UHGV virus genome: UHGV-0088977
Reading direction: 5' to 3' (one strand)
Length of the DNA stretch: 10,919 nt
From: a virus
In this document: positions 1-10,919 of the stretch, piece by piece
How the letters are laid out: the number at the start of each line of letters is the position of its first letter
Position numbering within the stretch: the first letter of the stretch is position 1
The notes under the pieces: generated by a model
Databases searched by the model: none
What the model was told of the DNA's origin: nothing
What the model saw: the letters and a program-made list of their open reading frames with translations, nothing else
Made by a program: the position numbers and the translations under genes

Positions 1-50
1 AGTCATCGGGCATTATCTGAACATAAAACACTATCAATAAGTTAGAGTCA

Positions 51-599
51 TTACCGGAGGGGTAAATTATGATTTTGCTTTTCTTCATCATAATTTTTAA
101 TTTCCATCGATAACAAGAAGCTGGGGTTGTTATTTATTTTTTGGGATATTTCTGTAAGGTTAGACCAACAGTTTGTTTCGGATTTTATTATCTTTTCGCA
201 AATAGATGCAAGCGTAGGGTAATCTTCTACGTCTAATGGTCGAATATGCATAACTCTGTTTCTTATTAGAACGAGAGAGTCCAAATCTTTGGTAATGGAT
301 TTTATGAATTTATATATGTGATCGGGAATTTCCTTTCCATTGGAATTTATGATTTGGTAAGTATCTCCAAGGTCAAAATATTCTATTAAATCAATTGATT
401 CTATACCATCCATCACAGTGCCGAGGTCTTTTTCTAGTCTTCTTTTAGCTTTTTCTAAAAGTTCGTTTGGTAGTTTTATTTCTTTATCTTCTGGCTTCAA
501 GATGTAACTTACAACTATTGAACGGAGGTCTTCCTCTAAAGCGCAAAGAAGAGCATAAACTGTCATACGGGTAAGGTTAAATGCCATGAAACTCTCCAT
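51..599 (-). CDS. Hypothetical cargo protein, 182 aa (178 aa if started at the second ATG, 587), with a HEPN-like R-N-x3-H motif (LIRNRVMH); candidate RNase-type abortive-infection/toxin effector
   Basis: Long ORF in very AT-rich DNA, where chance ORFs of this length are unlikely; motif RNRVMH near residues 113-118 fits the HEPN Rx4-6H signature with the typical polar residue after Arg; GGAGAG Shine-Dalgarno lies upstream of the second ATG (MAFNL); sits immediately distal to the integrase. Confidence 0.55.
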   Translation of the reverse strand: MESFMAFNLTRMTVYALLCALEEDLRSIVVSYILKPEDKEIKLPNELLEKAKRRLEKDLGTVMDGIESIDLIEYFDLGDTYQIINSNGKEIPDHIYKFIKSITKDLDSLVLIRNRVMHIRPLDVEDYPTLASICEKIIKSETNCWSNLTEISQKINNNPSFLLSMEIKNYDEEKQNHNLPLR

Positions 600-630
600 G
601 AGGTTGTGGTTTTTTTGTTAAGGAGGCATT

Positions 631-732
631 ATGGCATATAACAAATTATTTACGAGAGTCGATGAAATAAAATGTGATAAAAGTACGATACTAGGCTTTC
701 ACCAAGGGAATGGTTTACTGATGAAACAGTAA
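631..732 (+). CDS. Possible small ORF (33 aa, MAYNKLFTRVDEIKCDKSTILGFHQGNGLLMKQ) divergent from the cargo gene
   Basis: Consensus Shine-Dalgarno TAAGGAGG at 619-626, 4 nt before the ATG at 631; in-frame TAA at 730-732. Too short to judge by composition, and the SD could instead belong to the upstream region of the minus-strand gene. Confidence 0.2.
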   Translation: MAYNKLFTRVDEIKCDKSTILGFHQGNGLLMKQ

Positions 733-905
733 ATCTATAAAAATATTGTTTTTATACTCTACATTGATTCGGCATTAACTCTGCAATTTGTGGGGTAATT
801 AATGTCAATTATGAAAAAAACATCCAATCATTATACTAAGTAGACTTATTAATTACATTGTGTGCTTTTTACATGCGTAACTAATATTTGCTCATTCCCA
901 CAATT

Positions 906-2033
906 TTAACATGTTATCTTCATCCAGTTTTTCCCACGATCATCATCATAACGATCAGTTTGCTGTTGTGTTTTATGCCCAAGTAGCTTCCTAGTATCTA
1001 TCCCTTGTTCTTTGTACAGGCGTTCAGATAAAGACCTTTGCTCATGGAATGTGGCAGGTGAGCCATCCCCCCAGTCAATCCCTGCTAAATCCCGTGCTTT
1101 ACTAAAATTCATCGTCAATGTATTGGATTTAACCTGTGCACCACGTTTTGCCTGTGAGGTTGAACGGAAAAAATGCACTAAGTATGGACTGACTGCATAA
1201 TCACGGCAGCGGACTACTACATCGCGTAAACTCCAGCTAATCGCGTTGAGACGAAGGGAAAGCGGGATTGCGATTTTGCTCCCGGTCTTTTCCTGAATAA
1301 CATGGAGATGATCATCCCAAATATCACTAAATTTCATACGCGAGATATCACCTAACCTCTGGCCAGTAACCAGTGCTAACAGCATGGCATTCCCCATATA
1401 ACGATGACTGGCATCTGCGATATCAAAAATTTTTTGCCATTCTTCAAGACTTAACCGTTGTCGGGTAATTTTTCTTCTGGGTTGCTTCGTTGCAAGAGCA
1501 GGGTTATACCCTGGTGGAACTTCGCCGTAATGCTGTGCTTCTTTAAACACATCGATCAATACAGACCTTACGACCTGGGCCATTCTAGGCTGTCCAGCAG
1601 AGATATACTCATCAAGTAATTGTGCTATATCTCTGACATCAACGGCTGATATCAACTTCAGTCCTGCTCGTTCCCTGAGCAAGGATACTGGTTTGGCTTT
1701 CTGTTTATAAGTGTTGAGCTTTATATCGCCACTTTTCAGTCTGTCTTCCTGGATTGCTTGATAGCGATCTAACCAGGTTGACGTTGTGATTGCTTTTCCT
1801 TTGCTGGTTGCGATCCTGTCACTGATAGCTAGAATCTGGCGGGTTCTTTGCTCAGCTAGGCGTGTATTGGCCTCAGTGGCAATAGCAATGGCTTCAGCTT
1901 CGTTTGTGCCCAAAGAATGAAACTTCCCGGTCACTGGATGCTTATATCGCCAATAAACTTTATTTACTTTTCTGCTATAGAGCGGATACAAGTTCGGGAC
2001 TGAAACATTATTCTTACGTGGTCTGGCTGCCAT
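906..2033 (-). CDS. intE: Lambda-family tyrosine recombinase / phage integrase (375 aa), e14 IntE-like
   Basis: Translation aligns by eye to lambda Int: N-terminal arm-binding region (PNLY...), catalytic region LVTGQRLGDI (Arg), HEQRSLSERLY (His/Arg) and LLGHKTQQQTDRYDDDRG (Tyr nucleophile); 20-nt overlap with the upstream excisionase ORF. The intE symbol is from memory of e14 and is not verified. Confidence 0.93.
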   Translation of the reverse strand: MAARPRKNNVSVPNLYPLYSRKVNKVYWRYKHPVTGKFHSLGTNEAEAIAIATEANTRLAEQRTRQILAISDRIATSKGKAITTSTWLDRYQAIQEDRLKSGDIKLNTYKQKAKPVSLLRERAGLKLISAVDVRDIAQLLDEYISAGQPRMAQVVRSVLIDVFKEAQHYGEVPPGYNPALATKQPRRKITRQRLSLEEWQKIFDIADASHRYMGNAMLLALVTGQRLGDISRMKFSDIWDDHLHVIQEKTGSKIAIPLSLRLNAISWSLRDVVVRCRDYAVSPYLVHFFRSTSQAKRGAQVKSNTLTMNFSKARDLAGIDWGDGSPATFHEQRSLSERLYKEQGIDTRKLLGHKTQQQTDRYDDDRGKNWMKITC

Positions 2034-2259
2034 TACTTAAAATCCTTTGTAGAATAATAGAATCACTTTTCTTAATGACAGGAGTAACTAATTCTCCAAC
2101 TAACTCTGCGTCCTCACGTACTCGCCATAGTCGACCTTGTTTCATTGCCGGTGGACAAAATAAATTCTGCTTAGCATAACGACGCAATGTGGACACACTT
2201 GGAGGGTTACTCCTAAATTTTTCCGCAGCCCATTCCTCAAGTGTCAGCATTTGAAGCAT
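2014..2259 (-). CDS. xisE: Excisionase (lambda Xis-like, 81 aa)
   Basis: MLTLEEWAAEKF...PSVSTLRRYAK...FCPPAMKQGRLW resembles lambda Xis (YLTLQEWNARQ...SLETVRRWVRE...FPPPVKDGRE); GAGG Shine-Dalgarno 8 nt before the ATG at 2259; overlaps the int start, as is typical for xis-int. Confidence 0.85.
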   Translation of the reverse strand: MLQMLTLEEWAAEKFRSNPPSVSTLRRYAKQNLFCPPAMKQGRLWRVREDAELVGELVTPVIKKSDSIILQRILSNGSQTT

Positions 2260-2313
2260 TTTGATAACCTCATTTCTTTTGCTACAAAACTATTTCACTA
2301 GTTAATTTCGCAG

Positions 2314-2850
2314 TTAGGATTGCTTATGCATCTTATGCAGCTCTTTAAAACGTTCCATAAACATCCCGTAGGCATGGCCCGGTGCCAGTGGAATCACGTT
2401 GAACATCTCTGTTGCCTGGATACCTTCCAGTACAGGCCAGAAAGAGCCATCATCAAGCCCGAGATCGCGGCGTTCGGTTGCCAGCATGATGAGATCGGCA
2501 TATTTCACAGGCGTGCTCATAACCGGGGGTAACCCGTATTTCTCACGGATTATGGTGTCTATTTTTTCTTCCATCCGTTTATAGTCAGGAAGAAGGCGTT
2601 TCAGTGGTGCGGGGATGTCCTGGCAATACGCTTCTGTTGCATCATGCATTAACGCTTCAAAAGCAAATTCCTGCGGTACCAGCTGGCTGCAAAGCACCGC
2701 ATGTTGGGCGACGCTGTAGAAGTGCGAAAGATGACCGGCAAAGCGACAGATATTTGAAAGGGAAACCGCGATATCGTTAATATCGATGTCGTCTTTATTT
2801 ATCCTGTCATAATAAAAATGCTTCCCAGAAAAAGTTTTAATAAATGACAT
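2314..2850 (-). CDS. yfdR: HD-domain phosphohydrolase, YfdR-like (putative 5'-deoxynucleotidase), 178 aa from the internal ATG
   Basis: H...HD signature (FAGHLSHFYSVAQHA and ALMHDATEAY); GAGGAG Shine-Dalgarno 6 nt upstream of the ATG at 2850, which gives the 178-aa product MSFIKTF..., whereas the track ORF extends to 2913 without an SD. Name is from memory of the CPS-53 yfdR gene. Confidence 0.8.
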   Translation of the reverse strand: MSFIKTFSGKHFYYDRINKDDIDINDIAVSLSNICRFAGHLSHFYSVAQHAVLCSQLVPQEFAFEALMHDATEAYCQDIPAPLKRLLPDYKRMEEKIDTIIREKYGLPPVMSTPVKYADLIMLATERRDLGLDDGSFWPVLEGIQATEMFNVIPLAPGHAYGMFMERFKELHKMHKQS

Positions 2851-2944
2851 TTTGTTCTCCTCGTTATATGCGCTGCACCGCGCTGAATTTGGGTTAAAGA
2901 AAACCCTCGCCATCAGGCGATTATTGAGTCAATTACGTTTCCAT

Positions 2945-2966
2945 AAATGCCCCCGCAGGGGCATTT
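2945..2966. repeat. Perfect inverted repeat AAATGCCCC-CGCA-GGGGCATTT (9-bp arms, 4-nt loop) between the yfdQ-like and yfdR-like genes
   Basis: Read directly from the sequence; no U-tract follows on either strand, so it is not a classic intrinsic terminator. Could be an mRNA-processing or stabilising hairpin, or a protein-binding site. Confidence 0.6.
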
Positions 2967-2978
2967 GCAGTAATGAAA

Positions 2979-3803
2979 TCAGGCGGTGAAAGTACCAATA
3001 AAGGTTTCTACTTTGCTGTCCTTGAATTTCTCAACAAGCAGATCACGAAATTCGTTAGCCATTTCTTCCTGCACTGCTTCCAGCTGAATAATGCGCAGAA
3101 CCAGTACAGGACGATCGCCAGTGATAATGCTGAGGCGTAATTTAAATGGACGTTCTTTCAGGCCTTCAAACGGAACGCATTTAAATTCAAATGCCACTGG
3201 CATAATGTCTTTGGTCTTCGCTTCGACAGACTCCATCAGGGAGCGTTTGCCGCTGAAGTCATTATCTTCAAAATCAGCGGTCTGGTTTGCTTCAATCGTG
3301 ATTTTACGGACAGCCGCAGCCGCTTTTGTTGCCTGAATAGCGTCACCATTAGCATCAAAGCCCACAAGGTAGTCGGCCCAGTCTTCAATCCATTCTGCCA
3401 GTGACTTCTGGGAATTACGCTCGCCATTAACAGACAACAGAGCAGAGAACGGTGCTGTCTTTTTCAGTTTGAGAGTGGCGGTGTTATCGGCGTGACCTGG
3501 TTCATCAATAGTACCCAGGTTAAGAACACTGACGGCACGCATATTATCAGCATCGATAAAGCAGCGGGTGCCTTCATCTGCAAGATCTTTAGAATAACAG
3601 GTAAAGTCATCGATGCTGGCAGTGGAAAGCGCACCACGGAAACGGAAGCGATTTAAATTAAATTTTTCCAGATCATGAATGCGAAAATTCTCAGGTAATG
3701 CCACTGCGTCGGCACCAATCTTACTGATAATTTCATTAACACCCTGAGCAGAAATAAGGGCATGGATTTGATTAATTGCGGTTGCGTCTAAGTTCTGAGA
3801 CAT
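2979..3803 (-). CDS. yfdQ: YfdQ-like protein (DUF2303 family), 274 aa
   Basis: Full-length ORF with a GAGGA Shine-Dalgarno 7 nt upstream of the ATG at 3803; size and sequence match my recollection of E. coli CPS-53 YfdQ; same strand and tight spacing with the yfdP-like and yfdR-like genes. Confidence 0.8.
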
Positions 3804-3868
3804 AATAAGTCCTCACTATATAAAGATATTCAGTGATGAGGTAAATAATTAGTTTATTAAGAACGATA

Positions 3869-4231
3869 TTAACGACCTGCTGCGCGGAGTTTTCCGTCAG
3901 GTTCACCGGCAAGAGTCAGTAATTGTCCCTGGTCTTCCTGCAGAATAGTCAGGCGACCACCGCGATTGACATACATCGGCGTTTCGGTGGTGTCTTCTTC
4001 GGAAATTTTCCCGCGGTTAGTTGGGCGAACATATGAGAGTTTGTGTTTGATTTTCACACGGTTCTCATCAAACGGTTCGATTTCCAGATTGAGTGAGACC
4101 TTCCCTTTGGTTTTCGTGTTCATCACACCGGAAGCGACTTCACTGAGAACTGCGCCGATTTTGGTTTCAAATACGCCGCCGTCCAGCTCCCCGATAAATG
4201 CCTGCACATCAGTACTGCGTTCGCTAGCCAT
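3869..4231 (-). CDS. yfdP: YfdP-like small protein (about 120 aa; MASERSTDVQAFIGELDGG...)
   Basis: The track ORF runs to 4549, but a strong GAGGAG Shine-Dalgarno sits 8 nt upstream of the ATG at 4231, and the upstream extension crosses the GC-rich island with non-protein-like composition. The resulting 120-aa product matches the yfdP size I recall. Confidence 0.7.
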   Translation of the reverse strand: MASERSTDVQAFIGELDGGVFETKIGAVLSEVASGVMNTKTKGKVSLNLEIEPFDENRVKIKHKLSYVRPTNRGKISEEDTTETPMYVNRGGRLTILQEDQGQLLTLAGEPDGKLRAAGR

Positions 4232-4699
4232 TTTGCTGCTCCTCATCATATCGACCCTGCAAGGCCGATTAGTTTCTCCACAAAACAGAGAAGAACACCT
4301 GCGGTGGCAGCCGCCCGGATGGATTGGGTTATGAGCCCGTCGTCCGGTGATGCTCTTCTCTGTTTTGTAAAAAGGACGGTACCAGCCGGAAGCAAGAGTA
4401 CAAACTGGTACCGCCAAGACTACACACAGCATAAAGTTGTGGTGCCGGGTGCCTCCCGGTGCCTGGCGAAGGTTGCACACCAGGCGGGTGGGTATCCACA
4501 GAAGGTCGACTGTCAGCCTCAACCTTAACCCGCGTGCGCTGAGCCGCATTCACCACAACGCTAAGGATTCTCTCTGGTTGAAAATACTTAGCTGTTATGT
4601 GCCTGCTTTTAGCCACATCAGGCGAGGTGGACCTGGTTATTCCCCAACAACAAGGATTCGGTTAATCTGGTTATCCCCAACAACGCAAAAGGAAAAGAA
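4232..4699. promoter_or_regulatory. GC-rich structured non-coding island between the yfdP-like gene and the divergent 144-aa gene; probable divergent promoter and 5'-UTR region, possible ncRNA
   Basis: No convincing coding frame (the overlapping ORFs translate to P/G/S/R-rich low-complexity peptides); imperfect 17-bp inverted repeat 4281-4297/4351-4367 with a perfect 14-bp core; hairpin CCGGG-TGCCT-CCCGG near 4446-4460; GGTGCC direct repeat; CCTGG...CCAGG stem near 4462-4483. Confidence 0.4.
4633..4684 (+). repeat. Tandem direct repeat CTGGTTAT(T)CCCCAACAAC (copies at 4633-4651 and 4667-4684, 34-bp period), with a degenerate third copy at 4551-4580
   Basis: Seen directly; the second copy ends 15 nt before the ATG of the 144-aa gene and abuts its Shine-Dalgarno (AAAAGGA, 4687-4693). 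Confidence 0.6.
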
Positions 4700-5134
4700 A
4701 TGTCCGGTAATATCTATACGCTGTACAAATCCCACTGTGAAAATGTTGGAAAGTATCGGGGCATTGAAATCAGTGGGGTAGTGTCATCAGTCGAAATAAG
4801 CAAAGTTGAATCAAGGGCAACATTACTTACTCTTCTGGACCTTGTCTTACATGAGCACCGGAAGAAATTCGGCACTCCCTATAATCAGTTGAATGGGAAA
4901 AAAGCTCTGGTTCACCTTATTCTGATGAAGCATCACTGGATGCCAAAACAGATTAATGAGATGAAATTTGATGAACTTCTTCTTTCAATTCAGGATGAAC
5001 TCACGCTTGATAAAATAAGCGTAACCGCCCAGAAATTTTTAGATTATCGAGACTGGAGATCACAAATTCATCACTTTGATGATTTTGACGAAAATGAATG
5101 GGATCCTAATTTGTCTGCACAATATCTAAAGTAA
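4700..5134 (+). CDS. Hypothetical protein, 144 aa, AT-rich orphan (moron-like) gene of unknown function
   Basis: Uninterrupted 144-codon ORF in AT-rich DNA; Shine-Dalgarno AAGGA 6 nt upstream of the ATG; opposite orientation to the flanking leftward operon; plus-strand intrinsic terminator downstream at 5372-5397. No recognisable motif by eye. Confidence 0.7.
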   Translation: MSGNIYTLYKSHCENVGKYRGIEISGVVSSVEISKVESRATLLTLLDLVLHEHRKKFGTPYNQLNGKKALVHLILMKHHWMPKQINEMKFDELLLSIQDELTLDKISVTAQKFLDYRDWRSQIHHFDDFDENEWDPNLSAQYLK

Positions 5135-5312
5135 CATCCTGTGATAAAACCGTGATTTCCTGATCCAGTTTTTTTAAGGAGTCTATTGTTTCCTGTCGAT
5201 AAGACAGCACTTCACGAAGCTGGTTTATAGCTGCCAGCTTCTTTGCCATCCACTCGTAAATTTCCTCATTTGTGTATCCGGGTGCGACGATTTTTGGTTC
5301 TGTTTTGTGCAT
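5106..5312 (-). CDS. Hypothetical small protein, 68 aa (MHKTEPKIVAPGYTNEEIYEWMAKK...), hydrophilic and probably helical
   Basis: GAGGAGG Shine-Dalgarno 6 nt upstream of the ATG at 5312; the track's start at 5327 is a TTG that forms part of this SD; the 3' end overlaps the 3' end of the 144-aa gene by 29 nt in convergent orientation. Confidence 0.55.
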   Translation of the reverse strand: MHKTEPKIVAPGYTNEEIYEWMAKKLAAINQLREVLSYRQETIDSLKKLDQEITVLSQDVTLDIVQTN

Positions 5313-5371
5313 TTCACACCTCCTCAAGTTATCAGTTACTTGTTGATGGGGACCAGATTGTTAAAGAGCTA

Positions 5372-5397
5372 AGCGTCCTGTAGGGCGCTTTTTTGTT
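5372..5397 (+). terminator. Rho-independent terminator (stem AGCGTCC/GGGCGCT, loop TGTA, then a T-tract)
   Basis: 7-bp stem including one G-U pair, followed by TTTTT on the plus strand; the complementary strand would carry a C-A mismatch and a poor U-tract, so it is probably plus-strand specific. Confidence 0.6.
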
Positions 5398-5559
5398 GCT
5401 AACGAATCATCCTGGACTTCATATGCCCCAGGCGGCTACTTCGTGGGCGTCCTGCCTGTTCGTTATCTTTGATATAAAATCTAACTTAACTTAGTTATTA
5501 TGGCAAGAGAAAACACCAAACTTTTCTTAGTTCGGTGCCTTAGTTAGAGAAGAGAGGTC

Positions 5560-6186
5560 TTAGAGTTCGTATTGAACTCCTTTGACTACACCAATGATAA
5601 GGCAATTACCATTGATAGGGATGTTGGGATACCGAGGATTTAATGGCACTAAAAACTTTTGAGGGCCATCGATGACTAATTTTTTTACTGTAGCTTCGTT
5701 TGTTCCATCAAGTCGAGCGATGACTATTTTTCCATGACGAGGTTCTGCATCTGGATCTACAATCACTGTTGCGCCTTCTGGTATTGTTGGGAGGCCATTA
5801 GGGTTAGTCATGGAGTCACCTTTAACCTCTAATGCAAATGAGTTATCACCAATCTTTAATGATGTATCTACCCACTTGTCCACTTCACTAAACACTTCTG
5901 CTGCCCTGCACTCAGTAAACTGCCCAGCCTGAACCCACGATATTACAGGAACTCTGCGCATGTTTGTGACGAGTTTGCCTTCAAACTCAGCACCATAAAG
6001 AATGTAATCTATTGACGTATTGAAGAACTTCGCTAATTTCGAAAGTGCCTCCCCACCAGGGGTATTGATGTCTTTCTCCCAGTACCCCACAGCAACGTCG
6101 CTTACTCCACAAAATTTACCCAATTCTTTCTGGGACGTTCCGGTAACTCTTCTCAGAGCTTTTATACGCTGACCAACCGTTTCCAT
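5560..6186 (-). CDS. CI-like prophage repressor, XRE-type HTH fused to an S24 (LexA-like) autopeptidase domain, 208 aa
   Basis: N-terminal HTH (QKELGKFCGVSDVAVGYWEKD); C-terminal GDSM serine motif and VKKL lysine motif as in LexA/lambda CI; divergent from a Cro-like gene. Resembles e14 CohE by position, not verified. Confidence 0.9.
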   Translation of the reverse strand: METVGQRIKALRRVTGTSQKELGKFCGVSDVAVGYWEKDINTPGGEALSKLAKFFNTSIDYILYGAEFEGKLVTNMRRVPVISWVQAGQFTECRAAEVFSEVDKWVDTSLKIGDNSFALEVKGDSMTNPNGLPTIPEGATVIVDPDAEPRHGKIVIARLDGTNEATVKKLVIDGPQKFLVPLNPRYPNIPINGNCLIIGVVKGVQYEL

Positions 6187-6283
6187 AGGAGCACCATTTC
6201 TTGAATTGCTAAGTAATCTTAGTTTTTATTGACCAAAGATAGATTTGTAATTAGCATCTAATAAAACTTAGTTTGGAGGGCGT
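6187..6283. promoter_or_regulatory. Divergent repressor/cro promoter-operator region (PRM/PR-like)
   Basis: 97-bp AT-rich spacer between the divergent repressor and cro starts; near-palindromic motifs ATCTTAGTT (6216-6224) and AACTTAGTT (6265-6273) and inverted repeat CTAAGTAATCTTAG (6208-6221); candidate -35 TTGACC at 6229-6234; GGAGGG Shine-Dalgarno before the cro ATG. Confidence 0.6.
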
Positions 6284-6484
6284 ATGACAACTGACGATAT
6301 CGAAAGCTACTTCGGCAGTATTGAGAAAGTTGCTGCTTTTTTCGGCATAACAACTGAAGCCGTTTATCAGTGGCGAAACCGTCCGGGCCAGTTAATTCCA
6401 AAAGGACGTGCAGCAGAAGCTGCATATAGAACTTGCGGACGGTTGCCATTTAAACCTGAGCTTTATGAAAAATCTAATGGATAA
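6284..6484 (+). CDS. Cro-like small HTH regulator (66 aa)
   Basis: Small basic protein with an HTH-like segment (VAAFFGITTEAVYQWRNRPGQ); strong Shine-Dalgarno; divergent from the repressor; same length as the e14 Cro-like gene as I recall it. Confidence 0.8.
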   Translation: MTTDDIESYFGSIEKVAAFFGITTEAVYQWRNRPGQLIPKGRAAEAAYRTCGRLPFKPELYEKSNG

Positions 6485-7073
6485 ATCGATTAACAGAAAC
6501 CACAGAACGATGAGGTTAACCGTGGGTAAGCATCACTGGAAAGTAGAAAAACAGCCTGAGTGGTACGTGAAAGCTGTCAGAAAAACTATCGCAGCGTTGC
6601 CGGGTGGTTACGCTGAAGCAGCTGACTGGCTGGATGTAACAGAAAACGCATTATTTAACCGCCTTCGTGCCGATGGCGATCAGATTTTCCCGCTGGGATG
6701 GGCAATGATTTTGCAACGTGCTGGTGGAACTCACTTCATTGCTGACGCTGTGGCGCAGTCTGCAAATGGCGTCTTTGTGTCTCTTCCTGACGTCGAGGAT
6801 GTGGACAACGCCGATATTAACCAGCGCCTGCTGGAAGTCATTGAACAGATTGGCAGTTATTCCAGACAGATTCGTTCGGCAATCGAAGACGGTGTGGTGG
6901 AACCGCATGAGAAGACAGCAATTAACGACGAGCTGTATCTCTCAATTTCGAAGCTGCAGGAGCATGCAGCACTGGTCTACAAAATCTTTTGCATTTCAGA
7001 AAGTAATGACGCCCGCGAGTGTGCAGCTCCGGGCGCCGTGGCGTGTCGTGACTGTGGAGAAACTAACGCATGA
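6465..7073 (+). CDS. Early regulatory protein, YmfL/YdaT-like by position and size (about 200 aa); start uncertain (6465 or 6477)
   Basis: ORF immediately after and overlapping the cro stop, suggesting translational coupling; no clear Shine-Dalgarno; ATGA overlap with the next gene. Assignment rests on synteny with e14 as I recall it. Confidence 0.6.
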
Positions 7074-7408
7074 ACAGTTTAACAACACACTACCGTCGCT
7101 CGCAACTGATTGCGCTTCCTGTACCGGGTGGAAAAGCGAAGGTGGAGTATTGCTATGCAGTTAATGTACCAGGTGACAGGGAAATTGTAACCCACAGCTT
7201 TGCTGAGTGGGCTGTGGGTGATTTCAACCGGCAGAAGGAGACAGTCCTTTGCGACAAGTTAACCGCTGGTTCAAAGATCACTACGGAGTGCCCGTCAGAG
7301 TCATTCGTTGGGAGCCGGAAACACAACGGGTTATCTACCTCCGCGAAGGCTATGAGCATGAGTGCTTCAGCCCGCTCGAACAGTTTCGTCGTAAATTCAG
7401 GGAAATAG
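7070..7408 (+). CDS. ymfM: YmfM-like protein (112 aa)
   Basis: ATGA stop/start overlap with the preceding gene; length equals that of e14 YmfM as I recall it; sequence identity not verified. Confidence 0.55.
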
Positions 7409-7417
7409 AGGTCGGTC

Positions 7418-7972
7418 ATGAGCACTAAATTAACCGGCTATGTATGGGATGGTTGCGCTGCATCAGGCATGAAATTATCCAGCGTGGCAATTATGGCCCG
7501 CCTGGCTGATTTCAGTAATGACGAAGGTGTGTGCTGGCCATCAATTGAAACCATTGCCCGTCAGATTGGCGCGGGGATGAGTACCGTCAGGACGGCTATC
7601 GCACGGCTGGAAGCAGAAGGCTGGTTAACGCGTAAGGCGCGTCGCCAGGGTACGGGGGCAGGCTGTATTGCGCGTGCTGACTTTGAAGCCCGACAACGGG
7701 CGGCGCGGACGGATGAAACCACCTATGTGGTGCAGGGCTGGCGACAGGGTAACGGTACGCTGTGGCAGCCCAACCAGCGGGTGATTGTCTTTGATCCGGT
7801 CTGTGGTTTCGACAATACCGAACTGCTTGTTTCGGAAGTCACGTTTACTCAGGACCAGAACGGCACCCTGACGGAAATCCGTGTCGGCCCGCCTGATGCT
7901 TATCTGCCTGAACCCGAAGCCCCCGGCGCGCGGAAAAAGAAAAAAGCCAGAGTACAGGAGGACCCGTTCTGA
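7418..7972 (+). CDS. Apparently chimeric ORF (184 aa): N-terminal HTH/replication-initiator-like domain joined to a C-terminal fragment resembling the end of a Mu gp44-type baseplate hub protein; probable deletion-fusion
   Basis: N-terminus (SSVAIMARLADFSNDEGVCWPSIETIARQIGAGMSTVRTAIARLEAEGWL) looks like a phage O/HTH protein; the composition changes around residue 95, and the C-terminus runs straight into the baseplate V gene with TGATG stop/start coupling. Confidence 0.6.
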   Translation: MSTKLTGYVWDGCAASGMKLSSVAIMARLADFSNDEGVCWPSIETIARQIGAGMSTVRTAIARLEAEGWLTRKARRQGTGAGCIARADFEARQRAARTDETTYVVQGWRQGNGTLWQPNQRVIVFDPVCGFDNTELLVSEVTFTQDQNGTLTEIRVGPPDAYLPEPEAPGARKKKKARVQEDPF

Positions 7973-8520
7973 TGAGGACGATTGAAGCCATGCAGCGACA
8001 ACTCCTCGGCCTGATTGGGCGGGCCGTGGTGAAAAGTATCAGTGCCGCCACGAAATGTCAGACCGTGGATGTGTCCCTGATTGCCGGTGAACCCAAAGCC
8101 GGGGTTGAACATCTTGAACCCTACGGTTTTACCGCAAGGGCAAACAGCGGTGCGGAAGCGGTGGTGTTGTTTCCGGATGGCGACCGTTCTCATGCGGTGG
8201 TTGTTACGGTGTCGGACCGGCGCTACCGCCTGAAAGGGCTGCAGACGGGTGAGGTGGCTGTCTATGACGATCAGGGGCAGTCCGTGACGCTGACCCGGGA
8301 GGGGATCGTGGTGGACGGTGCAGGTAAAACGATCACGTTTCGCAATGCACCTGAAGCACGTTTTGAAATGGACCTGGAAGTGACAGGACAGGTGAAAGAC
8401 CTGTGCGACTCCGGCGGCACCACCATGTCAGCGATGCGGCTTGCCTATAACGGGCATCGTCACAGAGAGAACGGTCAGGGCAGTAACACCGACAAACCTG
8501 ATAAAGCGATGGAGGCATGA
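7972..8520 (+). CDS. Baseplate assembly protein V / spike-like (Mu gp45-like), 182 aa
   Basis: Position in the baseplate block; C-terminal NGHRH (HxH) motif as found at the apex of phage spike proteins; overlapping stop/start with flanking genes. Confidence 0.75.
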   Translation: MRTIEAMQRQLLGLIGRAVVKSISAATKCQTVDVSLIAGEPKAGVEHLEPYGFTARANSGAEAVVLFPDGDRSHAVVVTVSDRRYRLKGLQTGEVAVYDDQGQSVTLTREGIVVDGAGKTITFRNAPEARFEMDLEVTGQVKDLCDSGGTTMSAMRLAYNGHRHRENGQGSNTDKPDKAMEA

Positions 8521-8945
8521 TGGAACTGTGGCTGACGGTGAACGGTAAACGCACCTGCGCCAGCGCACCGCTGGATCCGCTGACCCGCGCCGTGGTGATT
8601 TCCCTGTTTACCTGGCGGCGGGCGGAGCCTGATGACAACGCCGACGTCCCGATGGGATGGTGGGGGGATACCTGGCCTGCGGTACAGAATGACCGTTACG
8701 GCTCCCGACTGTGGCTGCTTCAGCGCAGCAAACTGACCAATCAGCTGGTGCAGACGGTAAGGGGGTATATCCGCGAATGCCTGCAATGGATGATTGATGA
8801 CGGCGTGGTGTCCCGTATTGATCTGGATATCCGCCGCACCGGGATTAATGAACTGGGTAACAGTATCACTCTCTGGCGTCGTGACGGACCGGTAATGATT
8901 TCTTTTGATGATCTGTGGAGTGCGATAACGCATGGCGGACAGTGA
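8517..8945 (+). CDS. Phage GP46-family baseplate protein (Mu gp46-like), 142 aa
   Basis: Sits between the V-like and J-like genes; contains the GWWGD motif I recall as typical of GP46-family proteins; ATGATG overlap with the upstream gene. Confidence 0.75.
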   Translation: MMELWLTVNGKRTCASAPLDPLTRAVVISLFTWRRAEPDDNADVPMGWWGDTWPAVQNDRYGSRLWLLQRSKLTNQLVQTVRGYIRECLQWMIDDGVVSRIDLDIRRTGINELGNSITLWRRDGPVMISFDDLWSAITHGGQ

Positions 8946-9990
8946 ATTTCAGCGCCCGACGCTGGCAGAAAATATCAGTATGCTCCGTAACGATTTATTC
9001 GCCAGGCTGGACGTCAGCGACACGCTCCGGCGCATGGATGAAGACGTGCGGGCAAAGGTGTATGCGGCAGCGCTGCATACGGTTTACGGGTACATCGATT
9101 ATCTGGCAATGAATATGCTGCCTGACCTGTGCGATGAGTCCTGGCTGGCGCGACATGCTGCGATGAAACGGTGTCCGCGCAAGGGGGCCACGGCTGCCAG
9201 CGGGTATATGCGCTGGGAAGGTGTCAGCGATGGCCTGAAGGTGACCGCCGGGAGTGTTATTCAGCGCGATGACCTGGTTCAGTACACGGCAACTGCCGAT
9301 GCAACCAGCTCCGGTGGTGTCCTGCGTGTGCCGATCACTTGCTCAACTACAGGCGCGGTCGGTAACGCTGACGACGGTACGGCATTAATCCTGGTCACGC
9401 CGGTGAATGGTCTGCCGTCTTCCGGTGTGGCTGACACCCTGACAGGCGGATTTGATACTGAAGAGCTGGAAACGTGGCGCGCCCGCGTCATTGAGCGGTA
9501 TTACTGGACGCCTCAGGGCGGGGCTGACGGGGACTATGTCGTCTGGGCTAAAGAAGTGCCCGGCATTACCCGCGCATGGACATACCGACACTGGATGGGA
9601 ACGGGGACTGTCGGTGTGATGATTGCCAGCAGTGACCTGATTAATCCCATTCCGGAAGAGTCAACGGAAACGGCGGCAAGACAACATATCGAGCCACTGG
9701 CCCCGGTGGCAGGCTCTGATTTGTATGTATTCAGGCCGGTGGCGCATAAAGTGGATTTTCATATCCGCGTGACGCCGGACACACCGGAAATACGGGCTGC
9801 CATCACCGCCGAGTTGCGTTCGTTCCTGCTGCGTGATGGTTATCCGCAGGGAGAACTGAAGGTGTCGCGTATCAGTGAAGCGATTTCCGGTGCGAACGGG
9901 GAATACAGCCATCAGTTGCTTGCACCGGCAGACAATATCTCCATTGCAAAAAATGAACTGGCGGTACTGGGGACGATTTCATGGACGTGA
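8932..9990 (+). CDS. Baseplate J-like protein (Mu gp47-like), 352 aa
   Basis: Size and position in the baseplate block; overlapping starts and stops with its neighbours; resembles e14 JayE-type proteins by context. Confidence 0.8.
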
Positions 9991-10565
9991 CAAACGATGA
10001 TTACATCCGTCTGTTGTCGGCACTGTTGCCCCCCGGTCCGGCGTGGTCAGCCAGCGATCCGGCGATTGCCGGTGCGGCACCGTCATTAACCCGCGTTCAT
10101 CAGCGTGCGGATGCCCTGATGCGGGAGCTGGATCCGCGCACCACCACTGAACTGATAAACCGCTGGGAGCGTCTGTGCGGTCTGCCGGATGAATGTATTC
10201 CGGCGGGAACGCAGACCCTTCGCCAGCGTCAGCAACGGCTGGATGCGAAGGTTAATCTGGCGGGCGGCATCAATGAGGATTTTTACCTTGCACAGCTTGC
10301 TGCCCTGGGCAGACCAGACGCCACCATCACGCGATACGACAAAAGCACGTTCACCTGCTCATCGGCCTGTACTGACGCAGTGAATGCGCCGGAATGGCGG
10401 TATTACTGGCAGGTCAACATGCCAGCCGCCACCAACACCACCTGGATGACATGTGGCGATCCCTGTGATTCCGCACTGCGTATCTGGGGCGACACCGTTG
10501 TCGAGTGCGTGCTTAACAAACTCTGCCCTTCGCATACCTACGTAATTTTTAAATATCCGGAGTAA
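9981..10565 (+). CDS. ymfQ: Tail protein, YmfQ-like (DUF2313 / Mu gp48-like), 194 aa
   Basis: Length identical to e14 YmfQ as I recall it; lies between the J-like gene and the tail-fibre gene; translationally coupled. Confidence 0.75.
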
Positions 10566-10567
10566 TC

Positions 10568-10919
10568 CATGCATCGTATAGACACGAAAACCGCGCAGAA
10601 GGATAAGTTCGGCGCGGGTAAGAACGGTTTTACCCGTGGTAACCCCCAGACCGGCACACCTGCCACCGATCTGGATGATGACTACTTTGACATGTTGCAG
10701 GAAGAACTTTGTAGCGTTGTTGAGGCATCCGGTGCCAGTCTGGAGAAGGCGCGGCACGACCAGCTGCTTACCGCACTTCGTGCGCTGCTGTTAAGCCGCA
10801 AGAATCCGTTTGGCGATATCAAATCGGATGGCACGGTGAAAACGGCTCTCGAAAACCTTGGTCTGGGAGAAGGCTCTGCATTACCCGTTGGTGTGCCTGT
10901 TCCGTGGCCTTCCACCACT
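10568..10919 (+). CDS. Side tail fibre protein, N-terminal part (truncated by the window end)
   Basis: [47 protein letters not shown] is the conserved N-terminal anchor domain of lambdoid/Mu-type side tail fibres; GGAG Shine-Dalgarno before the ATG at 10568. Confidence 0.8.

What the first reader, a model, noticed from the sequence alone, without database searches (positions are those of the whole stretch)
51..599. Lone HEPN-like ORF in the integrase-proximal cargo slot
The 182-aa ORF sits immediately distal to the integrase in a strongly AT-rich block, whose composition differs from the rest of the prophage. In e14 of E. coli K-12, as I recall it, this slot holds the Lit exclusion protease, so it is a known place for anti-phage cargo. 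The protein carries R-N-x3-H (LIRNRVMH), which fits the HEPN Rx4-6H catalytic signature with the typical polar residue after Arg. HEPN domains are RNases recurrent in abortive-infection and toxin systems. No partner gene such as an MNT antitoxin is visible within the window, so it may be a single-gene system, or a partner may lie beyond position 1.
Basis: partly seen in the sequence, partly recalled or inferred. Interest (0 to 1): 0.7.

Follow-up and report, generated by a model that had tools for sequence, protein, structure and literature searches.

The report
IS1-truncated HEPN-STAND immune gene fragment
The "lone HEPN ORF" is the first 177 codons of a 775-codon prophage-borne immune-receptor-like gene (HEPN-like RNase domain, NB-ARC ATPase, TPR sensor) cut off by an IS1 insertion, so it is a broken gene and not a self-contained defence system.

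The parts
1..55 (.). Terminal 55 bp of an IS1 (IS1A-type) element. The outermost base of its inverted repeat is at 55, and the element continues to the left of the window.
   Evidence: 100% identical to annotated IS1A/IS1 transposase elements in 191 records, and present in 4,955 of 5,426 E. coli genomes. The same junction is seen in 12 independent contigs, one running 140 nt into IS1.
51..53 (-). TAA stop codon of the ORF, supplied by IS1 sequence. The preceding Arg codon (54-56) straddles the junction.
   Evidence: Read directly from the sequence. The intact gene reads on as ...LPLPDFDETG.
56..64 (.). 9-bp IS1 target site GGAGGGGTA (TACCCCTCC on the coding strand), duplicated on the far side of the IS1.
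   Evidence: P0285 begins with translated IS1 left end and then LPLPDFDETG. Only a 9-bp duplication, in frame 0, reproduces it.
56..587 (-). Codons 1-177 of a 775-codon HEPN-like/NB-ARC/TPR gene (WP_000885267 = P0014). This covers the whole N-terminal HEPN-like domain and part of the linker.
246..263 (-).
   Evidence: Invariant in 85 homologues and in 38 N-domains at 22-42% identity. RNR[VI]xHxR is found in 138 of 147 of the best representatives.
588..599 (-). Four extra codons (MESF) of the mechanical ORF. This stretch is probably 5' UTR and carries a GGAG Shine-Dalgarno at 594-597 for the ATG at 587.
   Evidence: Upstream sequence ...CATGGAGAGTTTC ATG. Homologues and the PGAP annotation start at MAFNL.
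600..905 (.). AT-rich (about 0.31 GC) spacer between the gene and intE. It presumably holds the promoter.
   Evidence: Composition. The simple sigma-70 scan found no consensus site here, so the promoter is not located.
906..2259 (-). intE integrase (906-2033) and xisE excisionase (2014-2259) of an e14-like prophage. They define the int-distal cargo slot.
   Evidence: Pfam Arm-DNA-bind_1 at 2e-37, Phage_integrase at 5e-17, Exc at 1.5e-12. RefSeq annotation intE/xisE.

Best explanation
SHOWN: Window 56..587 (minus strand) is the 5' 532 nt of a 2,328-nt single-gene cargo of an e14-like prophage, located between icd/attL and intE. An IS1 element inserted after codon 177 with a 9-bp target duplication. 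It separates the N-terminal HEPN-like domain from the NB-ARC/STAND NTPase and the TPR region, and it supplies a stop codon two codons later. The 178-aa ORF is therefore the front piece of an interrupted gene, not an evolved stand-alone gene.

INFERRED for the intact protein: it works like an Avs/NLR-type receptor. The C-terminal TPR region would bind a phage-derived trigger. The NB-ARC module, whose Walker A, Walker B and GSKIIITSR motifs are invariant, would then oligomerise. This would bring the N-terminal HEPN domains together so that paired R-x4-H motifs form an RNase site, and RNA cleavage would stop the infected cell (abortive infection).

INFERRED for the window copy: without the NTPase and sensor, the fragment lacks both trigger sensing and the oligomerisation scaffold, so the locus is a non-functional pseudogene. 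The insertion is recent, because the fragment is still 100% identical to the intact allele.
For: IS1 and truncation: (the match starts at 56, and 1-55 is IS1A at 100%). One search shows the identical junction in 12 contigs. Searches show the far-side fragment P0285 with translated IS1 end and the 9-bp TSD.

Intact architecture: one search gives the 775-aa translation. One search gives NB-ARC at 35.8 bits against a gathering score of 23.5, plus TPR_19, TPR_14 and TPR_2. One search is the AF2 model with the order helical N-domain, alpha/beta NTPase, winged helix, TPR. (Foldseek) finds STAND-TPR 6mfv, SAMD9, ZAR1, Sr35, NRC4 and CED-4.

Domain never free. Of 101 long representatives, 97 have a Walker A just downstream, and every short hit ends in the PDFDETG linker or the NTPase.

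Defence context: (variable slot with Lit, PD-Lambda-5-type and NsnA-like genes). (single gene in a Klebsiella P2-like prophage between tail-fibre and tail genes, and next to integrases and an RT/SLATT module in Vibrio and Pseudomonas). (phrog_24039).

Conservation pattern: (NTPase 0.70-0.74 identity, effector and sensor 0.44-0.49).

Kind of system: PMC13581612 describes effector-STAND-TPR receptors in which mutating or deleting the effector abolishes cell death.
Against: No experiment exists for this family in the literature I could search. Foldseek against the PDB found nothing significant for the N-domain (best E 0.5). A profile search of PDB sequences found nothing. The Pfam HEPN_Swt1 match is below the gathering score (14.4 against 27.5 bits for this protein). 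No PADLOC Avs model matched the intact protein. That P0285 and the 178-aa fragment come from the same genomes is inferred from neighbouring accession series, not read from one contig. An isolated effector domain can be active: the Avs9 AlbA_2 domain alone killed E. coli (PMC12680541). Loss of function of the fragment is therefore an inference. The TPR region (about 235 aa) is short compared with characterised Avs sensors.
Confidence: 0.85

Rival explanations
1. One reading: a self-contained single-gene HEPN RNase defence or toxin system, possibly with an MNT-like antitoxin beyond position 1.
For: HEPN-like fold and invariant R-x4-H motif. Located in a defence-cargo slot. The N-domain matches PADLOC candidate PDC-M34B, a model of about 150-190 positions, so small relatives may exist.
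Against: The stop codon lies inside IS1. The DNA is identical to codons 1-177 of a 775-codon gene. No MNT or other partner is seen in any intact locus. Every listed homologue is the N-terminus of a STAND protein or a fragment of one.
Confidence: 0.03
2. Domain liberation. The IS1 insertion left a functional product: either a free HEPN domain acting as a low-level RNase or toxin, or two fragments (HEPN, and NTPase-TPR expressed from an IS1 outward promoter or an internal start) that still cooperate. The allele would then be kept by selection.
For: The truncated allele is found in many assemblies and samples (34 index blocks for the 178-aa form and 9 contigs for the 182-aa form). The native start and Shine-Dalgarno are intact. 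The cut falls exactly in the inter-domain linker. The isolated Avs9 effector domain is toxic on its own (PMC12680541).
Against: Wide occurrence can equally reflect one clone sampled often. The fragment is 100% identical to the intact allele, so there has been no time for selection to show. HEPN RNases generally need a dimeric or oligomeric composite site (general knowledge of the superfamily). All 13 copies in complete genomes are intact. No free form of the domain exists in nature among the hits inspected.
Confidence: 0.07
3. The intact protein is a STAND-type signalling or regulatory protein (MalT/AfsR-like) and not an immune receptor, and its N-domain is a non-catalytic HEPN-like helical module.
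Against: No HTH or other DNA-binding domain is found. The gene always sits on prophages or integrase-flanked islands and in a slot that otherwise holds Lit or PD-Lambda-5-type genes. It is patchy and rare in E. coli (13 of 5,426 genomes). The R, N and H of the motif are invariant to 22% identity, which is unusual for a purely structural module.
Confidence: 0.08

Closest known systems
Avs / bacterial NLR-like antiviral STAND NTPases (Avs1-24, bNACHT; PMC13581612; bioRxiv 10.1101/2022.07.19.500537)
   Same: Single polypeptide with an N-terminal effector, a central STAND NTPase and a C-terminal TPR-like region. Carried on prophages and islands. HEPN RNases are already listed among STAND effector types. 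Nearest solved folds are STAND/NB-ARC proteins.
   Different: No PADLOC Avs model matches. The NTPase scores best as NB-ARC (AP-ATPase type). At 775 aa with about 235 aa of TPR it is smaller than most characterised Avs proteins, and below the 400-aa or longer sensor set analysed in PMC13581612. No phage trigger or phenotype is known.
Avs5 (AVAST type 5; Sir2-nSTAND3-TPR; PMC12931631)
   Same: Similar size class and three-part layout. SAMD9, which groups structurally with the Avs5 sensor, is among the top Foldseek hits. There is a weak nSTAND3 hit (E 0.003). An 'AVS_V variant' is reported spreading in K. pneumoniae P2 prophages (PMC13586616), the same niche as homologue P0016.
   Different: The effector is HEPN-like, not Sir2. 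There is no detectable sequence match to Avs5 models or to PDB Avs5 chains. Whether the reported 'AVS_V variant' is this family could not be tested.
AbiF/AbiD (Pfam Abi_2) and Swt1-like HEPN domains
   Different: All hits are below Pfam gathering scores. Here the domain is fused to a STAND NTPase instead of being a stand-alone Abi protein regulated by an RNA or a partner.
MNT-HEPN toxin-antitoxin pairs
   Different: No MNT gene lies next to any intact copy. Regulation is expected to come from the fused NTPase and sensor, not from an antitoxin.
Lit of e14 (E. coli K-12)
   Same: It occupies the same icd-intE cargo slot of an e14-type prophage. Both are presumed abortive-infection functions.
   Different: The proteins are unrelated. 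Lit is a peptidase that cleaves EF-Tu (established knowledge). Nothing or 12 links this protein to it.
PADLOC candidate system PDC-M34 (gene B)
   Same: The N-domain matches model PDLC04592 at E 1.2e-10 over residues 11-131.
   Different: PDC-M34 is a two-gene candidate. No M34A match was found in the intact protein. No published description was found.

Membership tests
HEPN superfamily | Compact alpha-helical bundle fold shared with solved HEPN domains | tested here: met
HEPN superfamily | R-x4-6-H motif with a polar residue after Arg, conserved among homologues | tested here: met
   RNRVMH is at window ORF residues 113-118. R, N, R and H are invariant in 85 sequences and in 38 N-domains at 22-42% identity. 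The motif is present in 138 of 147 representatives.
HEPN superfamily | Significant match to a curated HEPN family model | tested here: inconclusive
   HEPN_Swt1 scores 14.4 bits against a cut-off of 27.5 for this protein. However, 30 of 38 diverse members hit HEPN_Swt1 (best E 1.6e-5), 10 hit Abi_2 and 3 hit HEPN_RiboL-PSP, and no non-HEPN family recurs. The profile search against PDB sequences gave no hits.
HEPN superfamily | Metal-independent RNase activity dependent on the R and H residues | not testable with these tools
   This needs biochemistry.
MNT-HEPN toxin-antitoxin | Adjacent minimal nucleotidyltransferase (MNT) antitoxin gene | tested here: not met
   No such gene is next to intact copies in E. 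coli, Klebsiella, Vibrio or Pseudomonas. In the window, the neighbour across position 1 is IS1.
STAND NTPase (NB-ARC / AP-ATPase type) - intact gene | NTPase domain with Walker A, Walker B and NB-ARC-type motifs, above the curated threshold | tested here: met
   NB-ARC scores 35.8 bits against a gathering score of 23.5. GEGGVGKT, LFIDN and GSKIIITSR are essentially invariant in 76 homologues. Foldseek hits are 6mfv, ZAR1, Sr35, NRC4 and CED-4. None of this is present in the window itself, because it lies beyond the IS1.
Avs / NLR-like antiviral STAND | Three-part layout: N-terminal effector, STAND NTPase, C-terminal repeat sensor, in one gene | tested here: met
   for the intact allele. The window copy keeps only the effector part.
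Avs / NLR-like antiviral STAND | Location in defence islands or mobile-element cargo hotspots | tested here: met
   The e14-type icd-intE slot alternates with Lit, PD-Lambda-5-type and NsnA-like genes. Other contexts are a Klebsiella P2-like prophage tail-fibre region and integrase plus RT/SLATT neighbours.
Avs / NLR-like antiviral STAND | Sequence membership in a named Avs family (Avs1-5 models) | tested here: not met
   A PADLOC scan of the intact protein returned only PDC-M34B and a weak mad8 hit. Avs6-24 models were not available to test.
Avs / NLR-like antiviral STAND | Anti-phage phenotype, or cell death dependent on both trigger and effector | not testable with these tools
   No report was found for this family.
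Avs5 (AVAST type 5) | Sir2-like NADase effector | tested here: not met
   There is no SIR2 match, and the N-domain is HEPN-like.
IS1 insertion | IS1 terminal inverted repeat abutting the target, with a 9-bp target-site duplication | tested here: met
   100% match to the IS1A end. The far-side junction was reconstructed from P0285, and only a 9-bp duplication fits.

The most novel reading that the evidence does not exclude
IS-mediated domain liberation. The IS1 cut, placed exactly in the linker, released the HEPN effector of an NLR-like receptor as a free 178-aa protein with its native promoter and ribosome-binding site. This fragment, alone or together with a separately expressed NTPase-TPR remnant, would retain a selectable activity (RNase toxin, immunity modulator or dominant regulator). 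That would explain why the allele is seen in many assemblies. It would be a natural example of how stand-alone HEPN genes can arise from STAND receptors.
Probability: 0.05. Interest if true: 0.6.

Novelty: new member of a known kind. Interest (0 to 1): 0.25.

Why it matters
For the window itself the result is corrective. A tempting "orphan HEPN defence gene" is an insertion-sequence artefact of gene structure, so anyone cloning 51..599 would be testing a fragment.

The useful by-product is the intact gene, WP_000885267 (phrog_24039, function unknown). It is a compact 775-aa HEPN-NB-ARC-TPR protein found across Gammaproteobacteria in prophage cargo slots. No named defence-system model in the libraries I could use covers it. 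It is a ready candidate for the trigger screens now used for Avs proteins, and it would add an RNase-effector, NB-ARC-type member to the bacterial NLR-like repertoire. It also adds another cargo type to the e14 icd-intE hotspot.

Tried and rejected
- **Stand-alone HEPN or MNT-HEPN TA:** rejected, because of the IS1 junction and because all homologues are fused to a STAND NTPase.
- **Lit-like protease:** no similarity.
- **Avs1-5 membership:** no PADLOC hit.
- **Avs5 specifically:** no Sir2, and no sequence link to PDB chains.
- **N-domain profile against PDB sequences:** nothing at E up to 10.
- **Foldseek of the N-domain against the PDB:** nothing significant.
- **AFDB50 fold search:** library unavailable.
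- **Literature:** searches for PDC-M34 and WP_000885267 gave zero papers. Brenes & Laub 2025 is not held. Supplements of PMC13581612 and PMC13586616 are not held. I therefore could not check whether the family already has an Avs number, or whether it is the 'AVS_V variant' of Klebsiella P2 prophages.
- **tblastn of the intact protein against 50,697 phage records:** no match at 1e-10.
- **Promoter scan of 1-1000:** no consensus site upstream of the gene.
- **The window's exact IS1 junction:** found in none of the 5,426 complete E. coli genomes. It was found only in draft and metagenome contigs that break at the IS1.

Full report
**1. The observation.** The mechanical ORF list gives 51..599 on the minus strand, 182 aa, with LIRNRVMH at residues 111-118. 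It lies next to a lambda-type integrase (906..2033) and excisionase. GC content is 0.335 for the gene part and 0.305 for the spacer up to int. This compares with 0.44-0.46 for the early region and 0.58 for the tail region.

**2. The ORF is a truncated gene.**
- Megablast of window 1-2300 against 5,426 complete E. coli genomes found 13 genomes at 99.9-100% identity (10 of them at 100%), but only from position 56.
- Window 1-55 instead matches thousands of IS1 copies, 100% to IS1A.
- In those 13 genomes the gene under the match is a 2,328-nt "tetratricopeptide repeat protein" (WP_000885267) between icd and intE.
- Window 56..587 equals its first 532 nt exactly.
- The window ORF ends ...NHNLPL-R-stop, whereas the intact protein reads ...NHNLPLPDFDETGLIGRQ....
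- The Arg codon straddles the junction, and the TAA at 51-53 is IS1 sequence.
- Twelve independent contigs carrying exactly this product all show the same junction and stop inside IS1, as short-read assemblies do at repeats. One runs 140 nt into the element.

**3. The other side of the IS1.** The 90% cluster of the intact protein contains P0285, a 618-aa "partial" protein. Its NCBI accessions (MEI1613412, MEI1627643, MEI1651137) fall in the same series as those of the 178-aa fragment (MEI1612801, MEI1627906, MEI1650468). P0285 starts STSKTPSYTKSVSWQHH and then LPLPDFDETG.... Joining the reverse-complemented IS1 left end to the rest of the gene reproduces that N-terminus only with a 9-bp duplication, in frame 0. 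The event is therefore a simple IS1 insertion with the usual 9-bp target duplication (window 56-64, GGAGGGGTA), and the 3' 598 codons are retained. That both pieces come from the same genomes is inferred from the accession series, not read from one contig.

**4. The start codon.** All homologues begin MAFNL/MS..., RefSeq starts there, and GGAG lies 6-9 nt upstream of the ATG at 587. The product is 178 aa: 177 native residues plus one Arg.

**5. The intact protein.**
- Pfam finds NB-ARC (35.8 bits, above the gathering score of 23.5) at residues 190-329 and several TPR families between about 555 and 725.
- The Walker A GEGGVGKT, the Walker B-like LFIDN and an NB-ARC-type GSKIIITSR are essentially invariant in 76 homologues.
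- The AF2 model (pLDDT 77) shows a helical N-domain, an alpha/beta NTPase, helical and winged-helix modules, and a TPR solenoid.
- Its nearest solved folds are an archaeal STAND-TPR protein (6mfv), SAMD9, the plant resistosomes ZAR1, Sr35 and NRC4, and CED-4.
- The IS1 sits in the low-confidence linker between the N-domain and the NTPase.

**6. Is the N-domain HEPN?**
- For: the AF2 model of the fragment is confident (pLDDT 82, pTM 0.80) and all-helical.
- For: this protein's own Pfam match to HEPN_Swt1 is sub-threshold (14.4 bits). But 30 of 38 diverse family members hit HEPN_Swt1 (best E 1.6e-5), 10 hit Abi_2 and 3 hit RiboL-PSP-HEPN, and no unrelated family recurs.
- For: R-N-R-x-x-H-x-R-P is invariant in 85 sequences and in 38 N-domains at 22-42% identity, together with E18, D20, R22, D72 and D122.
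- Against: Foldseek found nothing significant, and a profile search of PDB sequences found nothing.
- Conclusion: I accept a Swt1/Abi_2-like HEPN domain with a probably catalytic motif, at roughly 0.8 confidence.

**7. The domain is never free.** An exhaustive profile search of 1.84 billion representatives found 809 proteins. In the best 150, the domain always starts at or near residue 1 of proteins of 770-1200 aa. Of 101 long representatives, 97 have a Walker A within residues 150-330. Every short hit ends in the PDFDETGF linker or the NTPase, so it is a fragment. The "lone" state in the window is due to the IS1.

**8. Biology of the family.** More than 1,200 homologues (E below 1e-10) of about 770-790 aa occur in Dickeya, Klebsiella, Yersinia, Cronobacter, Morganella, Aeromonas, Vibrio, Shewanella and Pseudomonas. 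PHROGs holds the family as phrog_24039, function unknown.

| Organism | Neighbourhood of the homologue |
|---|---|
| Klebsiella (86% identical) | Inside a P2-like prophage, between the tail-fibre gene and the tail genes |
| Vibrio | Between integrases, beside a reverse-transcriptase/SLATT module |
| Pseudomonas | Next to an island integrase |

It is always a single gene with no conserved partner. In E. coli it is rare (13 of 5,426 complete genomes, all intact) and always sits in the icd-intE slot.

The slot holds different cargo in different strains:
- K-12: ymfD, ymfE and lit.
- Strain GF31: a PD-Lambda-5-type methylase (E 1.9e-121) with an ATPase.
- Strain S1-JOR-02-A: a DUF262/NsnA-like protein.
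- Strain NIST0056: unknown genes.

Within the family the NTPase is the most conserved part (0.70-0.74 identity to the E. coli protein). The effector and the TPR region are more variable (0.44-0.49).

**9. Mechanism.** Shown: the architecture, the motif conservation, the mobile and defence context, and the IS1 disruption. Inferred by analogy with Avs/NLR-like STAND proteins (PMC13581612) and with HEPN RNases in general: TPR-mediated recognition of a phage product leads to NTP-dependent oligomerisation. This juxtaposes the HEPN domains, and RNA cleavage then causes abortive infection. The window copy lacks sensor and scaffold and is most simply a recent pseudogene. One caution is that an isolated Avs9 effector domain is toxic by itself (PMC12680541), so a residual activity of the fragment cannot be excluded by computation.

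**10. Comparison with known systems.** The intact gene works like an Avs protein but matched no PADLOC Avs model. It differs from Avs5 in its effector (PMC12931631). PMC13586616 reports an "AVS_V variant" spreading in K. pneumoniae P2 prophages. That may be the Klebsiella homologue found here, but I could not test it. The N-domain matches the unpublished PADLOC candidate PDC-M34B. I found no experimental report on this family.

**11. Verdict.** The finding as stated, a lone HEPN system, is not supported. The feature is an IS1-truncated fragment of an uncharacterised but conventionally built HEPN-STAND-TPR gene. Interest in the window feature is low. The intact family is a reasonable candidate for a new Avs-type family with an RNase effector.

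Noticed in passing
window 7418-7972 (+), joint near 7652: This ORF is a chimera. Residues 1-79 match replication-initiation O-like/primosomal proteins and residues 77-182 match the middle of a baseplate hub (phrog_177, positions 327-432 of 623). Homology to the fuller RM10466 prophage stops at 7652, and GC jumps from about 0.46 to 0.58. This is a deletion joint that removed the replication, lysis and head genes, so the prophage is defective, like e14.
   Followed up: partly
window 4631-6496: The immunity region has no counterpart in the otherwise 97.6-99.4% identical RM10466 prophage, so it is a swapped module. It comprises a cI-like repressor (5560-6186), a cro-like gene (6284-6484), a low-GC 144-aa ORF (4700-5134, phrog_5286, unknown) and a 73-aa ORF (5106-5327, phrog_1744, unknown). 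The two unknown ORFs beside the repressor sit where lambdoid phages often carry exclusion genes. Pfam and PADLOC gave no hits for the 144-aa ORF (the 73-aa ORF was scanned against PHROGs only).
   Followed up: partly
E. coli draft assemblies (P0097, P0281, P0296, P0297, P0301, P0302, P0303): The same STAND gene is broken in other ways elsewhere. There are frameshifts at the A-runs CAAAAAATAAATAA (about codon 150) and ATTAAAAATTATG (about codon 165), giving a 150-152-aa piece plus a 615-aa piece. There is also a truncation near residue 443. The A-run cases could be real slippage or homopolymer sequencing errors. All 13 copies in complete RefSeq genomes are intact.
   Followed up: partly
L017-L020 (Klebsiella), gene at 7001-9328: An 86%-identical homologue is inserted between the tail-fibre gene and the gpU/tape-measure/tube/sheath block of a P2-like prophage. 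It is recorded in 255 index blocks, so it is common in Klebsiella. It may be the 'AVS_V variant' reported in K. pneumoniae P2 prophages (PMC13586616).
   Followed up: partly
L004 1277-3916 (E. coli GF31) and L002 5607-6659 (E. coli S1-JOR-02-A): The same icd-intE slot carries a PD-Lambda-5-type methylase with an ATPase in one strain and a DUF262/NsnA-like protein in another. Strain NIST0056 (L003) has three unannotated proteins there, with no PADLOC hit.
   Followed up: partly
window 2314-2913 (-) and 2979-3803 (-): A YfbR-like HD-domain hydrolase (sub-threshold Pfam hit) and a DUF2303/YfdQ protein follow xis. They are conserved early genes of this prophage type, and neither matched PADLOC.
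   Followed up: no
full-length model, residues 111-116 of WP_000885267: In the full-length AF2 model the catalytic-motif segment drops below pLDDT 50. In the isolated N-domain model the same segment is confident (block mean about 82). This may reflect a flexible or context-dependent active-site loop.
   Followed up: no

Follow-up and report, generated by a model that had tools for sequence, protein, structure and literature searches.

Three genes, yfdP, yfdQ and yfdR, lie next to one another on the minus strand of the window, by which we mean the whole 10,919-nt stretch of DNA analysed here. The genes and features of this region are as follows:

906..2033, minus strand: intE-type tyrosine integrase (Pfam Arm-DNA-bind_1 and Phage_integrase)
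2014..2259, minus strand: xisE-type excisionase (Pfam Exc, E=1.5e-12; annotated xisE in ML35 and RM10466)
2278..4241, no strand: mosaic cassette of 1.96 kb between xisE and ymfH, where K-12 e14 has 16 bp
2314..2850, minus strand: yfdR, 178 aa, HD-domain 5'-deoxynucleotidase (predicted from orthology and motif)
2851..2978, minus strand: structured yfdQ-yfdR spacer with hairpins, a possible attenuator
2979..3803, minus strand: yfdQ, 274 aa, DUF2303 / YfdQ family
3869..4231, minus strand: yfdP, 120 aa, small acidic protein
4246..4616, minus strand: ymfH-like frameshifted pseudogene, directly upstream of yfdP
4700..5134, plus strand: ECs1072-family phage-associated gene (NCBIfam NF033230, E=1.7e-46; phrog_5286)
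5560..6186, minus strand: cI/LexA-like repressor with HTH and S24 peptidase domains (Pfam Peptidase_S24, E=9e-28; HTH_3, E=1e-10)
6284..6484, plus strand: cro-like regulator, divergent from the repressor (Cro/CI family annotation in ML35)

The block runs from position 2314, the final base of the yfdR stop codon, to 4231, where the yfdP ATG begins. The mechanically called yfdR ORF extends to 2913; the RefSeq start at 2850 carries a Shine-Dalgarno sequence and was used for that reason. All three ORFs are intact, co-directional and free of overlaps, with gaps of 65 nt (yfdP-yfdQ), 128 nt (yfdQ-yfdR) and 54 nt (yfdR-xis). The initial annotation had described three tightly spaced genes with 54 nt from the yfdR stop to the xis start; the spacing is indeed close and the distance exact. 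It had also placed GAGGAG ahead of each gene, which is right for yfdP and yfdR, while yfdQ has GAGGA. The ribosome-binding sites are good, and the dN/dS values against CPS-53 (0.10, 0.05 and 0.11 for yfdP, yfdQ and yfdR, respectively) demonstrate that all three genes are under purifying selection.

Relative to K-12 CPS-53, BLASTP found 118/120 identical residues in YfdP (98%), 271/274 in YfdQ (99%) and 165/176 in YfdR (94%), which bears out the names first proposed for these genes; the same names, yfdP, yfdQ and yfdR, are carried by the RefSeq annotations of the best matches. The cassette DNA is 96.6% identical to CPS-53 over 1909 nt, which rules out a chance resemblance. YfdP belongs to its family both by sequence (phrog_204, E=1.2e-49; the YfdP family is PHROG 204) and by its position directly upstream of yfdQ, and its homologues carry PF27127 in precomputed annotations. 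YfdQ matches Pfam DUF2303 (PF10065) over its full length (E=7.9e-92, residues 7-272 of 274), scoring 307.7 bits against a gathering cut-off of 26.6. Fold searches on YfdP and YfdQ returned nothing informative. PADLOC defence models gave no match for YfdP, YfdQ or YfdR, and a defence or anti-defence assignment of the three was dropped. We also dropped a recombination-protein role for YfdP and YfdQ, which recombinase neighbours in virulent phages had suggested; such a role had already been argued against in print, on the ground that complete Rec modules accompany the cluster (PMC12315714).

YfdR matches phrog_318, "deoxyribonucleoside 5' monophosphate phosphatase" (E=1e-106), and its K-12 counterpart is annotated as a 5'-deoxynucleotidase. 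Alignment with YfbR and PDB 2gz4 places the HD motif at H50, H69-D70, E73, D78 and D119, in agreement with the HD-domain protein first recognized here. Judged from this alignment the metal-binding motif is intact, and orthology together with the H...HD...D motif and its catalytic Glu assigns the protein to the YfdR-type HD-domain 5'-deoxynucleotidases. Because the homology breakpoint falls at window position 2342, the 3' end of yfdR differs from K-12: its final ~10 codons (last ~28 nt) diverge, and several of the 11 substitutions between the two proteins lie within this recombinant C-terminus. E. coli YfbR, a dCMP phosphohydrolase and HD-domain 5'-deoxynucleotidase, has the HD fold and the HD..E....D motif in common with YfdR but only ~26% identity to it. 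YfdR scores 20 bits against the NCBIfam YfbR equivalog NF003009 (cut-off 122) and 24.4 against Pfam YfbR-like PF12917, just under the gathering score of 25.9; by these scores it is a distant relative of YfbR and no YfbR equivalog. PMC4776307, citing Zimmerman 2008, describes K-12 YfdR as a low-affinity HD-domain 5'-deoxynucleotidase with nucleotide affinities far below those of YfbR. In addition, K-12 YfdR binds domain I of DnaA (Phe46) and is a moderate competitor of DiaA and DnaB (PMC4776307). K-12 YfdR is thus known to have dNMP phosphohydrolase activity and to bind DnaA domain I; for the window copy both are predicted.

The surroundings of the cassette belong to an e14-family prophage, as the initial annotation had supposed. 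In blastn comparisons, window positions 930-2277 and 4242-4630 match K-12 e14 (L003, 4704-6052 and 6069-6456), whereas 2342-4250 matches CPS-53, and the junction alignments have ATATG(A/C)TGAG in common at the yfdP side. Relative to K-12 e14, the cassette is thus a discrete mosaic module. We defined the e14 family by e14-type int-xis, ymfH/ymfL/ymfQ homologues and integration beside icd. Segments of the window are 87-97% identical to K-12 e14, with 87.5% nucleotide identity between the int-xis region and intE-xisE. The ML35 locus (99.9% identical) and RM10466 adjoin icd; the window itself stops short of it. The ymfH-like pseudogene has 90% nucleotide identity to the K-12 e14 ymfH region, is termed "frameshifted" in the ML35 annotation, and divides the K-12 YmfH translation between two window ORFs. 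No Rfam family or tRNA was found in the GC-rich gap at 4232-4700, and an RNA gene there was rejected, the gap being the frameshifted ymfH homologue. In addition, an IS end truncates a cargo gene at 1-55, and baseplate genes are fused to what remains of a replication gene. The host element is a defective, decayed e14-family prophage.

The cI-like repressor, which marks the immunity region and is co-directional with the cassette, lies on the minus strand together with yfdP/Q/R, xis and int, as expected of an early-left (pL-type) accessory location. Between the repressor and yfdP stand the opposite-strand ECs1072-family gene (4700-5134), which separates the immunity region from the cassette, and the pseudogene. 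A consensus promoter scan gave 9 sites against 7.4 expected from shuffles, no better than shuffled sequence. Within the cassette, the yfdQ-yfdR spacer (2851-2978) contains a perfect 9-bp GC-rich hairpin directly downstream of the yfdQ stop codon, together with a terminator-like hairpin and T-run at 2920-2907 on the minus strand, and its RNA folds at -43.2 kcal/mol (z=-2.7 vs shuffled sequences). The spacer could act as an intra-operon attenuator; in K-12, yfdPQ has been treated as an operon apart from yfdR (PMC9181523). Lytic expression of yfdPQR may never happen here, because the prophage is defective.

The relatives recovered by a first IMG/VR scan were all from E. coli and 99-100% identical, and these loci served for E. 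coli-like counts; cross-species synteny was taken from a scan of species-representative genomes. Of 5426 complete E. coli genomes, 109 have the exact xisE|yfdR junction, as does one phage, vB_EcoM-689R6; a yfdR|yfdS junction is found in 2297 E. coli genomes. The window arrangement is kept at at least 99% identity in several unrelated strains, and 49 phage records hold the cassette at >90% identity. YfdP stands directly upstream of YfdQ in 77 of the 80 species-representative YfdQ loci. Downstream sequence reached at least 3 kb in 74 of these: 37 have PQR without recognisable S/T, which is the commonest class, 16 have PQ, and another 16 have PQR together with S and/or T; the YfdS and YfdT HMMs behind these classes were built on E. 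coli seeds and could overlook distant analogues. The state without yfdS and yfdT is not unusual. The commonest gene pattern is cI>YfdP>YfdQ>YfdR>Xis>Int, and the yfdR-xis slot holds unrelated small ORFs in most other species. YfdP adjoins YfdQ in phages, both temperate and virulent, that infect Escherichia, Salmonella, Pseudomonas, Vibrio and Xanthomonas; in five distant phages the P-Q pair is present in all and YfdR in two. In particular, P-Q occurs without R in Xanthomonas and Vibrio phages, beside recombinase, exonuclease and SSB genes. Taken together, these results demonstrate that YfdP-YfdQ is the conserved pair and that YfdR, S and T are facultative, which goes modestly beyond the literature.

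It has been previously reported that multicopy yfdQRST inhibits replication initiation and that YfdR binds DnaA (Noguchi & Katayama 2016, PMC4776307), as the initial annotation had stated. The block of oriC initiation in vivo requires yfdQ and yfdR as well as yfdS or yfdT, while yfdP is dispensable, and a yfdQR-only plasmid, pBS17, failed to suppress hda-185 (PMC4776307). The window holds yfdQ and yfdR and lacks the rest of this minimal inhibitor set: tblastn of K-12 YfdS, YfdT and YpdJ against all six window frames found none of them (best E=0.095), which upholds the earlier statement that yfdS and yfdT are absent and excludes hidden or fused copies within the window. Since published yfdQR without S/T gives no replication phenotype, the replication-inhibition lead is weakened for the window copy, which is predicted to be unable by itself to block oriC initiation; any DnaA-directed block would be weak or absent. 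Deletion of yfdQRST in K-12 changed neither replication nor hydroxyurea resistance (PMC4776307).

We consider it highly probable that the block is an orthologue of the known yfdP-yfdQ-yfdR accessory module of lambdoid early-left operons, acting along the following lines. In SfV/e14/ST64B-type temperate phages the module belongs to the early operon that runs leftward (immunity region -> ... -> xis -> int); to go by gene order, it would be transcribed with xis-int from a repressor-controlled early-left promoter after induction or infection, with the structured spacer perhaps tuning read-through into yfdR. YfdP and YfdQ may jointly form the conserved core, and YfdR, S/T or other small genes may be facultative partners that link it to host DNA metabolism early in lytic growth, possibly via DnaA and the dNMP pool. 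In a copy without S/T, the likely residual activities would be dNMP dephosphorylation by YfdR and the function of YfdP-YfdQ. A bolder version, which we regard as tentative and rather doubtful, makes YfdP-YfdQ an ancient obligate pair that is the true core, possibly forming a large assembly as the 36 chains in PDB 9o7m and the virion association in phage JC1 would suggest, with R, S, T and other small genes as exchangeable adaptors for host targets, DnaA among them; if it holds, copies without S/T keep an unrecognised early phage function independent of replication-initiation control.

Several other explanations were weighed against this one. One of them builds on the initial annotation: a relocated, distinctive variant without S/T whose HD nucleotidase was recruited to an early operon to manipulate nucleotide pools in conflicts among phages or between phage and defence. 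The intact HD catalytic motif with its dNMP phosphatase PHROG fits that idea, as does the minority of the xisE junction in E. coli (109 vs 2297 genomes). However, the block has not moved, having the same position in K-12, SfV and 689R6; no class is commoner across species than P-Q-R without S/T; PADLOC matched none of the three proteins; the nucleotide affinities cited in PMC4776307 for YfdR are low; and no feature of the window ties the cassette to a conflict system, so we judge this reading very improbable. That the genes are functionless passengers, merely undecayed and inert in this prophage, is suggested by the degraded element around them (IS end at 1-55, frameshifted ymfH, fusion of a replication remnant to baseplate genes) and by the lack of effect on replication or hydroxyurea resistance described for the K-12 yfdQRST deletion (PMC4776307). 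Three intact ORFs with good ribosome-binding sites, dN/dS values of 0.05-0.11 and the same arrangement at at least 99% identity in several unrelated strains speak against it, and we hold it to be unlikely.

The same intactness and purifying selection inside a decayed prophage could instead point to a host-domesticated stress module, expressed in lysogens under host control for survival of oxidative or alkylation stress, as proposed for CPS-53. The strongest SrsR (YgfI) target in K-12 is the yfdO/yfdP spacer, and yfdPQ is activated by this regulator in stationary phase (PMC9181523); yfdQ deletion mutants have a weak sensitivity to MMS and H2O2, according to work mentioned in PMC4776307. The SrsR boxes (L001, 7462-7502) nevertheless fall outside the segment common with the window, and when sought upstream of yfdP in the window they were absent, which led us to reject K-12-type SrsR regulation of this yfdP. 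Furthermore, the low dN/dS may stem from selection in active phages that exchange the module (49 records, >90%), and domestication here seems improbable. Nor do we give much credence to YfdQ, with YfdP, as a large self-assembling protein, perhaps carried in the virion, whose action at DNA entry or immediately afterwards might be to protect or organise incoming DNA, with YfdR as an unrelated neighbour. PDB 9o7m, "YfdQ Protein", consists of 36 chains of a homologue with 98.8% identity to a protein from a Xanthomonas CP2-like phage; mass spectrometry detected gp10, the DUF2303 protein of Burkholderia podovirus JC1, in association with virions (PMC9144972), and P-Q is kept without R in Xanthomonas and Vibrio phages. 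But all genomes examined place the gene with early rather than structural genes, the JC1 association is a single proteomics observation, and K-12 genetics needs yfdQ together with yfdR (PMC4776307), which speaks against YfdR as a mere neighbour. The entry 9o7m is itself unlikely to be a virion reconstruction: the Xanthomonas phage capsid protein has no near-identical PDB entry, and 9o7m lacks that phage's neighbouring YfdP homologue, downstream 401-aa protein and capsid protein. It is probably not a virion map; a full-text literature search on its code gave no relevant paper.

The yfdPQR genes, their order and their lambdoid early-left position are already annotated in RefSeq and published, and the analysis has little consequence for the window locus itself. 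The natural yfdPQR-only cassettes in 109 complete E. coli genomes offer a ready test of the yfdS/yfdT requirement in DnaA-directed inhibition. In addition, the invariant pair is YfdP-YfdQ rather than YfdQ-YfdR, which gives a starting point for functional work on a widespread module.

Clusters of the yfdPQR type are common in lambdoid phages, with a predicted function for the nucleotidase only (Genome Res 2025, PMC12315714). The gp35-37 genes of ST64B and gp37-39 of phage LLS, given as "yfbR(yfdR)-yfdQ-yfdP", comprise these three families in unchanged order within an early-left operon. ST64B is more divergent in its YfdQ region (~35% identical to a Xanthomonas-phage YfdQ query, not to the window copy) and, unlike the window, has DUF262 and Ea22-like genes after yfdR. 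In K-12 CPS-53 (KplE1) the order is yfdP-yfdQ-yfdR-yfdS-yfdT-ypdJ-torI, torI being the excisionase. Order, orientation and intergenic spacers of P-Q-R, including the hairpin-rich yfdQ-yfdR spacer, are as in the window, and both blocks end at an excisionase gene. The claim that the block lies outside its K-12 context therefore needs correction, since in K-12 it also stands just upstream of the excisionase torI, and likewise in SfV. The window differs in lacking yfdS, yfdT and ypdJ, so that yfdR leads into an e14-type xis and not torI, in an upstream region that is e14 ymfH-like and without the K-12 SrsR boxes, and in keeping the immunity region that K-12 CPS-53 has lost. Shigella phage SfV reads cI-orf33-yfdP-Q-R-S-T-xis-int (yfdPQRST being orf32-orf31-orf30-orf29-orf28) and carries the yfdS and yfdT homologues that the window does not. 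Escherichia phage vB_EcoM-689R6 (cI - yfdP-yfdQ-HD hydrolase - xis - int, beside icd) has the xis junction without S/T exactly as in the window, and E. coli RM10466 reads cI - yfdP-Q-R - xis - int. The SfV and 689R6 cassettes are ~97% identical in DNA and occupy the same slot between cI and xis-int; these two are complete phages or derived from them, whereas the window prophage is deleted and IS-disrupted. As the K-12 and SfV orders also put the block before the excisionase, gene order indicates that the early-left slot between immunity region and xis is ancestral and that CPS-53 arose from this layout by deletion.

The window is a fragment of an e14-family lambdoid prophage, and its top database match was E. 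coli ML35 (99.9% identity across window 56-10482). In ML35 the locus adjoins icd and RefSeq already uses the gene names yfdR, yfdQ and yfdP. The genes on either side of it are as follows.

Genes from the integrase to the cro-like gene (window coordinates, strand, description)
906-2033 (-), intE-type integrase
2014-2259 (-), xisE-type excisionase
2314-2850 (-), yfdR
2979-3803 (-), yfdQ
3869-4231 (-), yfdP
~4246-4616 (-), ymfH homologue, frameshifted
4700-5134 (+), ECs1072-family gene
5106-5327 (-), small ORF, 73 aa, phrog_1744
5560-6186 (-), cI/LexA-like repressor
6284-6484 (+), cro-like gene, divergent

The initial annotation proposed a triad resembling yfdP, yfdQ and yfdR at 2314-4231, limits that coincide exactly with the stop of yfdR and the start of yfdP. 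The three proteins are identical to those of the E. coli K-12 prophage CPS-53 at 118/120 (YfdP), 271/274 (YfdQ) and 165/176 (YfdR) positions, and the cassette DNA is 96.6% identical over 1909 nt. DUF2303 covers YfdQ over its full length (E=7.9e-92). YfdR, correctly described as an HD-domain protein, has metal and catalytic residues (H50, H69-D70, E73, D78 and D119) that align with PDB 2gz4 and E. coli YfbR, and is included in PHROG 318, 'deoxyribonucleoside 5' monophosphate phosphatase'. Values of dN/dS against CPS-53 were 0.10 for yfdP, 0.05 for yfdQ and 0.11 for yfdR codons 1-169, indicating purifying selection on all three genes. A GAGGAG Shine-Dalgarno had been claimed for each gene; it precedes yfdP and yfdR, but yfdQ has GAGGA. 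The spacers measure 65 nt (yfdP-yfdQ), 128 nt (yfdQ-yfdR) and 54 nt (yfdR-xis), the last exactly as first described. A search of every frame of the window found no homologue of YfdS, YfdT or YpdJ, in agreement with the proposed absence of yfdS and yfdT.

Called mechanically, the yfdP ORF spans 3869-4549 (-) and encodes 226 aa, as one frame of the frameshifted ymfH enters yfdP without a stop. The resulting Arg/Cys-rich extension at the N-terminus probably goes untranslated; it is the annotated start at 4231 that carries the GAGGAG site. The ECs1072-family gene lies on the strand opposite to all surrounding genes, its 3' end overlaps that of the 73-aa ORF convergently by 29 nt, and a strong terminator-like hairpin lies nearby at 5371-5390 (+). 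The region resembles a moron-type insertion that separates the repressor from the early-left genes.

Comparison with K-12 e14 and CPS-53 delimited the cassette. K-12 e14 shares homology with window 930-2277 (int-xis) and 4242-4630 (ymfH), and has only 16 bp in place of window 2278-4241. Homology to CPS-53 extends over window 4250-2342: it begins 19 nt upstream of the yfdP ATG and ends 28 nt short of the yfdR stop. The 3' end of yfdR and 36 nt beyond it are variant-specific. The yfdP-side junction has the sequence ATATG(A/C)TGAG, common to the window, K-12 e14 and CPS-53. A second segment common to both prophage types, unrelated to the cassette, is window 10631-10872, which matches the yfdL tail-fibre pseudogene region of CPS-53 (5883-6124) in inverted orientation at 93.8% identity.

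It has been previously reported that in K-12 the yfdO/yfdP spacer contains four boxes for the host factor SrsR (YgfI), which binds them and activates a 'yfdPQ' operon (PMC9181523). We located these boxes at CPS-53 7462-7502, as three to four 11-bp TCAGATTTTGA repeats with a spacing of 15 bp, just beyond the segment shared with the window; upstream of yfdP in the window they are absent. Because the boxes lie outside the shared cassette, yfdPQ of K-12 and of the window must differ in regulation. The 128 nt separating yfdQ from yfdR form several hairpins on folding (-43.2 kcal/mol, z=-2.7), one of them terminator-like with a T-run, which fits partial transcriptional uncoupling of yfdPQ from yfdR.

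What the initial annotation said of the literature on inhibition of replication proved correct, but the same paper weakens that lead. Suppression of hda-185 does not need yfdP and needs both yfdQ and yfdR; a yfdQR plasmid without yfdST does not suppress, and the minimal set comprises yfdQ with yfdR plus one of yfdS and yfdT (Noguchi & Katayama, PMC4776307). With neither yfdS nor yfdT, the window does not carry this set in full. In that study only YfdR bound DnaA, via Phe46 of domain I; it moderately inhibited DiaA and DnaB binding, its nucleotide affinities were noted to be far below YfbR's, and deletion of yfdQRST left initiation unaffected (PMC4776307). YfdR most likely acts as a dNMP phosphatase of the HD-domain type and binds DnaA. 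The nucleotidase is the only predicted function in a yfdP/yfdQ/nucleotidase cluster (PMC12315714).

The conserved unit is the YfdP-YfdQ pair, neither protein of which has a PADLOC or NCBIfam model. A solved structure named 'YfdQ Protein' (PDB 9o7m; 36 chains of a single sequence) matches window YfdQ at E=1e-44 and shares 98.8% sequence identity with an ORF from MET23-P3, a CP2-like Xanthomonas phage (4962-5786). Immediately upstream of this ORF is a YfdP homologue (32% identity, phrog_204); the phage has no YfdR, and its downstream genes include a recombinase, an exonuclease and an SSB. YfdP also directly precedes YfdQ in Pseudomonas phage KT1, Vibrio phages 44E38.1 and D81, and ST64B, of which only KT1 and ST64B have YfdR. 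A DUF2303 protein, gp10 of Burkholderia podovirus JC1, was unexpectedly detected in virions (PMC9144972). The capsid protein of the Xanthomonas phage lacks a near-identical counterpart in the PDB, so 9o7m probably does not represent a virion map. The structure could show the role of DUF2303 proteins.

Among 5426 complete E. coli genomes, 3031 carry the 2.4-kb region. Junction probes, counted for xisE|yfdR at a coverage of at least 80%, were covered in 109 genomes for xisE|yfdR, 2297 for the K-12 yfdR|yfdS junction and 305 for the cassette-free e14 junction xisE|ymfH. Across 80 species-representative genomes with a YfdQ homologue (41-99% identity), 77 have YfdP as the immediate upstream neighbour of YfdQ. 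Classes assigned by iteratively built HMMs, for the 74 loci whose downstream sequence reached 3 kb or more, were P-Q-R (37), P-Q only, without YfdR (16), P-Q-R-T (11), P-Q-R-S-T (3), P-Q-R-S (2) and other (5). The top single pattern was cI>YfdP>YfdQ>YfdR>Xis>Int. In most of the species surveyed, the space between yfdR and xis is taken up by small ORFs of other, unrelated kinds, and yfdR directly abuts xis (<200 nt) in 3 of the 29 loci where both were found (Shigella, Proteus and Providencia). The slot after yfdR is therefore a variable region, with yfdS/yfdT one filling among several. Before xis-int, the slot after YfdQ or YfdR holds diverse small ORFs in many Enterobacterales and in Marinobacter, Hahella and Photobacterium, which the survey's YfdS/YfdT HMMs do not recognise.

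Window 1-55 matches E. coli genomes at 71005 places, with a median of 10 in each genome, and looks like an IS element's terminal inverted repeat, presumably that of IS1 on the basis of the sequence GGTAATGACTC.AACTTATTGATAGTG. It cuts a low-GC gene, 51-599 (-), after 182 codons; the intact form in ML35 and E. coli RM10466 is a 775-aa 'tetratricopeptide repeat protein', and the N-terminus matches phrog_24039 and, at E=1e-10, PDC-M34B, a candidate defence model of PADLOC. The gene, located between int and attL, appears to be a cargo or defence gene that has been disrupted. At ~7418-7972 (+), a chimeric ORF joins an N-terminal helix-turn-helix part, which resembles an O-like phage replication protein homologous to K-12 e14 oweE and is annotated 'incomplete' in ML35, to a baseplate-assembly protein. 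Around it, at about 7.3-7.6 kb, GC climbs from ~0.45 to ~0.58, and e14 homology stops at window 7651, the K-12 oweE/aaaE fusion point (e14 9404). A large internal deletion took out the late-regulation, lysis, head and tail-tube genes, leaving the prophage defective.

Taken together, the cassette is most likely an ordinary, known early-left accessory module of a defective e14-type prophage, gained or kept there through modular recombination. The identities in the initial annotation stand, but its view that the block is placed differently from the K-12 context was wrong: synteny shows it ahead of the excisionase in K-12, SfV and 689R6. K-12 CPS-53 reads yfdP-yfdQ-yfdR-yfdS-yfdT-ypdJ-torI, ending at its excisionase torI, and the functional Shigella phage SfV reads cI-orf33-yfdP-yfdQ-yfdR-yfdS-yfdT-xis-int. 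The order in Escherichia phage vB_EcoM-689R6, cI-...-yfdP-yfdQ-HD hydrolase-xis-int-(icd), matches the window layout exactly, and the e14-like prophage of RM10466, much more complete than that of the window, has an identical cassette arrangement. These gene orders indicate that the early-left position is ancestral; CPS-53 has the identical architecture minus a deleted immunity region.

Follow-up and report, generated by a model that had tools for sequence, protein, structure and literature searches.

Escherichia coli K1 RS218 carries sRNA-17, a small RNA of 193 nt as determined by 5'/3' RACE and Northern blot (PMC7719688; Front Microbiol 2020;11:574833), at a locus upstream of yfdP in an mEp460-like prophage (PMC7719688). 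Its authors, whose search criterion was BLASTN with the 193-nt sequence, reported no Rfam relative (PMC7719688). Prophages carry the STnc100/PasD family in multiple, expressed copies, and the canonical STnc100 and PasD RNAs are stand-alone small RNAs that associate with Hfq. DicF, encoded in the dicB operon of the Qin prophage, is an intra-operonic small RNA generated by intrinsic termination and RNase processing. Structured RNAs are also found early in the lambdoid early-left operon, upstream of terminators, as the put RNAs of HK022 and the nut sites of lambda; the put type is characterised by a length of ~70 nt, a pair of stem-loops shortly after an early promoter, a conserved put sequence and an action on polymerase.

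Related sequence occurs in the window analysed here, the whole 10,919-nt stretch of virus genome UHGV-0088977, as an intergenic island (4232-4699) between divergent genes. On the minus strand lies yfdP (ATG 4231-4229; Shine-Dalgarno sequence GAGGAG 4244-4239), whose 120-aa product is the conserved form of YfdP, and on the plus strand a 144-aa gene of the ECs1072 family (4700-5134). The island opens the early-left operon of a prophage of the SfV/e14 type, an operon comprising yfdP-yfdQ-yfdR-xis-int in the window and xisE-intE in the e14 prophage of K-12. GC fraction is 0.53-0.585 at 4201-4500 against 0.355-0.42 at 4701-5200, which bears out the statement of a first-pass annotation of this DNA that the island is richer in GC than the AT-rich 144-aa gene. 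Within the spacer upstream of that gene (4593-4699, no strand assigned), a 19-nt sequence is directly repeated (4626-4644 and 4660-4678) and a mosaic junction falls near 4630, with further junctions near 4255-4269, 4411-4417, 4575 and 4684. The yfdO-yfdP spacer of K-12 CPS-53 is unrelated to the island and holds replication-origin iterons.

The reading favoured here, at a probability of roughly 0.7, is that the island is a conserved, modular, structured RNA of the minus strand, made up of a small-RNA gene and the leader of yfdP. It is an element of a known kind, mislabelled in genome annotation as a broken protein gene.

Strand-specific folding and covariation

Folded in the yfdP sense, the minus strand (389 nt) attains a minimum free energy of -169.2 kcal/mol (z = -6.5), equalled by none of 100 shuffles, which places the density of secondary structure noted at first pass above chance; the plus-strand fold of the island reaches only z = -2.7, and the G-U pairs favour the minus strand. 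Comparative folding across homologues, which had been suggested as a check, returned compensatory changes: in an alignment of 24 distinct homologues, paired cells amount to 85.7%, against 37-48% in slid controls, and 28 pairs are altered on both sides (9-17 in the controls), while none of 500 shuffles matched the observed pairing percentage or covariation score. Such changes keep the helices paired in prophages of E. coli, Salmonella and other enterobacteria, and one clade has exchanged the terminator stem, the stem of the long hairpin and the helix at 4485-4461 wholesale for other sequence. Conservation of the island at the level of RNA is thereby shown, as are its strand and architecture.

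An element acting only as DNA, whether as divergent promoters or operators, a recombination scar or a protein-binding palindrome, would be in keeping with the divergent flanking genes, the mosaic junctions and the direct repeats at 4626-4678, but is considered extremely improbable given that the fold is strand-asymmetric, that its G-U pairs work on the minus strand only, that compensatory changes preserve helices of unrelated sequence and that the homologue sRNA-17 is a mapped transcript. Consensus promoters were likewise not found at 4540-4760, where neither strand holds a sigma-70-like site with at least 8 of 12 matches; the earlier supposition that the island must carry divergent promoters was accordingly not confirmed.

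Architecture of the module

Read 5' to 3' on the minus strand, the structured RNA begins with a flanking hairpin, GCUAAG...CUUAGC (4592-4560; -10.6 kcal/mol, z = -5.6), that abuts the 5' end of the small RNA. Other clades have a different hairpin or helix in its place, and this retention of position with differing structure points to processing as the origin of the 5' end mapped in the homologous sRNA-17. The window allele is probably expressed, and its 5' end would have the same origin.

The small RNA itself (4560-4369, ~192 nt) consists of core, linker and terminator, and is the positional and structural counterpart of sRNA-17. Its STnc100-like multi-helix core (4559-4436), delineated by Rfam alignment and covariation, is closed by a stem pairing 4559-4551 with 4444-4436, which is invariant in E. 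coli, Salmonella and group C sequences and shows covariation in Qin, GUGAUGUGGUG there pairing with CACUGCAUCAC. Within the core lie two helices, at 4485-4461 and 4459-4445, the first with three of four counted pairs changed on both sides, and a probable long-range helix joining 4532-4528 to 4489-4485. Further hairpins and a GGTGCC repeat had been listed at first pass and are indeed present: CCGGG-TGCCT-CCCGG (4445-4459), CCTGG...CCAGG (4461-4485) and the GGTGCC repeats are helices of the RNA core. Core and terminator are joined by a single-stranded, variable linker, UUUAUGCUGUGUGUAGUCUU (4435-4416), which is exchanged between otherwise identical alleles, two loci (L236 and L174) having the sRNA-17 linker on a window-type core; the linker is a candidate seed region.

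The intrinsic terminator (4415-4369) has a stem of 11-13 bp, pairing 4415-4405 with 4385-4375, followed by a U5 tract at 4373-4369. Its fold is stable (-20.5 kcal/mol, z = -5.3), four of its stem pairs are double-changed across clades, and the mapped 3' end of sRNA-17 falls at the same place. A terminator scan omitted the 4415-4375 hairpin because its loop exceeds the limit of the scan.

Downstream of the terminator comes a long leader hairpin (4373-4276) with a stem of 20-25 bp (4368-4349 with 4299-4280) and a branched apical part, at -49.3 kcal/mol and z = -7.7; none of 200 shuffles was as stable. It corresponds to the inverted repeat that the first-pass annotation had emphasised and described as 17 bp with a 14-bp perfect core. 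That repeat is real and its description was slightly conservative, the arms (4280-4304 and 4344-4368) being 25 nt long, 84% complementary and 39 nt apart, with a perfect core of 15 bp (4280-4294 with 4354-4368); it forms a separate leader hairpin and is not the small RNA. Across the alignment, 93.9% pairing is kept in the stem and five pairs are changed on both sides, and in group C it is retained despite wholly different sequence. The hairpin is a likely RNase III substrate.

At the foot of this hairpin lies a conserved Shine-Dalgarno-like box, GUGGAGAAAC (4281-4272), which is (near-)invariant in every clade, even where the terminator and long hairpin are missing; a near-identical 14-15-mer forms the translation start region of a ymfM-like gene at 7053-7068. 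A leader peptide beginning at the GUG of the GGAGAAAC box was considered and dropped: it has no Shine-Dalgarno sequence, and its frame is not conserved because in some Salmonella alleles an indel of 1 nt joins it to yfdP. The leader ends with a small hairpin of 7-8 bp (4269-4250; -10.4 kcal/mol, z = -3.8) with a UUGCAG-type loop, placed just upstream of the yfdP Shine-Dalgarno sequence; hairpin and loop motif persist among clades though the stem sequences differ. A tRNA-like identity, prompted by a CACCA motif and by T-loop-like hairpins in Buttiauxella relatives, was set aside, ARAGORN finding no such gene in the window.

Coding potential and the ymfH label

The same module occurs in K-12 e14 (1,201,069-1,201,420), directly upstream of xisE-intE and with ~93% identity over a stretch that begins at the 5' hairpin and ends with the small hairpin; there it bears the protein-gene label ymfH (b1142). 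A trigger of the retron-Sen2 toxin has been reported under the name ymfH. The island might thus be a real or decayed YmfH-like protein gene, or an N-terminal extension of YfdP as in SfIV_34: RefSeq/PGAP annotates 4246-4556 as a pseudogene ("frameshifted hypothetical protein"), the e14 sequence holds an intact 103-codon ymfH ORF over the same stretch, and PHROG clusters 3651 and 33599 match ORFs of the island. A protein-coding origin is nonetheless given hardly any credence. No ORF of the island has a Pfam match; between-clade substitutions show no preference for a codon phase (28/30/30 and 48/52/49); indel lengths between clades include 1, 4 and 20 nt, which are not multiples of three; and only 5 of 119 homologous loci keep an ORF of ymfH length intact. 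As read from the sequence, the ymfH ORF would start inside the closing stem without a Shine-Dalgarno sequence, and the helices of the island covary. The two PHROG clusters consist of unannotated ORF calls, one member, cdtI orf40, running antisense over yfdP. The ORF is therefore judged incidental here, in agreement with the earlier view that the island has no credible coding frame, and the accompanying suggestion of a decayed upstream gene is rejected despite the pseudogene call.

Transcript source and proposed function

Minus-strand promoter candidates are confined to 4946-4919, inside the 144-aa ORF, and to a predicted early-left promoter, TTGCCA-17-TAGATT (5506-5478), after which lies a conserved two-hairpin RNA element on the same strand (5467-5400). 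This early-left promoter is the probable source of transcripts that read through the terminator at 4415-4369. In SfV and similar relatives the RNA lies downstream of a co-oriented gene, so that a promoter of its own is not needed. A Reg-Seq study found the region upstream of K-12 ymfH to be active in only 1 of 39 conditions.

In the mechanism proposed for the module, transcripts originating at the repressor-controlled early-left promoter, or at a weak putative local promoter, would mostly stop at the terminator, and trimming at the base of the core closing stem would leave a stable RNA of ~192 nt. Polymerases that read through would transcribe in turn the 20-25 bp hairpin, a likely target of RNase III, the GGAGAAAC box, the small hairpin and the yfdP ribosome-binding site, such that the module could serve both as producer of a small RNA and as gate or insulator for the recombination and excision genes. 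We infer this gating role, RNase III cleavage of the long hairpin and any targets acted on in trans. The layout of terminator and leader suggests how e14/SfV-type prophages may silence int, xis and the recombination genes without an N system of the lambda type. Whichever gene comes next, be it yfdP, a yfdR-like gene (SfII), xisE (e14) or another gene (group C), the module keeps its place as the first element of the leftward operon. Relatives in Buttiauxella and Pantoea lack the terminator and long hairpin, and the gate is hence not universal. In RS218, deletion of sRNA-17 raised yfdP by a log2 fold change of 6.6 and also raised yfdR (PMC7719688); judged from the primer design, the rise in yfdP may be read-out from the resistance cassette instead of loss of a gate.

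Alternatively, the module could be purely cis-acting, its core serving as a leader element of the next gene and the small RNA arising as a by-product, an explanation regarded as unlikely though far from negligible. The core might then be a 5' stabiliser, a processing signal, or a polymerase-modifying or Nus-recruiting RNA that lets early-left transcripts pass terminators. Its constant position at the head of a leftward operon would fit, as would the short distance from core to start codon where no terminator intervenes (~25 nt to dicB in Qin, ~65 nt to yfdP in Buttiauxella), a boxA-like UGCUCUC motif ahead of the core in several clades, and the lack of a recognisable N gene in SfV/e14/ST64B-type phages. 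However, the boxA-like motif of the window is a poor one, embedded in a helix; in E. coli, Salmonella and group C an efficient-looking terminator follows the core, and the homologous RNA builds up as a discrete species of 193 nt; the Hfq-associated, stand-alone status of canonical STnc100 and PasD also speaks against a role purely in cis.

A put-like identity of the island was rejected, there being no sequence or structural match to HK022 putL or putR or to the lambda nut sites, and the island, unlike the put RNAs, lies ~900 nt from the predicted early-left promoter. The element at 5467-5400 shares two motifs with putL and putR, in an alignment that is not significant (p ~0.3). A speculative and rather improbable extension would treat the core as a cis module marking the starts of early-left operons (yfdP, xisE-intE, dicB), which together with the put-like element at 5467-5400 would form an RNA-only termination/antitermination gate in the N-less SfV/e14/ST64B-type phages, with sRNA-17, STnc100/PasD, the dicB leader and "ymfH" as one superfamily. 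Were this so, only polymerase modified close to the promoter would pass the terminator to the recombination and excision genes, all other transcription ending as small RNA.

Comparison with known small RNAs

The assignment of the module to a small-RNA gene with a downstream leader draws support from sRNA-17, the sequence of which was reconstructed from the published primers (PMC7719688) and phage mEp460, in which it is delimited as 194 nt. Both RNAs are yfdP-sense and lie directly upstream of yfdP in mEp460/SfV-type prophages; their lengths are 192 nt (window) and 193 nt; and the ends of sRNA-17, as given by the published primers, fall exactly at the homologous CGUUGUGGUG and the terminator U tract. 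The 5' end CGUUGUGGUGAAUGCG is matched in the window at 16 of 17 nt, the closing stem GUUGUGGUG/CACCACAAC is the same in both, and the terminator is shared at 45 of 48 nt, with the 3' end at the GGCGGUACCAG...CUGGUACCG hairpin and U tract. The differences are internal and upstream. The interior of the core is another cassette, with 65 identities in 98 aligned positions (~66% over ~100 nt), the window having an STnc100-type CCGGGAGGCACCCGG hairpin where sRNA-17 has CCGGAGAUCAGCACCGG; the linkers are not the same; and the upstream flank of sRNA-17, with its published ArcA-bound "promoter" fragment, is not shared by the window. Global identity is 65%, too low for the two RNAs to be matched on overall identity, and in window-type genomes a megablast query with sRNA-17 aligns over its 3' third only. 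On the strength of shared ends, stem and locus, the window small RNA is the allelic counterpart of sRNA-17, and it is the commoner allele by ~3-fold: of 5426 complete E. coli genomes, 1830 have it, as compared with 586 for the sRNA-17 allele. About one third of complete E. coli genomes thus carry a sequence that RefSeq labels as a hypothetical or frameshifted protein, or as ymfH in K-12, and relabelling it as an RNA gene and leader corrects the RefSeq annotation.

The covariance-model search recommended at first pass located the family to which this RNA is related. A permissive scan aligned STnc100 (RF02076) over its full model (1-206 of 206) to 4366-4589 of the minus strand at 43.5 bits (E = 3.9e-8), just under the gathering score of 47 bits, and a gathering-mode scan of the whole window accordingly returned no match. 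Scores are 39.5 bits in SfV and SfII, 35.1 bits in ST64B and 34.4 bits (E = 1.2e-5) in the dicF-dicB spacer of K-12 Qin. Both the UGGUGAAU (GGUGAAU) junction and the CACCGGGAGGCACCCGGCACCA motif of STnc100 are present in the window core, and the two RNAs share an overall plan in which a long stem closes a multi-helix core and a variable stretch then leads to an intrinsic terminator; a 20-mer, CCGGGAGGCACCCGGCACCA, is common to more than 120 enterobacterial loci. In addition to its sub-threshold score, the window RNA differs in its first inner hairpin, in preceding a long leader hairpin and a coding operon, and in its situation, canonical members lying in the late region of lambdoid/Stx prophages near Q, stx and esterase genes, whereas the window copy is part of the early-left operon, with the repressor region on one side and yfdP on the other. 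The window RNA is homologous both to the STnc100 core and to sRNA-17, and the virulence-linked sRNA-17, already studied experimentally, is thereby placed in the STnc100 family. Of the options raised by the first-pass annotation, that of a structured RNA, as leader or small RNA, has held up, through strand-specific folding, covariation, the near-threshold STnc100 match and the sRNA-17-like ends and position.

DicF offers a further point of comparison, and the possibility arises that the window RNA is a DicF-type inhibitor of cell division, pairing with the ftsZ ribosome-binding site. The two RNAs occupy the same kind of place, intra-operonic within an operon of early-left type, and their terminator hairpins are similar (GGCGGUACCAGUUUGUACUCU against GGCGGUAUCAGUUUUACUCC), giving a weak DicF (RF00039) score of 19.9 bits. 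Inhibition of ftsZ is very unlikely all the same. That score is far under the gathering score of 48 bits; the Salmonella and group C clades do not conserve the terminator loop; and the predicted duplex between the loop and the ftsZ start region reaches -9.8 kcal/mol, no better than shuffles (fraction 0.74), compared with -14.4 kcal/mol (fraction 0.05) for DicF, which leaves DicF-style targeting of ftsZ unsupported. DicF is 53 nt long and pairs with ftsZ, whereas the window RNA has no predicted ftsZ pairing. In the neighbouring sequence of Qin, a homologous core, with its closing stem and CCUGG/CCAGG hairpin covarying, lies immediately upstream of dicB, in the order DicF and terminator first and core second, against core first and terminator second in the window. 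The presence of the same core in the classic dicF-dicB locus recommends K-12, with e14 and Qin, as a tractable system for this small-RNA family. In the dicB operon of Qin, the DicF terminator and processing sites play the same double role, of small-RNA producer and gate, as is proposed for the module in the window.

An RNA, not a gene, between yfdP and the 144-aa gene

The prophage in the window is of the E. coli SfV/SfIV/e14 type, with int (906–2033), xis and yfdR (both left of yfdQ), yfdQ (2979–3803) and yfdP (3869–4231) on the minus strand, a 144-aa ECs1072-family gene (4700–5134) on the plus strand, a 68-aa gene on the minus strand between this and the LexA-family repressor gene (5560–6186, minus), and cro and ymfL on the plus strand to the right of the repressor gene. 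The GC-rich island between yfdP and the 144-aa gene (4232–4699) was described in the first-pass annotation as lacking a credible coding frame and, as its main idea, as a candidate structured RNA; both descriptions hold, the island carrying a conserved, covarying RNA on the minus strand. Its GC content is 0.53–0.585 against 0.36–0.42 in the adjoining gene, the inverted repeat first seen there has arms at 4280–4304 and 4344–4368 (25 nt, 84% complementary), and the further hairpins and GGTGCC repeats are present as claimed. Minus-strand RNA of 4232–4620 folds at −169.2 kcal/mol (z = −6.5; none of 100 shuffles as good), whereas the plus strand folds far less well (z = −2.7); the long hairpin at 4276–4373 (−49.3 kcal/mol, z = −7.7) can form G–U pairs on the minus strand only.

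The same sequence is annotated in K-12 e14 as the 103-codon ymfH ORF (homologue of window 4246–4556 at L254:5070–5381), and in strain ML35 PGAP labels 4246–4556 a ‘frameshifted hypothetical protein’. A gene, whether YmfH-type or decayed, is rejected on Pfam, codon-phase, indel and ORF-integrity results: no island ORF has a Pfam match, and the two PHROG clusters matched by island ORFs, with function not assigned, are pooled ORF calls from close phage relatives (cdtI orf40 lies antisense over yfdP). Substitutions between the window and ST64B-type Salmonella, group C and mEp460 homologues fall evenly over the codon phases (28/30/30, 48/52/49 and 32/34/31, respectively), and indels include lengths of 1, 4 and 20 nt. 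Of 119 homologous loci, only 5 keep the ymfH ORF whole (100 or 103 codons), most others reaching a stop at 75 codons or far earlier; the ORF's start codon, as read from the sequence, lies within an RNA helix without a ribosome-binding site. The RefSeq protein and pseudogene calls here are wrong, and the evidence for this is new. Deposited annotations also stretch yfdP upstream across the RNA (SfIV_34, and the 178-aa ‘YfdP’ of As1) or call an antisense ORF over it (cdtI orf40), and PHROG 3651 and 33599 are apparently assembled from such calls. In a preprint, ymfH overexpression is reported to trigger the retron-Sen2 RcaT toxin; since this reading frame is apparently spurious and such a clone would produce the greater part of the folded RNA, the effect may be due to the RNA itself.

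Conserved architecture and covariation

Homologues gathered from phage records, one-genome-per-species contigs and IMG/VR form E. coli, Salmonella ST64B-type, group C, Buttiauxella plus Pantoea, and mEp460-type clades, with one order of elements on the yfdP-sense strand: a 5′ hairpin; a core with closing stem GUUGUGGUG/CACCACAAC; a short linker; a terminator hairpin with U tract; a hairpin of 20–25 bp; a GUGGAGA(A/U)AC box; a small hairpin with a UUGCAG-type loop; and the ribosome-binding site of the next gene. In Buttiauxella and Pantoea the terminator and long hairpin are absent and the core is followed immediately by the box and then the downstream gene, an arrangement suggesting that the core may also, or primarily, act in cis. 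Stem sequences vary across clades with pairing retained, the terminator stem being CGGUACCAG/CUGGUACCG in E. coli, GUCGGCGUC/GACGCCGAC in Salmonella and GGCGGCACC/GGUGCCGU in group C, where the long hairpin (CAUAGAUGCAAGCGCGCUCCGG/CCGGAGCGCGCUUACAUCUGUG) has no sequence in common with that of the window and the downstream gene differs.

Comparative folding across homologous prophages, suggested for this island by the first-pass annotation, shows covarying helices. With a hand-drawn 100-pair structure laid on a 24-sequence alignment, and partners slid by 1–3 columns as controls, 85.7% of cells were paired (37–48% in controls), 28 pairs had two-sided changes (9–17) and the covariation score was 0.197 (0.05–0.09); none of 500 shuffles matched the observed pairing or covariation score. 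This count placed the small hairpin one column off; its stems, listed separately, differ clade by clade. The detailed covariation-backed architecture is new, and modest in scale.

Relation to sRNA-17 and STnc100

The published sRNA-17 of E. coli K1 RS218 is a 193-nt RNA from an mEp460-like prophage intergenic region, mapped by 5′ and 3′ RACE and Northern blot, induced in stationary phase, with an upstream fragment bound by ArcA-P and, according to its authors, no Rfam relative; its deletion raised yfdP (log2 fold change 6.6) and also yfdR (PMC7719688). Its ends, derived from the published primers (PMC7719688) and mapped onto mEp460, run from CGUUGUGGUGAAUGCG... to the terminator GGCGGUACCAG...CUGGUACCGCUCUUUU. 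The predicted window RNA (minus strand, 4560 to 4369, 192 nt) matches it in its ends and closing stem and almost completely in its terminator, but differs in interior and linker, with identities of 16/17 at the 5′ end, 45/48 in the terminator and 65/98 in the interior (65% overall). On these sequence comparisons, the window RNA is therefore best described as a mosaic allele of sRNA-17 with an interior of STnc100 type. This allele is the commoner of the two: among 5426 complete E. coli genomes, 1830 have it and 586 have full-length sRNA-17.

The Rfam covariance-model check proposed earlier was borne out in part: a permissive scan gave a full-length STnc100 (RF02076) match at 4366–4589, minus strand (43.5 bits, E = 3.9e-8), which falls below the gathering score of 47. 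Other copies score 39.5 (SfV), 39.5 (SfII) and 35.1 bits (ST64B). STnc100 small RNAs form an abundant prophage family usually sited in the late region, whereas the window copy heads a leftward operon; eleven copies are expressed in EDL933, one confirmed by Northern blot, and a 2026 preprint ties STnc100 to Hfq-associated PasD RNAs. Some contigs carry two related copies in tandem, with an sRNA-17-type 5′ fragment ~630 bp upstream of a window-type copy, and in several enterobacterial genomes two or three STnc100-type cores follow one another at intervals of 220–270 nt; loci with such multiple copies are L163:8349 and 8977, L240, L176, and L037, L038 and L049 (Superficieibacter).

Transcription, processing and the leader

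The hairpin at 4415–4375 with its U5 tract (−20.5 kcal/mol, z = −5.3) falls exactly where the 3′ end of sRNA-17 was mapped and is thus very probably the terminator that defines the small RNA. The mapped sRNA-17 5′ end is the first base ahead of the closing stem, conserved helices lie directly upstream (4592–4560 in the window; GAUGAGAGCA...UGCUCUC in mEp460 and Buttiauxella), and no consensus promoter was found near it on either strand of 4540–4760, from which we infer that the 5′ end is processed rather than primary. The best upstream promoter, a predicted TTGCCA-17-TAGATT at 5506–5478, adjoins the repressor gene, and the corresponding sites of ST64B and Buttiauxella have operator-like repeats together with good −35 and −10 elements. 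The sole other promoter-like site upstream on this strand, TTGGCA-16-CAGAAT (4919–4946, minus, 9/12 matches), lies antisense within the 144-aa ORF and may be either a promoter for the small RNA in lysogens or a chance match.

In SfV the RNA is plainly intra-operonic, since co-oriented orf33 precedes it; in the window its place is taken by the 144-aa gene, which points the other way. Whatever the next gene may be (yfdP; xisE in e14; a yfdR-like gene in SfII; another in group C), the module stands first in the leftward operon. The yfdP and yfdR rise in the RS218 deletion shows transcription passing from the small-RNA locus into yfdP; judging from primer design, the rise could also be read-out from the resistance cassette. 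In K-12 the e14-induction (YmfT) iModulon includes ymfH, xisE and intE, and a reporter screen of 39 conditions found the region upstream of ymfH active in just one, which fits control by the distant early promoter. Read-through RNA would reach the 20–25 bp hairpin, sized like a classical RNase III substrate, and then the GGAGAAAC box, the small hairpin and the yfdP start; a dual role is proposed in which the module would make the small RNA and gate recombination and excision genes. The linker is swapped between otherwise identical alleles (L236, L174), as expected of a seed region, for which it is a candidate. DicF-like targeting of ftsZ was not supported: the terminator loop resembles DicF, yet its predicted pairing with ftsZ is no better than that of shuffles.

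Neighbouring elements

Just downstream of the predicted early-left promoter, a ~65-nt two-hairpin RNA element (AACGAACAGGCAGGACGCCCACGAAGUAGCCGCCUGGGGCAUAUGAAGUCCAGGAUGAUUCGUU, 5400–5467, minus) is conserved in 49 distinct variants behind at least six different promoter/operator sequences, its outer stem and second hairpin both covarying; it has no match in Rfam. It has CGAAC(A)GGC and AGGAUGA in common with HK022 putL and putR, identically ordered and similarly spaced, with an alignment not above shuffles (p about 0.3), and is a candidate antiterminator or nut-like element. A 14-mer of the yfdP leader (UGUGGAGAAACUAA, 4269–4283, minus) recurs at 7053–7068 (plus), in the ribosome-binding region of a ymfM-like gene (ATG 7070), overlapping the ymfL end. 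The 14-mer is similar to the sequence around the ftsZ start, GGAGAGAAACUAUG, and may represent either a common regulatory target or a relic, its recurrence within 11 kb being not improbable by chance.

The 144-aa and 68-aa genes are convergent and overlap by 29 nt (5106–5134), and a strong plus-strand terminator (AAGCGTCCTGTAGGGCGCTTTTTTG, 5371–5400) lies beyond the latter, so a 144-aa gene transcript would be antisense to the entire 68-aa gene. The 144-aa gene is preceded by a pair of 19-nt direct repeats, GGTGGACCTGGTTATTCCC (4626–4644) and GGTTAATCTGGTTATCCCC (4660–4678), 34 nt apart, which may be a regulator-binding site; a consensus search of 4593–4699 found no recognisable promoter for this gene. 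A mosaic junction also falls in that interval, and segment 4592–4684 is common to the window and Klebsiella phages. The isrK-like and C4 antisense RNAs that follow ymfL in the early-right operon of mEp460, SfV and ST64B were both absent from an Rfam scan of the whole window, and in the part compared (~6400–7600) baseplate genes come almost directly after the early-right genes, marking the prophage as deleted and defective.

Comparison with Qin and e14

In the Qin prophage of K-12 a homologous core (GUGAUGUGGUGAAUGCGGCUGAGCGCACGCGG...CACCUGGAGGCACCAGGCACUGCAUCAC) lies between the DicF terminator and dicB, in the dicB leader (dicF-dicB spacer, L252:2433–2642), with compensatory changes in the closing stem and the CCUGG/CCAGG hairpin and an STnc100 score of 34.4 bits (E = 1.2e-5). 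A 72-nt RNase III form of DicF has been reported; it would end ~19 nt past the terminator, by our count within the 5′ strand of the Qin core's closing stem. DicF biogenesis in the dicB operon, by termination together with RNase E and RNase III processing, follows the scheme proposed here for the window module. In e14 the entire module is present at ~93% identity, named ymfH, directly upstream of xisE-intE. The window element is thus of known kinds, being an sRNA-17 allele and a sub-threshold STnc100 relative whose architecture resembles that of the dicF-dicB region; the linking of sRNA-17, STnc100, the dicF-dicB region and ymfH is a new, modest result.

Follow-up and report, generated by a model that had tools for sequence, protein, structure and literature searches.

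The closest described systems to the locus examined here are the sas antisense RNA of phage P22 and the sieB regions of lambda, P22, and Rac. Ranade and Poteete reportedly described the sas RNA in 1993 (Genes Dev 7:1498), for a single gene. In three later papers (PMC13397905, PMC12197685, PMC7067206), it appears together with the sieB/esc superinfection-exclusion locus. The mechanism in P22 is a SieB/Esc translational switch; small-RNA sequencing reads of sas map to nt 11,387 to 11,513 on the minus strand, and the sequenced species ends 16 to 17 nt beyond the equivalent of a stem-loop that we call hairpin L.

The window, by which we mean the whole 10,919-nt stretch of virus genome UHGV-0088977, is ordered int, xis, yfdR, yfdQ, yfdP, and a small RNA (sRNA) on the minus strand, followed by a regulatory module and the gene for a 144-aa protein on the plus strand, and then by a 73-aa open reading frame (ORF) and a LexA-like repressor on the minus strand. 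This layout, with a rightward gene set in the leftward early region beside the repressor and adjoining immunity genes, matches that of lambda (ral, sieB, N), P22, and Rac. The minus strand from 4704 to 4590 aligns to the 127-nt P22A-sas RNA with 82 of 110 aligned positions identical (75%), at a score of 106 versus 47 ± 6 (maximum, 75) for 500 shuffles, and the same block precedes sieB in lambda, P22, Rac, and one Hafnia phage. By these alignments, the module is homologous to the region upstream of sieB in lambda, P22, and Rac, and it has the architecture of the sas type: a C-rich motif occurs twice ~34 nt apart, with the upstream copy in a hairpin and a -10-like box between the copies. Read on the minus strand, as in P22 sas, these become two G-rich motifs ~34 nt apart plus a terminal hairpin, in a region complementary to the start codon and ribosome-binding site of the downstream gene.

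The window differs from P22 and lambda in its repeat motif (CCCCAACAAC here, ACCCCTACAG there) and in its element, an e14/SfIV-like prophage in which the repressor is LexA-like and no N gene is recognizable. It differs from P22 also in its cargo, which is an ECs1072-family, predicted all-alpha protein rather than SieB, so that no SieB/Esc switch is evident here. The minus-strand RNA of P22 has been observed by sequencing, whereas its counterpart in the window is predicted from the homology and from the presence of a leftward promoter (Table 1).

TABLE 1 Features in and around the module, by position in the window
Feature	Position	Strand	Remarks
STnc100/PasD-like sRNA	4366..4589	-	DicF-like terminator hairpin at 4377-4413; contains "copy 0" at 4548-4579
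Putative sas-like antisense RNA region	4590..4704	-	Homologous to P22A-sas; covers start codon, Shine-Dalgarno sequence, and both repeats; ends with hairpin L
Conserved left block	4599..4630	-	Nearly invariant in >200 loci
Hairpin 1, proposed antisense recognition stem-loop	4632..4655	-	CCU.GUUGUU[GGGG]AAUAAC.AGG
Repeat 1	4633..4651	+	CTGGTTATTCCCCAACAAC; upstream of the -10-like box; core within hairpin 1
-10-like hexamer GTTAAT of the putative cargo promoter (PsieB equivalent)	4661..4666	+	5-8 nt before repeat 2 in relatives
Repeat 2	4667..4684	+	CTGGTTATCCCCAACAAC; ...AUCCCCAACAAC is the predicted 5' end of the cargo mRNA
Shine-Dalgarno sequence and start codon	4689..4702	+	AAGGA 4689-4693, ATG 4700-4702; 144-aa gene
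Cargo gene, 144-aa ECs1072-family protein	4700..5134	+	Occupies the sieB slot; predicted all-alpha
Terminator-like hairpin and T-run	5371..5390	+	Would end the rightward cargo transcript
pL-like early leftward promoter	5478..5530	-	TTGCCA-17-TAGATT (5506 to 5478); two operators

An earlier note on this DNA had reported two tandem copies of a direct repeat with a 34-bp period, the last copy ending 15 nt before the ATG, and this description holds: repeat 2 ends at 4684, and the ATG stands at 4700. The copies are 34 nt apart at their start and 33 nt apart past one single-T indel, and their 18 matched bases make them the best tandem direct repeat of the window when one indel is allowed (100 dinucleotide-preserving shuffles gave a mean of 10 matched nucleotides and a maximum of 14). 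The longest ungapped run, 11 nt, is unremarkable alone (shuffle mean, 9.3; maximum, 13), and a run of Tandem Repeats Finder did not report the pair because there are only about two copies.

The repeats sit inside a block of ~100 nt (about 4599 to 4699) that is nearly invariant among relatives and is bounded on both sides by variable flanks. To its right, 41 ORF clusters were called, roughly 30 of which resemble real families, SieB (PF14163) among them; in contigs from phages and prophages, the cargo behind the block comes from roughly 30 or more unrelated gene families. To its left lie 25 sequence classes, including many different small structured RNAs. The window's module type is present in 1,113 of 5,426 complete Escherichia coli genomes, and motif type and downstream cargo gene assort independently. 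E. coli ML35 (NZ_CP025747) matches the window at 99.9% identity from 4300 to 5400, and O157 Sakai Sp4 presumably carries ECs1072. By these comparisons, the module is a conserved portable unit, and the repeats are not an operator array peculiar to the 144-aa gene.

Of 104 unique modules, 60 contain a perfect repeat 8 nt or longer with a period of 32 to 36 nt (mostly 33 to 34), a count that overstates independence because the unique modules are phylogenetically related. The motifs fall into five families, CCCCAACAAC (the type of the window), ACCCCTACAG (type B, common to the records named lambda, lambda imm434, and P22), TTCCACAGTCAA, CCCCAATGCAA, and CCCCCACAA; each keeps its two copies identical over 9 to 13 nt at a fixed period while flanking positions diverge. 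The best run averages 10.6 nt within a locus versus 5.3 nt in cross-type pairs, and on this comparison the two copies change together across the five motif types, i.e., the repeats co-evolve. None of the modules compared has more than two copies. Rfam at the gathering threshold returned no match anywhere in the window, and permissive scans over the repeats gave only Afu_309 at 11 bits, a chance match; the P22 sas RNA itself has no Rfam family, and three Rfam scans of the region gave nothing real over the module. None of the E. coli entries that were inspected has an annotated feature at the module. Several ORFs called over the region are probably not genes, namely, gp34 and gp35 of SfIV, ymfH of e14, and the window ORFs at 3869-4549 and 4437-4781.

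The left part of the module is nearly identical to its lambda and P22 counterparts and contains hairpin L, in which GCCTG (4601-4605) pairs with CAGGC (4619-4623), followed by GAGGTGG. In Rac, the stem is preserved by the compensatory pair GCCCGG/CCGGGC, and the block is probably the 3' stem-loop of an antisense RNA. A shorter form of the module also exists, in which the same left block bears a -35 element and the TG of an extended -10 (GGTGG-TAT(C/T/G)CT at the left block, with TGgTATNCT directly after it) and which has one motif only.

Hairpin 1, which encloses the core of repeat 1, is predicted to be more stable on the minus strand (-7.2 kcal/mol) than on the plus strand (-4.0 kcal/mol). 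A hairpin of at least 5 bp occurs at this site in 79% of 82 unique modules, versus 24% of shuffles, and is built from many different stems; RNAalifold recovers it, with compensatory changes in 5 of 13 predicted pairs, all 5 of them in hairpin 1. Mean z-scores are -2.07 for the minus strand and -1.40 for the plus strand, and in 47 of 56 segments the minus strand is the more stable of the two. When the window's own module is folded as a single sequence, it does no better than shuffled controls (z of +0.8 for the minus strand and +1.0 for the plus strand); the window variant lacks a T that reinforces the outer stem in relatives, and its outer stem is weaker. Counting G-U versus A-C mismatches (3 versus 2) was uninformative as to which strand is structured.

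Between the repeats, a -10-like hexamer lies 5 to 8 nt before repeat 2 in nearly every one of the 60 long modules, with each of the five motif types represented. Its forms include TATAAT, TAAACT, TAAAAT, GTTAAT, GATAAT, and TATATT, and in one type A variant an insertion generates a perfect TATAAT. From the position of this box, transcription would start around 4673 to 4675, which would make repeat 2 the 5' end of the mRNA; the -35 element of this putative promoter is poor. No upstream ORF fits here: after the first AAGGA there is no ATG, GTG, or TTG, and only CTG at 4667 is in frame. The earlier expectation for the 144-aa gene holds in spirit; the repeats lie in a regulatory leader, and tight regulation of the gene is probable.

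The probable source of antisense read-through across this leader is the pL-like promoter. The operators are CTAACTTAACTTAG (5481-5494) and CAAACTTTTCTTAG (5517-5530), and the same palindrome family recurs at 6209-6222 and 6258-6271, between the repressor and cro-like genes. An N-like antiterminator is not evident in the window, and a weak terminator-like site lies within the antisense path on the minus strand (5031-5016). Inspection by eye revealed no conserved sas-specific minus-strand promoter in the module or at the cargo start. Two candidates were rejected: TTAACC-N18-AATAAC of type A has no type B counterpart, and TTCACA-N17-TATAGA, inside the 144-aa ORF, looks unconserved in a relative (locus L002).

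On balance, we favor, with moderate confidence, a model in which the module is a duplicated promoter-leader unit and a leftward sas-like antisense RNA silences translation of the cargo during lytic growth. The module looks as if one unit, comprising a -10 box, a C/A-rich motif, and a Shine-Dalgarno-like sequence, had been duplicated in tandem. In the downstream unit, GTTAAT would drive rightward transcription, with repeat 2 as the unstructured 5' end of the mRNA; the upstream unit would have lost its -10 box but retained its copy of the motif, repeat 1, within a small hairpin. When the repressor-controlled leftward promoter (about 5478 to 5506) fires, antisense transcription would pass through the gene and the module and yield a sas-like RNA of about 4704 to 4590, in which the loop of hairpin 1 and the 5' side of its stem would present the complement of repeat 1, while the 3' stem-loop would be formed by hairpin L. 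Pairing of this RNA with the mRNA 5' end and ribosome-binding site would turn cargo translation off during the phage's own lytic growth. An RNA-binding leader had been offered earlier as an alternative to a regulator array and comes close to what the homology indicates; this RNA-level reading is favored because the block matches the sas antisense RNA region of P22.

IS10 RNA-OUT/RNA-IN is an antisense pairing system that offers a parallel. As in IS10, the single-stranded 5' end of the mRNA is proposed to dock on a loop of the antisense RNA and then on the 5' side of its stem, blocking the ribosome-binding site. Unlike in IS10, to which there is no sequence relationship, the module would use a non-cognate duplicate as its docking loop, and its antisense RNA would probably arise by read-through from the early operon rather than from a promoter of its own. 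Perfect antisense to repeat 2 is already provided by its cognate complement, which makes the need for a second, non-cognate loop a hypothesis rather than a requirement.

The strongest competing account treats the repeats as the mere footprint of the tandem duplication of the promoter-leader unit: repeat 1 would have no role in pairing and would be kept through its overlap with the -35/spacer region of the cargo promoter or through recombination between the copies. The unit (-10 box, motif, and Shine-Dalgarno-like sequence) is indeed visible twice, with unit 1 of P22 (GAGAAATCGGATAAAC) resembling unit 2 (GAGAATCGCCGATGAAC); short modules contain a single unit; and repeat 1 falls at about -33 to -22 from the predicted start. 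A neutral relic, however, should decay like its -10 box, and yet all five motif types hold both copies identical over 9 to 13 nt. Gene conversion across tracts of 10 to 13 nt is implausible, and repeat 1 lies within a hairpin whose stems covary. We therefore regard this account as unlikely, although it deserves more weight than the alternatives that follow.

The earlier note had proposed, at the DNA level, that the repeats are a binding array for a transcriptional regulator, i.e., operator or activator sites about three helical turns apart. The constant period of 33 to 34 bp would suit such an array, as would the placement of the repeats on either side of the -10-like box (one across the -35 region and one across +1) and the poor -35, as found in activator-dependent promoters. 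The comparison across loci does not support it, because one architecture carries five motifs and motif type is independent of the downstream gene: five motif types would demand five cognate proteins, one host factor could not fit them all, and no candidate regulator co-varies with motif type among the loci examined. Type B is shared by the records named lambda, lambda imm434, and P22, phages that differ from one another in repressor and in N protein, and the repressor operators of the window belong to another palindrome, CTAAG-N4-CTTAG. A regulator array is, in our estimation, quite improbable.

Still less probable is a leader targeted by a host RNA-binding protein (CsrA or Hfq), with the repeats flanking its sites. 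ACAAGGAUUC (4650-4659) comes near the CsrA SELEX consensus, RUACARGGAUGU; the GGA at 4654-4656 is matched by a second GGA in the Shine-Dalgarno sequence, 37 nt away (4691-4693), where a CsrA leader calls for two such sites separated by 10 to 63 nt; AAC-AAC-AAG and AAA-AGG-AAA-AGA suit the ARN pattern of Hfq; and in one distant relative a CsrA-family gene adjoins the module. We dropped this reading because conservation of the upstream GGA does not extend across motif types: the lambda/P22 type (CGAGAAATCGG) and the CCCCAATGCAA type (type C; AAGAAATT) lack it, and both retain the architecture and the repeat. With a start at about 4673, the upstream GGA would probably also lie upstream of the start site and therefore outside the mRNA.

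A short type III toxin-antitoxin (ToxI-like) RNA array neutralizing the downstream protein, which the earlier note had rightly set aside, can be dismissed almost entirely: ToxI-type repeats measure 34 to 36 nt, and the window resembles such arrays in its period of 34 nt and in having short direct repeats just ahead of a small gene that occupies a defense-type slot of a prophage, but there are at most two copies at any locus, a promoter-like -10 box separates them, searches of Pfam, PADLOC, and the PDB gave no match between the 144-aa protein and ToxN/AbiQ-type endoRNases, and the same module stands ahead of roughly 30 or more unrelated genes.

The cargo gene of the window presumably acts in exclusion or in an abortive-infection type of response. 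Its 144-aa product has no match in Pfam, PADLOC, or a PDB sequence search, and its PHROGs match is to a family of unknown function only. Its AlphaFold model is confident (pLDDT, 83.6), and a Foldseek comparison of this model with the PDB yielded nothing with an E value below 1. It is unrelated to SieB, which was seen among the other cargos, and nothing relevant to PsieB, the sieB promoter, ECs1072, or ymfI came up in literature searches.

The module has been known for one gene in P22, and our comparison extends its long and short forms to roughly 30 or more unrelated genes. If the proposed antisense silencing holds, then a gene behind this module becomes a rule for finding "self-immune" exclusion or abortive-infection genes of prophages, and the motif pairs become a testable specificity code. 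More speculatively, and with considerable doubt, the sas-type module may be a general portable socket through which lambdoid and e14/SfIV-like prophages express dozens of unrelated exclusion or defense genes in the lysogen and silence them by read-through antisense RNA when the phage itself turns lytic. The motif pair, in at least five types, would then set the specificity of pairing, much as loop sequences define antisense-controlled plasmid incompatibility groups, and only a phage of the same motif type could silence the cargo of a resident prophage.

The earlier note also listed a degenerate third copy upstream of the pair. The sequence exists (ATTCACCACAACGCTAAGGATTCTCTCTGGTT), and its alignment takes in repeat 1, the spacer, and the beginning of repeat 2, at a local score of 26 that is only marginally above background (reached by 3 of 418 control windows). 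It does not behave as a member of the array, since it persists unchanged beside the ymfI module of E. coli K-12 e14, which has no repeats; it sits instead within the minus-strand STnc100-like sRNA. Prophage sRNAs of the STnc100/PasD/KilS/DicF type have been described (RF02076, RF00039; bioRxiv 10.64898/2026.05.13.724894; PMC8175672), and permissive Rfam scans left of the repeats gave sub-threshold matches to STnc100 and DicF, with STnc100 (RF02076) matched over the full length of the model at 43.5 bits versus a gathering score of 47 (E = 1e-7). The e14 counterpart of this sRNA overlaps the ORF called ymfH, and "ymfH" appears as a predicted sRNA from RIL-seq. The sRNA is separate from the module: it does not co-vary with repeat type, and other loci keep the module but have unrelated RNAs in place of the sRNA. 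Its place directly left of the module, on the minus strand, is the same as that of KilS beside sieB in Rac.

Judged by its sequence, the pair of 34-bp-period direct repeats before the 144-aa gene, together with the ~100-nt block that holds it (the module), is a homologue of the sas/sieB-leader module placed before a non-SieB gene. The block also lies upstream of sieB in phage lambda (nt 34,395–34,481), P22, the K-12 Rac prophage, and a Hafnia phage. Small-RNA sequencing of P22 infection (2026) reported a 127-nt RNA, P22A-sas (nt 11,387–11,513, minus strand), and the sequence printed for it, once reverse-complemented, is that of the block: it begins at the sieB start codon, takes in both repeats, and extends to the left hairpin. 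In reviews citing Ranade & Poteete 1993, sas is an antisense RNA through which sieB translation shifts from SieB to Esc. The homology follows from the alignment of the window's minus strand to P22A-sas, in which 82 of 110 positions are identical (score of 106, versus 47 ± 6 for shuffles). Compared with P22 and lambda, the window differs in its repeat motif and in its cargo (the gene directly downstream of the module), which has no detectable relation to SieB/Esc. The repeat pair is best filed as a variant of a known case, the sas/sieB-leader antisense module; what goes beyond that case (how many genes the socket serves, the occurrence of a long and a short form, and the co-evolution of the paired motifs) is worth an experiment but is not categorically new.

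Positions of the module, its parts, and neighboring features in the window
Feature	Position	Strand	Remarks
Module	about 4599–4699		holds both repeats
Left hairpin	4601–4605/4619–4623		GCCTG/CAGGC
Hairpin 1	4632–4655		around repeat 1
Repeat 1	4633–4651		one-T difference from repeat 2
−10-like hexamer	4661–4666		GTTAAT
Repeat 2	4667–4684		15 nt separate its end from the ATG at 4700
Predicted cargo mRNA start	about 4673–4675		
144-aa gene	4700–5134	plus	ECs1072 family
"Copy 0"	4548–4579		marginal third copy
STnc100-like sRNA	4589 to 4366	minus	Rfam 43.5 bits (gathering score, 47); E = 1e-7
DicF-like terminator hairpin	4377–4413		in the sRNA region
Long ORF	3869–4549	minus	crosses sRNA/module
Long ORF	4437–4781	plus	crosses sRNA/module
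pL-like promoter	5506 to 5478	leftward	TTGCCA-17-TAGATT; palindromic operator CTAACTTAACTTAG between hexamers
Operator-family palindromes	5517–5530, 6209–6222, 6258–6271		CTAAG-N4-CTTAG
intE, xisE, yfdR, yfdQ, yfdP		minus	one side of the 144-aa gene
73-aa ORF, then LexA-like repressor		minus	beyond the 144-aa gene
cro-like gene, ymfL, (deletion), baseplate genes			beyond the repressor
182-aa ORF	51–599	minus	just past the integrase

The repeat region reads GGACCTGGTTATTCCCCAACAACAAGGATTCGGTTAATCTGGTTATCCCCAACAACGCAAAAGGAAAAGAAATG. The earlier note's claim of a repeat pair abutting the ribosome-binding site of the 144-aa gene holds, down to the 15-nt gap before the ATG: with one indel allowed, the 18 matched nt form the top tandem direct repeat of the window, where 100 dinucleotide-preserving shuffles reach a mean of 10 and a maximum of 14. 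Its degenerate third copy ("copy 0") can be aligned with the stretch from repeat 1 across the spacer into the beginning of repeat 2, but this similarity is marginal, since 3 of 418 control windows reach an equal score.

Upstream of homologues of the 144-aa protein (52 to 72% identity), the ~100 nt are almost unchanged, with 31 identical nt across repeat 1 at one such locus. Scanning viral contigs with CCCCAACAACAAGGATTCGG returned at least 120 loci; among the matches listed, the order GTGCCTG..CAGGC..GGTGG..repeat 1..GGTTAAT..repeat 2 is nearly invariant and both flanks are variable, with a different ORF beginning 12 to 25 nt past repeat 2. A second scan, anchored solely on the left block and therefore unbiased toward the repeats, yielded 104 unique modules, which are related by descent, such that module counts overstate independence. 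ORF calling downstream of all modules produced 41 clusters, of which several singletons look spurious, so the real cargo families likely number roughly 30. They include SieB (PF14163), zinc-ribbon proteins, membrane proteins, and proline-rich mini-ORFs followed by a protein with two transmembrane segments; many families have no match in Pfam or PADLOC. Cargo and motif type assort independently: modules and cargos are shuffled relative to each other. The window's form of the module occurs in 1,113 of 5,426 complete E. coli genomes, and no annotated feature lies under it in the E. coli rows inspected. One two-gene cargo recurs at five loci, where a 26- to 29-aa proline-rich mini-ORF (e.g., MSYDYEERHMPPFKRPEPPPKPDDSD) precedes a gene of ~150 aa with apparently two hydrophobic segments and a weak PADLOC match to "2TM effector."

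Of the 104 unique modules, 60 contain a perfect direct repeat of 8 nt or more with a period of 32 to 36 (mostly 33 to 34). The motif varies by lineage yet is the same in both copies of a locus: the best run averages 10.6 nt within a locus versus 5.3 nt for cross-type pairs. We distinguish five types: CCCCAACAAC (the window), ACCCCTACAG (lambda, P22, and the Hafnia phage), TTCCACAGTCAA, CCCCAATGCAA, and CCCCCACAA. If the repeats were a neutral relic of duplication, this concerted change of the two copies would be left unexplained. The binding array for a transcriptional regulator that the earlier note raised is disfavored: five motif types occupy one architecture, the operators of the window are a different palindrome, and lambda, lambda imm434, and P22 have one motif type in common, although their regulators presumably differ.

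All motif types, and nearly all of the 60 long (two-repeat) modules, have a −10-like hexamer (e.g., TATAAT, TAAACT, TAAAAT, GATAAT, or TATATT) that precedes repeat 2 by 5 to 8 nt; the −35 of this putative cargo promoter is poor. We infer a cargo mRNA start that coincides with repeat 2 or slightly precedes it, which would place repeat 1 at about −33 to −22. A CsrA- or Hfq-binding leader is disfavored because the upstream GGA is not kept across motif types and probably precedes the transcription start. A type III toxin-antitoxin array, already dismissed in the earlier note, lacks the defining features here as well.

In short (one-motif) modules, such as that of K-12 e14 ymfI, TAT(C/T/G)CT comes after the left block and forms an extended −10 (TGgTATNCT); one C/A-rich motif, SD, and ATG come next. 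Because short modules carry this single unit and long modules have lost the TAT after the left block, the long form appears to be a tandemly duplicated −10 box, motif, and SD-like unit in which the upstream promoter is dead. K-12 has both forms: a short one before e14 ymfI (locus L130, 5400–5500; left hairpin, TGgTATGCT, and the single motif GTTCTCACACAG) and a diverged long one before Rac sieB (locus L131, 5060–5174; repeats ACCCCTACAG and ACCCTTACAG and a compensatory left hairpin).

Repeat 1 sits within a hairpin (hairpin 1) whose stem covaries: ATCCT/AGGAT, TTCTCGT/GCGAGAA, TTCTTGG/CCAAGAA, ATCCTTAAAAT/GTTTTAAGGAT, and TCCTTCTT/AAGAAGGA are among those seen, and stems of 5 bp or longer occur in 79% of 82 unique segments versus 24% of shuffles. 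RNAalifold recovers hairpin 1, with compensatory changes in 5 of 13 predicted pairs, all five within it. In several motif types the stem closes on a CCCC loop, which on the minus strand reads GGGG. Of the two strands, the minus strand folds better (mean z of −2.07 versus −1.40; greater stability in 47 of 56 segments). In the window, hairpin 1 folds at −7.2 kcal/mol on the minus strand (CCU.GUUGUU[GGGG]AAUAAC.AGG) and at −4.0 kcal/mol on the plus strand, where a G-U pair turns into an A-C mismatch and weakens the fold; the window's own folds are no better than those of shuffles, and counting G-U pairs versus A-C mismatches was uninformative on the structured strand. The left hairpin changes from GCCTG/CAGGC to GCCCGG/CCGGGC in Rac; this compensatory pair, and P22 sas reads that stop 16 to 17 nt past the hairpin, are consistent with a stem-loop at the 3′ end of the antisense RNA.

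We propose that, in a lysogen, a weak internal promoter would express the cargo from an mRNA whose 5′ end is the unstructured, G-poor repeat 2. Upon induction or infection, a repressor-controlled leftward promoter would drive antisense transcription across cargo and module, and processing would release a sas-like RNA displaying the complement of repeat 1 on hairpin 1. Because repeat 1 equals repeat 2, the loop and 5′ stem side of hairpin 1 would be complementary to the mRNA 5′ end; by analogy with IS10 RNA-OUT/RNA-IN, the loop could dock there, which would be the role of the upstream copy, and pairing would then spread over SD and AUG. Docking, if true, would explain both the co-evolution of the copies without any protein and the diversification of motifs into specificity types. 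That a non-cognate loop is needed is our hypothesis.

The window is an E. coli prophage of the e14/CPS-53/Shigella SfIV type (99.9% identity to strain ML35 over 4300–5400). Its leftward promoter-like site looks like a pL-type early promoter, whose transcripts would cross the 144-aa gene and the repeats in antisense orientation; the operator between its hexamers and the related palindromes, a family that also flanks the repressor/cro divergent region, probably serve the LexA-like repressor as OL and OR. The prophage is defective and mosaic, since its early region (ymfL, DUF4222, and a truncated HTH gene) abuts baseplate assembly genes at ~7070–8000, an apparent deletion, and YmfQ and replication protein P lie in fragments further right in ML35. 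At the prophage edge, the 182-aa ORF matches the PADLOC candidate defense family PDC-M34B (E = 1.2e-10) and may be a defense gene.

The AlphaFold model of the 144-aa protein is confident and all-alpha (pLDDT, 83.6; pTM, 0.82), with no significant fold match in PDB, and an exclusion-type function may be suggested for this cargo. Its family spans 65 representative clusters at 28 to 53% identity. Distant members also follow short-type modules (three loci examined): one adjoins a CsrA-family gene, and another lies among chromosomal genes (PhoX, MFS) and retains a module remnant only.

Immediately left of the repeats lies an STnc100/PasD-like sRNA that contains copy 0. The long ORFs called across sRNA and module (the two in the window; gp34 and gp35 of SfIV; ymfH of e14; and, in ML35, a "frameshifted hypothetical") are probably not genes; a RIL-seq study predicts "ymfH" to be an Hfq-bound sRNA. 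Among the matches listed, the left flank falls into at least 25 sequence classes, mostly structured RNA-like, and appears to be another hypervariable slot that accepts minus-strand small RNAs. At seven loci and others, the 50 to 250 nt left of the module hold widely differing structured sequences, including long hairpins bounded by CACAAC...GTTGTG and tRNA T-arm-like motifs (GGTTCGAATCC). In Rac this flank holds KilS, and at another locus (L099) it holds a sequence that reads by eye as a near-complete tRNA-Arg(UCU).

Follow-up and report, generated by a model that had tools for sequence, protein, structure and literature searches.

The gene at positions 4700–5134 of the window, by which we mean the whole 10,919-nucleotide stretch of UHGV virus genome UHGV-0088977 that was analysed, encodes a 144-aa protein of the ECs1072 family and forms a swappable two-gene cassette with a convergent gene for a 68-aa protein assigned to the YdfC family. 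Such cassettes are found in four kinds of lytic transcription unit (PL, PR, PR' and the P2-type early operon), and in all cases checked in the four contexts the small partner gene is read in the same direction as the lytic operon, to which the ECs1072-family gene is antisense. This arrangement would be best explained if the long gene encoded an effector expressed in the lysogen and the small one a cognate modulator made from a lytic promoter, as in Tai/Ati of phage φ80 or SieB/Esc of phage P22. We put the probability of this reading at roughly 0.4.

The open reading frame, which starts with ATG, and both termini of its product are as given in an earlier, sequence-only reading of this DNA. The gene has a Shine-Dalgarno sequence of its own and is antisense to the leftward early operon, int-xis-yfdR-yfdQ-yfdP and cI all being on the other strand, again as had been noted. 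The claim that it is an orphan, lacking any motif and perhaps founding a novel, uncharacterised family, could not be upheld. RefSeq names the product an ECs1072 family phage-associated protein, and it scores 157.8 bits against the NCBIfam model of that name (NF033230; model type 'hypothetical equivalog', curated cut-off 70 bits), with residues 4–144 aligned to profile positions 2–142, and 302 bits over residues 1–144 of 144 against PHROG 5286, annotated as 'function unknown'. By its sequence, then, the gene is a member of a family that has already been catalogued. Protein gp36 of Shigella phage SfIV, a functional phage, is 100% identical to the 144-aa protein, as are copies in three E. coli phages. 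Of 5426 complete E. coli genomes, 422 (∼8%) carry the gene at ≥98% identity, as against about 2900 E. coli genomes with the flanks of the slot in which it resides. When 1.84 billion representatives were searched exhaustively with a profile, only 76 family clusters (representatives at 50% identity) were returned, and all 76 representatives are about 145–155 aa long or fragments thereof. Named members come from Escherichia, Salmonella, Yersinia, Pectobacterium, Proteus, Morganella, Pantoea and Erwiniaceae, and further homologues from Serratia and Klebsiella phages; a scan of genome contigs with one family alignment (A1) yielded 3 loci only. Across an alignment of 48 family sequences W134 is invariant, and L50, R54, L64, G66, A69 and H72 are conserved in at least 90%. 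The window protein, a single domain with R54, G66, A69, H72 and W134, fits this family type.

AlphaFold2 predicts the 144-aa protein with confidence to be an all-helical soluble bundle (pLDDT 85.4, pTM 0.83). Its GRAVY is −0.47, its peak 19-residue Kyte-Doolittle hydropathy 0.84 and its pI 6.4; transmembrane segments and secretion signals were looked for and are absent. The model has no neighbour in a BFVD fold search and the protein has no match in the PDB, by sequence or by profile. The homology and structure comparison that had been proposed as a check therefore returned a sequence family but no relative of the fold. Pfam, searched at E up to 0.01, gave no match, SieB (PF14163) included, and PADLOC-DB v2.0.0, searched at E up to 0.1, gave no defence family for either the 144-aa protein or its 68-aa partner. 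Toxin and antitoxin domains from Pfam, NCBIfam and PADLOC are absent from both proteins, and searches of the PDB, Pfam and PADLOC with the partner produced coiled-coil noise only. In the literature we found no functional study of the ECs1072 family, and no anti-phage phenotype is reported for any member.

The window is 99.9–100% identical to the chromosome of E. coli strain ML35 and represents an arm of a defective e14/SfV-type prophage, with the gene order intE, xisE, yfdR, yfdQ, yfdP (leftward), a CI-type repressor gene, cro, the cII-like ymfL and a deletion joint. Five copies of the heptamer CTTAGTT are present in the window, where about one is expected, and they are confined to positions 5490–5545 and to the cI–cro interval (6218–6273); a perfect palindrome, CTAAG-N4-CTTAG, lies between cI and cro at 6209–6222. 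Because a cluster of these heptamers and a promoter-like site fall together between the end of cI and the 68-aa gene, we place a putative OL/PL there (Table 1). The 68-aa gene would then be the first gene of the PL operon, and the 144-aa gene would lie inside it, antisense. Further along the leftward operon, beyond the cassette, is a candidate small RNA resembling STnc100, whose score of 43.5 bits (E 9e-8) is below the Rfam gathering score of 47 and within which a weak DicF match of 19.9 bits is nested. The order of YdfC-like gene and small RNA in the window mirrors that of ydfC and dicF in Qin. Base composition sets the 144-aa gene apart less than had been thought: it is AT-rich relative to the left flank (GC 0.38 against 0.52–0.55 at 4050–4650), as claimed, but only slightly so relative to the right flank and cI (0.40–0.45), and the left end of the window is lower still (0.30–0.34).

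Table 1. Positions of the cassette, the surrounding slot and the neighbouring control elements in the window.
Feature	Position	Strand	Basis or remark
STnc100-like prophage sRNA candidate (possibly containing DicF)	4366..4589	-	Rfam RF02076, full length
Conserved structured leader of the slot	4601..4656	+	alignments; covariance model
Swappable two-gene cassette	4685..5352	.	end and resumption of similarity to prophages with other cargo
Shine-Dalgarno AAGGA	4689..4693	+	6 nt before the ATG of the 144-aa gene; read off the sequence
ECs1072-family gene, predicted soluble all-alpha product, 144 aa	4700..5134	+	ORF from ATG; RefSeq WP_000016389.1
Partner gene assigned to the YdfC family, 68 aa from ATG	5106..5312	-	RefSeq WP_000549626.1; PHROG 1744
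Shine-Dalgarno GGAGG of the 68-aa gene	5319-5323	-	sequence
Intrinsic terminator for + strand transcripts	5371..5396	+	scan; hairpin 5371-5390, then TTTTTTG
Putative OL/PL	5478..5545	-	promoter-like TTGCCA-17-TAGATT (5506 to 5478), overlapped by CTTAGTT operator half-sites
CI-type repressor	5560..6186	-	Pfam HTH_3 + Peptidase_S24; RefSeq 'LexA family protein'

The slot between the early-left genes and OL/cI holds variable + strand cargo. Other E. coli prophages with near-identical flanks carry different + strand genes there, for proteins of 167–171 aa; e14 carries ymfI/ymfJ; and in a Yersinia prophage a true SieB (PF14163, 71 bits) adjoins an ECs1072 homologue. Comparing slot content across related prophages, which had been suggested as a check, thus revealed changing cargo behind shared flanks. 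The proposal that the gene occupies a sieB-like position is borne out by the Yersinia prophage, and the proposal that it is a moron agrees both with this variability and with transcription of a homologue in phage ST64B from its own promoter in lysogens (see below).

Two elements frame the cargo. On the left, a structured leader consists of a GCCTG-N13-16-CAGGC helix followed by a second hairpin, and its 3' part is duplicated in the window (direct repeat 4634–4652/4667–4684). The leader precedes the ECs1072 homologues of Yersinia, Pectobacterium, Proteus, Morganella and Serratia, but it is also found ahead of e14 ymfI, of the alternative 167–171-aa cargo genes of E. coli and of small + strand slot genes in Edwardsiella phage EPP-1, Aeromonas phage pAEv1818 and Yersinia phage YeP1; a second copy precedes sieB at the Yersinia locus L008. 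A covariance model recovers all of these leaders, in each case in the orientation of the cargo, and scores 25.9 bits on the window copy and as much as 88 bits at other loci; Rfam has no family for it. With the caveat that the alignment was fitted to the model, helix 2 displays compensatory changes in four of its six pairs, 96% of cells paired and a covariation score of 0.241 versus 0.069 in shuffles (reached in 0 of 500), and slid controls collapse. Helix 1 is invariant and is therefore uninformative on covariation. A further helix, 1b (CCACC/GGTGG), might form a pseudoknot. On the right, the plus-strand terminator that had been assigned to the gene is indeed present (8-bp stem with 5 GC pairs, T6 tail), but 237 nt, including the rest of the partner gene, separate it from the stop codon, and it is part of the conserved slot flank, being retained at loci with other cargo. 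A + strand terminator beyond the partner is present in some lineages and was not found in all. Since leader and terminator are situated outside the swapped segment, the slot resembles an expression site that stays the same while its + strand cargo varies. A sigma-70 promoter scan did not detect a + strand promoter for the 144-aa gene, and a search by eye for an extended −10 element in the leader gave no consistent spacing.

The 144-aa and 68-aa genes are convergent and overlap at their 3' ends by 29 nt. The 68-aa protein has an N-terminal EP..W motif and a coiled coil, matches PHROG 1744 with an E value of 6e-34, scores 94 bits with the partner HMM and is 38–39% identical over 66 aa (tblastn) to the annotated ydfC products of Qin-type phages, YdfC of E. 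coli K-12 included, with which it was also aligned. Judging by these matches and the shared EP..(E)..W(M/L) motif, it belongs to the YdfC family. When four E. coli prophage loci with other cargo (L022–L025) and e14 were compared to the window by blastn, similarity was lost at 4630–4684 and regained at 5340–5403, and no YdfC-like ORF is present in these slots, from which the ECs1072 gene is missing. As both genes are absent together from these E. coli slots with other cargo, they are exchanged as one unit.

The cassette is not confined to this slot. The first of its contexts is the leftward early operon (PL) beside the repressor, as in the window and SfIV and in Yersinia, Pectobacterium, Proteus and Morganella. 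The second is the rightward early operon (PR), between a cII-like gene and replication gene O, in prophage Sp4 of E. coli Sakai, where the eponymous ECs1072 (now ECs_5703) resides. In ST64B, Serratia and Klebsiella phage KPP5665-2 the cassette lies in the late operon (PR'), between Q and the holin gene, and in a P2-like prophage of Pantoea it lies in the P2-type early operon, between cox and gene A. The orientation described above holds throughout, and likewise at 89 of 89 viral loci retrieved from IMG/VR, where strand counts of the flanking raw six-frame ORFs were set aside as too noisy.

A rival reading is that the transcription unit, perhaps with both proteins, controls the lysis-lysogeny switch of the phage itself: convergent transcription and antisense RNA from the leader would, in the lysogen, keep leaky read-through from PL, PR, PR' or Pe out of the replication, lysis and division-inhibitor genes downstream and be overridden on induction. 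All four contexts put the cassette between promoter-proximal regulators and harmful genes (O, holin, B/A or the DicF-like sRNA), interference of this kind is real, as overexpression of Q in φ80 lowers TaiEcA (He et al. 2024, Nat Commun, PMC11364771), and Owen et al. (2020, PMC7067206) explicitly leave open whether the ST64B gene is 'accessory or regulatory'. Nevertheless, related prophages with identical flanks do without the cassette or carry unrelated cargo, so that it is dispensable for the switch; it works in unrelated circuits, lambdoid as well as P2-like; and two proteins conserved to 20–30% identity across genera would be needless for a purely transcriptional effect. A patchy and swap-prone spread is typical of accessory or defence cargo and suggests that the cassette has no core switch function. 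We consider control of the switch unlikely.

Evidence on expression comes from ST64B, the homologue of which is 30% identical to the 144-aa protein and sits in a different slot from the window gene. Owen et al. singled out STMMW_20121 of this prophage as a candidate accessory or regulatory gene, transcribed in lysogens from its own promoter and antisense to the lytic genes (PMC7067206). The gene (2090066..2090500, 435 nt) lies just after the holin gene and overlaps the 360-nt STMMW_20131 by 71 nt; since this geometry matches that of the ST64B homologue and sb50 in our locus L004 (homologue at 3281..3715), we identify STMMW_20121 as the ECs1072-family member. It is expressed at 60–270 TPM in 16 of 17 conditions and at 4.9 TPM in late stationary phase; for comparison, cI and bstA of phage BTP1 reach roughly 100–290 TPM, the lysis genes 0.2–40 TPM and Q 2–7 TPM (PMC7067206). 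The partner STMMW_20131 is found at 22–258 TPM in lysogens (PMC7067206), and a model in which the partner is made strictly in the lytic cycle therefore fails in ST64B; these reads may possibly come from constitutive PR' transcription. In a Sakai microarray list ECs1072 is detectably expressed and changes −2.13-fold at a growth transition.

Constitutive expression in infection-relevant Salmonella conditions, its fall in late stationary phase and at the Sakai growth transition, and the pathogens among the carriers (Shigella with SfIV, O157 with Sp4, Salmonella with ST64B) would also suit lysogenic conversion, in which the protein would affect the physiology or virulence of the host; it might, for instance, modulate one of the host's regulators, the partner serving as co-factor. 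Yet the 144-aa protein has neither secretion signal nor membrane segment, the family occurs in many non-pathogenic Enterobacterales and in the plant-associated Pantoea and Pectobacterium, and the strict coupling to a partner in lytic-operon sense would be left unexplained. Lysogenic conversion appears distinctly improbable to us.

How strict this coupling is can be seen from the loci themselves. The partner is present at every ECs1072-family locus examined bar one (L017, where an ECs1072 homologue has no detectable partner), always convergent and mostly overlapping: by 194 nt in Yersinia and Pectobacterium and by 71–74 nt in Serratia and ST64B, where the partner is sb50 and its likely start is at MQDGKQQPYFFNP; in Proteus the two genes are adjacent without overlap. 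Partners also occur in Morganella, Klebsiella phage KPP5665-2 (GP45), the Pantoea P2-like prophage and Sakai Sp4. The IMG/VR set has a partner at 89 of 89 loci, corresponding to 62 of 62 unique cassettes, although the loci are not independent, being drawn from two sub-clades. The pair is retained at 16–38% identity of the partner and 20–56% identity of the long gene, in at least nine genera. YdfC-family genes are also found alone, without an ECs1072 gene, in Qin-type phages. These, and L017, would be expected if there were no functional pairing, that is, if the YdfC-like gene were an ordinary early gene and the 144-aa gene an independent moron transferred with it by chance. Given that the pair persists in four unrelated operon contexts, always convergent and nearly always overlapping, and that in E. 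coli the two genes come and go as one, we regard chance association as improbable to a high degree. An addiction module stabilising the prophage, in which one protein would be a toxin neutralised by the other, is the least probable reading, since, for all that a conserved pair of small proteins with overlapping convergent transcripts resembles antisense-controlled killer systems, the genes are convergent instead of forming a co-directional autoregulated operon of type II layout, neither protein matches a toxin or antitoxin family, the 'antitoxin' would in the PL context be controlled by a lytic promoter that is repressed, the reverse of what addiction calls for, and YdfC stands alone in Qin.

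The reading that we prefer, a lysogen effector with its cognate modulator, would work as follows. The 144-aa gene is most likely transcribed in the lysogen from the conserved leader or promoter of the slot, and its transcript stopped by the slot terminator; an mRNA running that far would be antisense to the whole 68-aa gene. The latter, placed first behind a repressor-controlled PL-like promoter, would be made when the phage turns to lytic growth. The ECs1072 protein would act in the cytoplasm of the lysogen by interfering with superinfecting phages, and the YdfC-like protein would neutralise it, conferring self-immunity. Convergent transcription from the lytic promoter may in addition turn the effector gene down, adding control at the RNA level. 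The patchy and swap-prone spread, the presence of sieB in the same slot, the invariant orientation and the long co-evolution of the pair suggest a function of this kind. Experiments have demonstrated the same logic for TaiEcA/AtiEcA of φ80 and for SieB/Esc-sas of P22.

The closest parallel in organisation is the Tai/Ati system of φ80. There TaiEcA is a defence that inhibits tail assembly and AtiEcA counters it, in what is called a 'noncontiguous operon': the Tai gene, facing backwards within the Q operon, is expressed constitutively in lysogens, late transcription lowers Tai, and the product of a small adjacent sense gene binds and neutralises it (PMC11364771). As in the cassette, a gene of opposite orientation interrupts a lytic operon next to a small sense gene, expression in the lysogen is constitutive (in our case for the ST64B homologue), and only some related phages carry the system; the cassettes of ST64B, Serratia and Klebsiella even lie in the same Q-controlled operon. 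In contrast, the φ80 genes are head-to-head, whereas those of the cassette are tail-to-tail and overlap, and Tai has about 200 aa compared to 144 aa here. HMM and BLASTP comparisons with φ80 gp52 and gp51, which we take to be Tai and Ati, gave nothing better than E 0.05, and the φ80 record is absent among the tblastn matches of both cassette proteins; homology was rejected.

SieB, a membrane protein like RexB, is encoded together with Esc, an internal translation product of sieB that serves as a built-in escape function for the phage itself. This system of P22 and lambda, with the sas antisense RNA, was reportedly described by Ranade and Poteete in 1993. It is cited, for P22, in the ST64B study (PMC7067206). 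The window gene shares with sieB its position beside the repressor and its orientation antisense to the phage's own PL transcript, and at Yersinia L008 a true sieB is found behind the same leader in the same slot. SieB is expressed in the lysogen, which within the ECs1072 family is seen for the ST64B homologue, in its different slot. Unlike SieB, the 144-aa protein is predicted to be soluble and does not match PF14163, and the partner has a gene of its own, on the opposite strand.

The likeness to ymfI/ymfJ of e14 that had been pointed out holds for position: the slot, the left flank (STnc100-like region and leader) and the right flank are the same, and both are convergent, overlapping pairs of a + and a − strand gene next to the repressor. 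It does not extend to sequence, as BLASTP aligned YmfI over 9 residues only (E 0.29) and YmfJ not at all, and homology was rejected. YmfJ-like proteins form a family of their own, also present in Aeromonas and Yersinia phages. The dicBF operon of Qin (ydfA-ydfB-ydfC-dicF-dicB) resembles the window in having a YdfC homologue in promoter-proximal position in a repressor-controlled operon, followed by a DicF/STnc100-type sRNA region; Qin-type phages differ in that no ECs1072-family gene lies between ydfC and dicF. In a wider sense, the cassette is comparable to BstA/aba of Salmonella phage BTP1 and TerI/anti-TerI of Listeria phage φ10403S, prophage defences next to the repressor or inside phage operons that have cognate self-immunity, although the proteins are unrelated and bstA is co-directional with cI. 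The self-immunity element of BstA is a DNA site. bstA has the same transcriptomic signature as STMMW_20121 in the same dataset (PMC7067206).

As no similarity was found to the putative Tai/Ati proteins of φ80, to SieB or to YmfI/YmfJ, the claim is that the pair works like these systems, not that it is a member of any of them; the cassette may thus be a non-homologous case of a known type of defence/counter-defence arrangement. Several observations tell against this explanation: no phenotype has been reported, the defence database gives no match, the fold is uninformative, YdfC occurs on its own and L017 has no detectable partner. The level of the ST64B partner in lysogens, the failure to find the + strand terminator in every lineage, the negative scan for a + strand promoter and the dependence among the viral loci count against it as well. 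A more far-reaching combination, which we hold to be doubtful, is that the pair constitutes a new family of prophage defence and cognate counter-defence with a fold that has no solved relative, that the stand-alone YdfC proteins of Qin-type phages are anti-ECs1072 counter-defences, and that the two-hairpin leader is an undescribed portable element driving lysogen-specific, antisense-embedded cargo (ECs1072, SieB, YmfI and others) from Aeromonas to Escherichia.

Defence is accordingly a candidate function of the 144-aa gene, to which we would give somewhat less than even odds. If the pair does serve defence and self-immunity, a widespread family would be added to the immune repertoire of prophages, one which ranges from ∼8% of complete E. 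coli genomes over the serotype-converting phages of Shigella, ST64B and O157 Sp4 to Klebsiella phages and P2-like prophages. YdfC, which belongs to the classic dicBF operon and is uncharacterised, would also gain a role. The connection to YdfC and the conserved leader and slot are by-products that merit follow-up in their own right. Whatever the cassette does, the analysis has defined a slot whose expression signals (a leader with covarying hairpin and a common terminator) are fixed and which different phages have loaded with different lysogen-expressed genes, sieB included. It provides a genomic rule for finding further candidates, namely whatever sits between leader and terminator.

All plus-strand cargo genes of the slot beside cI, sieB included, were found to have a two-hairpin conserved non-coding leader upstream, in phages ranging from Aeromonas to Escherichia. 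The leader is without an Rfam entry; compensatory changes are seen in its helix 2, and a CCACC/GGTGG pairing is a possible pseudoknot helix. For the Morganella homologue of the 144-aa ECs1072-family protein, the called gene (L020 4501–5139, 212 aa) is over-extended, since the leader (4614–4674) falls within it, and the true start therefore lies downstream of the called one. The N-terminal extension of the protein P0019 is likewise leader DNA in translation.

The C-termini of the ECs1072-family gene and its convergent YdfC-family partner, of 144 aa and 68 aa in the window, overlap at the palindrome TGGGATCCCA, which in ST64B and in Serratia and Klebsiella phages encodes W-D-P on either strand. 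In the window, TAG replaces TGG at this site in the partner, which is for this reason 10–15 residues shorter at its C-terminus; the same substitution (CCT/CCC) leaves the 144-aa protein unaltered.

Features of the window and of the compared loci (L numbers)
Feature	Location	Strand	Remark
TPR-protein gene, N-terminal part	window 51–599, ORF continues past left end	-	whole gene: L001 1–2288
STnc100-like prophage sRNA	window 4366–4589	-	RF02076 full-length match, 43.5 bits vs threshold 47, E 9e-8
Two-hairpin conserved non-coding leader	window 4601–4684	+	
Leader copies elsewhere	L002 5926–5984; L008 (Yersinia prophage) 4929–4990 and 5721–5779; also L026–L028		
C-terminal overlap of convergent genes	window ~5098–5108; L004 (ST64B) ~3650–3715; L007 ~6362–6435		
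Chimeric ORF	window 7418–7972	+	O-like/HTH_36 part + gpP part
Alternative cargo, E. coli prophages with the window's flanks	L022 1134–1649; L023 1125–1628; L025 2332–2844	+	
YmfJ-resembling genes of convergent pairs	L027 (Aeromonas phage pAEv1818) 2560–3087; L028 (Yersinia phage YeP1) 2573–3063	-	

To the left of the slot, a GC-rich stretch matched the STnc100 family with a score just below the threshold, and a weak DicF match (4374–4428) is nested inside. RefSeq labels this stretch 'frameshifted hypothetical protein', and in the SfIV annotation it corresponds to the N-terminal extension of gp34 plus gp35; none of these annotated CDSs is likely to be genuine. In K-12 e14 the sequence recurs upstream of ymfI, where it overlaps 'ymfH'.

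Residues 1–80 of the chimeric ORF match the N-terminus of the replication initiator O-like/HTH_36, and residues 77–182 the fourth domain of the Mu-type baseplate protein gpP. This ORF marks a deletion joint, at which the early-right operon is fused directly to the baseplate genes gpV, gp46, J and YmfQ, and the prophage copy in the window is therefore defective.

At the left end of the window, adjoining intE, lies an AT-rich ORF (GC 0.30–0.34) for the N-terminal part of a tetratricopeptide-repeat (TPR) protein of ~780 aa (PHROG 24039), in the position that lit occupies in e14. Among the PADLOC models, PDC-M34B, a model for candidate defence proteins, matches the N-terminal domain of this protein (E 1e-10). 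The gene is probably a second defence cargo of the element. In the e14-related prophage NC-SV, the anti-phage sRNA svsR has been placed at the 3' end of cI (2026, PMC12803456); the counterpart of this position in the window is 5560–5640.

Behind the same leader in the same slot, three E. coli prophages (L022, L023 and L025) carry three different uncharacterised plus-strand proteins of 167–171 aa, none of which had a match in Pfam or PADLOC; their genes add to the candidates for an accessory or defence role with expression in the lysogen. In the convergent pairs of pAEv1818 and YeP1, the minus-strand proteins resemble YmfJ of e14 (KHVIALLLEDAKR..EPNAGTEAR), and YmfI/YmfJ-type pairs therefore constitute a second conserved convergent cassette family of the slot.

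Follow-up and report, generated by a model that had tools for sequence, protein, structure and literature searches.

Convergent overlapping genes in a fixed-end cargo slot beside the immunity region of an SfIV/SfV/e14-type prophage

A 10,919-nt viral stretch (UHGV-0088977; the whole stretch is called the window below) carries a 144-aa ORF on the plus strand and a 68-aa ORF on the minus strand, which converge and overlap by 29 nt at their 3' ends (5106-5134). Does this arrangement couple the two genes, and in what way? The original prediction read it as built-in antisense coupling, or alternatively as a short plus-strand RNA comparable to lambda OOP, with the two genes forming a toxin/antitoxin-like or exclusion module. 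Overall, the observation was confirmed and part of the interpretation is supported, namely the antisense geometry and the paired module, whereas the OOP-like RNA and the toxin-antitoxin reading are not.

To place the pair, we compared the region 4550-5560 with known genomes. It matches the chromosome of E. coli ML35 at 100% identity, and Shigella phage SfIV as well as several E. coli phages at 98.8%. The matching region of ML35 carries intE, xisE, yfdR/Q/P, a LexA-family repressor and Cro, and the comparison assigns the prophage to the SfIV/SfV/e14 type, at the e14 (intE/xisE) locus of E. coli. The window also holds a replication-gene fragment fused to Mu-type baseplate genes, so the prophage is deleted and defective. 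The map below was built from the ML35 RefSeq annotation together with Pfam and PHROG scans; a CII-like gene was mapped in the window as well. The G+C content of the cassette is 0.40, against 0.48 for the window.

906-2033, minus strand: integrase
2014-2259, minus strand: excisionase
minus strand: yfdR, yfdQ and yfdP
4366-4589, minus strand: STnc100-like RNA (sRNA-like element)
4700-5134, plus strand: 144-aa gene, ECs1072 family (NCBIfam NF033230 / phrog_5286), phage-associated, all-helical
5106-5312, minus strand: 68-aa gene, YdfC-family small early protein, first gene of the pL operon
5169-5175: A7 homopolymer within the 68-aa ORF (read as T7 on the plus strand), frameshift hot spot
5319-5325, minus strand: Shine-Dalgarno sequence GAGGAGG of the 68-aa gene, read from the sequence (cctcctc on the plus strand)
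5560-6186, minus strand: LexA-type repressor (cI)
6284-6484, plus strand: Cro

The matches indicate that both ORFs are real, conserved genes. The 144-aa protein scored 157.8 bits against NF033230 (cut-off 70) over residues 4-144, a full-length match, and matched phrog_5286 with an E value of 1.5e-90. An exhaustive search placed its ECs1072 relatives in 65 clusters of about 145-150 aa, among which residues H72 and W134 are invariant. The AlphaFold model is all-helical and confident (pLDDT 93.7), with no structural relatives in PDB or BFVD. Pfam gave zero matches for all 40 family members examined and none for either window protein, and PADLOC matched neither protein. Our literature search found no paper that discusses either of them; ECs1072 is named in one paper, merely as an entry in a microarray table.

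For the small gene, the listed ORF (5106-5327, minus strand) starts at a TTG; the ATG at 5312 gives 68 aa, as PGAP annotates it in ML35, and the predicted GAGGAGG is indeed present 6 nt before this ATG. The product matched phrog_1744 over its full length (residues 1-68, E 4.8e-34) and is 38-39% identical to annotated YdfC of Qin/dicB-type operons. Both the full-length profile and the position in a leftward, repressor-controlled early operon place it in the YdfC family. YdfC is a promoter-proximal protein of the Qin dicB operon (PMC5069750). The operon ydfA-ydfB-ydfC-dicF-dicB thus resembles the present locus in having a homologous small protein, promoter-proximal in a repressor-controlled leftward operon, and Qin-type operons differ in that an ECs1072-family gene facing the small gene and a boxA/terminator block are both missing. 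The 68-aa protein is hydrophilic, with a predicted helical structure; an arginine-rich N-terminus or motif, as in lambda N-type proteins, was sought in it and was absent. The small ORF is fragile at its homopolymer. Many E. coli clusters (P0048-P0057) match just the first ~70% of the protein, and the 144-aa-family gene is intact in the same clusters where the small ORF is frameshifted. A close E. albertii copy of the pair (L010), additional to the lineages listed below, has A8 at this site, giving a frameshift and an 80-aa product. Two apparent diverged matches to the small protein, P0046 and P0068, proved to be the same cassette in assemblies with many indels, and scans of viral contigs with P0071 and P0073 gave no matches.

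How far does the pair extend beyond this prophage? Convergent pairs with overlapping 3' ends were found in seven lineages, namely the window and the following six (identities of the large and small proteins are to those of the window):

L011, metagenome: large 52%, small 50%; overlap 44 nt
L020, genome assembly: large 38%, small 38%; overlap 95 nt
L021, assembled sequencing run: large 38%, small 39%; overlap 35 nt
L030, IMG/VR: large 36%, small 32%; overlap 32 nt
L036, IMG/VR: large 28%, small 25%; overlap 62 nt
L059, IMG/VR: large 34%, small 36%; overlap 29 nt

All six hold a homologous convergent partner, so the 68-aa frame is conserved in related elements. ECs1072 homologues that adjoin a repressor gene or lie in the slot described below always had a convergent YdfC-like ORF overlapping their 3' end, and the identities of the large and small proteins correlated across the 21 lineage pairs (r = 0.69). 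The seven lineages differ in repressor, operators and leader, and the length of the overlap varies from 29 to 95 nt. Since the pair was kept across differing repressors, operators and leaders, with parallel divergence, the two genes form an inherited unit, which is ancient by these comparisons. Elsewhere the two families need not go together. In Qin/dicB-type operons YdfC stands alone, and ECs1072 homologues were found without a YdfC-like partner at four loci:

L009: lone homologue after a leftward boxA-like site
L022: lone homologue at a chromosomal site
L024: lone homologue beside terminase
L026: lone homologue between Q and holin

The lone genes in prophage settings (L009, L024 and L026) lie on the strand opposite to the flanking phage genes. 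The L009 homologue was absent from the E. coli genomes searched.

Whether the overlap places one transcript antisense to the other depends on where plus-strand transcription ends. The elements at the two ends of the cassette are as follows:

4599-4687, plus strand: left-end element of the slot, with a GCCTG...CAGGC inverted repeat; precedes the cargo start codon
5350-5397: right end of the slot, a strand-asymmetric block of ~45 nt; terminator on the plus strand, hairpin then boxA on the minus strand
5371-5397, plus strand: intrinsic terminator of plus-strand cargo transcripts; on the complementary strand, the hairpin preceding boxA in the pL transcript

Seven terminator-like sites were found in 4400-6600, where 2.2 were expected. 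The top site is 5371-5397, which is also the first on the plus strand past the stop codon of the 144-aa gene; its stem-loop (AAGCGTCCTGTAGGGCGCTT, 5371-5390) has 8 pairs, 5 of them G-C, followed by a T-run. A terminator at 5372-5397 had been predicted to be the only one for plus-strand transcripts. It is the first and strongest, but not the only one, as a weaker plus-strand site lies farther on at 5443-5459. The T7 run at 5169-5175 has no G+C-rich hairpin before it and was therefore dismissed as an early plus-strand terminator. The plus-strand fold of the hairpin was more stable by 3.6-8.8 kcal/mol in all five sequence versions examined (plus/minus strand: -11.5/-7.5, -8.6/-4.0, -11.0/-7.4, -11.5/-7.5 and -17.0/-8.2 kcal/mol). 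The strand difference arises because G-U wobbles become C-A mismatches on the other strand, and the greater plus-strand stability indicates that the hairpin serves as a plus-strand terminator. The loop sequences of the block vary among loci.

In every lineage scanned, the first plus-strand terminator was located beyond the start of the small gene. Therefore, a 144-aa transcript that reaches it covers the 68-aa mRNA in antisense over its full length, ribosome-binding site included, just as the prediction had it. The further claim, that coupling is built in, stands in so far as the geometry is conserved in seven lineages. On the other hand, a 3' overlap leaves no non-coding room for a terminator, so the geometry is automatic, and the terminator is generic to the slot. 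Conserved antisense geometry alone is no proof of a regulatory role, and Rho could stop the plus-strand transcript before 5371.

The generic nature of the terminator became evident from its distribution. The flanks of the cassette (4550-4630 and 5403-5462) are common to SfV, SfII, e14 (K-12), ST64B and Yersinia, Pantoea and Citrobacter phages with differing content; the flanks are kept and the content is swapped in SfV, SfII, e14 of K-12, ST64B, YeP1, AH07, PhiR29_1 and mEp460. Some occupants of the slot elsewhere (ymfI, ymfJ and SfV orf33) were tried as relatives of either window protein and are unrelated. A pattern scan found the terminator block in at least 120 IMG/VR viral contigs, and 80 of these were fetched for a survey of their cargo. 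The ECs1072/YdfC pair was present in 34 of the 80, and other cargo in 38, mostly a plus-strand gene ending 14-220 nt before the block; the left flank was too short to classify in 7, and the remaining one held just a weak ECs1072-like ORF. At least eight cargo types, mostly reverse-oriented genes, precede the block. They include a coiled-coil protein of ~150-165 aa, a 2TM membrane protein after a short ORF, a secreted protein, and a DUF2971 protein that matches the PADLOC candidate defence family PDC-S31 (E 3e-16). The block follows some of the other plus-strand cargo genes at 14-44 nt, and in PhiR29_1 a block of identical type comes directly after an unrelated 242-aa plus-strand gene. Several unrelated right flanks lie beside the block, and the usual leader is missing in 20 of the 80 contigs. 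Taken together, these comparisons mark the locus as a fixed-end expression slot for mostly reverse-oriented cargo, with the terminator block as its generic right end.

The left end behaves similarly. The element at 4599-4687 contains direct repeats GGTTAT(T)CCCCAACAAC at 4635-4651 and 4669-4684, lies upstream of at least five unrelated plus-strand cargo genes, was found at 54 of 68 IMG/VR loci, and is kept upstream of ECs1072 homologues at 52-56% protein identity. Its conservation before different cargo suggests expression signals, and we presume it to be a promoter/5'-leader region for plus-strand cargo; a consensus scan found no sigma-70 consensus promoter upstream of the 144-aa gene or in the element. 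Among the surveyed cargo, solely the ECs1072 type has a conserved partner gene on the pL strand. What distinguishes the present cargo is thus a pL-strand gene placed between the stop codon of the plus-strand gene and the slot terminator.

This anatomy recalls the morons of lambdoid phages, for example bor/lom of lambda and those of HK97, which sit between phage genes and bring a promoter and terminator of their own. The cassette is variably present among similar phages, is atypical in composition and has its own terminator downstream (5371-5397). Like lambdoid morons it is of lower G+C and opposite orientation, and is presumably expressed from the prophage. It differs from them in three respects: its end elements, on the promoter side and on the terminator side, are fixed and serve many different cargo genes, the terminator also acts as a boxA element in the opposing operon, and the cargo contains a further gene, which lies on the other strand between the moron stop and the terminator.

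We then turned to the opposing operon, whose control elements lie to the right of the pair:

5358-5369, minus strand: rrn-type boxA GCUCUUUAACAA in the pL leader RNA
5403-5465, minus strand: structured leader RNA, immediately downstream of pL
5478-5549, minus strand: predicted pL-like promoter with operator repeats; -35 TTGCCA at 5506-5501, -10 TAGATT at 5483-5478

Operator repeats of the CTAAG-N4-CTTAG type are common to 5481-5549 and the cI/cro intergenic region (6209-6271). A pL promoter among operators shared with cI/cro makes the 68-aa gene the first of the leftward early operon, which bears out the position predicted for it; the cargo slot as a whole begins directly behind this promoter. 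The leader at 5403-5465 is conserved in SfV, e14 (K-12), ST64B, YeP1, AH07, phiNP and mEp460, where promoters and operators differ, and 3 of its 16 predicted pairs show compensatory changes. The put RNA of HK022, a structured RNA of about 70 nt directly after pL with a second copy after pR, was considered as a possible counterpart; the leader has a structure with covariation, and it showed no sequence similarity to the HK022 pL region.

The boxA is an exact GCTCTTTAACAA, about 100 nt from the predicted pL start and 32 nt upstream of the 68-aa Shine-Dalgarno sequence, and is the only exact match within the window. It shares 13 nt (GCTCTTTAACAAT) with the rrnB leader of E. coli K-12, and a hairpin precedes boxA in both; read in the pL sense, the block is AAAAAAGCGCCCUACAGGACGCUU-A-GCUCUUUAACAAUCUGG. 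The boxA is conserved in L010, L011, L016, L030 and the IMG/VR loci and is kept wherever the block occurs. At L009 a boxA with one mismatch faces the partner-less ECs1072 gene. The pair is present and the block absent in L020 and L021, so boxA is not essential to the pair.

Why would this operon carry a boxA? Past the 68-aa stop codon, the pL transcript runs for about 870 nt with no credible ORF before yfdP, a stretch comprising the 144-aa gene read in antisense, the left-end element and the STnc100-like RNA. Long untranslated RNA is normally a Rho target. Phages of the SfIV-type group are reported to have no N homologue (PMC3851460). The lack of N and of an arginine-rich motif, together with the long untranslated stretch, points to a role in Nus-factor, rrn-type anti-termination, which is the simplest reading of the boxA as it stands in the sequence. 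The likeness to rrn leaders (boxB hairpin, boxA, boxC) and to lambda nut lies in the exact boxA GCUCUUUAACAA(U), the hairpin directly upstream, and the promoter-proximal position in a transcript that crosses long untranslated RNA. Unlike in those systems, this phage group has no N protein, no boxC was identified, and the hairpin is weakened on the pL strand and acts as the putative terminator on the other; the sequences examined contained no second boxA copy behind the rightward promoter. A boxA near a ribosome-binding site can also act as a repressor of translation and favour termination by Rho, suhB being an example (PMC12360218). With this precedent, the effect of the boxA at 5358-5369 may be of either sign.

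What, then, could the locus do? We propose, with a probability of about 0.5, that it is a reverse-oriented cargo cassette, probably expressed in the lysogen, and that its expression excludes pL expression through convergent transcription. Anatomy, conservation and modularity are observations here; from them we infer the promoter, the transcripts, the Nus dependence and the protein roles. In the lysogen, where cI keeps pL silent, the left-end element would drive transcription of the 144-aa gene. Its transcript would run antisense across the whole 68-aa mRNA and its ribosome-binding site and end at the terminator block, which would shield the pL/cI region. Upon induction, pL transcription would cross first the 68-aa gene and next, in the antisense direction, the 144-aa gene. 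The boxA and Nus factors would protect the pL RNA from Rho over the ~870 untranslated nt, so that it could reach the sRNA-like element, yfdPQR, xis and int. At the same time, through collision and antisense pairing, pL transcription would silence the 144-aa gene. The 144-aa and 68-aa genes would then be expressed in a mutually exclusive manner.

Convergent or antisense control is familiar from phage switches, for example lambda OOP against cII, P22 sar against ant, and pR/pL interference in coliphage 186. As in these cases, an RNA would be fully complementary to an early gene on the other strand beside the immunity region, over both its coding region and its ribosome-binding site. Here, however, the antisense part would be the untranslated 3' extension of an mRNA that encodes a protein, instead of a dedicated small RNA. 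The pair also differs in that no internal promoter was found in it.

Three other explanations have to be weighed against mutual exclusion by convergent transcription. The first is that there is no functional coupling at all: the 68-aa gene would be a typical early gene, facing a typical reverse-oriented moron in the 144-aa gene, with the overlap and the antisense arrangement as by-products of genome compaction and the terminator insulating pL/cI. Much of the evidence above is compatible with this, including the generic terminator, the automatic geometry, the independent existence of the ECs1072 and YdfC families and the unconserved length of the overlap (29-95 nt). Nevertheless, two unrelated families have stayed convergent and overlapping down to 25-38% identity, across different immunity regions and leaders, and such persistence is hard to explain without selection on the unit. 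Moreover, convergent overlapping transcription units interfere whenever both are active. We therefore consider an uncoupled pair unlikely, though it deserves to be taken seriously.

The second explanation places the coupling at the protein level. The 144-aa protein would be an exclusion or abortive-infection factor expressed in the lysogen, and the 68-aa protein its cognate antidote, neutralising it on induction and letting the prophage grow. An exclusion module had been among the predictions and may apply: exclusion genes such as rexAB and sieB are known to sit beside the repressor, and the slot carries other defence-like cargo (the PDC-S31 match and 2TM membrane proteins). The linkage is tight and ancient with parallel divergence in seven lineages, a conserved pL-strand partner is, among the surveyed cargo, confined to this type, and the partner is the very first pL gene. 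An antidote fits poorly, however, with the ECs1072 homologues that have no YdfC-like partner (L009, L022, L024 and L026), with YdfC standing without ECs1072 in Qin/dicB-type operons, and with the lack of a match of either protein to PADLOC, Pfam or a known fold. The frequent frameshifts of the small ORF in E. coli, beside an intact large gene, would also be odd for an essential antidote. We hold this defence and antidote reading to be rather doubtful. Its wider form is more speculative and, in our judgement, improbable: the ECs1072 protein would be an anti-phage effector, YdfC its cognate self-immunity antidote, the lone YdfC of Qin/dicB-type operons a counter-defence against effectors of the ECs1072 type, and the slot with its bifunctional block a place where lambdoid prophages that lack N generally express defence cargo.

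The toxin-antitoxin side of the original prediction is not borne out. The pair resembles type II and type I systems in consisting of two small, tightly linked genes on a mobile element, with an antisense relation as in type I. It departs from type II, however, in that the genes are convergent instead of co-directional and are not co-transcribed, in that neither gives a Pfam or PADLOC match, and in that the families occur separately with no obligate co-occurrence. It departs from hok/sok-like type I systems in the hydrophilic nature of the 68-aa protein and in the lack of an internal plus-strand promoter-like site.

The last explanation, a short OOP-like plus-strand RNA that runs from in or near the 68-aa 5' end to 5397 and targets the 68-aa ribosome-binding site, draws on a good plus-strand terminator just past that site, but is highly improbable, given that the consensus scan found no plus-strand promoter-like site in 5135-5370, that the terminator directly follows coding genes in other prophages, and that the block is ~250 nt from the small ORF start in L030 and absent from L021.

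Mutually exclusive expression by convergent transcription thus remains our preferred reading, and we class the finding as a combination of a moron and convergent-transcription control. Neither a reusable cargo slot with conserved ends nor a bifunctional terminator/boxA block turned up in our literature search. If confirmed, the slot would be widespread and recognisable by its left element and ~45-nt block in at least 120 viral contigs, and could be mined for lysogen-expressed and candidate defence genes. One short sequence would serve both strands, insulating the immunity region from the transcription of reverse-oriented cargo and giving the early operon of these N-less phages an anti-termination signal of the host (rrn) type. 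For ECs1072 and YdfC, two common prophage families, travelling as a convergent overlapping unit would provide a first functional context.

The cargo slot, whose two ends are conserved, held a different convergent pair in the e14 locus of E. coli K-12. There (L008, 5498-6085), ymfI on the plus strand and ymfJ on the minus strand converge and overlap by 63 nt, and this pair, which is unrelated to that of the window, sits in the same slot. Small convergent pairs were also present in this slot in Yersinia phage YeP1 and Pantoea phage AH07. The slot seems to be repeatedly occupied by convergent pairs. A separate observation was made in L009, a locus with a lone ECs1072 homologue: a 66-nt non-coding stretch (4635-4700) lies to the right of this gene, and 917 E. 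coli genomes match it at 90-94% identity. The features of the window considered here are as follows.

Features in and around the cassette and elsewhere in the window
51-599, minus strand: 182-aa ORF, one end of a larger tetratricopeptide-repeat protein (as seen in ML35)
4366-4589, minus strand: match to the sRNA STnc100 (Rfam)
4599-4687, plus strand: left-end element of the slot, with an inverted repeat and two direct repeats
5169-5175: A7 run inside the 68-aa ORF, a frameshift hot spot
5403-5465, minus strand: structured RNA leader of about 65 nt, immediately downstream of pL, the predicted leftward early promoter
7418-7972, plus strand: one fusion ORF, joining an O-like replication HTH and a Mu GpP domain

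The left-end element is kept in front of cargo genes on the plus strand, at least five of which are unrelated, and may serve as a promoter, an operator or a 5' leader. It contains the inverted repeat GCCTG...CAGGC and two copies of the direct repeat GGTTAT(T)CCCCAACAAC (4635-4651 and 4669-4684); no sigma-70 consensus was found within it. With A8 in place of the A7 run of the 68-aa ORF, E. albertii encodes an 80-aa protein, and in E. coli several protein clusters match the 68-aa protein over only its first ~70%.

STnc100 is a Gammaproteobacterial sRNA family in Rfam. The match in the window covered the model over its full length, with 43.5 bits (below the gathering score of 47) and an E-value of 7e-7, and lies within the pL transcript, flanked by the cassette on one side and yfdP on the other. 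The annotation of ORFs over this element is probably spurious, both in SfIV (the N-terminal extension of SfIV_34, and SfIV_35) and in ML35, where a "frameshifted" pseudogene is listed. In L021, an assembled sequencing run with a diverged ECs1072/YdfC pair, we spotted by eye a tRNA-like sequence (~2820-2900, minus strand) upstream of the ECs1072 homologue, in the place that the STnc100-like element has in the window.

The 182-aa ORF adjoins the integrase at the attachment-site end; in ML35 it forms one end of a larger protein extending past the window edge. It matched the candidate defence family PDC-M34B in PADLOC (E 1.2e-10). In the fusion ORF, HTH_36 occupies residues 23-70 and the fourth domain of the Mu baseplate protein GpP residues 84-165. 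This ORF is a deletion joint, most prophage DNA between the replication and tail genes having been lost.

The leader following pL is kept in SfV, K-12 e14, ST64B and phages of Yersinia, Pantoea and Citrobacter, and the promoters and operators preceding it differ among those phages. Sixteen pairs were predicted, three of them with compensatory changes. Comparison with the HK022 pL region found no sequence similarity. The leader is a candidate put-like, cis-acting processivity element of N-less phages.

Follow-up and report, generated by a model that had tools for sequence, protein, structure and literature searches.

The 10,919-nt stretch of viral DNA analyzed here (the window) carries short near-palindromic repeats on both sides of a phage repressor gene, raising the question of whether these repeats are operators through which the repressor would control both the cro promoter and a leftward promoter. 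Judged by its sequence, the window is an e14-family cryptic E. coli prophage inserted at icd, with intE and xisE present. The prophage is defective, as its replication gene has become joined to baseplate genes, and because of this the switch may no longer govern a lytic programme. The repressor gene (5560-6186, minus strand) encodes a cI-type protein of 208 aa, with a helix-turn-helix N-terminal domain related to that of P22 C2 (Pfam HTH_3, 1.1e-10) and an S24 C-terminal domain related to that of lambda cI (Peptidase_S24, 9.2e-28). Matches in the PDB were to the C-terminal domain of lambda cI (7.5e-28) and the N-terminal domain of P22 C2 (~2e-9), and over its full length the repressor is 48.8% identical to phage 21 cI and 47% identical to P22 c2. 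Alignment to lambda cI placed the cleavage site at Ala87-Gly88 and also identified Ser125 and Lys168. The gene is divergent from a cro-like gene of 66 aa (6284-6484, plus strand), which has a Shine-Dalgarno sequence, GGAGG, at 6275-6279 and whose product matched Pfam P22_Cro (4.4e-11) and was 30% identical to phage 21 Cro (E 5e-9).

The first-pass annotation had described a 9-bp palindrome, AACT-T-AGTT, with one-mismatch variants, at five places flanking the repressor gene. The exact motif, AACTTAGTT, is indeed found at 5488-5496 and 6265-6273, and ATCTTAGTT, which differs from it by one mismatch, at 6216-6224. The copies given as 5525-5532 and 5539-5545 were not one-mismatch variants; here the 7-mer CTTAGTT occurs alone (5526-5532 and 5539-5545), and as 9-mers each has two mismatches to AACTTAGTT. 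Five matches to the 9-mer with at most one mismatch were counted in the window versus 2.29 expected, a number reached in 18 of 200 shuffles and not significant alone, and three of these five are the palindrome seen from the opposite strand. Taken by itself, this count would favor reading the copies as chance repeats within AT-rich intergenic DNA. The 7-mer CTTAGTT, however, is present five times against an expectation of 0.99 (at least five in 1 of 200 shuffles), on the plus strand only, with every copy inside the two intergenic regions beside the repressor gene. For comparison, background motif rates were taken from 233 kb of DNA of heteroimmune prophages and host. Five copies per 187 intergenic bases contrast with nine, on either strand, in the 233 kb of unrelated DNA (Poisson P ~1e-13 for five within 187 bp), and the 7-mer was in none of 121 AT-rich 100-bp background windows. 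Three exact copies of CTAA-N6-TTAG are also found in the window, all of them intergenic, versus one in the 233 kb (P ~1e-10). The motifs flanking the repressor gene occur far above chance.

The 9-bp palindrome did not prove to be the conserved unit, and its self-complementarity is incidental. It was rejected as the binding unit because conservation reaches 9 bp further to the left, with half-sites CTAA(G) and (C)TTAG 10 bp apart. These half-sites sit one helical turn from each other, and two helix-turn-helix monomers could not use the shorter palindrome. The aligned sequences indicate that the recognition unit is an 18-bp dyad, A(A/T)CTAAG-N4-CTTAGTT, with the core CTAAG-N4-CTTAG, of which AACTTAGTT represents the right half-site CTTAGTT and two central bases. 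The consensus from 15 relatives, AACTAAGTTAACTTAGTT, has its information maxima at positions 3-6 and 13-16. In the P22 operator, whose consensus is ATTTAAGATATCTTAAAT, the two half-sites are read in the major groove, one turn from each other (PMC5175364). The window operators have the 18-bp geometry of the P22 c2 operator, ATTTAAG-N4-CTTAAAT, with two 7-bp half-sites and a 4-bp gap, and differ in having C for T at half-site position 3. A different register, CTAA-N2-TTAG, taken from the perfect palindrome CAAACTAAACTTAGTTTG of phage LLS, was rejected because that symmetry is the stem of the repressor-transcript terminator and is missing in the window allele.

A search of related prophages, as the first-pass annotation had proposed, revealed the sites, designated OR1 to OR3 on the cro side and OL1 and OL2 on the other, at the same positions in 16 relatives belonging to nine other genera. 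The region from OR3 to OR1 forms an ungapped 67-bp block shared by 17 sequences with repressors of 63-90% identity; the columns of the half-sites hardly vary (1.5-1.8 bits), and the central columns are variable. OL1, OL2, and the hexamers of the leftward promoter PL are likewise conserved among the relatives. The module is also carried by the deposited phage genomes mEp460, LLS, and vB_EcoM-689R6. In the searchable open-access literature, mEp460 appears in prophage lists only, and 14-mers of the operator sequences returned no match. We then scored the window with a symmetrised weight matrix made from the OR1 and OR3 sequences of 15 relatives, all from other genera. The four highest of ~10,900 window positions were OL1 (25.5 bits), OR1 (24.0), OR3 (21.0), and OL2 (12.7), the next being 8.5; in shuffled intergenic DNA, the 99.9th percentile of the best score was 16.4 bits. 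Retention of the positions in nine other genera, selection of the same sites by a matrix from other genera, and the background rates together refute the reading of the copies as chance repeats. The immunity region of the window is very probably an ordinary lambdoid one, related in type to those of P22 and phage 21, with predicted repressor operators on both sides of the repressor gene. The proposal of two operator sets flanking a cI-type repressor, one at the cro promoter and one at a leftward promoter, is in this form upheld as a prediction by positional conservation, the other-genera matrix, and the layout of phage 21.

On the right side, the promoter scan placed PR at 6229-6257 (plus strand), with a -35 of TTGACC (6229-6234), a 17-bp spacer, and a -10 of TAGCAT (6252-6257). 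The scan alone, with three promoter-like sites versus 3.3 expected, is not significant; in the relatives, the hexamers TTGAC(C) and TAnnAT keep a constant spacing. Three tandem dyads overlap PR between the repressor and cro genes, and their spacing is constant in the 17 sequences. OR1 (6256-6273, ATCTAATAAAACTTAGTT) contains the 6265-6273 motif, overlaps the final 2 nt of the PR -10 as well as the predicted PR start (~6264), and is invariant in position in all 17. OR3 (6207-6224, TGCTAAGTAATCTTAGTT), the site closest to the repressor gene, holds the 6216-6224 motif and lies upstream of the PR -35, at a distance of 4 bp; within it, CTAAGTnATCTTAG is nearly invariant among the relatives. The motifs of OR1 and OR3 had been recognized in the first-pass annotation, but a third, weak site was overlooked. 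This site, OR2 (6232-6249, ACCAAAGATAGATTTGTA), is a variant of the form CAAAG...TTTG that scores 1.7 bits, lies in the PR spacer, and overlaps the final 3 nt of the PR -35. The centers of OR3, OR2, and OR1 are 25 and 24 bp apart. C(C/T)AA-N6-TT(G/A)G is fixed at the OR2 position in all relatives, with the full CTAA-N6-TTAG in Rahnella, and OR2 is also the most divergent site of P22 and phage 21 (ACCAAAGGAATCTTAAGT and ACTAAAGGAATCTTTAGT, respectively). The sequence of OR2 is weak, and its position and the analogy with these phages suggest that it may be an operator.

The sole conserved -10-like hexamer for the repressor promoter PRM is TAAGAT (6221 to 6216, minus strand), which lies inside OR3 and is found in P22 OR3 as well. 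It is a candidate PRM -10, for which the -35 would land in the middle of OR2. The stretch of 20 bp that separates OR3 from the repressor ATG exhibited no conservation among the relatives, and PRM could not be placed.

Past the 3' end of the repressor gene, the second set, OL1 and OL2, overlaps the predicted promoter PL (5478-5506, minus strand, from the promoter scan). PL has a -35 of TTGCCA (5506 to 5501), a 17-bp spacer, a -10 of TAGATT (5483 to 5478), and a predicted start at ~5471; TTGAC(C/A)-17-TAGATT is kept at this place in the relatives. OL1 (5479-5496, ATCTAACTTAACTTAGTT) holds the 5488-5496 motif and spans the PL spacer and five of the six nucleotides of the -10. OL2 (5515-5532, ACCAAACTTTTCTTAGTT) combines a left half of CAAA with a consensus right half, and 8 bp separate it from the PL -35, upstream of which it is located. 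The motif at 5525-5532 stands as the right half of OL2, with the correction that the site falls within an intrinsic-terminator-like hairpin of the repressor transcript (5506-5537, minus strand; CACCGAAC/GUUUGGUG at 5537 to 5514, then UUUUCUCU). The minimum free energy of this hairpin is -15.1 kcal/mol (z -1.99), and the 3' end of the repressor transcript is predicted at ~5506-5513. The motif at 5539-5545 was not sustained as an operator, as it is a lone CTTAGTT half-site on the plus strand for which a conserved partner is absent. The corresponding 18-mer (5528-5545) was rejected as OL3; it has GTTCG instead of the left half-site CTAAG, does not rank in the top 15 hits of the matrix, and shares 5 nt with OL2, and the relatives keep only part of TTAG at 5539-5545. 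No third left-hand operator was found in the window, only OL1 and OL2.

It could be argued that only the right-hand sites are operators, the left CTTAGTT copies being by-products of the terminator hairpin and the AT-rich promoter that the repressor does not bind. In keeping with this, OL2 is wholly inside the hairpin, which in nine relatives has 97% of cells paired, with one compensatory pair and three one-sided (G-U) changes, and the third left motif is unsupported; RNA hairpin overlap could account for part of the conservation of OL2. We nonetheless consider this explanation improbable. OL1 does not fall in the hairpin, is the top-scoring site of the window, and is identical in six genera (E. 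coli, Enterobacter, Kosakonia, Kluyvera, Rahnella, and Serratia Ag1). The hairpin of the window allele has the CTTAG of OL2 in its loop, and pairing cannot account for the conservation of these bases. In Yersinia proxima, Providencia, and Proteus, the sequence aligned with OL2 is a clean ATCTAA-N6-TTAG that is free of any hairpin, and the annotated OL1 and OL2 of phage 21 are at the same distances from pL as those of the window are from PL. These observations argue for operators on the left side as well as on the right.

Across three clades, the half-site sequence shifts together with the recognition helix of the repressor. The helix SDVAVGYWE, as in the window, pairs with CTAAG-N4-CTTAG; SHVAISQWE (SNVAISQWE in P22) pairs with TTAAG-N4-CTTAA; and NRVTVTGWE pairs with GTAGG/GTAAG dyads. 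The window, having CTAAG and SDVAVGY, lacks the specificity of P22/21 immunity (TTAAG and SNVAISQ), and the sequences imply a distinct immunity type within the P22/21 family, with a new DNA specificity. The covariation also bears on which protein would bind the dyads, as they might be bound chiefly by another local protein, namely Cro alone, a CII/YmfL-like protein, or the 68-aa product of the first ORF past PL. Cro is a member of the P22_Cro family and adjoins the sites, but it is with the helix of the repressor that the half-sites co-vary, and the site geometry fits the N-terminal domain of P22 C2, a relative of the N-terminal domain of this repressor. In characterized lambdoid phages, operators are common to the repressor and Cro, and binding by Cro would therefore add to repressor binding rather than replace it. 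We judge it very unlikely that one of these other proteins is the chief ligand, and favor the repressor.

The 208-aa repressor most likely binds the 18-bp dyads as a dimer. OR1 covers the predicted start of PR, OR2 fills its spacer, and OR3 lies upstream of PR toward the repressor gene; with OR1 and OR2 occupied, PR and cro would be off, and OR3 would limit repressor synthesis. At the left side, OL1 covers the spacer and -10 of the predicted PL, with OL2 upstream of the -35. RecA-stimulated cleavage at Ala87-Gly88 would free both PR and PL, and Cro would act on the same sites. The sequences show the sites, their statistics and positional conservation, their homology to the annotated operators of phage 21, and the joint change of half-site and recognition helix; that the repressor binds, the order in which sites would fill, any cooperativity or looping, and where PRM lies are inferred. 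Looping between OL and OR, whose centers are ~750 bp apart, is possible given that the C-terminal domain of the repressor resembles that of lambda cI.

Directly downstream of PL, beginning ~4 nt past its predicted start, is a structured RNA of 70 nt (5398-5467, minus strand; ~+5 to +74 of the predicted PL transcript), with the conserved loop GGCAUAUGAAG and strand CACGAAGUAGCCG. In an alignment of the element, 97.2% of cells were paired and compensatory changes were present in 9 of 14 pairs, a level reached by none of 500 shuffles, and the RNAalifold fold agreed with the covariation fold. Distinct variants of the element numbered 131. The structure is seen from the alignment only, the single-sequence fold of the PL leader being uninformative (z -0.24). 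The RNA has the same position in SfV, ZF40, ST64B, and K-12 e14, and it is found in the PL leader of many enterobacterial temperate phages of differing immunity types (e14, SfII, SfIV, SfV, ST64B, ZF40, mEp237, and mEp460). It is close to certain that this RNA exists as a widespread, unannotated element. No Rfam family matched it, even at E values up to 10 on a 161-nt slice, which yielded chance terminator-like hits only, and its core had no match in the open-access literature. A hammerhead-like three-way junction, perceived by eye, was rejected because the junction strands do not fit the CUGAUGA/GAAA core.

The location of this RNA recalls the put elements of HK022 and HK639, which are likewise ~70 nt, immediately downstream of PL, and present as one copy in the left operon. 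As with those phages, the phages carrying the RNA have no annotated N gene and have intrinsic terminators further along the operon. The fold differs, put having two long stems and the window RNA a closing stem and two hairpins. Homology to put was rejected because the folds differ and because the covariance model (R1) found nothing in the HK022 loci or in HK639, including its annotated putL-like RNA; the short strings ACGAAC and CAGGAUGA are shared. The N/nut arrangement of lambda was not found in the PL leader, where a boxA-like GCUCUUUAACAA (5358-5369, minus strand) comes after a hairpin rather than before one, and the 68-aa ORF had no Pfam match and no arginine-rich motif. By analogy with put, the RNA could conceivably be a third kind of processive antitermination element of early operons, an idea we put forward as tentative and somewhat doubtful. 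Such antitermination would carry PL transcripts past an intrinsic terminator at ~4369-4415 to yfdPQR, xis, and int.

The finding itself is of modest value: the P22/21 repressor family gains a defined consensus for one more operator and, with it, a third class of specificity. The pairs SDVAVGY/CTAAG, SNVAISQ/TTAAG, and NRVTVTG/GTAGG offer a natural set for the re-targeting of a helix-turn-helix by one or two residues. Also marked are the predicted promoters whose repression would silence this cryptic prophage, which is very common in E. coli, with a match in 1536 of 5426 complete genomes. Precise placement of PL also shows that, in a large group of phages without N, the early-left transcript opens with the conserved, strongly covarying RNA. 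How N-less phages pass early terminators becomes directly testable, and this by-product may matter more than the operators.

Among known systems, the closest match is phage 21, whose record annotates 18-bp OR1-3 and OL1-3, the cI terminator, and the pL start, and which the window layout follows part for part. The pL of phage 21, TTGACC-AATAAATTAAGAAGTCT-TAAATT, corresponds to TTGCCA-TAATAACTAAGTTAAGT-TAGATT in the window, each with a 17-bp spacer, and its start is annotated 8 nt past OL1; OL1 and OL2 are separated by 35 bp in phage 21 and 36 bp in the window. Phage 21 and P22 share with the window the TAAG/CTTA core, three right-hand sites ~23-25 bp apart, an OL1 in the PL spacer and -10, and an OL2 ~35 bp away and upstream of the -35. 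Annotated terminators directly follow cI in phage 21 and SfV, as the terminator-like hairpin follows the repressor gene in the window. In contrast, phage 21 and P22 have three left-hand sites where two were found in the window, their terminator precedes OL3 instead of lying over OL2, and their PL leader has boxA/nutL with N in place of the different RNA element. OR3 abuts the start codon in P22 and is ~20 bp from it in the window. With lambda, the window shares a repressor gene that diverges from cro, an OR of three sites, a second set at a leftward promoter past the 3' end of the repressor gene, and a homologous repressor C-terminal domain in which, by alignment, the cleavage site and Ser/Lys pair are conserved. 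The N-terminal domain and operator sequence of lambda are unrelated, and its OL and OR are ~2.4 kb apart, whereas those of the window are ~750 bp apart with no rex genes between. K-12 e14 (ymfK/cohE and ymfT/croE) and SfV share with the window the icd site, intE/xisE, the neighboring ymfL and ymfM, dyads on both sides of the repressor gene, and the conserved RNA to the left of the left-hand dyads. Their repressor, however, has 224 aa and resembles that of the window in the C-terminal domain only (42% over 125 aa), and their dyads are GTAC-type, unlike the CTAAG-type of the window. The window and K-12 e14/SfV are therefore different immunity modules on a shared backbone.

The first-pass annotation had marked a 9-bp motif at five places around the repressor gene and read them as operator sets like OL and OR of lambda. 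The positions of the motif were correct: exact copies of the 9-mer AACTTAGTT are found at 5488-5496 and 6265-6273, and 6216-6224 departs from it by a single base. At the remaining two sites, only the 7-mer CTTAGTT is shared. Taken alone, the 9-mer with one mismatch gave five matches against 2.29 expected, which is not significant. The 7-mer occurs in a significant five copies against 0.99 expected, all on the plus strand and within the two intergenic regions flanking the repressor gene. A background of 233 kb of heteroimmune prophage and host DNA contained CTTAGTT nine times and CTAA-N6-TTAG once, as compared to five and three here within 187 bp (Poisson P about 1e-13 and about 1e-10, respectively), and CTTAGTT was absent from all 121 AT-rich 100-bp windows of the background. 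Its frequency is thus far above that expected by chance in AT-rich DNA.

Repeat analysis revealed that the similarity runs further left than the 9-bp motif, 5481-5501 resembling 6209-6229, and that every strong copy has the form A(T)CTAA-N6-TTAGTT. The predicted recognition unit is therefore not the 9-mer; it is a dyad of 18 bp in which 10 bp separate one half-site from the next. Homologues of the repressor were then taken from species-representative genomes, and the flanks of 16 relatives (repressors 63-90% identical) from Enterobacter, Kosakonia, Kluyvera, Serratia, Rahnella, Yersinia, Rouxiella, Providencia, and Proteus were aligned. The positions of the predicted operators and their half-sites were conserved across these nine genera. 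The 67 bp from OR3 to OR1, the outer right operators, aligned without gaps, with half-site columns near invariant and central columns variable, and the relatives gave the consensus AACTAAGTTAACTTAGTT. No match to the operator sequences was found in the open-access literature searched. A symmetrised matrix built solely from OR1 and OR3 of other genera was run across the window, and its top four hits were 5479-5496 (25.5 bits), 6256-6273 (24.0 bits), 6207-6224 (21.0 bits), and 5515-5532 (12.7 bits). In shuffled intergenic DNA, the best score had a 99.9th percentile of 16.4 bits. The fifth hit, TACTAAGTAGACTTATTA at 834-851 (8.5 bits), is intergenic, downstream of intE, and below the three strong sites; it may be a chance match.

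On the right, OR3 (6207-6224), OR2 (6232-6249), and OR1 (6256-6273) are spaced 25 and 24 bp from center to center. The predicted rightward promoter PR comprises a -35 element TTGACC (6229-6234), a 17-bp spacer, and a -10 element TAGCAT (6252-6257), both hexamers being kept at fixed spacing in the relatives. OR1 covers the predicted PR start, and OR2 fills the spacer. OR2 is weak (1.7 bits) and had been missed previously because it lacks CTTAGTT, but the pattern C(C/T)AA-N6-TT(G/A)G is found at this position in all relatives, and Rahnella has the full consensus there. Among the right operators of P22 and phage 21, too, OR2 is the most divergent. A search of the right-hand region for PRM, the repressor promoter, yielded no placement.

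On the left, the predicted promoter PL has a -35 element TTGCCA (5506 to 5501), a 17-bp spacer, and a -10 element TAGATT (5483 to 5478); in relatives it reads TTGACC-17-TAGATT. OL1 (5479-5496) spans the spacer and most of the -10 element, and OL2 (5515-5532) is upstream of the promoter, 8 bp from the -35 element. The PL/OL1 segment could be matched base for base with that of phage 21, TTGACC-AATAAATTAAGAAGTCT-TAAATT in phage 21 and TTGCCA-TAATAACTAAGTTAAGT-TAGATT in the window, and the distance from OL2 to OL1 is 36 bp as opposed to 35 bp. From this homology to phage 21 pL, transcription from PL should start near 5471. The GenBank record of phage 21 lists, in order, a terminator after cI, OL3, OL2, OL1, and the pL start. 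The motif at 5539-5545 was rejected as an operator, having no left half-site, a 5-nt overlap with OL2, and no conservation. The earlier reading of putative operator sets flanking the repressor gene, at PR and a leftward PL, was nonetheless right in substance, as predicted sites are located at both promoters in the layout of phage 21.

A minus-strand hairpin (5537 to 5514; CACCGAAC/GUUUGGUG, then UUUUCUCU; -15.1 kcal/mol, z -1.99) overlies OL2; its best interpretation is that it terminates the repressor transcript. Across nine relatives, its helix is 97% paired, with one compensatory pair and three one-sided changes (G-U). Its counterparts in phage 21 and SfV are the annotated terminators that follow cI, the window's differing in that it overlies OL2. 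The CTTAG of OL2 falls in the hairpin loop in the window allele, yet is conserved, and in Yersinia proxima, Providencia, and Proteus the aligned OL2 is a clean operator without the hairpin; for these reasons, OL2 was kept as a predicted operator with a second role.

Just left of PL, at about +5 of the predicted transcript, is a 70-nt structured RNA (5398-5467, minus strand). It is conserved beside quite different immunity regions, for example in K-12 e14, SfII, SfIV, SfV (one copy), ST64B, SPN3UB, mEp237, ZF40, YeP1, and phiNP, whose records carry no annotation of it. Its place is the PL leader in e14, SfII, SfIV, SfV, ST64B, ZF40, mEp237, and mEp460, as well as in others. An alignment of 18 sequences indicated a closing stem P1, then the small GGC/GCC hairpin P2, a strand of 14 conserved nucleotides (CACGAAGUAGCCG), and P3, a hairpin whose stem varies and whose loop GGCRUAYGAAG (GGCAUAUGAAG) is conserved; RNAalifold gave the same fold. 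The alignment was 97.2% paired with compensatory changes in nine of 14 pairs, a level reached by none of 500 shuffles, and slid controls were 22-42% paired. The core was present on at least 120 viral contigs, and among the 131 distinct variants the P3 arms pair fully in 19 combinations, while P1 takes the form of three unrelated stems. Neither an Rfam family nor the open-access literature searched provided a match. The covariance model found no match in HK022, phage 21, or P22, nor in HK639, whose record lists a putL-like RNA at the corresponding position, and the RNA is distinct from the put antiterminator RNAs of HK022 and HK639. We consider it a candidate new cis-regulatory RNA, and it is reasonable to hypothesise that it acts in cis in antitermination.

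Past this RNA, the minus strand holds a weak hairpin, an rrn-type boxA, a 68-aa ORF, and an intrinsic terminator (about 4369-4415). The boxA, GCUCUUUAACAA at 5358-5369, has the same sequence as the rrn boxA consensus core and is similar to boxA-L of both phage 21 and P22. In the window it comes after a hairpin instead of before one, and no N-like gene is present. At 5371-5399, a good intrinsic terminator acts rightward only: the plus strand has an 8-bp stem with a G-T pair, then TTTTTTGTTG, while on the minus strand the stem is broken by a C-A mismatch and lacks a U run, and it would therefore stop transcription arriving from a 144-aa plus-strand gene and not PL transcripts. That gene, of the ECs1072 family (4700-5134), is convergent with the 68-aa ORF (5106-5312, minus strand; strong GAGGAGG Shine-Dalgarno), their 3' ends overlapping, an arrangement like that of ymfI/ymfJ in K-12 e14. 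Neither protein had a Pfam match. Further on, 4366-4589 (minus strand) matched Rfam STnc100 at 43.5 bits, just below the gathering score of 47 (E 7e-07), and ends in the terminator GGCGGUACCAG...CUGGUACCGUCC plus UUUUU, upstream of yfdP, where SfV also has an annotated terminator. The listed 226-aa ORF (3869-4549) is an artefact running through this region, RefSeq yfdP corresponding to 3870-4232.

Escherichia coli chromosomes match the window at 100% identity. In strain ML35 it adjoins icd and carries intE, xisE, yfdR, yfdQ, yfdP, a LexA-family repressor, a Cro/CI regulator, and ymfL, after which come baseplate genes with attached pieces of replication genes; this location and gene content indicate a defective e14-family prophage. 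In the window, the fusion of a helix-turn-helix replication-gene fragment to baseplate genes (7418-8520) is itself a mark of a defective prophage, and PR would therefore now read into tail genes rather than a replication module. Further along the host genome (L003 11194-12221), replication protein P, ren, and emrE are present as fragments. The interval 5300-6500 was matched in 1536 of 5426 complete E. coli genomes, and the same immunity module is found in the deposited phages vB_EcoM-689R6, vB_EcoS-569R4, and mEp460 (95-100% DNA identity) and in the LLS phage genome (77% DNA and 90% protein identity).

The repressor (208 aa; 5560-6186, minus strand) combines an HTH_3 with a Peptidase_S24 domain, and its identity is 48.8% with phage 21 cI and 47% with P22 c2. 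The divergent 66-aa gene belongs to the P22_Cro family. The repressor C-terminal domain resembles that of lambda cI (E 7.5e-28), and the aligned Ala87-Gly88 cleavage site, Ser125, and Lys168 are all kept. Looping between OL and OR is plausible, given this lambda-like domain and the separation of the sets by about 750 bp. The N-terminal domain resembles the solved domain of P22 C2 (E about 2e-9). P22 c2 recognises ATTTAAGATATCTTAAAT by way of two half-sites in the major groove, spaced by one turn, and its Val33 packs on the methyl groups of TTAA (PMC5175364). The window's operators differ from this site mainly at half-site position 3, with C for T. Recognition helix and half-site covary across the repressor family, including the Photorhabdus, Xenorhabdus, Morganella, and Proteus loci (L025-L035): SDVAVGYWE goes with CTAAG-N4-CTTAG in the window's clade, SHVAISQWE with TTAAG-N4-CTTAA in Photorhabdus and Xenorhabdus (SNVAISQWE in P22), and NRVTVTGWE with GTAGG/GTAAG dyads in Proteus and Morganella. 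These loci could serve directly for working out a helix-turn-helix recognition code. K-12 e14 and SfV share the backbone but have a different 224-aa repressor and GTAC-type dyads (GGTACAnnnTGTAyc) on both sides of its gene, in the same places as the window's CTAAG dyads (e14, L004 6186-6220 and 6950-7020; SfV, L171 25610-25645), the immunity module having been swapped between conserved flanks. The likeness to the P22 c2 site, the covariation, and this joint change of repressor and dyads assign the predicted operators to the repressor as the protein that probably binds them. Judged by sequence, the region belongs to the P22/21 type of lambdoid immunity region but differs in specificity.

Follow-up and report, generated by a model that had tools for sequence, protein, structure and literature searches.

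A chimeric open reading frame at a deletion joint in an e14-like prophage, and the recurrent breakpoint in its initiator gene

The 10,919-nucleotide stretch of viral DNA analysed here (the window) carries, between its early genes and its baseplate genes, an open reading frame (ORF) of 184 codons that begins like a replication initiator and ends like a baseplate protein. The locus thereby raises the question of whether this ORF is a gene in its own right or the trace of a deletion and, if the latter, how its two ends came to be joined. A sequence-only reading had taken it to be a chimera that marks a deletion joint. The ORF (Table 1) runs from an ATG at 7418 to a TGA at 7970-7972, and a Shine-Dalgarno sequence, GAGG, lies at 7408-7411, 6 bases ahead of the start codon. 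Pfam recognised two domains: HTH_36 (E 2e-11), spanning residues 23-70, and GpP_4th (E 4e-19), the last of the four domains of the protein encoded by Mu gene P, spanning residues 84-165. In PHROGs, residues 1-80 corresponded to positions 1-80 of the 298 in phrog_391 ('replication initiation O-like') and residues 77-182 to phrog_177 ('baseplate hub'), and among solved structures only residues 81-173 could be aligned, namely to residues 257-348 of Mu gp44 (1WRU/9KI1). No single family covered the 184-aa protein from end to end in Pfam, PHROGs or the solved-structure alignments, so a full-length match to one family, which would speak against a chimera, was not seen. The proposed initiator-like start is thus a fragment of an O-like initiator, and the proposed hub-like end corresponds to the terminal domain of a hub like Mu gp44.

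Neither fragment amounts to a complete member of its family. Baseplate hubs of this type have four domains (GpP-like_1st, Gp44-like_2nd, 3rd and GpP_4th) in approximately 360-380 aa; the junction ORF holds GpP_4th alone, which makes it a fragment and not a hub in function. Likewise, full-length members of PHROG 391 include a repeat-encoding linker and a C-terminal domain, and the junction ORF stops at position 80 of 298, with the repeats absent. We consider it best annotated as a junction pseudogene, neither a regulator nor a baseplate protein. The translational coupling to the V-like gene that had been pointed out does exist as a TGATG overlap; it should be underlined, however, that this is the ancestral gpP/gp45 arrangement, already present in intact phages, and that the fusion did not create it.

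Table 1. Features of the window (positions in the window; L003 is the intact reference prophage)
Feature	Position	Strand	Basis or remark
IS1 end	1-55		Inserted in 775-aa NB-ARC/TPR gene, located between icd and intE in relatives
NB-ARC/TPR gene remnant ORF, first 182 codons left	51-599	-	Comparison with relatives
intE and xisE, intact	906-2259	-	ORF list, annotation of relatives
LexA-family repressor (HTH_3 + S24 peptidase), intact	5560-6186	-	Domain matches
PR-like promoter before cro, TTGACC-17-TAGCAT	6229-6257	+	Consensus match only
Cro-like regulator	6284-6484	+	Domain match
YmfL (CII/CP76-like)	6522-7073	+	Domain match, annotation
YmfM ORF (7070-7408) and overlapping DUF4222 ORF (7249-7428), directly upstream of junction ORF	7070-7428	+	PHROGs, Pfam
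184-aa junction ORF, O-like initiator N-terminus and gpP/gp44 C-terminus in frame	7418-7972	+	ORF call, Pfam, PHROGs
Left fragment, codons 1-78 of 313-codon O-like initiator gene (winged-helix HTH_36)	7418-7652	+	100% identity to L003 11361-11595
Joint, crossover in TA 7651-7652 inside imperfect 6-of-7 microhomology CAGG[G/C]TA	7646-7652		Alignment to both parents
Right fragment, codons 254-359 of 359-codon Mu gp44/gpP-type hub gene (fourth domain and basic tail)	7653-7972	+	Pfam, structure and parent alignments
Second copy of hot-spot core CAGGGTAAC, native to gpP gene	7745-7753	+	Breakpoint in another chimera, P0140
Stop/start overlap TGATG with gp45 (V-like) gene	7970-7974	+	Sequence; native in intact phages
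Mu gp45-type baseplate spike/assembly protein V	7972-8520	+	PF06890
GP46 family baseplate protein	8517-8945	+	Domain match
Baseplate J / gp47	8932-9990	+	Domain match
YmfQ / Mu gp48, full length in window, cut by second joint in ML35 lineage	9981-10565	+	Domain match, alignment

When 5,426 complete E. coli genomes were searched by megablast, single halves of the ORF were found in thousands of them, and both halves within one prophage in strain OkiPb01675. This e14-like prophage, located at icd and apparently complete, served as the intact reference (locus L003). Its initiator gene (L003 11361-12302) has 313 codons and matches phrog_391 over the full length; its hub gene (L003 34883-35962) has 359 codons and the four-domain architecture, and the product can be aligned over its whole length to Mu gp44 (E 1e-51). 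Up to and including 7652 the window has exactly the sequence of the left parent, and from 7651 onwards it follows the right parent (98-99.5% identity), with one mismatch at 7650 inside the 6-of-7 match; the exchange therefore lies within the TA at 7651-7652. This breakpoint lies just beyond the end of the HTH_36 match. The reading frame was kept, with the initiator contributing G78 (GGT) and the hub gene T79 (ACG), so that the product consists of initiator residues 1-78 followed by hub residues 254-359. In the reference prophage the two parents are collinear and both on the plus strand, with the ends of the deletion at 11595 and 35643 and 34 coding sequences in between; the DNA missing from the window is L003 11596-35642, or 24,047 bp. 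Alignment of the two halves to the O-like initiator and the Mu gp44-like hub thus places the breakpoint at the nucleotide level, and alignment of the whole locus to the intact e14-like prophage confirms that the ORF coincides exactly with a deletion joint, as had been claimed.

Compared with the reference, the deletion took away 34 complete genes, the 3' three quarters of the initiator gene and the first 70% of the hub gene. The complete genes are those for a methyltransferase, RusA, KilA-N, DUF968, HNH and Q, a PerC-like and a LexA-like gene, and a defence cassette; lysis is represented by holin, endolysin and spanins, packaging and head by both terminase subunits, portal, protease, capsid and head-tail adaptors, and the tail by sheath, tube, chaperone and tape measure. 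The gene for the DNA-circularisation protein was lost as well. The intact initiator gene also contains six copies of a 15-bp repeat, the first of them 54 bp past the breakpoint, that form a candidate origin; repeats inside the gene are the layout expected of the internal origin of an O-type gene. No copy of these repeats occurs in the window. The lost modules are absent both from the window and from the entire icd-to-icd' element of strain ML35, the closest complete genome, so that the earlier statement that everything between the early replication genes and the baseplate is missing holds for both. Since the whole block from the remainder of the initiator through the tape measure and circularisation genes has gone, the element on its own would not be expected to make virions, in agreement with what the sequence-only reading had proposed: with origin repeats, packaging, head and tail genes lost, it is predicted to be able neither to replicate nor to form particles.

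What the window retains is int, xis, the early-left genes, the S24 repressor, cro, ymfL, ymfM, the junction ORF and gp45-gp48. Its assignment to the e14-like prophages follows from intE/xisE, the S24 repressor, cro, ymfL, ymfM and the gp44-48 gene order, as well as from 99.9% identity to prophages located at icd; icd itself lies outside the window. Directly upstream of the junction ORF, the segment 7070-7428 holds two plus-strand ORFs in different frames, each with family support: the 112-aa YmfM ORF is a full-length match to phrog_1170, and the 59-aa ORF matches Pfam DUF4222 (E 9e-19). The RefSeq annotation of ML35 gives only the DUF4222 ORF at this overlap. In K-12, YmfM is an SOS-inducible division inhibitor. 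At the right end of the window, a Pin crossover (pix) site, AAAACC TT GGTCTGGGAGAA, at 10853-10878 forms the start of the invertible fibre segment; the similarity to the reference and to K-12 switches at this site, which fits another orientation or allele of the fibre segment.

Taken together, the 184-aa ORF is very probably an accidental by-product of a deletion that joined the initiator gene to the hub gene in an e14-like prophage. This account builds on the observed parents, breakpoint, frame and gene loss, and on the occurrence of the joint in many independent assemblies (see below). According to it, a temperate e14-like phage, with lambdoid early genes and a Mu-like contractile tail, would have integrated at icd, after which one breakage-and-rejoining event would have removed the 24,047 bp and joined the TA at initiator codon 78/79 to the TA at codon 253/254 of the gp44/gpP hub gene. 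The joint would be in frame by chance, and the start codon and ribosome-binding site of the initiator would now drive a 184-aa hybrid, whose stop codon still overlaps the start of gp45 in the native TGATG. The event would also have placed the hybrid and four baseplate genes in the repressor-controlled early rightward operon. No terminator-like site was found on the plus strand between the PR-like promoter and the junction ORF, so these five genes now appear to belong to the early operon, and they would presumably be transcribed from PR on SOS induction. The hybrid itself probably has no required function.

The left end of the deletion is not peculiar to the window, since the site CAGGGTA/ACC (codon 78/79 of the initiator gene; the slash marks the breakpoint) is a recurrent deletion end. 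In the ymfN gene of K-12 e14, which has the large terminase gene as its partner, the initiator part ends at L003 11594 (...CAGGGT/GATGG...), one nucleotide from the window endpoint. A 400-bp probe across the site gave a second match in K-12 strains that starts exactly there and represents yfdO of CPS-53, the C-terminal part of the same initiator gene; in this case the initiator-gene TA of the window's joint forms the right end of one of the two deletions in CPS-53. The alignment of CPS-53 (L028, record 2,472,000-2,474,000) to an intact e14-like phage consists of three blocks, with TA/TAC at both joints, which indicates that CPS-53 is an e14-like remnant with two internal deletions.

Recurrence was surveyed by searching a protein collection with initiator residues 1-78; 129 matches, none longer than 137 aa, were fetched, and the 84 with the exact first 40 residues were compared, so that the evidence is mostly at the protein level. 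Among these 84, divergence from the intact initiator set in after residue 78 in 37 clusters and after residue 79 in 7. A second left hot spot is evident after residue 60/61 (11+5 clusters; ...ACGGCTA/TCG...), and all other positions accounted for 0-2 clusters each. Initiator codons 41-86 contain six TA dinucleotides, and those used as breakpoints all lie in a GGNTANC context. The chimera tails were derived from RusA, DUF968, the methyltransferase, the small and large terminase subunits, sheath, gp46, ymfQ, IS3 orfA and the initiator's own C-terminus, some in frame and some out of frame, and one came from the opposite strand, which implies an inversion. At least 14 of the chimeras are from NCBI assemblies, one of them a finished genome whose joint, CAGGGTA/TCACC, was confirmed in the DNA by comparison with the parent, GGCATA/TCACC. 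The initiator gene is present in about 2,000 of the 5,426 complete E. coli genomes, and a literature search retrieved no published description of the hot spot. On the gpP side, the recurrence test revealed no other partner at the position of the window's joint.

Some further rearrangements touch the same site. In a thrW-type relative (L030 10234-18390) the hot spot adjoins the J gene in reverse-complement orientation; the block from baseplate to sheath is inverted, and the sheath gene contains an additional GGTA joint. No reciprocal joint was found for the one inversion on its contig, which is too short, and none of the complete genomes carries this inversion. A divergent initiator homologue (P0069, 87% identical) also breaks after the equivalent of residue 78 (...RRNG/K...), and the hot spot may thus not be confined to one allele.

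The joints have a number of properties in common. T/A was found at the exchange point in 21 of 27 unique partners (p ~4e-7, given the A), and about a fifth of the joints lacked TA. With TA at codon boundaries of the same phage as background, 19 of 26 unique sites had G at -2 (background 0.38) and 20 had C at +2 (background 0.41), each with p 2-3e-4; G at -3 and C at -5 were also enriched among these sites. The composite motif over the 26 sites is a quasi-palindrome, C-N-G-G-N-T-A-N-C-C-N-G. Partner sites favour GGNTANCC and nearly always share the T/A, and five right sites were common to both left hot spots, compared with 0.2 expected (p 3e-6). The products take base -1 from the left site and base +1 from the right site. 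In the window's joint and in most of the others a single TA is kept and the flanking sequences switch exactly there, as expected of a conservative exchange.

Equivalent positions at both sites, no gain or loss of bases, deletion as well as inversion, and recurrent partners together look like conservative exchange by a sequence-preferring enzyme. The pattern suggests that the window's joint belongs to a class of site-preferring, conservative breakage-and-rejoining events with a putative agent. We lean slightly towards the view that the window deletion belongs with others in e14-like prophages that arose by nucleotide-conservative exchange, centred on TA, between GGNTANCC-like sites, and that the initiator site dominates this recurrent set. 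A more specific proposal, which we make tentatively and with less than even confidence, is that e14-like prophages are repeatedly disabled by a sequence-preferring conservative activity at TA within the quasi-palindromic motif, with codon 78/79 as the dominant site. The fusion in the window, YmfN, YfdO and at least 50 other chimeras would then be products of a single mechanism of prophage decay, with a two-base or flush cut as made by a serine-type recombinase or by a TA-staggered nuclease together with a ligase.

Several candidate agents were considered and rejected. The Pin invertase acts at a TT core with ACC/GGT half-sites, and both differ from the hot spot. The repressor/Cro operators are unsuitable as looping sites, being AT-rich (CTAAG-N4-CTTAG). 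A specific integrase is not indicated, as the backbones in which the hot spot is used carry four different ones, and a four-base stagger of the gyrase type is contradicted by the bases at -1 and +1 in the products. IS30 and other IS elements were also considered, and no IS remnant was found at any joint.

The strongest rival to a sequence-preferring activity is ordinary, enzyme-independent illegitimate recombination, by microhomology end joining or template switching, in which the initiator site would repeatedly suffer a break or a stalled fork and the TA would simply be the last bases of the fixed end. The short microhomologies (2-7 nt) agree with this, as does the position of the hot spot 54 bp upstream of the repeat array, where forks might stall or break; Bierne, Michel and Ehrlich reportedly described deletion hot spots at sites of arrest or nicking, such as terB and the M13 and pC194 origins, which would provide a precedent for a fragile site. 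However, the partners are similar to the hot spot to the right of the TA (C at +2) as well as to its left, even though the product does not retain the right-hand bases of the left site. Moreover, the crossover stays within the TA despite a longer identity (CCGC) directly to its right, the initiator site serves as a right partner as well (in CPS-53), and there is an inversion among the joints. GGTA or TA is also found at joints between other genes, namely those of K-12 beeE/jayE, joint B of CPS-53, joint 2 of ML35 and the sheath joint of L030. We thus regard illegitimate recombination as rather unlikely to account for the whole pattern; an enzyme making a flush or two-base cut looks like a better explanation than random microhomology joining, with a fragile site near the origin as a serious rival.

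A different question is whether the hybrid, once formed, was retained because it is useful. The whole joint was present in one of the 5,426 complete E. coli genomes, that of ML35, and the exact 184-aa protein on at least 58 contigs (102 index blocks) of a large protein collection; the protein also has GenBank accessions from several isolates besides ML35. A 37-mer across the joint gave no match in GTDB representatives or IMG/VR. The identical protein lies beside three different integrases, at icd, proA and sbcB. In the two loci with integrases adjoining proBA and sbcB (L008 and L009) both the fusion and the region to the right of window position 5005 are identical, and the early-left arms are divergent or rearranged; either the deleted core was exchanged between prophage backbones by homologous recombination, or the contigs are metagenome chimeras. 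Such a distribution, together with the kept frame, the native start and Shine-Dalgarno sequence and the surviving HTH_36 match, is what one might expect of a selected functional protein, for example an HTH-based regulator or an immunity or exclusion factor, that has spread through benefit to the host. Nevertheless, one third of random joints would be in frame, and the site has yielded dozens of related chimeras that either lost the frame or carry pieces of unrelated genes; the HTH_36 match, moreover, ends at residue 70, only 8 residues ahead of the breakpoint. In addition, all copies are identical in DNA (eight loci from NCBI, ENA and Logan), which gives no sign of long-term conservation, and a single complete genome in the whole set speaks against wide success. 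A selected function for the hybrid is therefore very improbable. That the two halves are not contiguous at all is practically excluded: RefSeq does divide the ML35 copy into two features, a pseudogene fragment with an HTH and a baseplate protein of 135 aa, but the identical joint occurs in one finished chromosome as well as in independent assemblies from NCBI, ENA and Logan, and no assembler would be misled by so very short a stretch of shared sequence.

Returning to the deletion as an accident of prophage decay, the comparison with relatives also bears on its age. The window differs from ML35 by 10 SNPs, by the IS1 end and by an intact ymfQ and fibre gene past 10482. ML35 and all eight retrieved fusion loci have a second joint at this position (= L001 17583; ...CTGCGTA/CAGCAGG...), which fuses ymfQ to a lambda-P-like fragment, with ren, emrE and ybcK behind it. 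This joint is not present in the window, which thus represents the earlier, single-deletion state. The ymfQ site of the second joint is also the right partner of another initiator chimera (P0023). Four of the 10 differences from the ML35 lineage fall in a 28-base stretch inside the gp47/J gene (9246-9273), suggesting a short gene-conversion patch. Between the left arm of the window and the intact prophage of OkiPb01675 there are 9 differences in approximately 7,600 bases (99.9% identity), which indicates that the deletion is recent and makes the comparison uninformative on selection; with so young a deletion, the intact frames of the retained genes are no evidence of selection either. The element had been proposed to be a domesticated remnant whose cargo is likely to benefit the host. 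This view is unsupported, though not disproved: the left arm is nearly identical to that of an intact phage, and the one obvious cargo gene, the NB-ARC/TPR gene beside int, is truncated by IS1 in the window. The full-length NB-ARC/TPR protein gave a weak PADLOC match to the candidate defence family PDC-M34B (E 6e-10).

The fusion itself is ordinary; the noteworthy part is a deletion hot spot that is precise to the nucleotide and widely reused. If many independent lineages truly delete from one nucleotide with TA-motif partners, the inactivation of this widespread prophage family would not be random erosion. It would instead follow a defined molecular route, open to reconstitution and genetic dissection, and the origin of the cryptic prophages e14 and CPS-53 would become directly testable.

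The parents of the junction ORF have well-known relatives. The intact right parent aligns from end to end with the Mu gp44 (gene P) hub (PDB 1WRU/9KI1; homologue in MuSo2, 3CDD), whereas the junction ORF holds the last of the four Pfam domains and cannot be a hub. Similarly, the intact left parent is a full-length match to the lambda O-type initiators (PHROG 391; HTH_36), with the 15-bp repeat array in its linker, whereas the junction ORF keeps the first quarter, and both the repeats and the C-terminal domain are gone. As to the breakpoint, deletions with one fixed endpoint are known from Int-promoted recombination of lambda attP with secondary sites, from pseudo-sites of serine recombinases and from the hot spots at terB and at the origins of M13 and pC194. 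The initiator hot spot resembles these systems in that the endpoint recurs with nucleotide precision, has many partners and is resembled by them. It differs in not being an att site, in being used beside four integrases and in its sequence, the Pin site having a TT core and another half-site.

The closest parallels are found in E. coli K-12. The YfdO region of CPS-53 is likewise an e14-like remnant with a deletion end at the same initiator TA; there, however, the site is the right partner, so that the C-terminal part of the initiator was kept and the immunity region lost. YmfN of e14 (b1149; oweE + aaaE), annotated as 'chimeric replication protein/phage terminase', consists of the same 78 codons of the same initiator gene in an in-frame deletion ORF, with left breakpoints (CAGGGT/ versus CAGGGTA/) that are 1 nt apart. 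The two differ in partner and extent, the deletion into the large terminase gene covering ~10.6 kb in K-12 and that into gpP 24 kb in the window, and in K-12 e14 a second joint removed the genes from portal to J, whereas the window keeps the gpP remainder, gp45, gp46, J and YmfQ. The junction ORF is thus a close analogue of K-12 YmfN and, like it, an ordinary scar of prophage decay.
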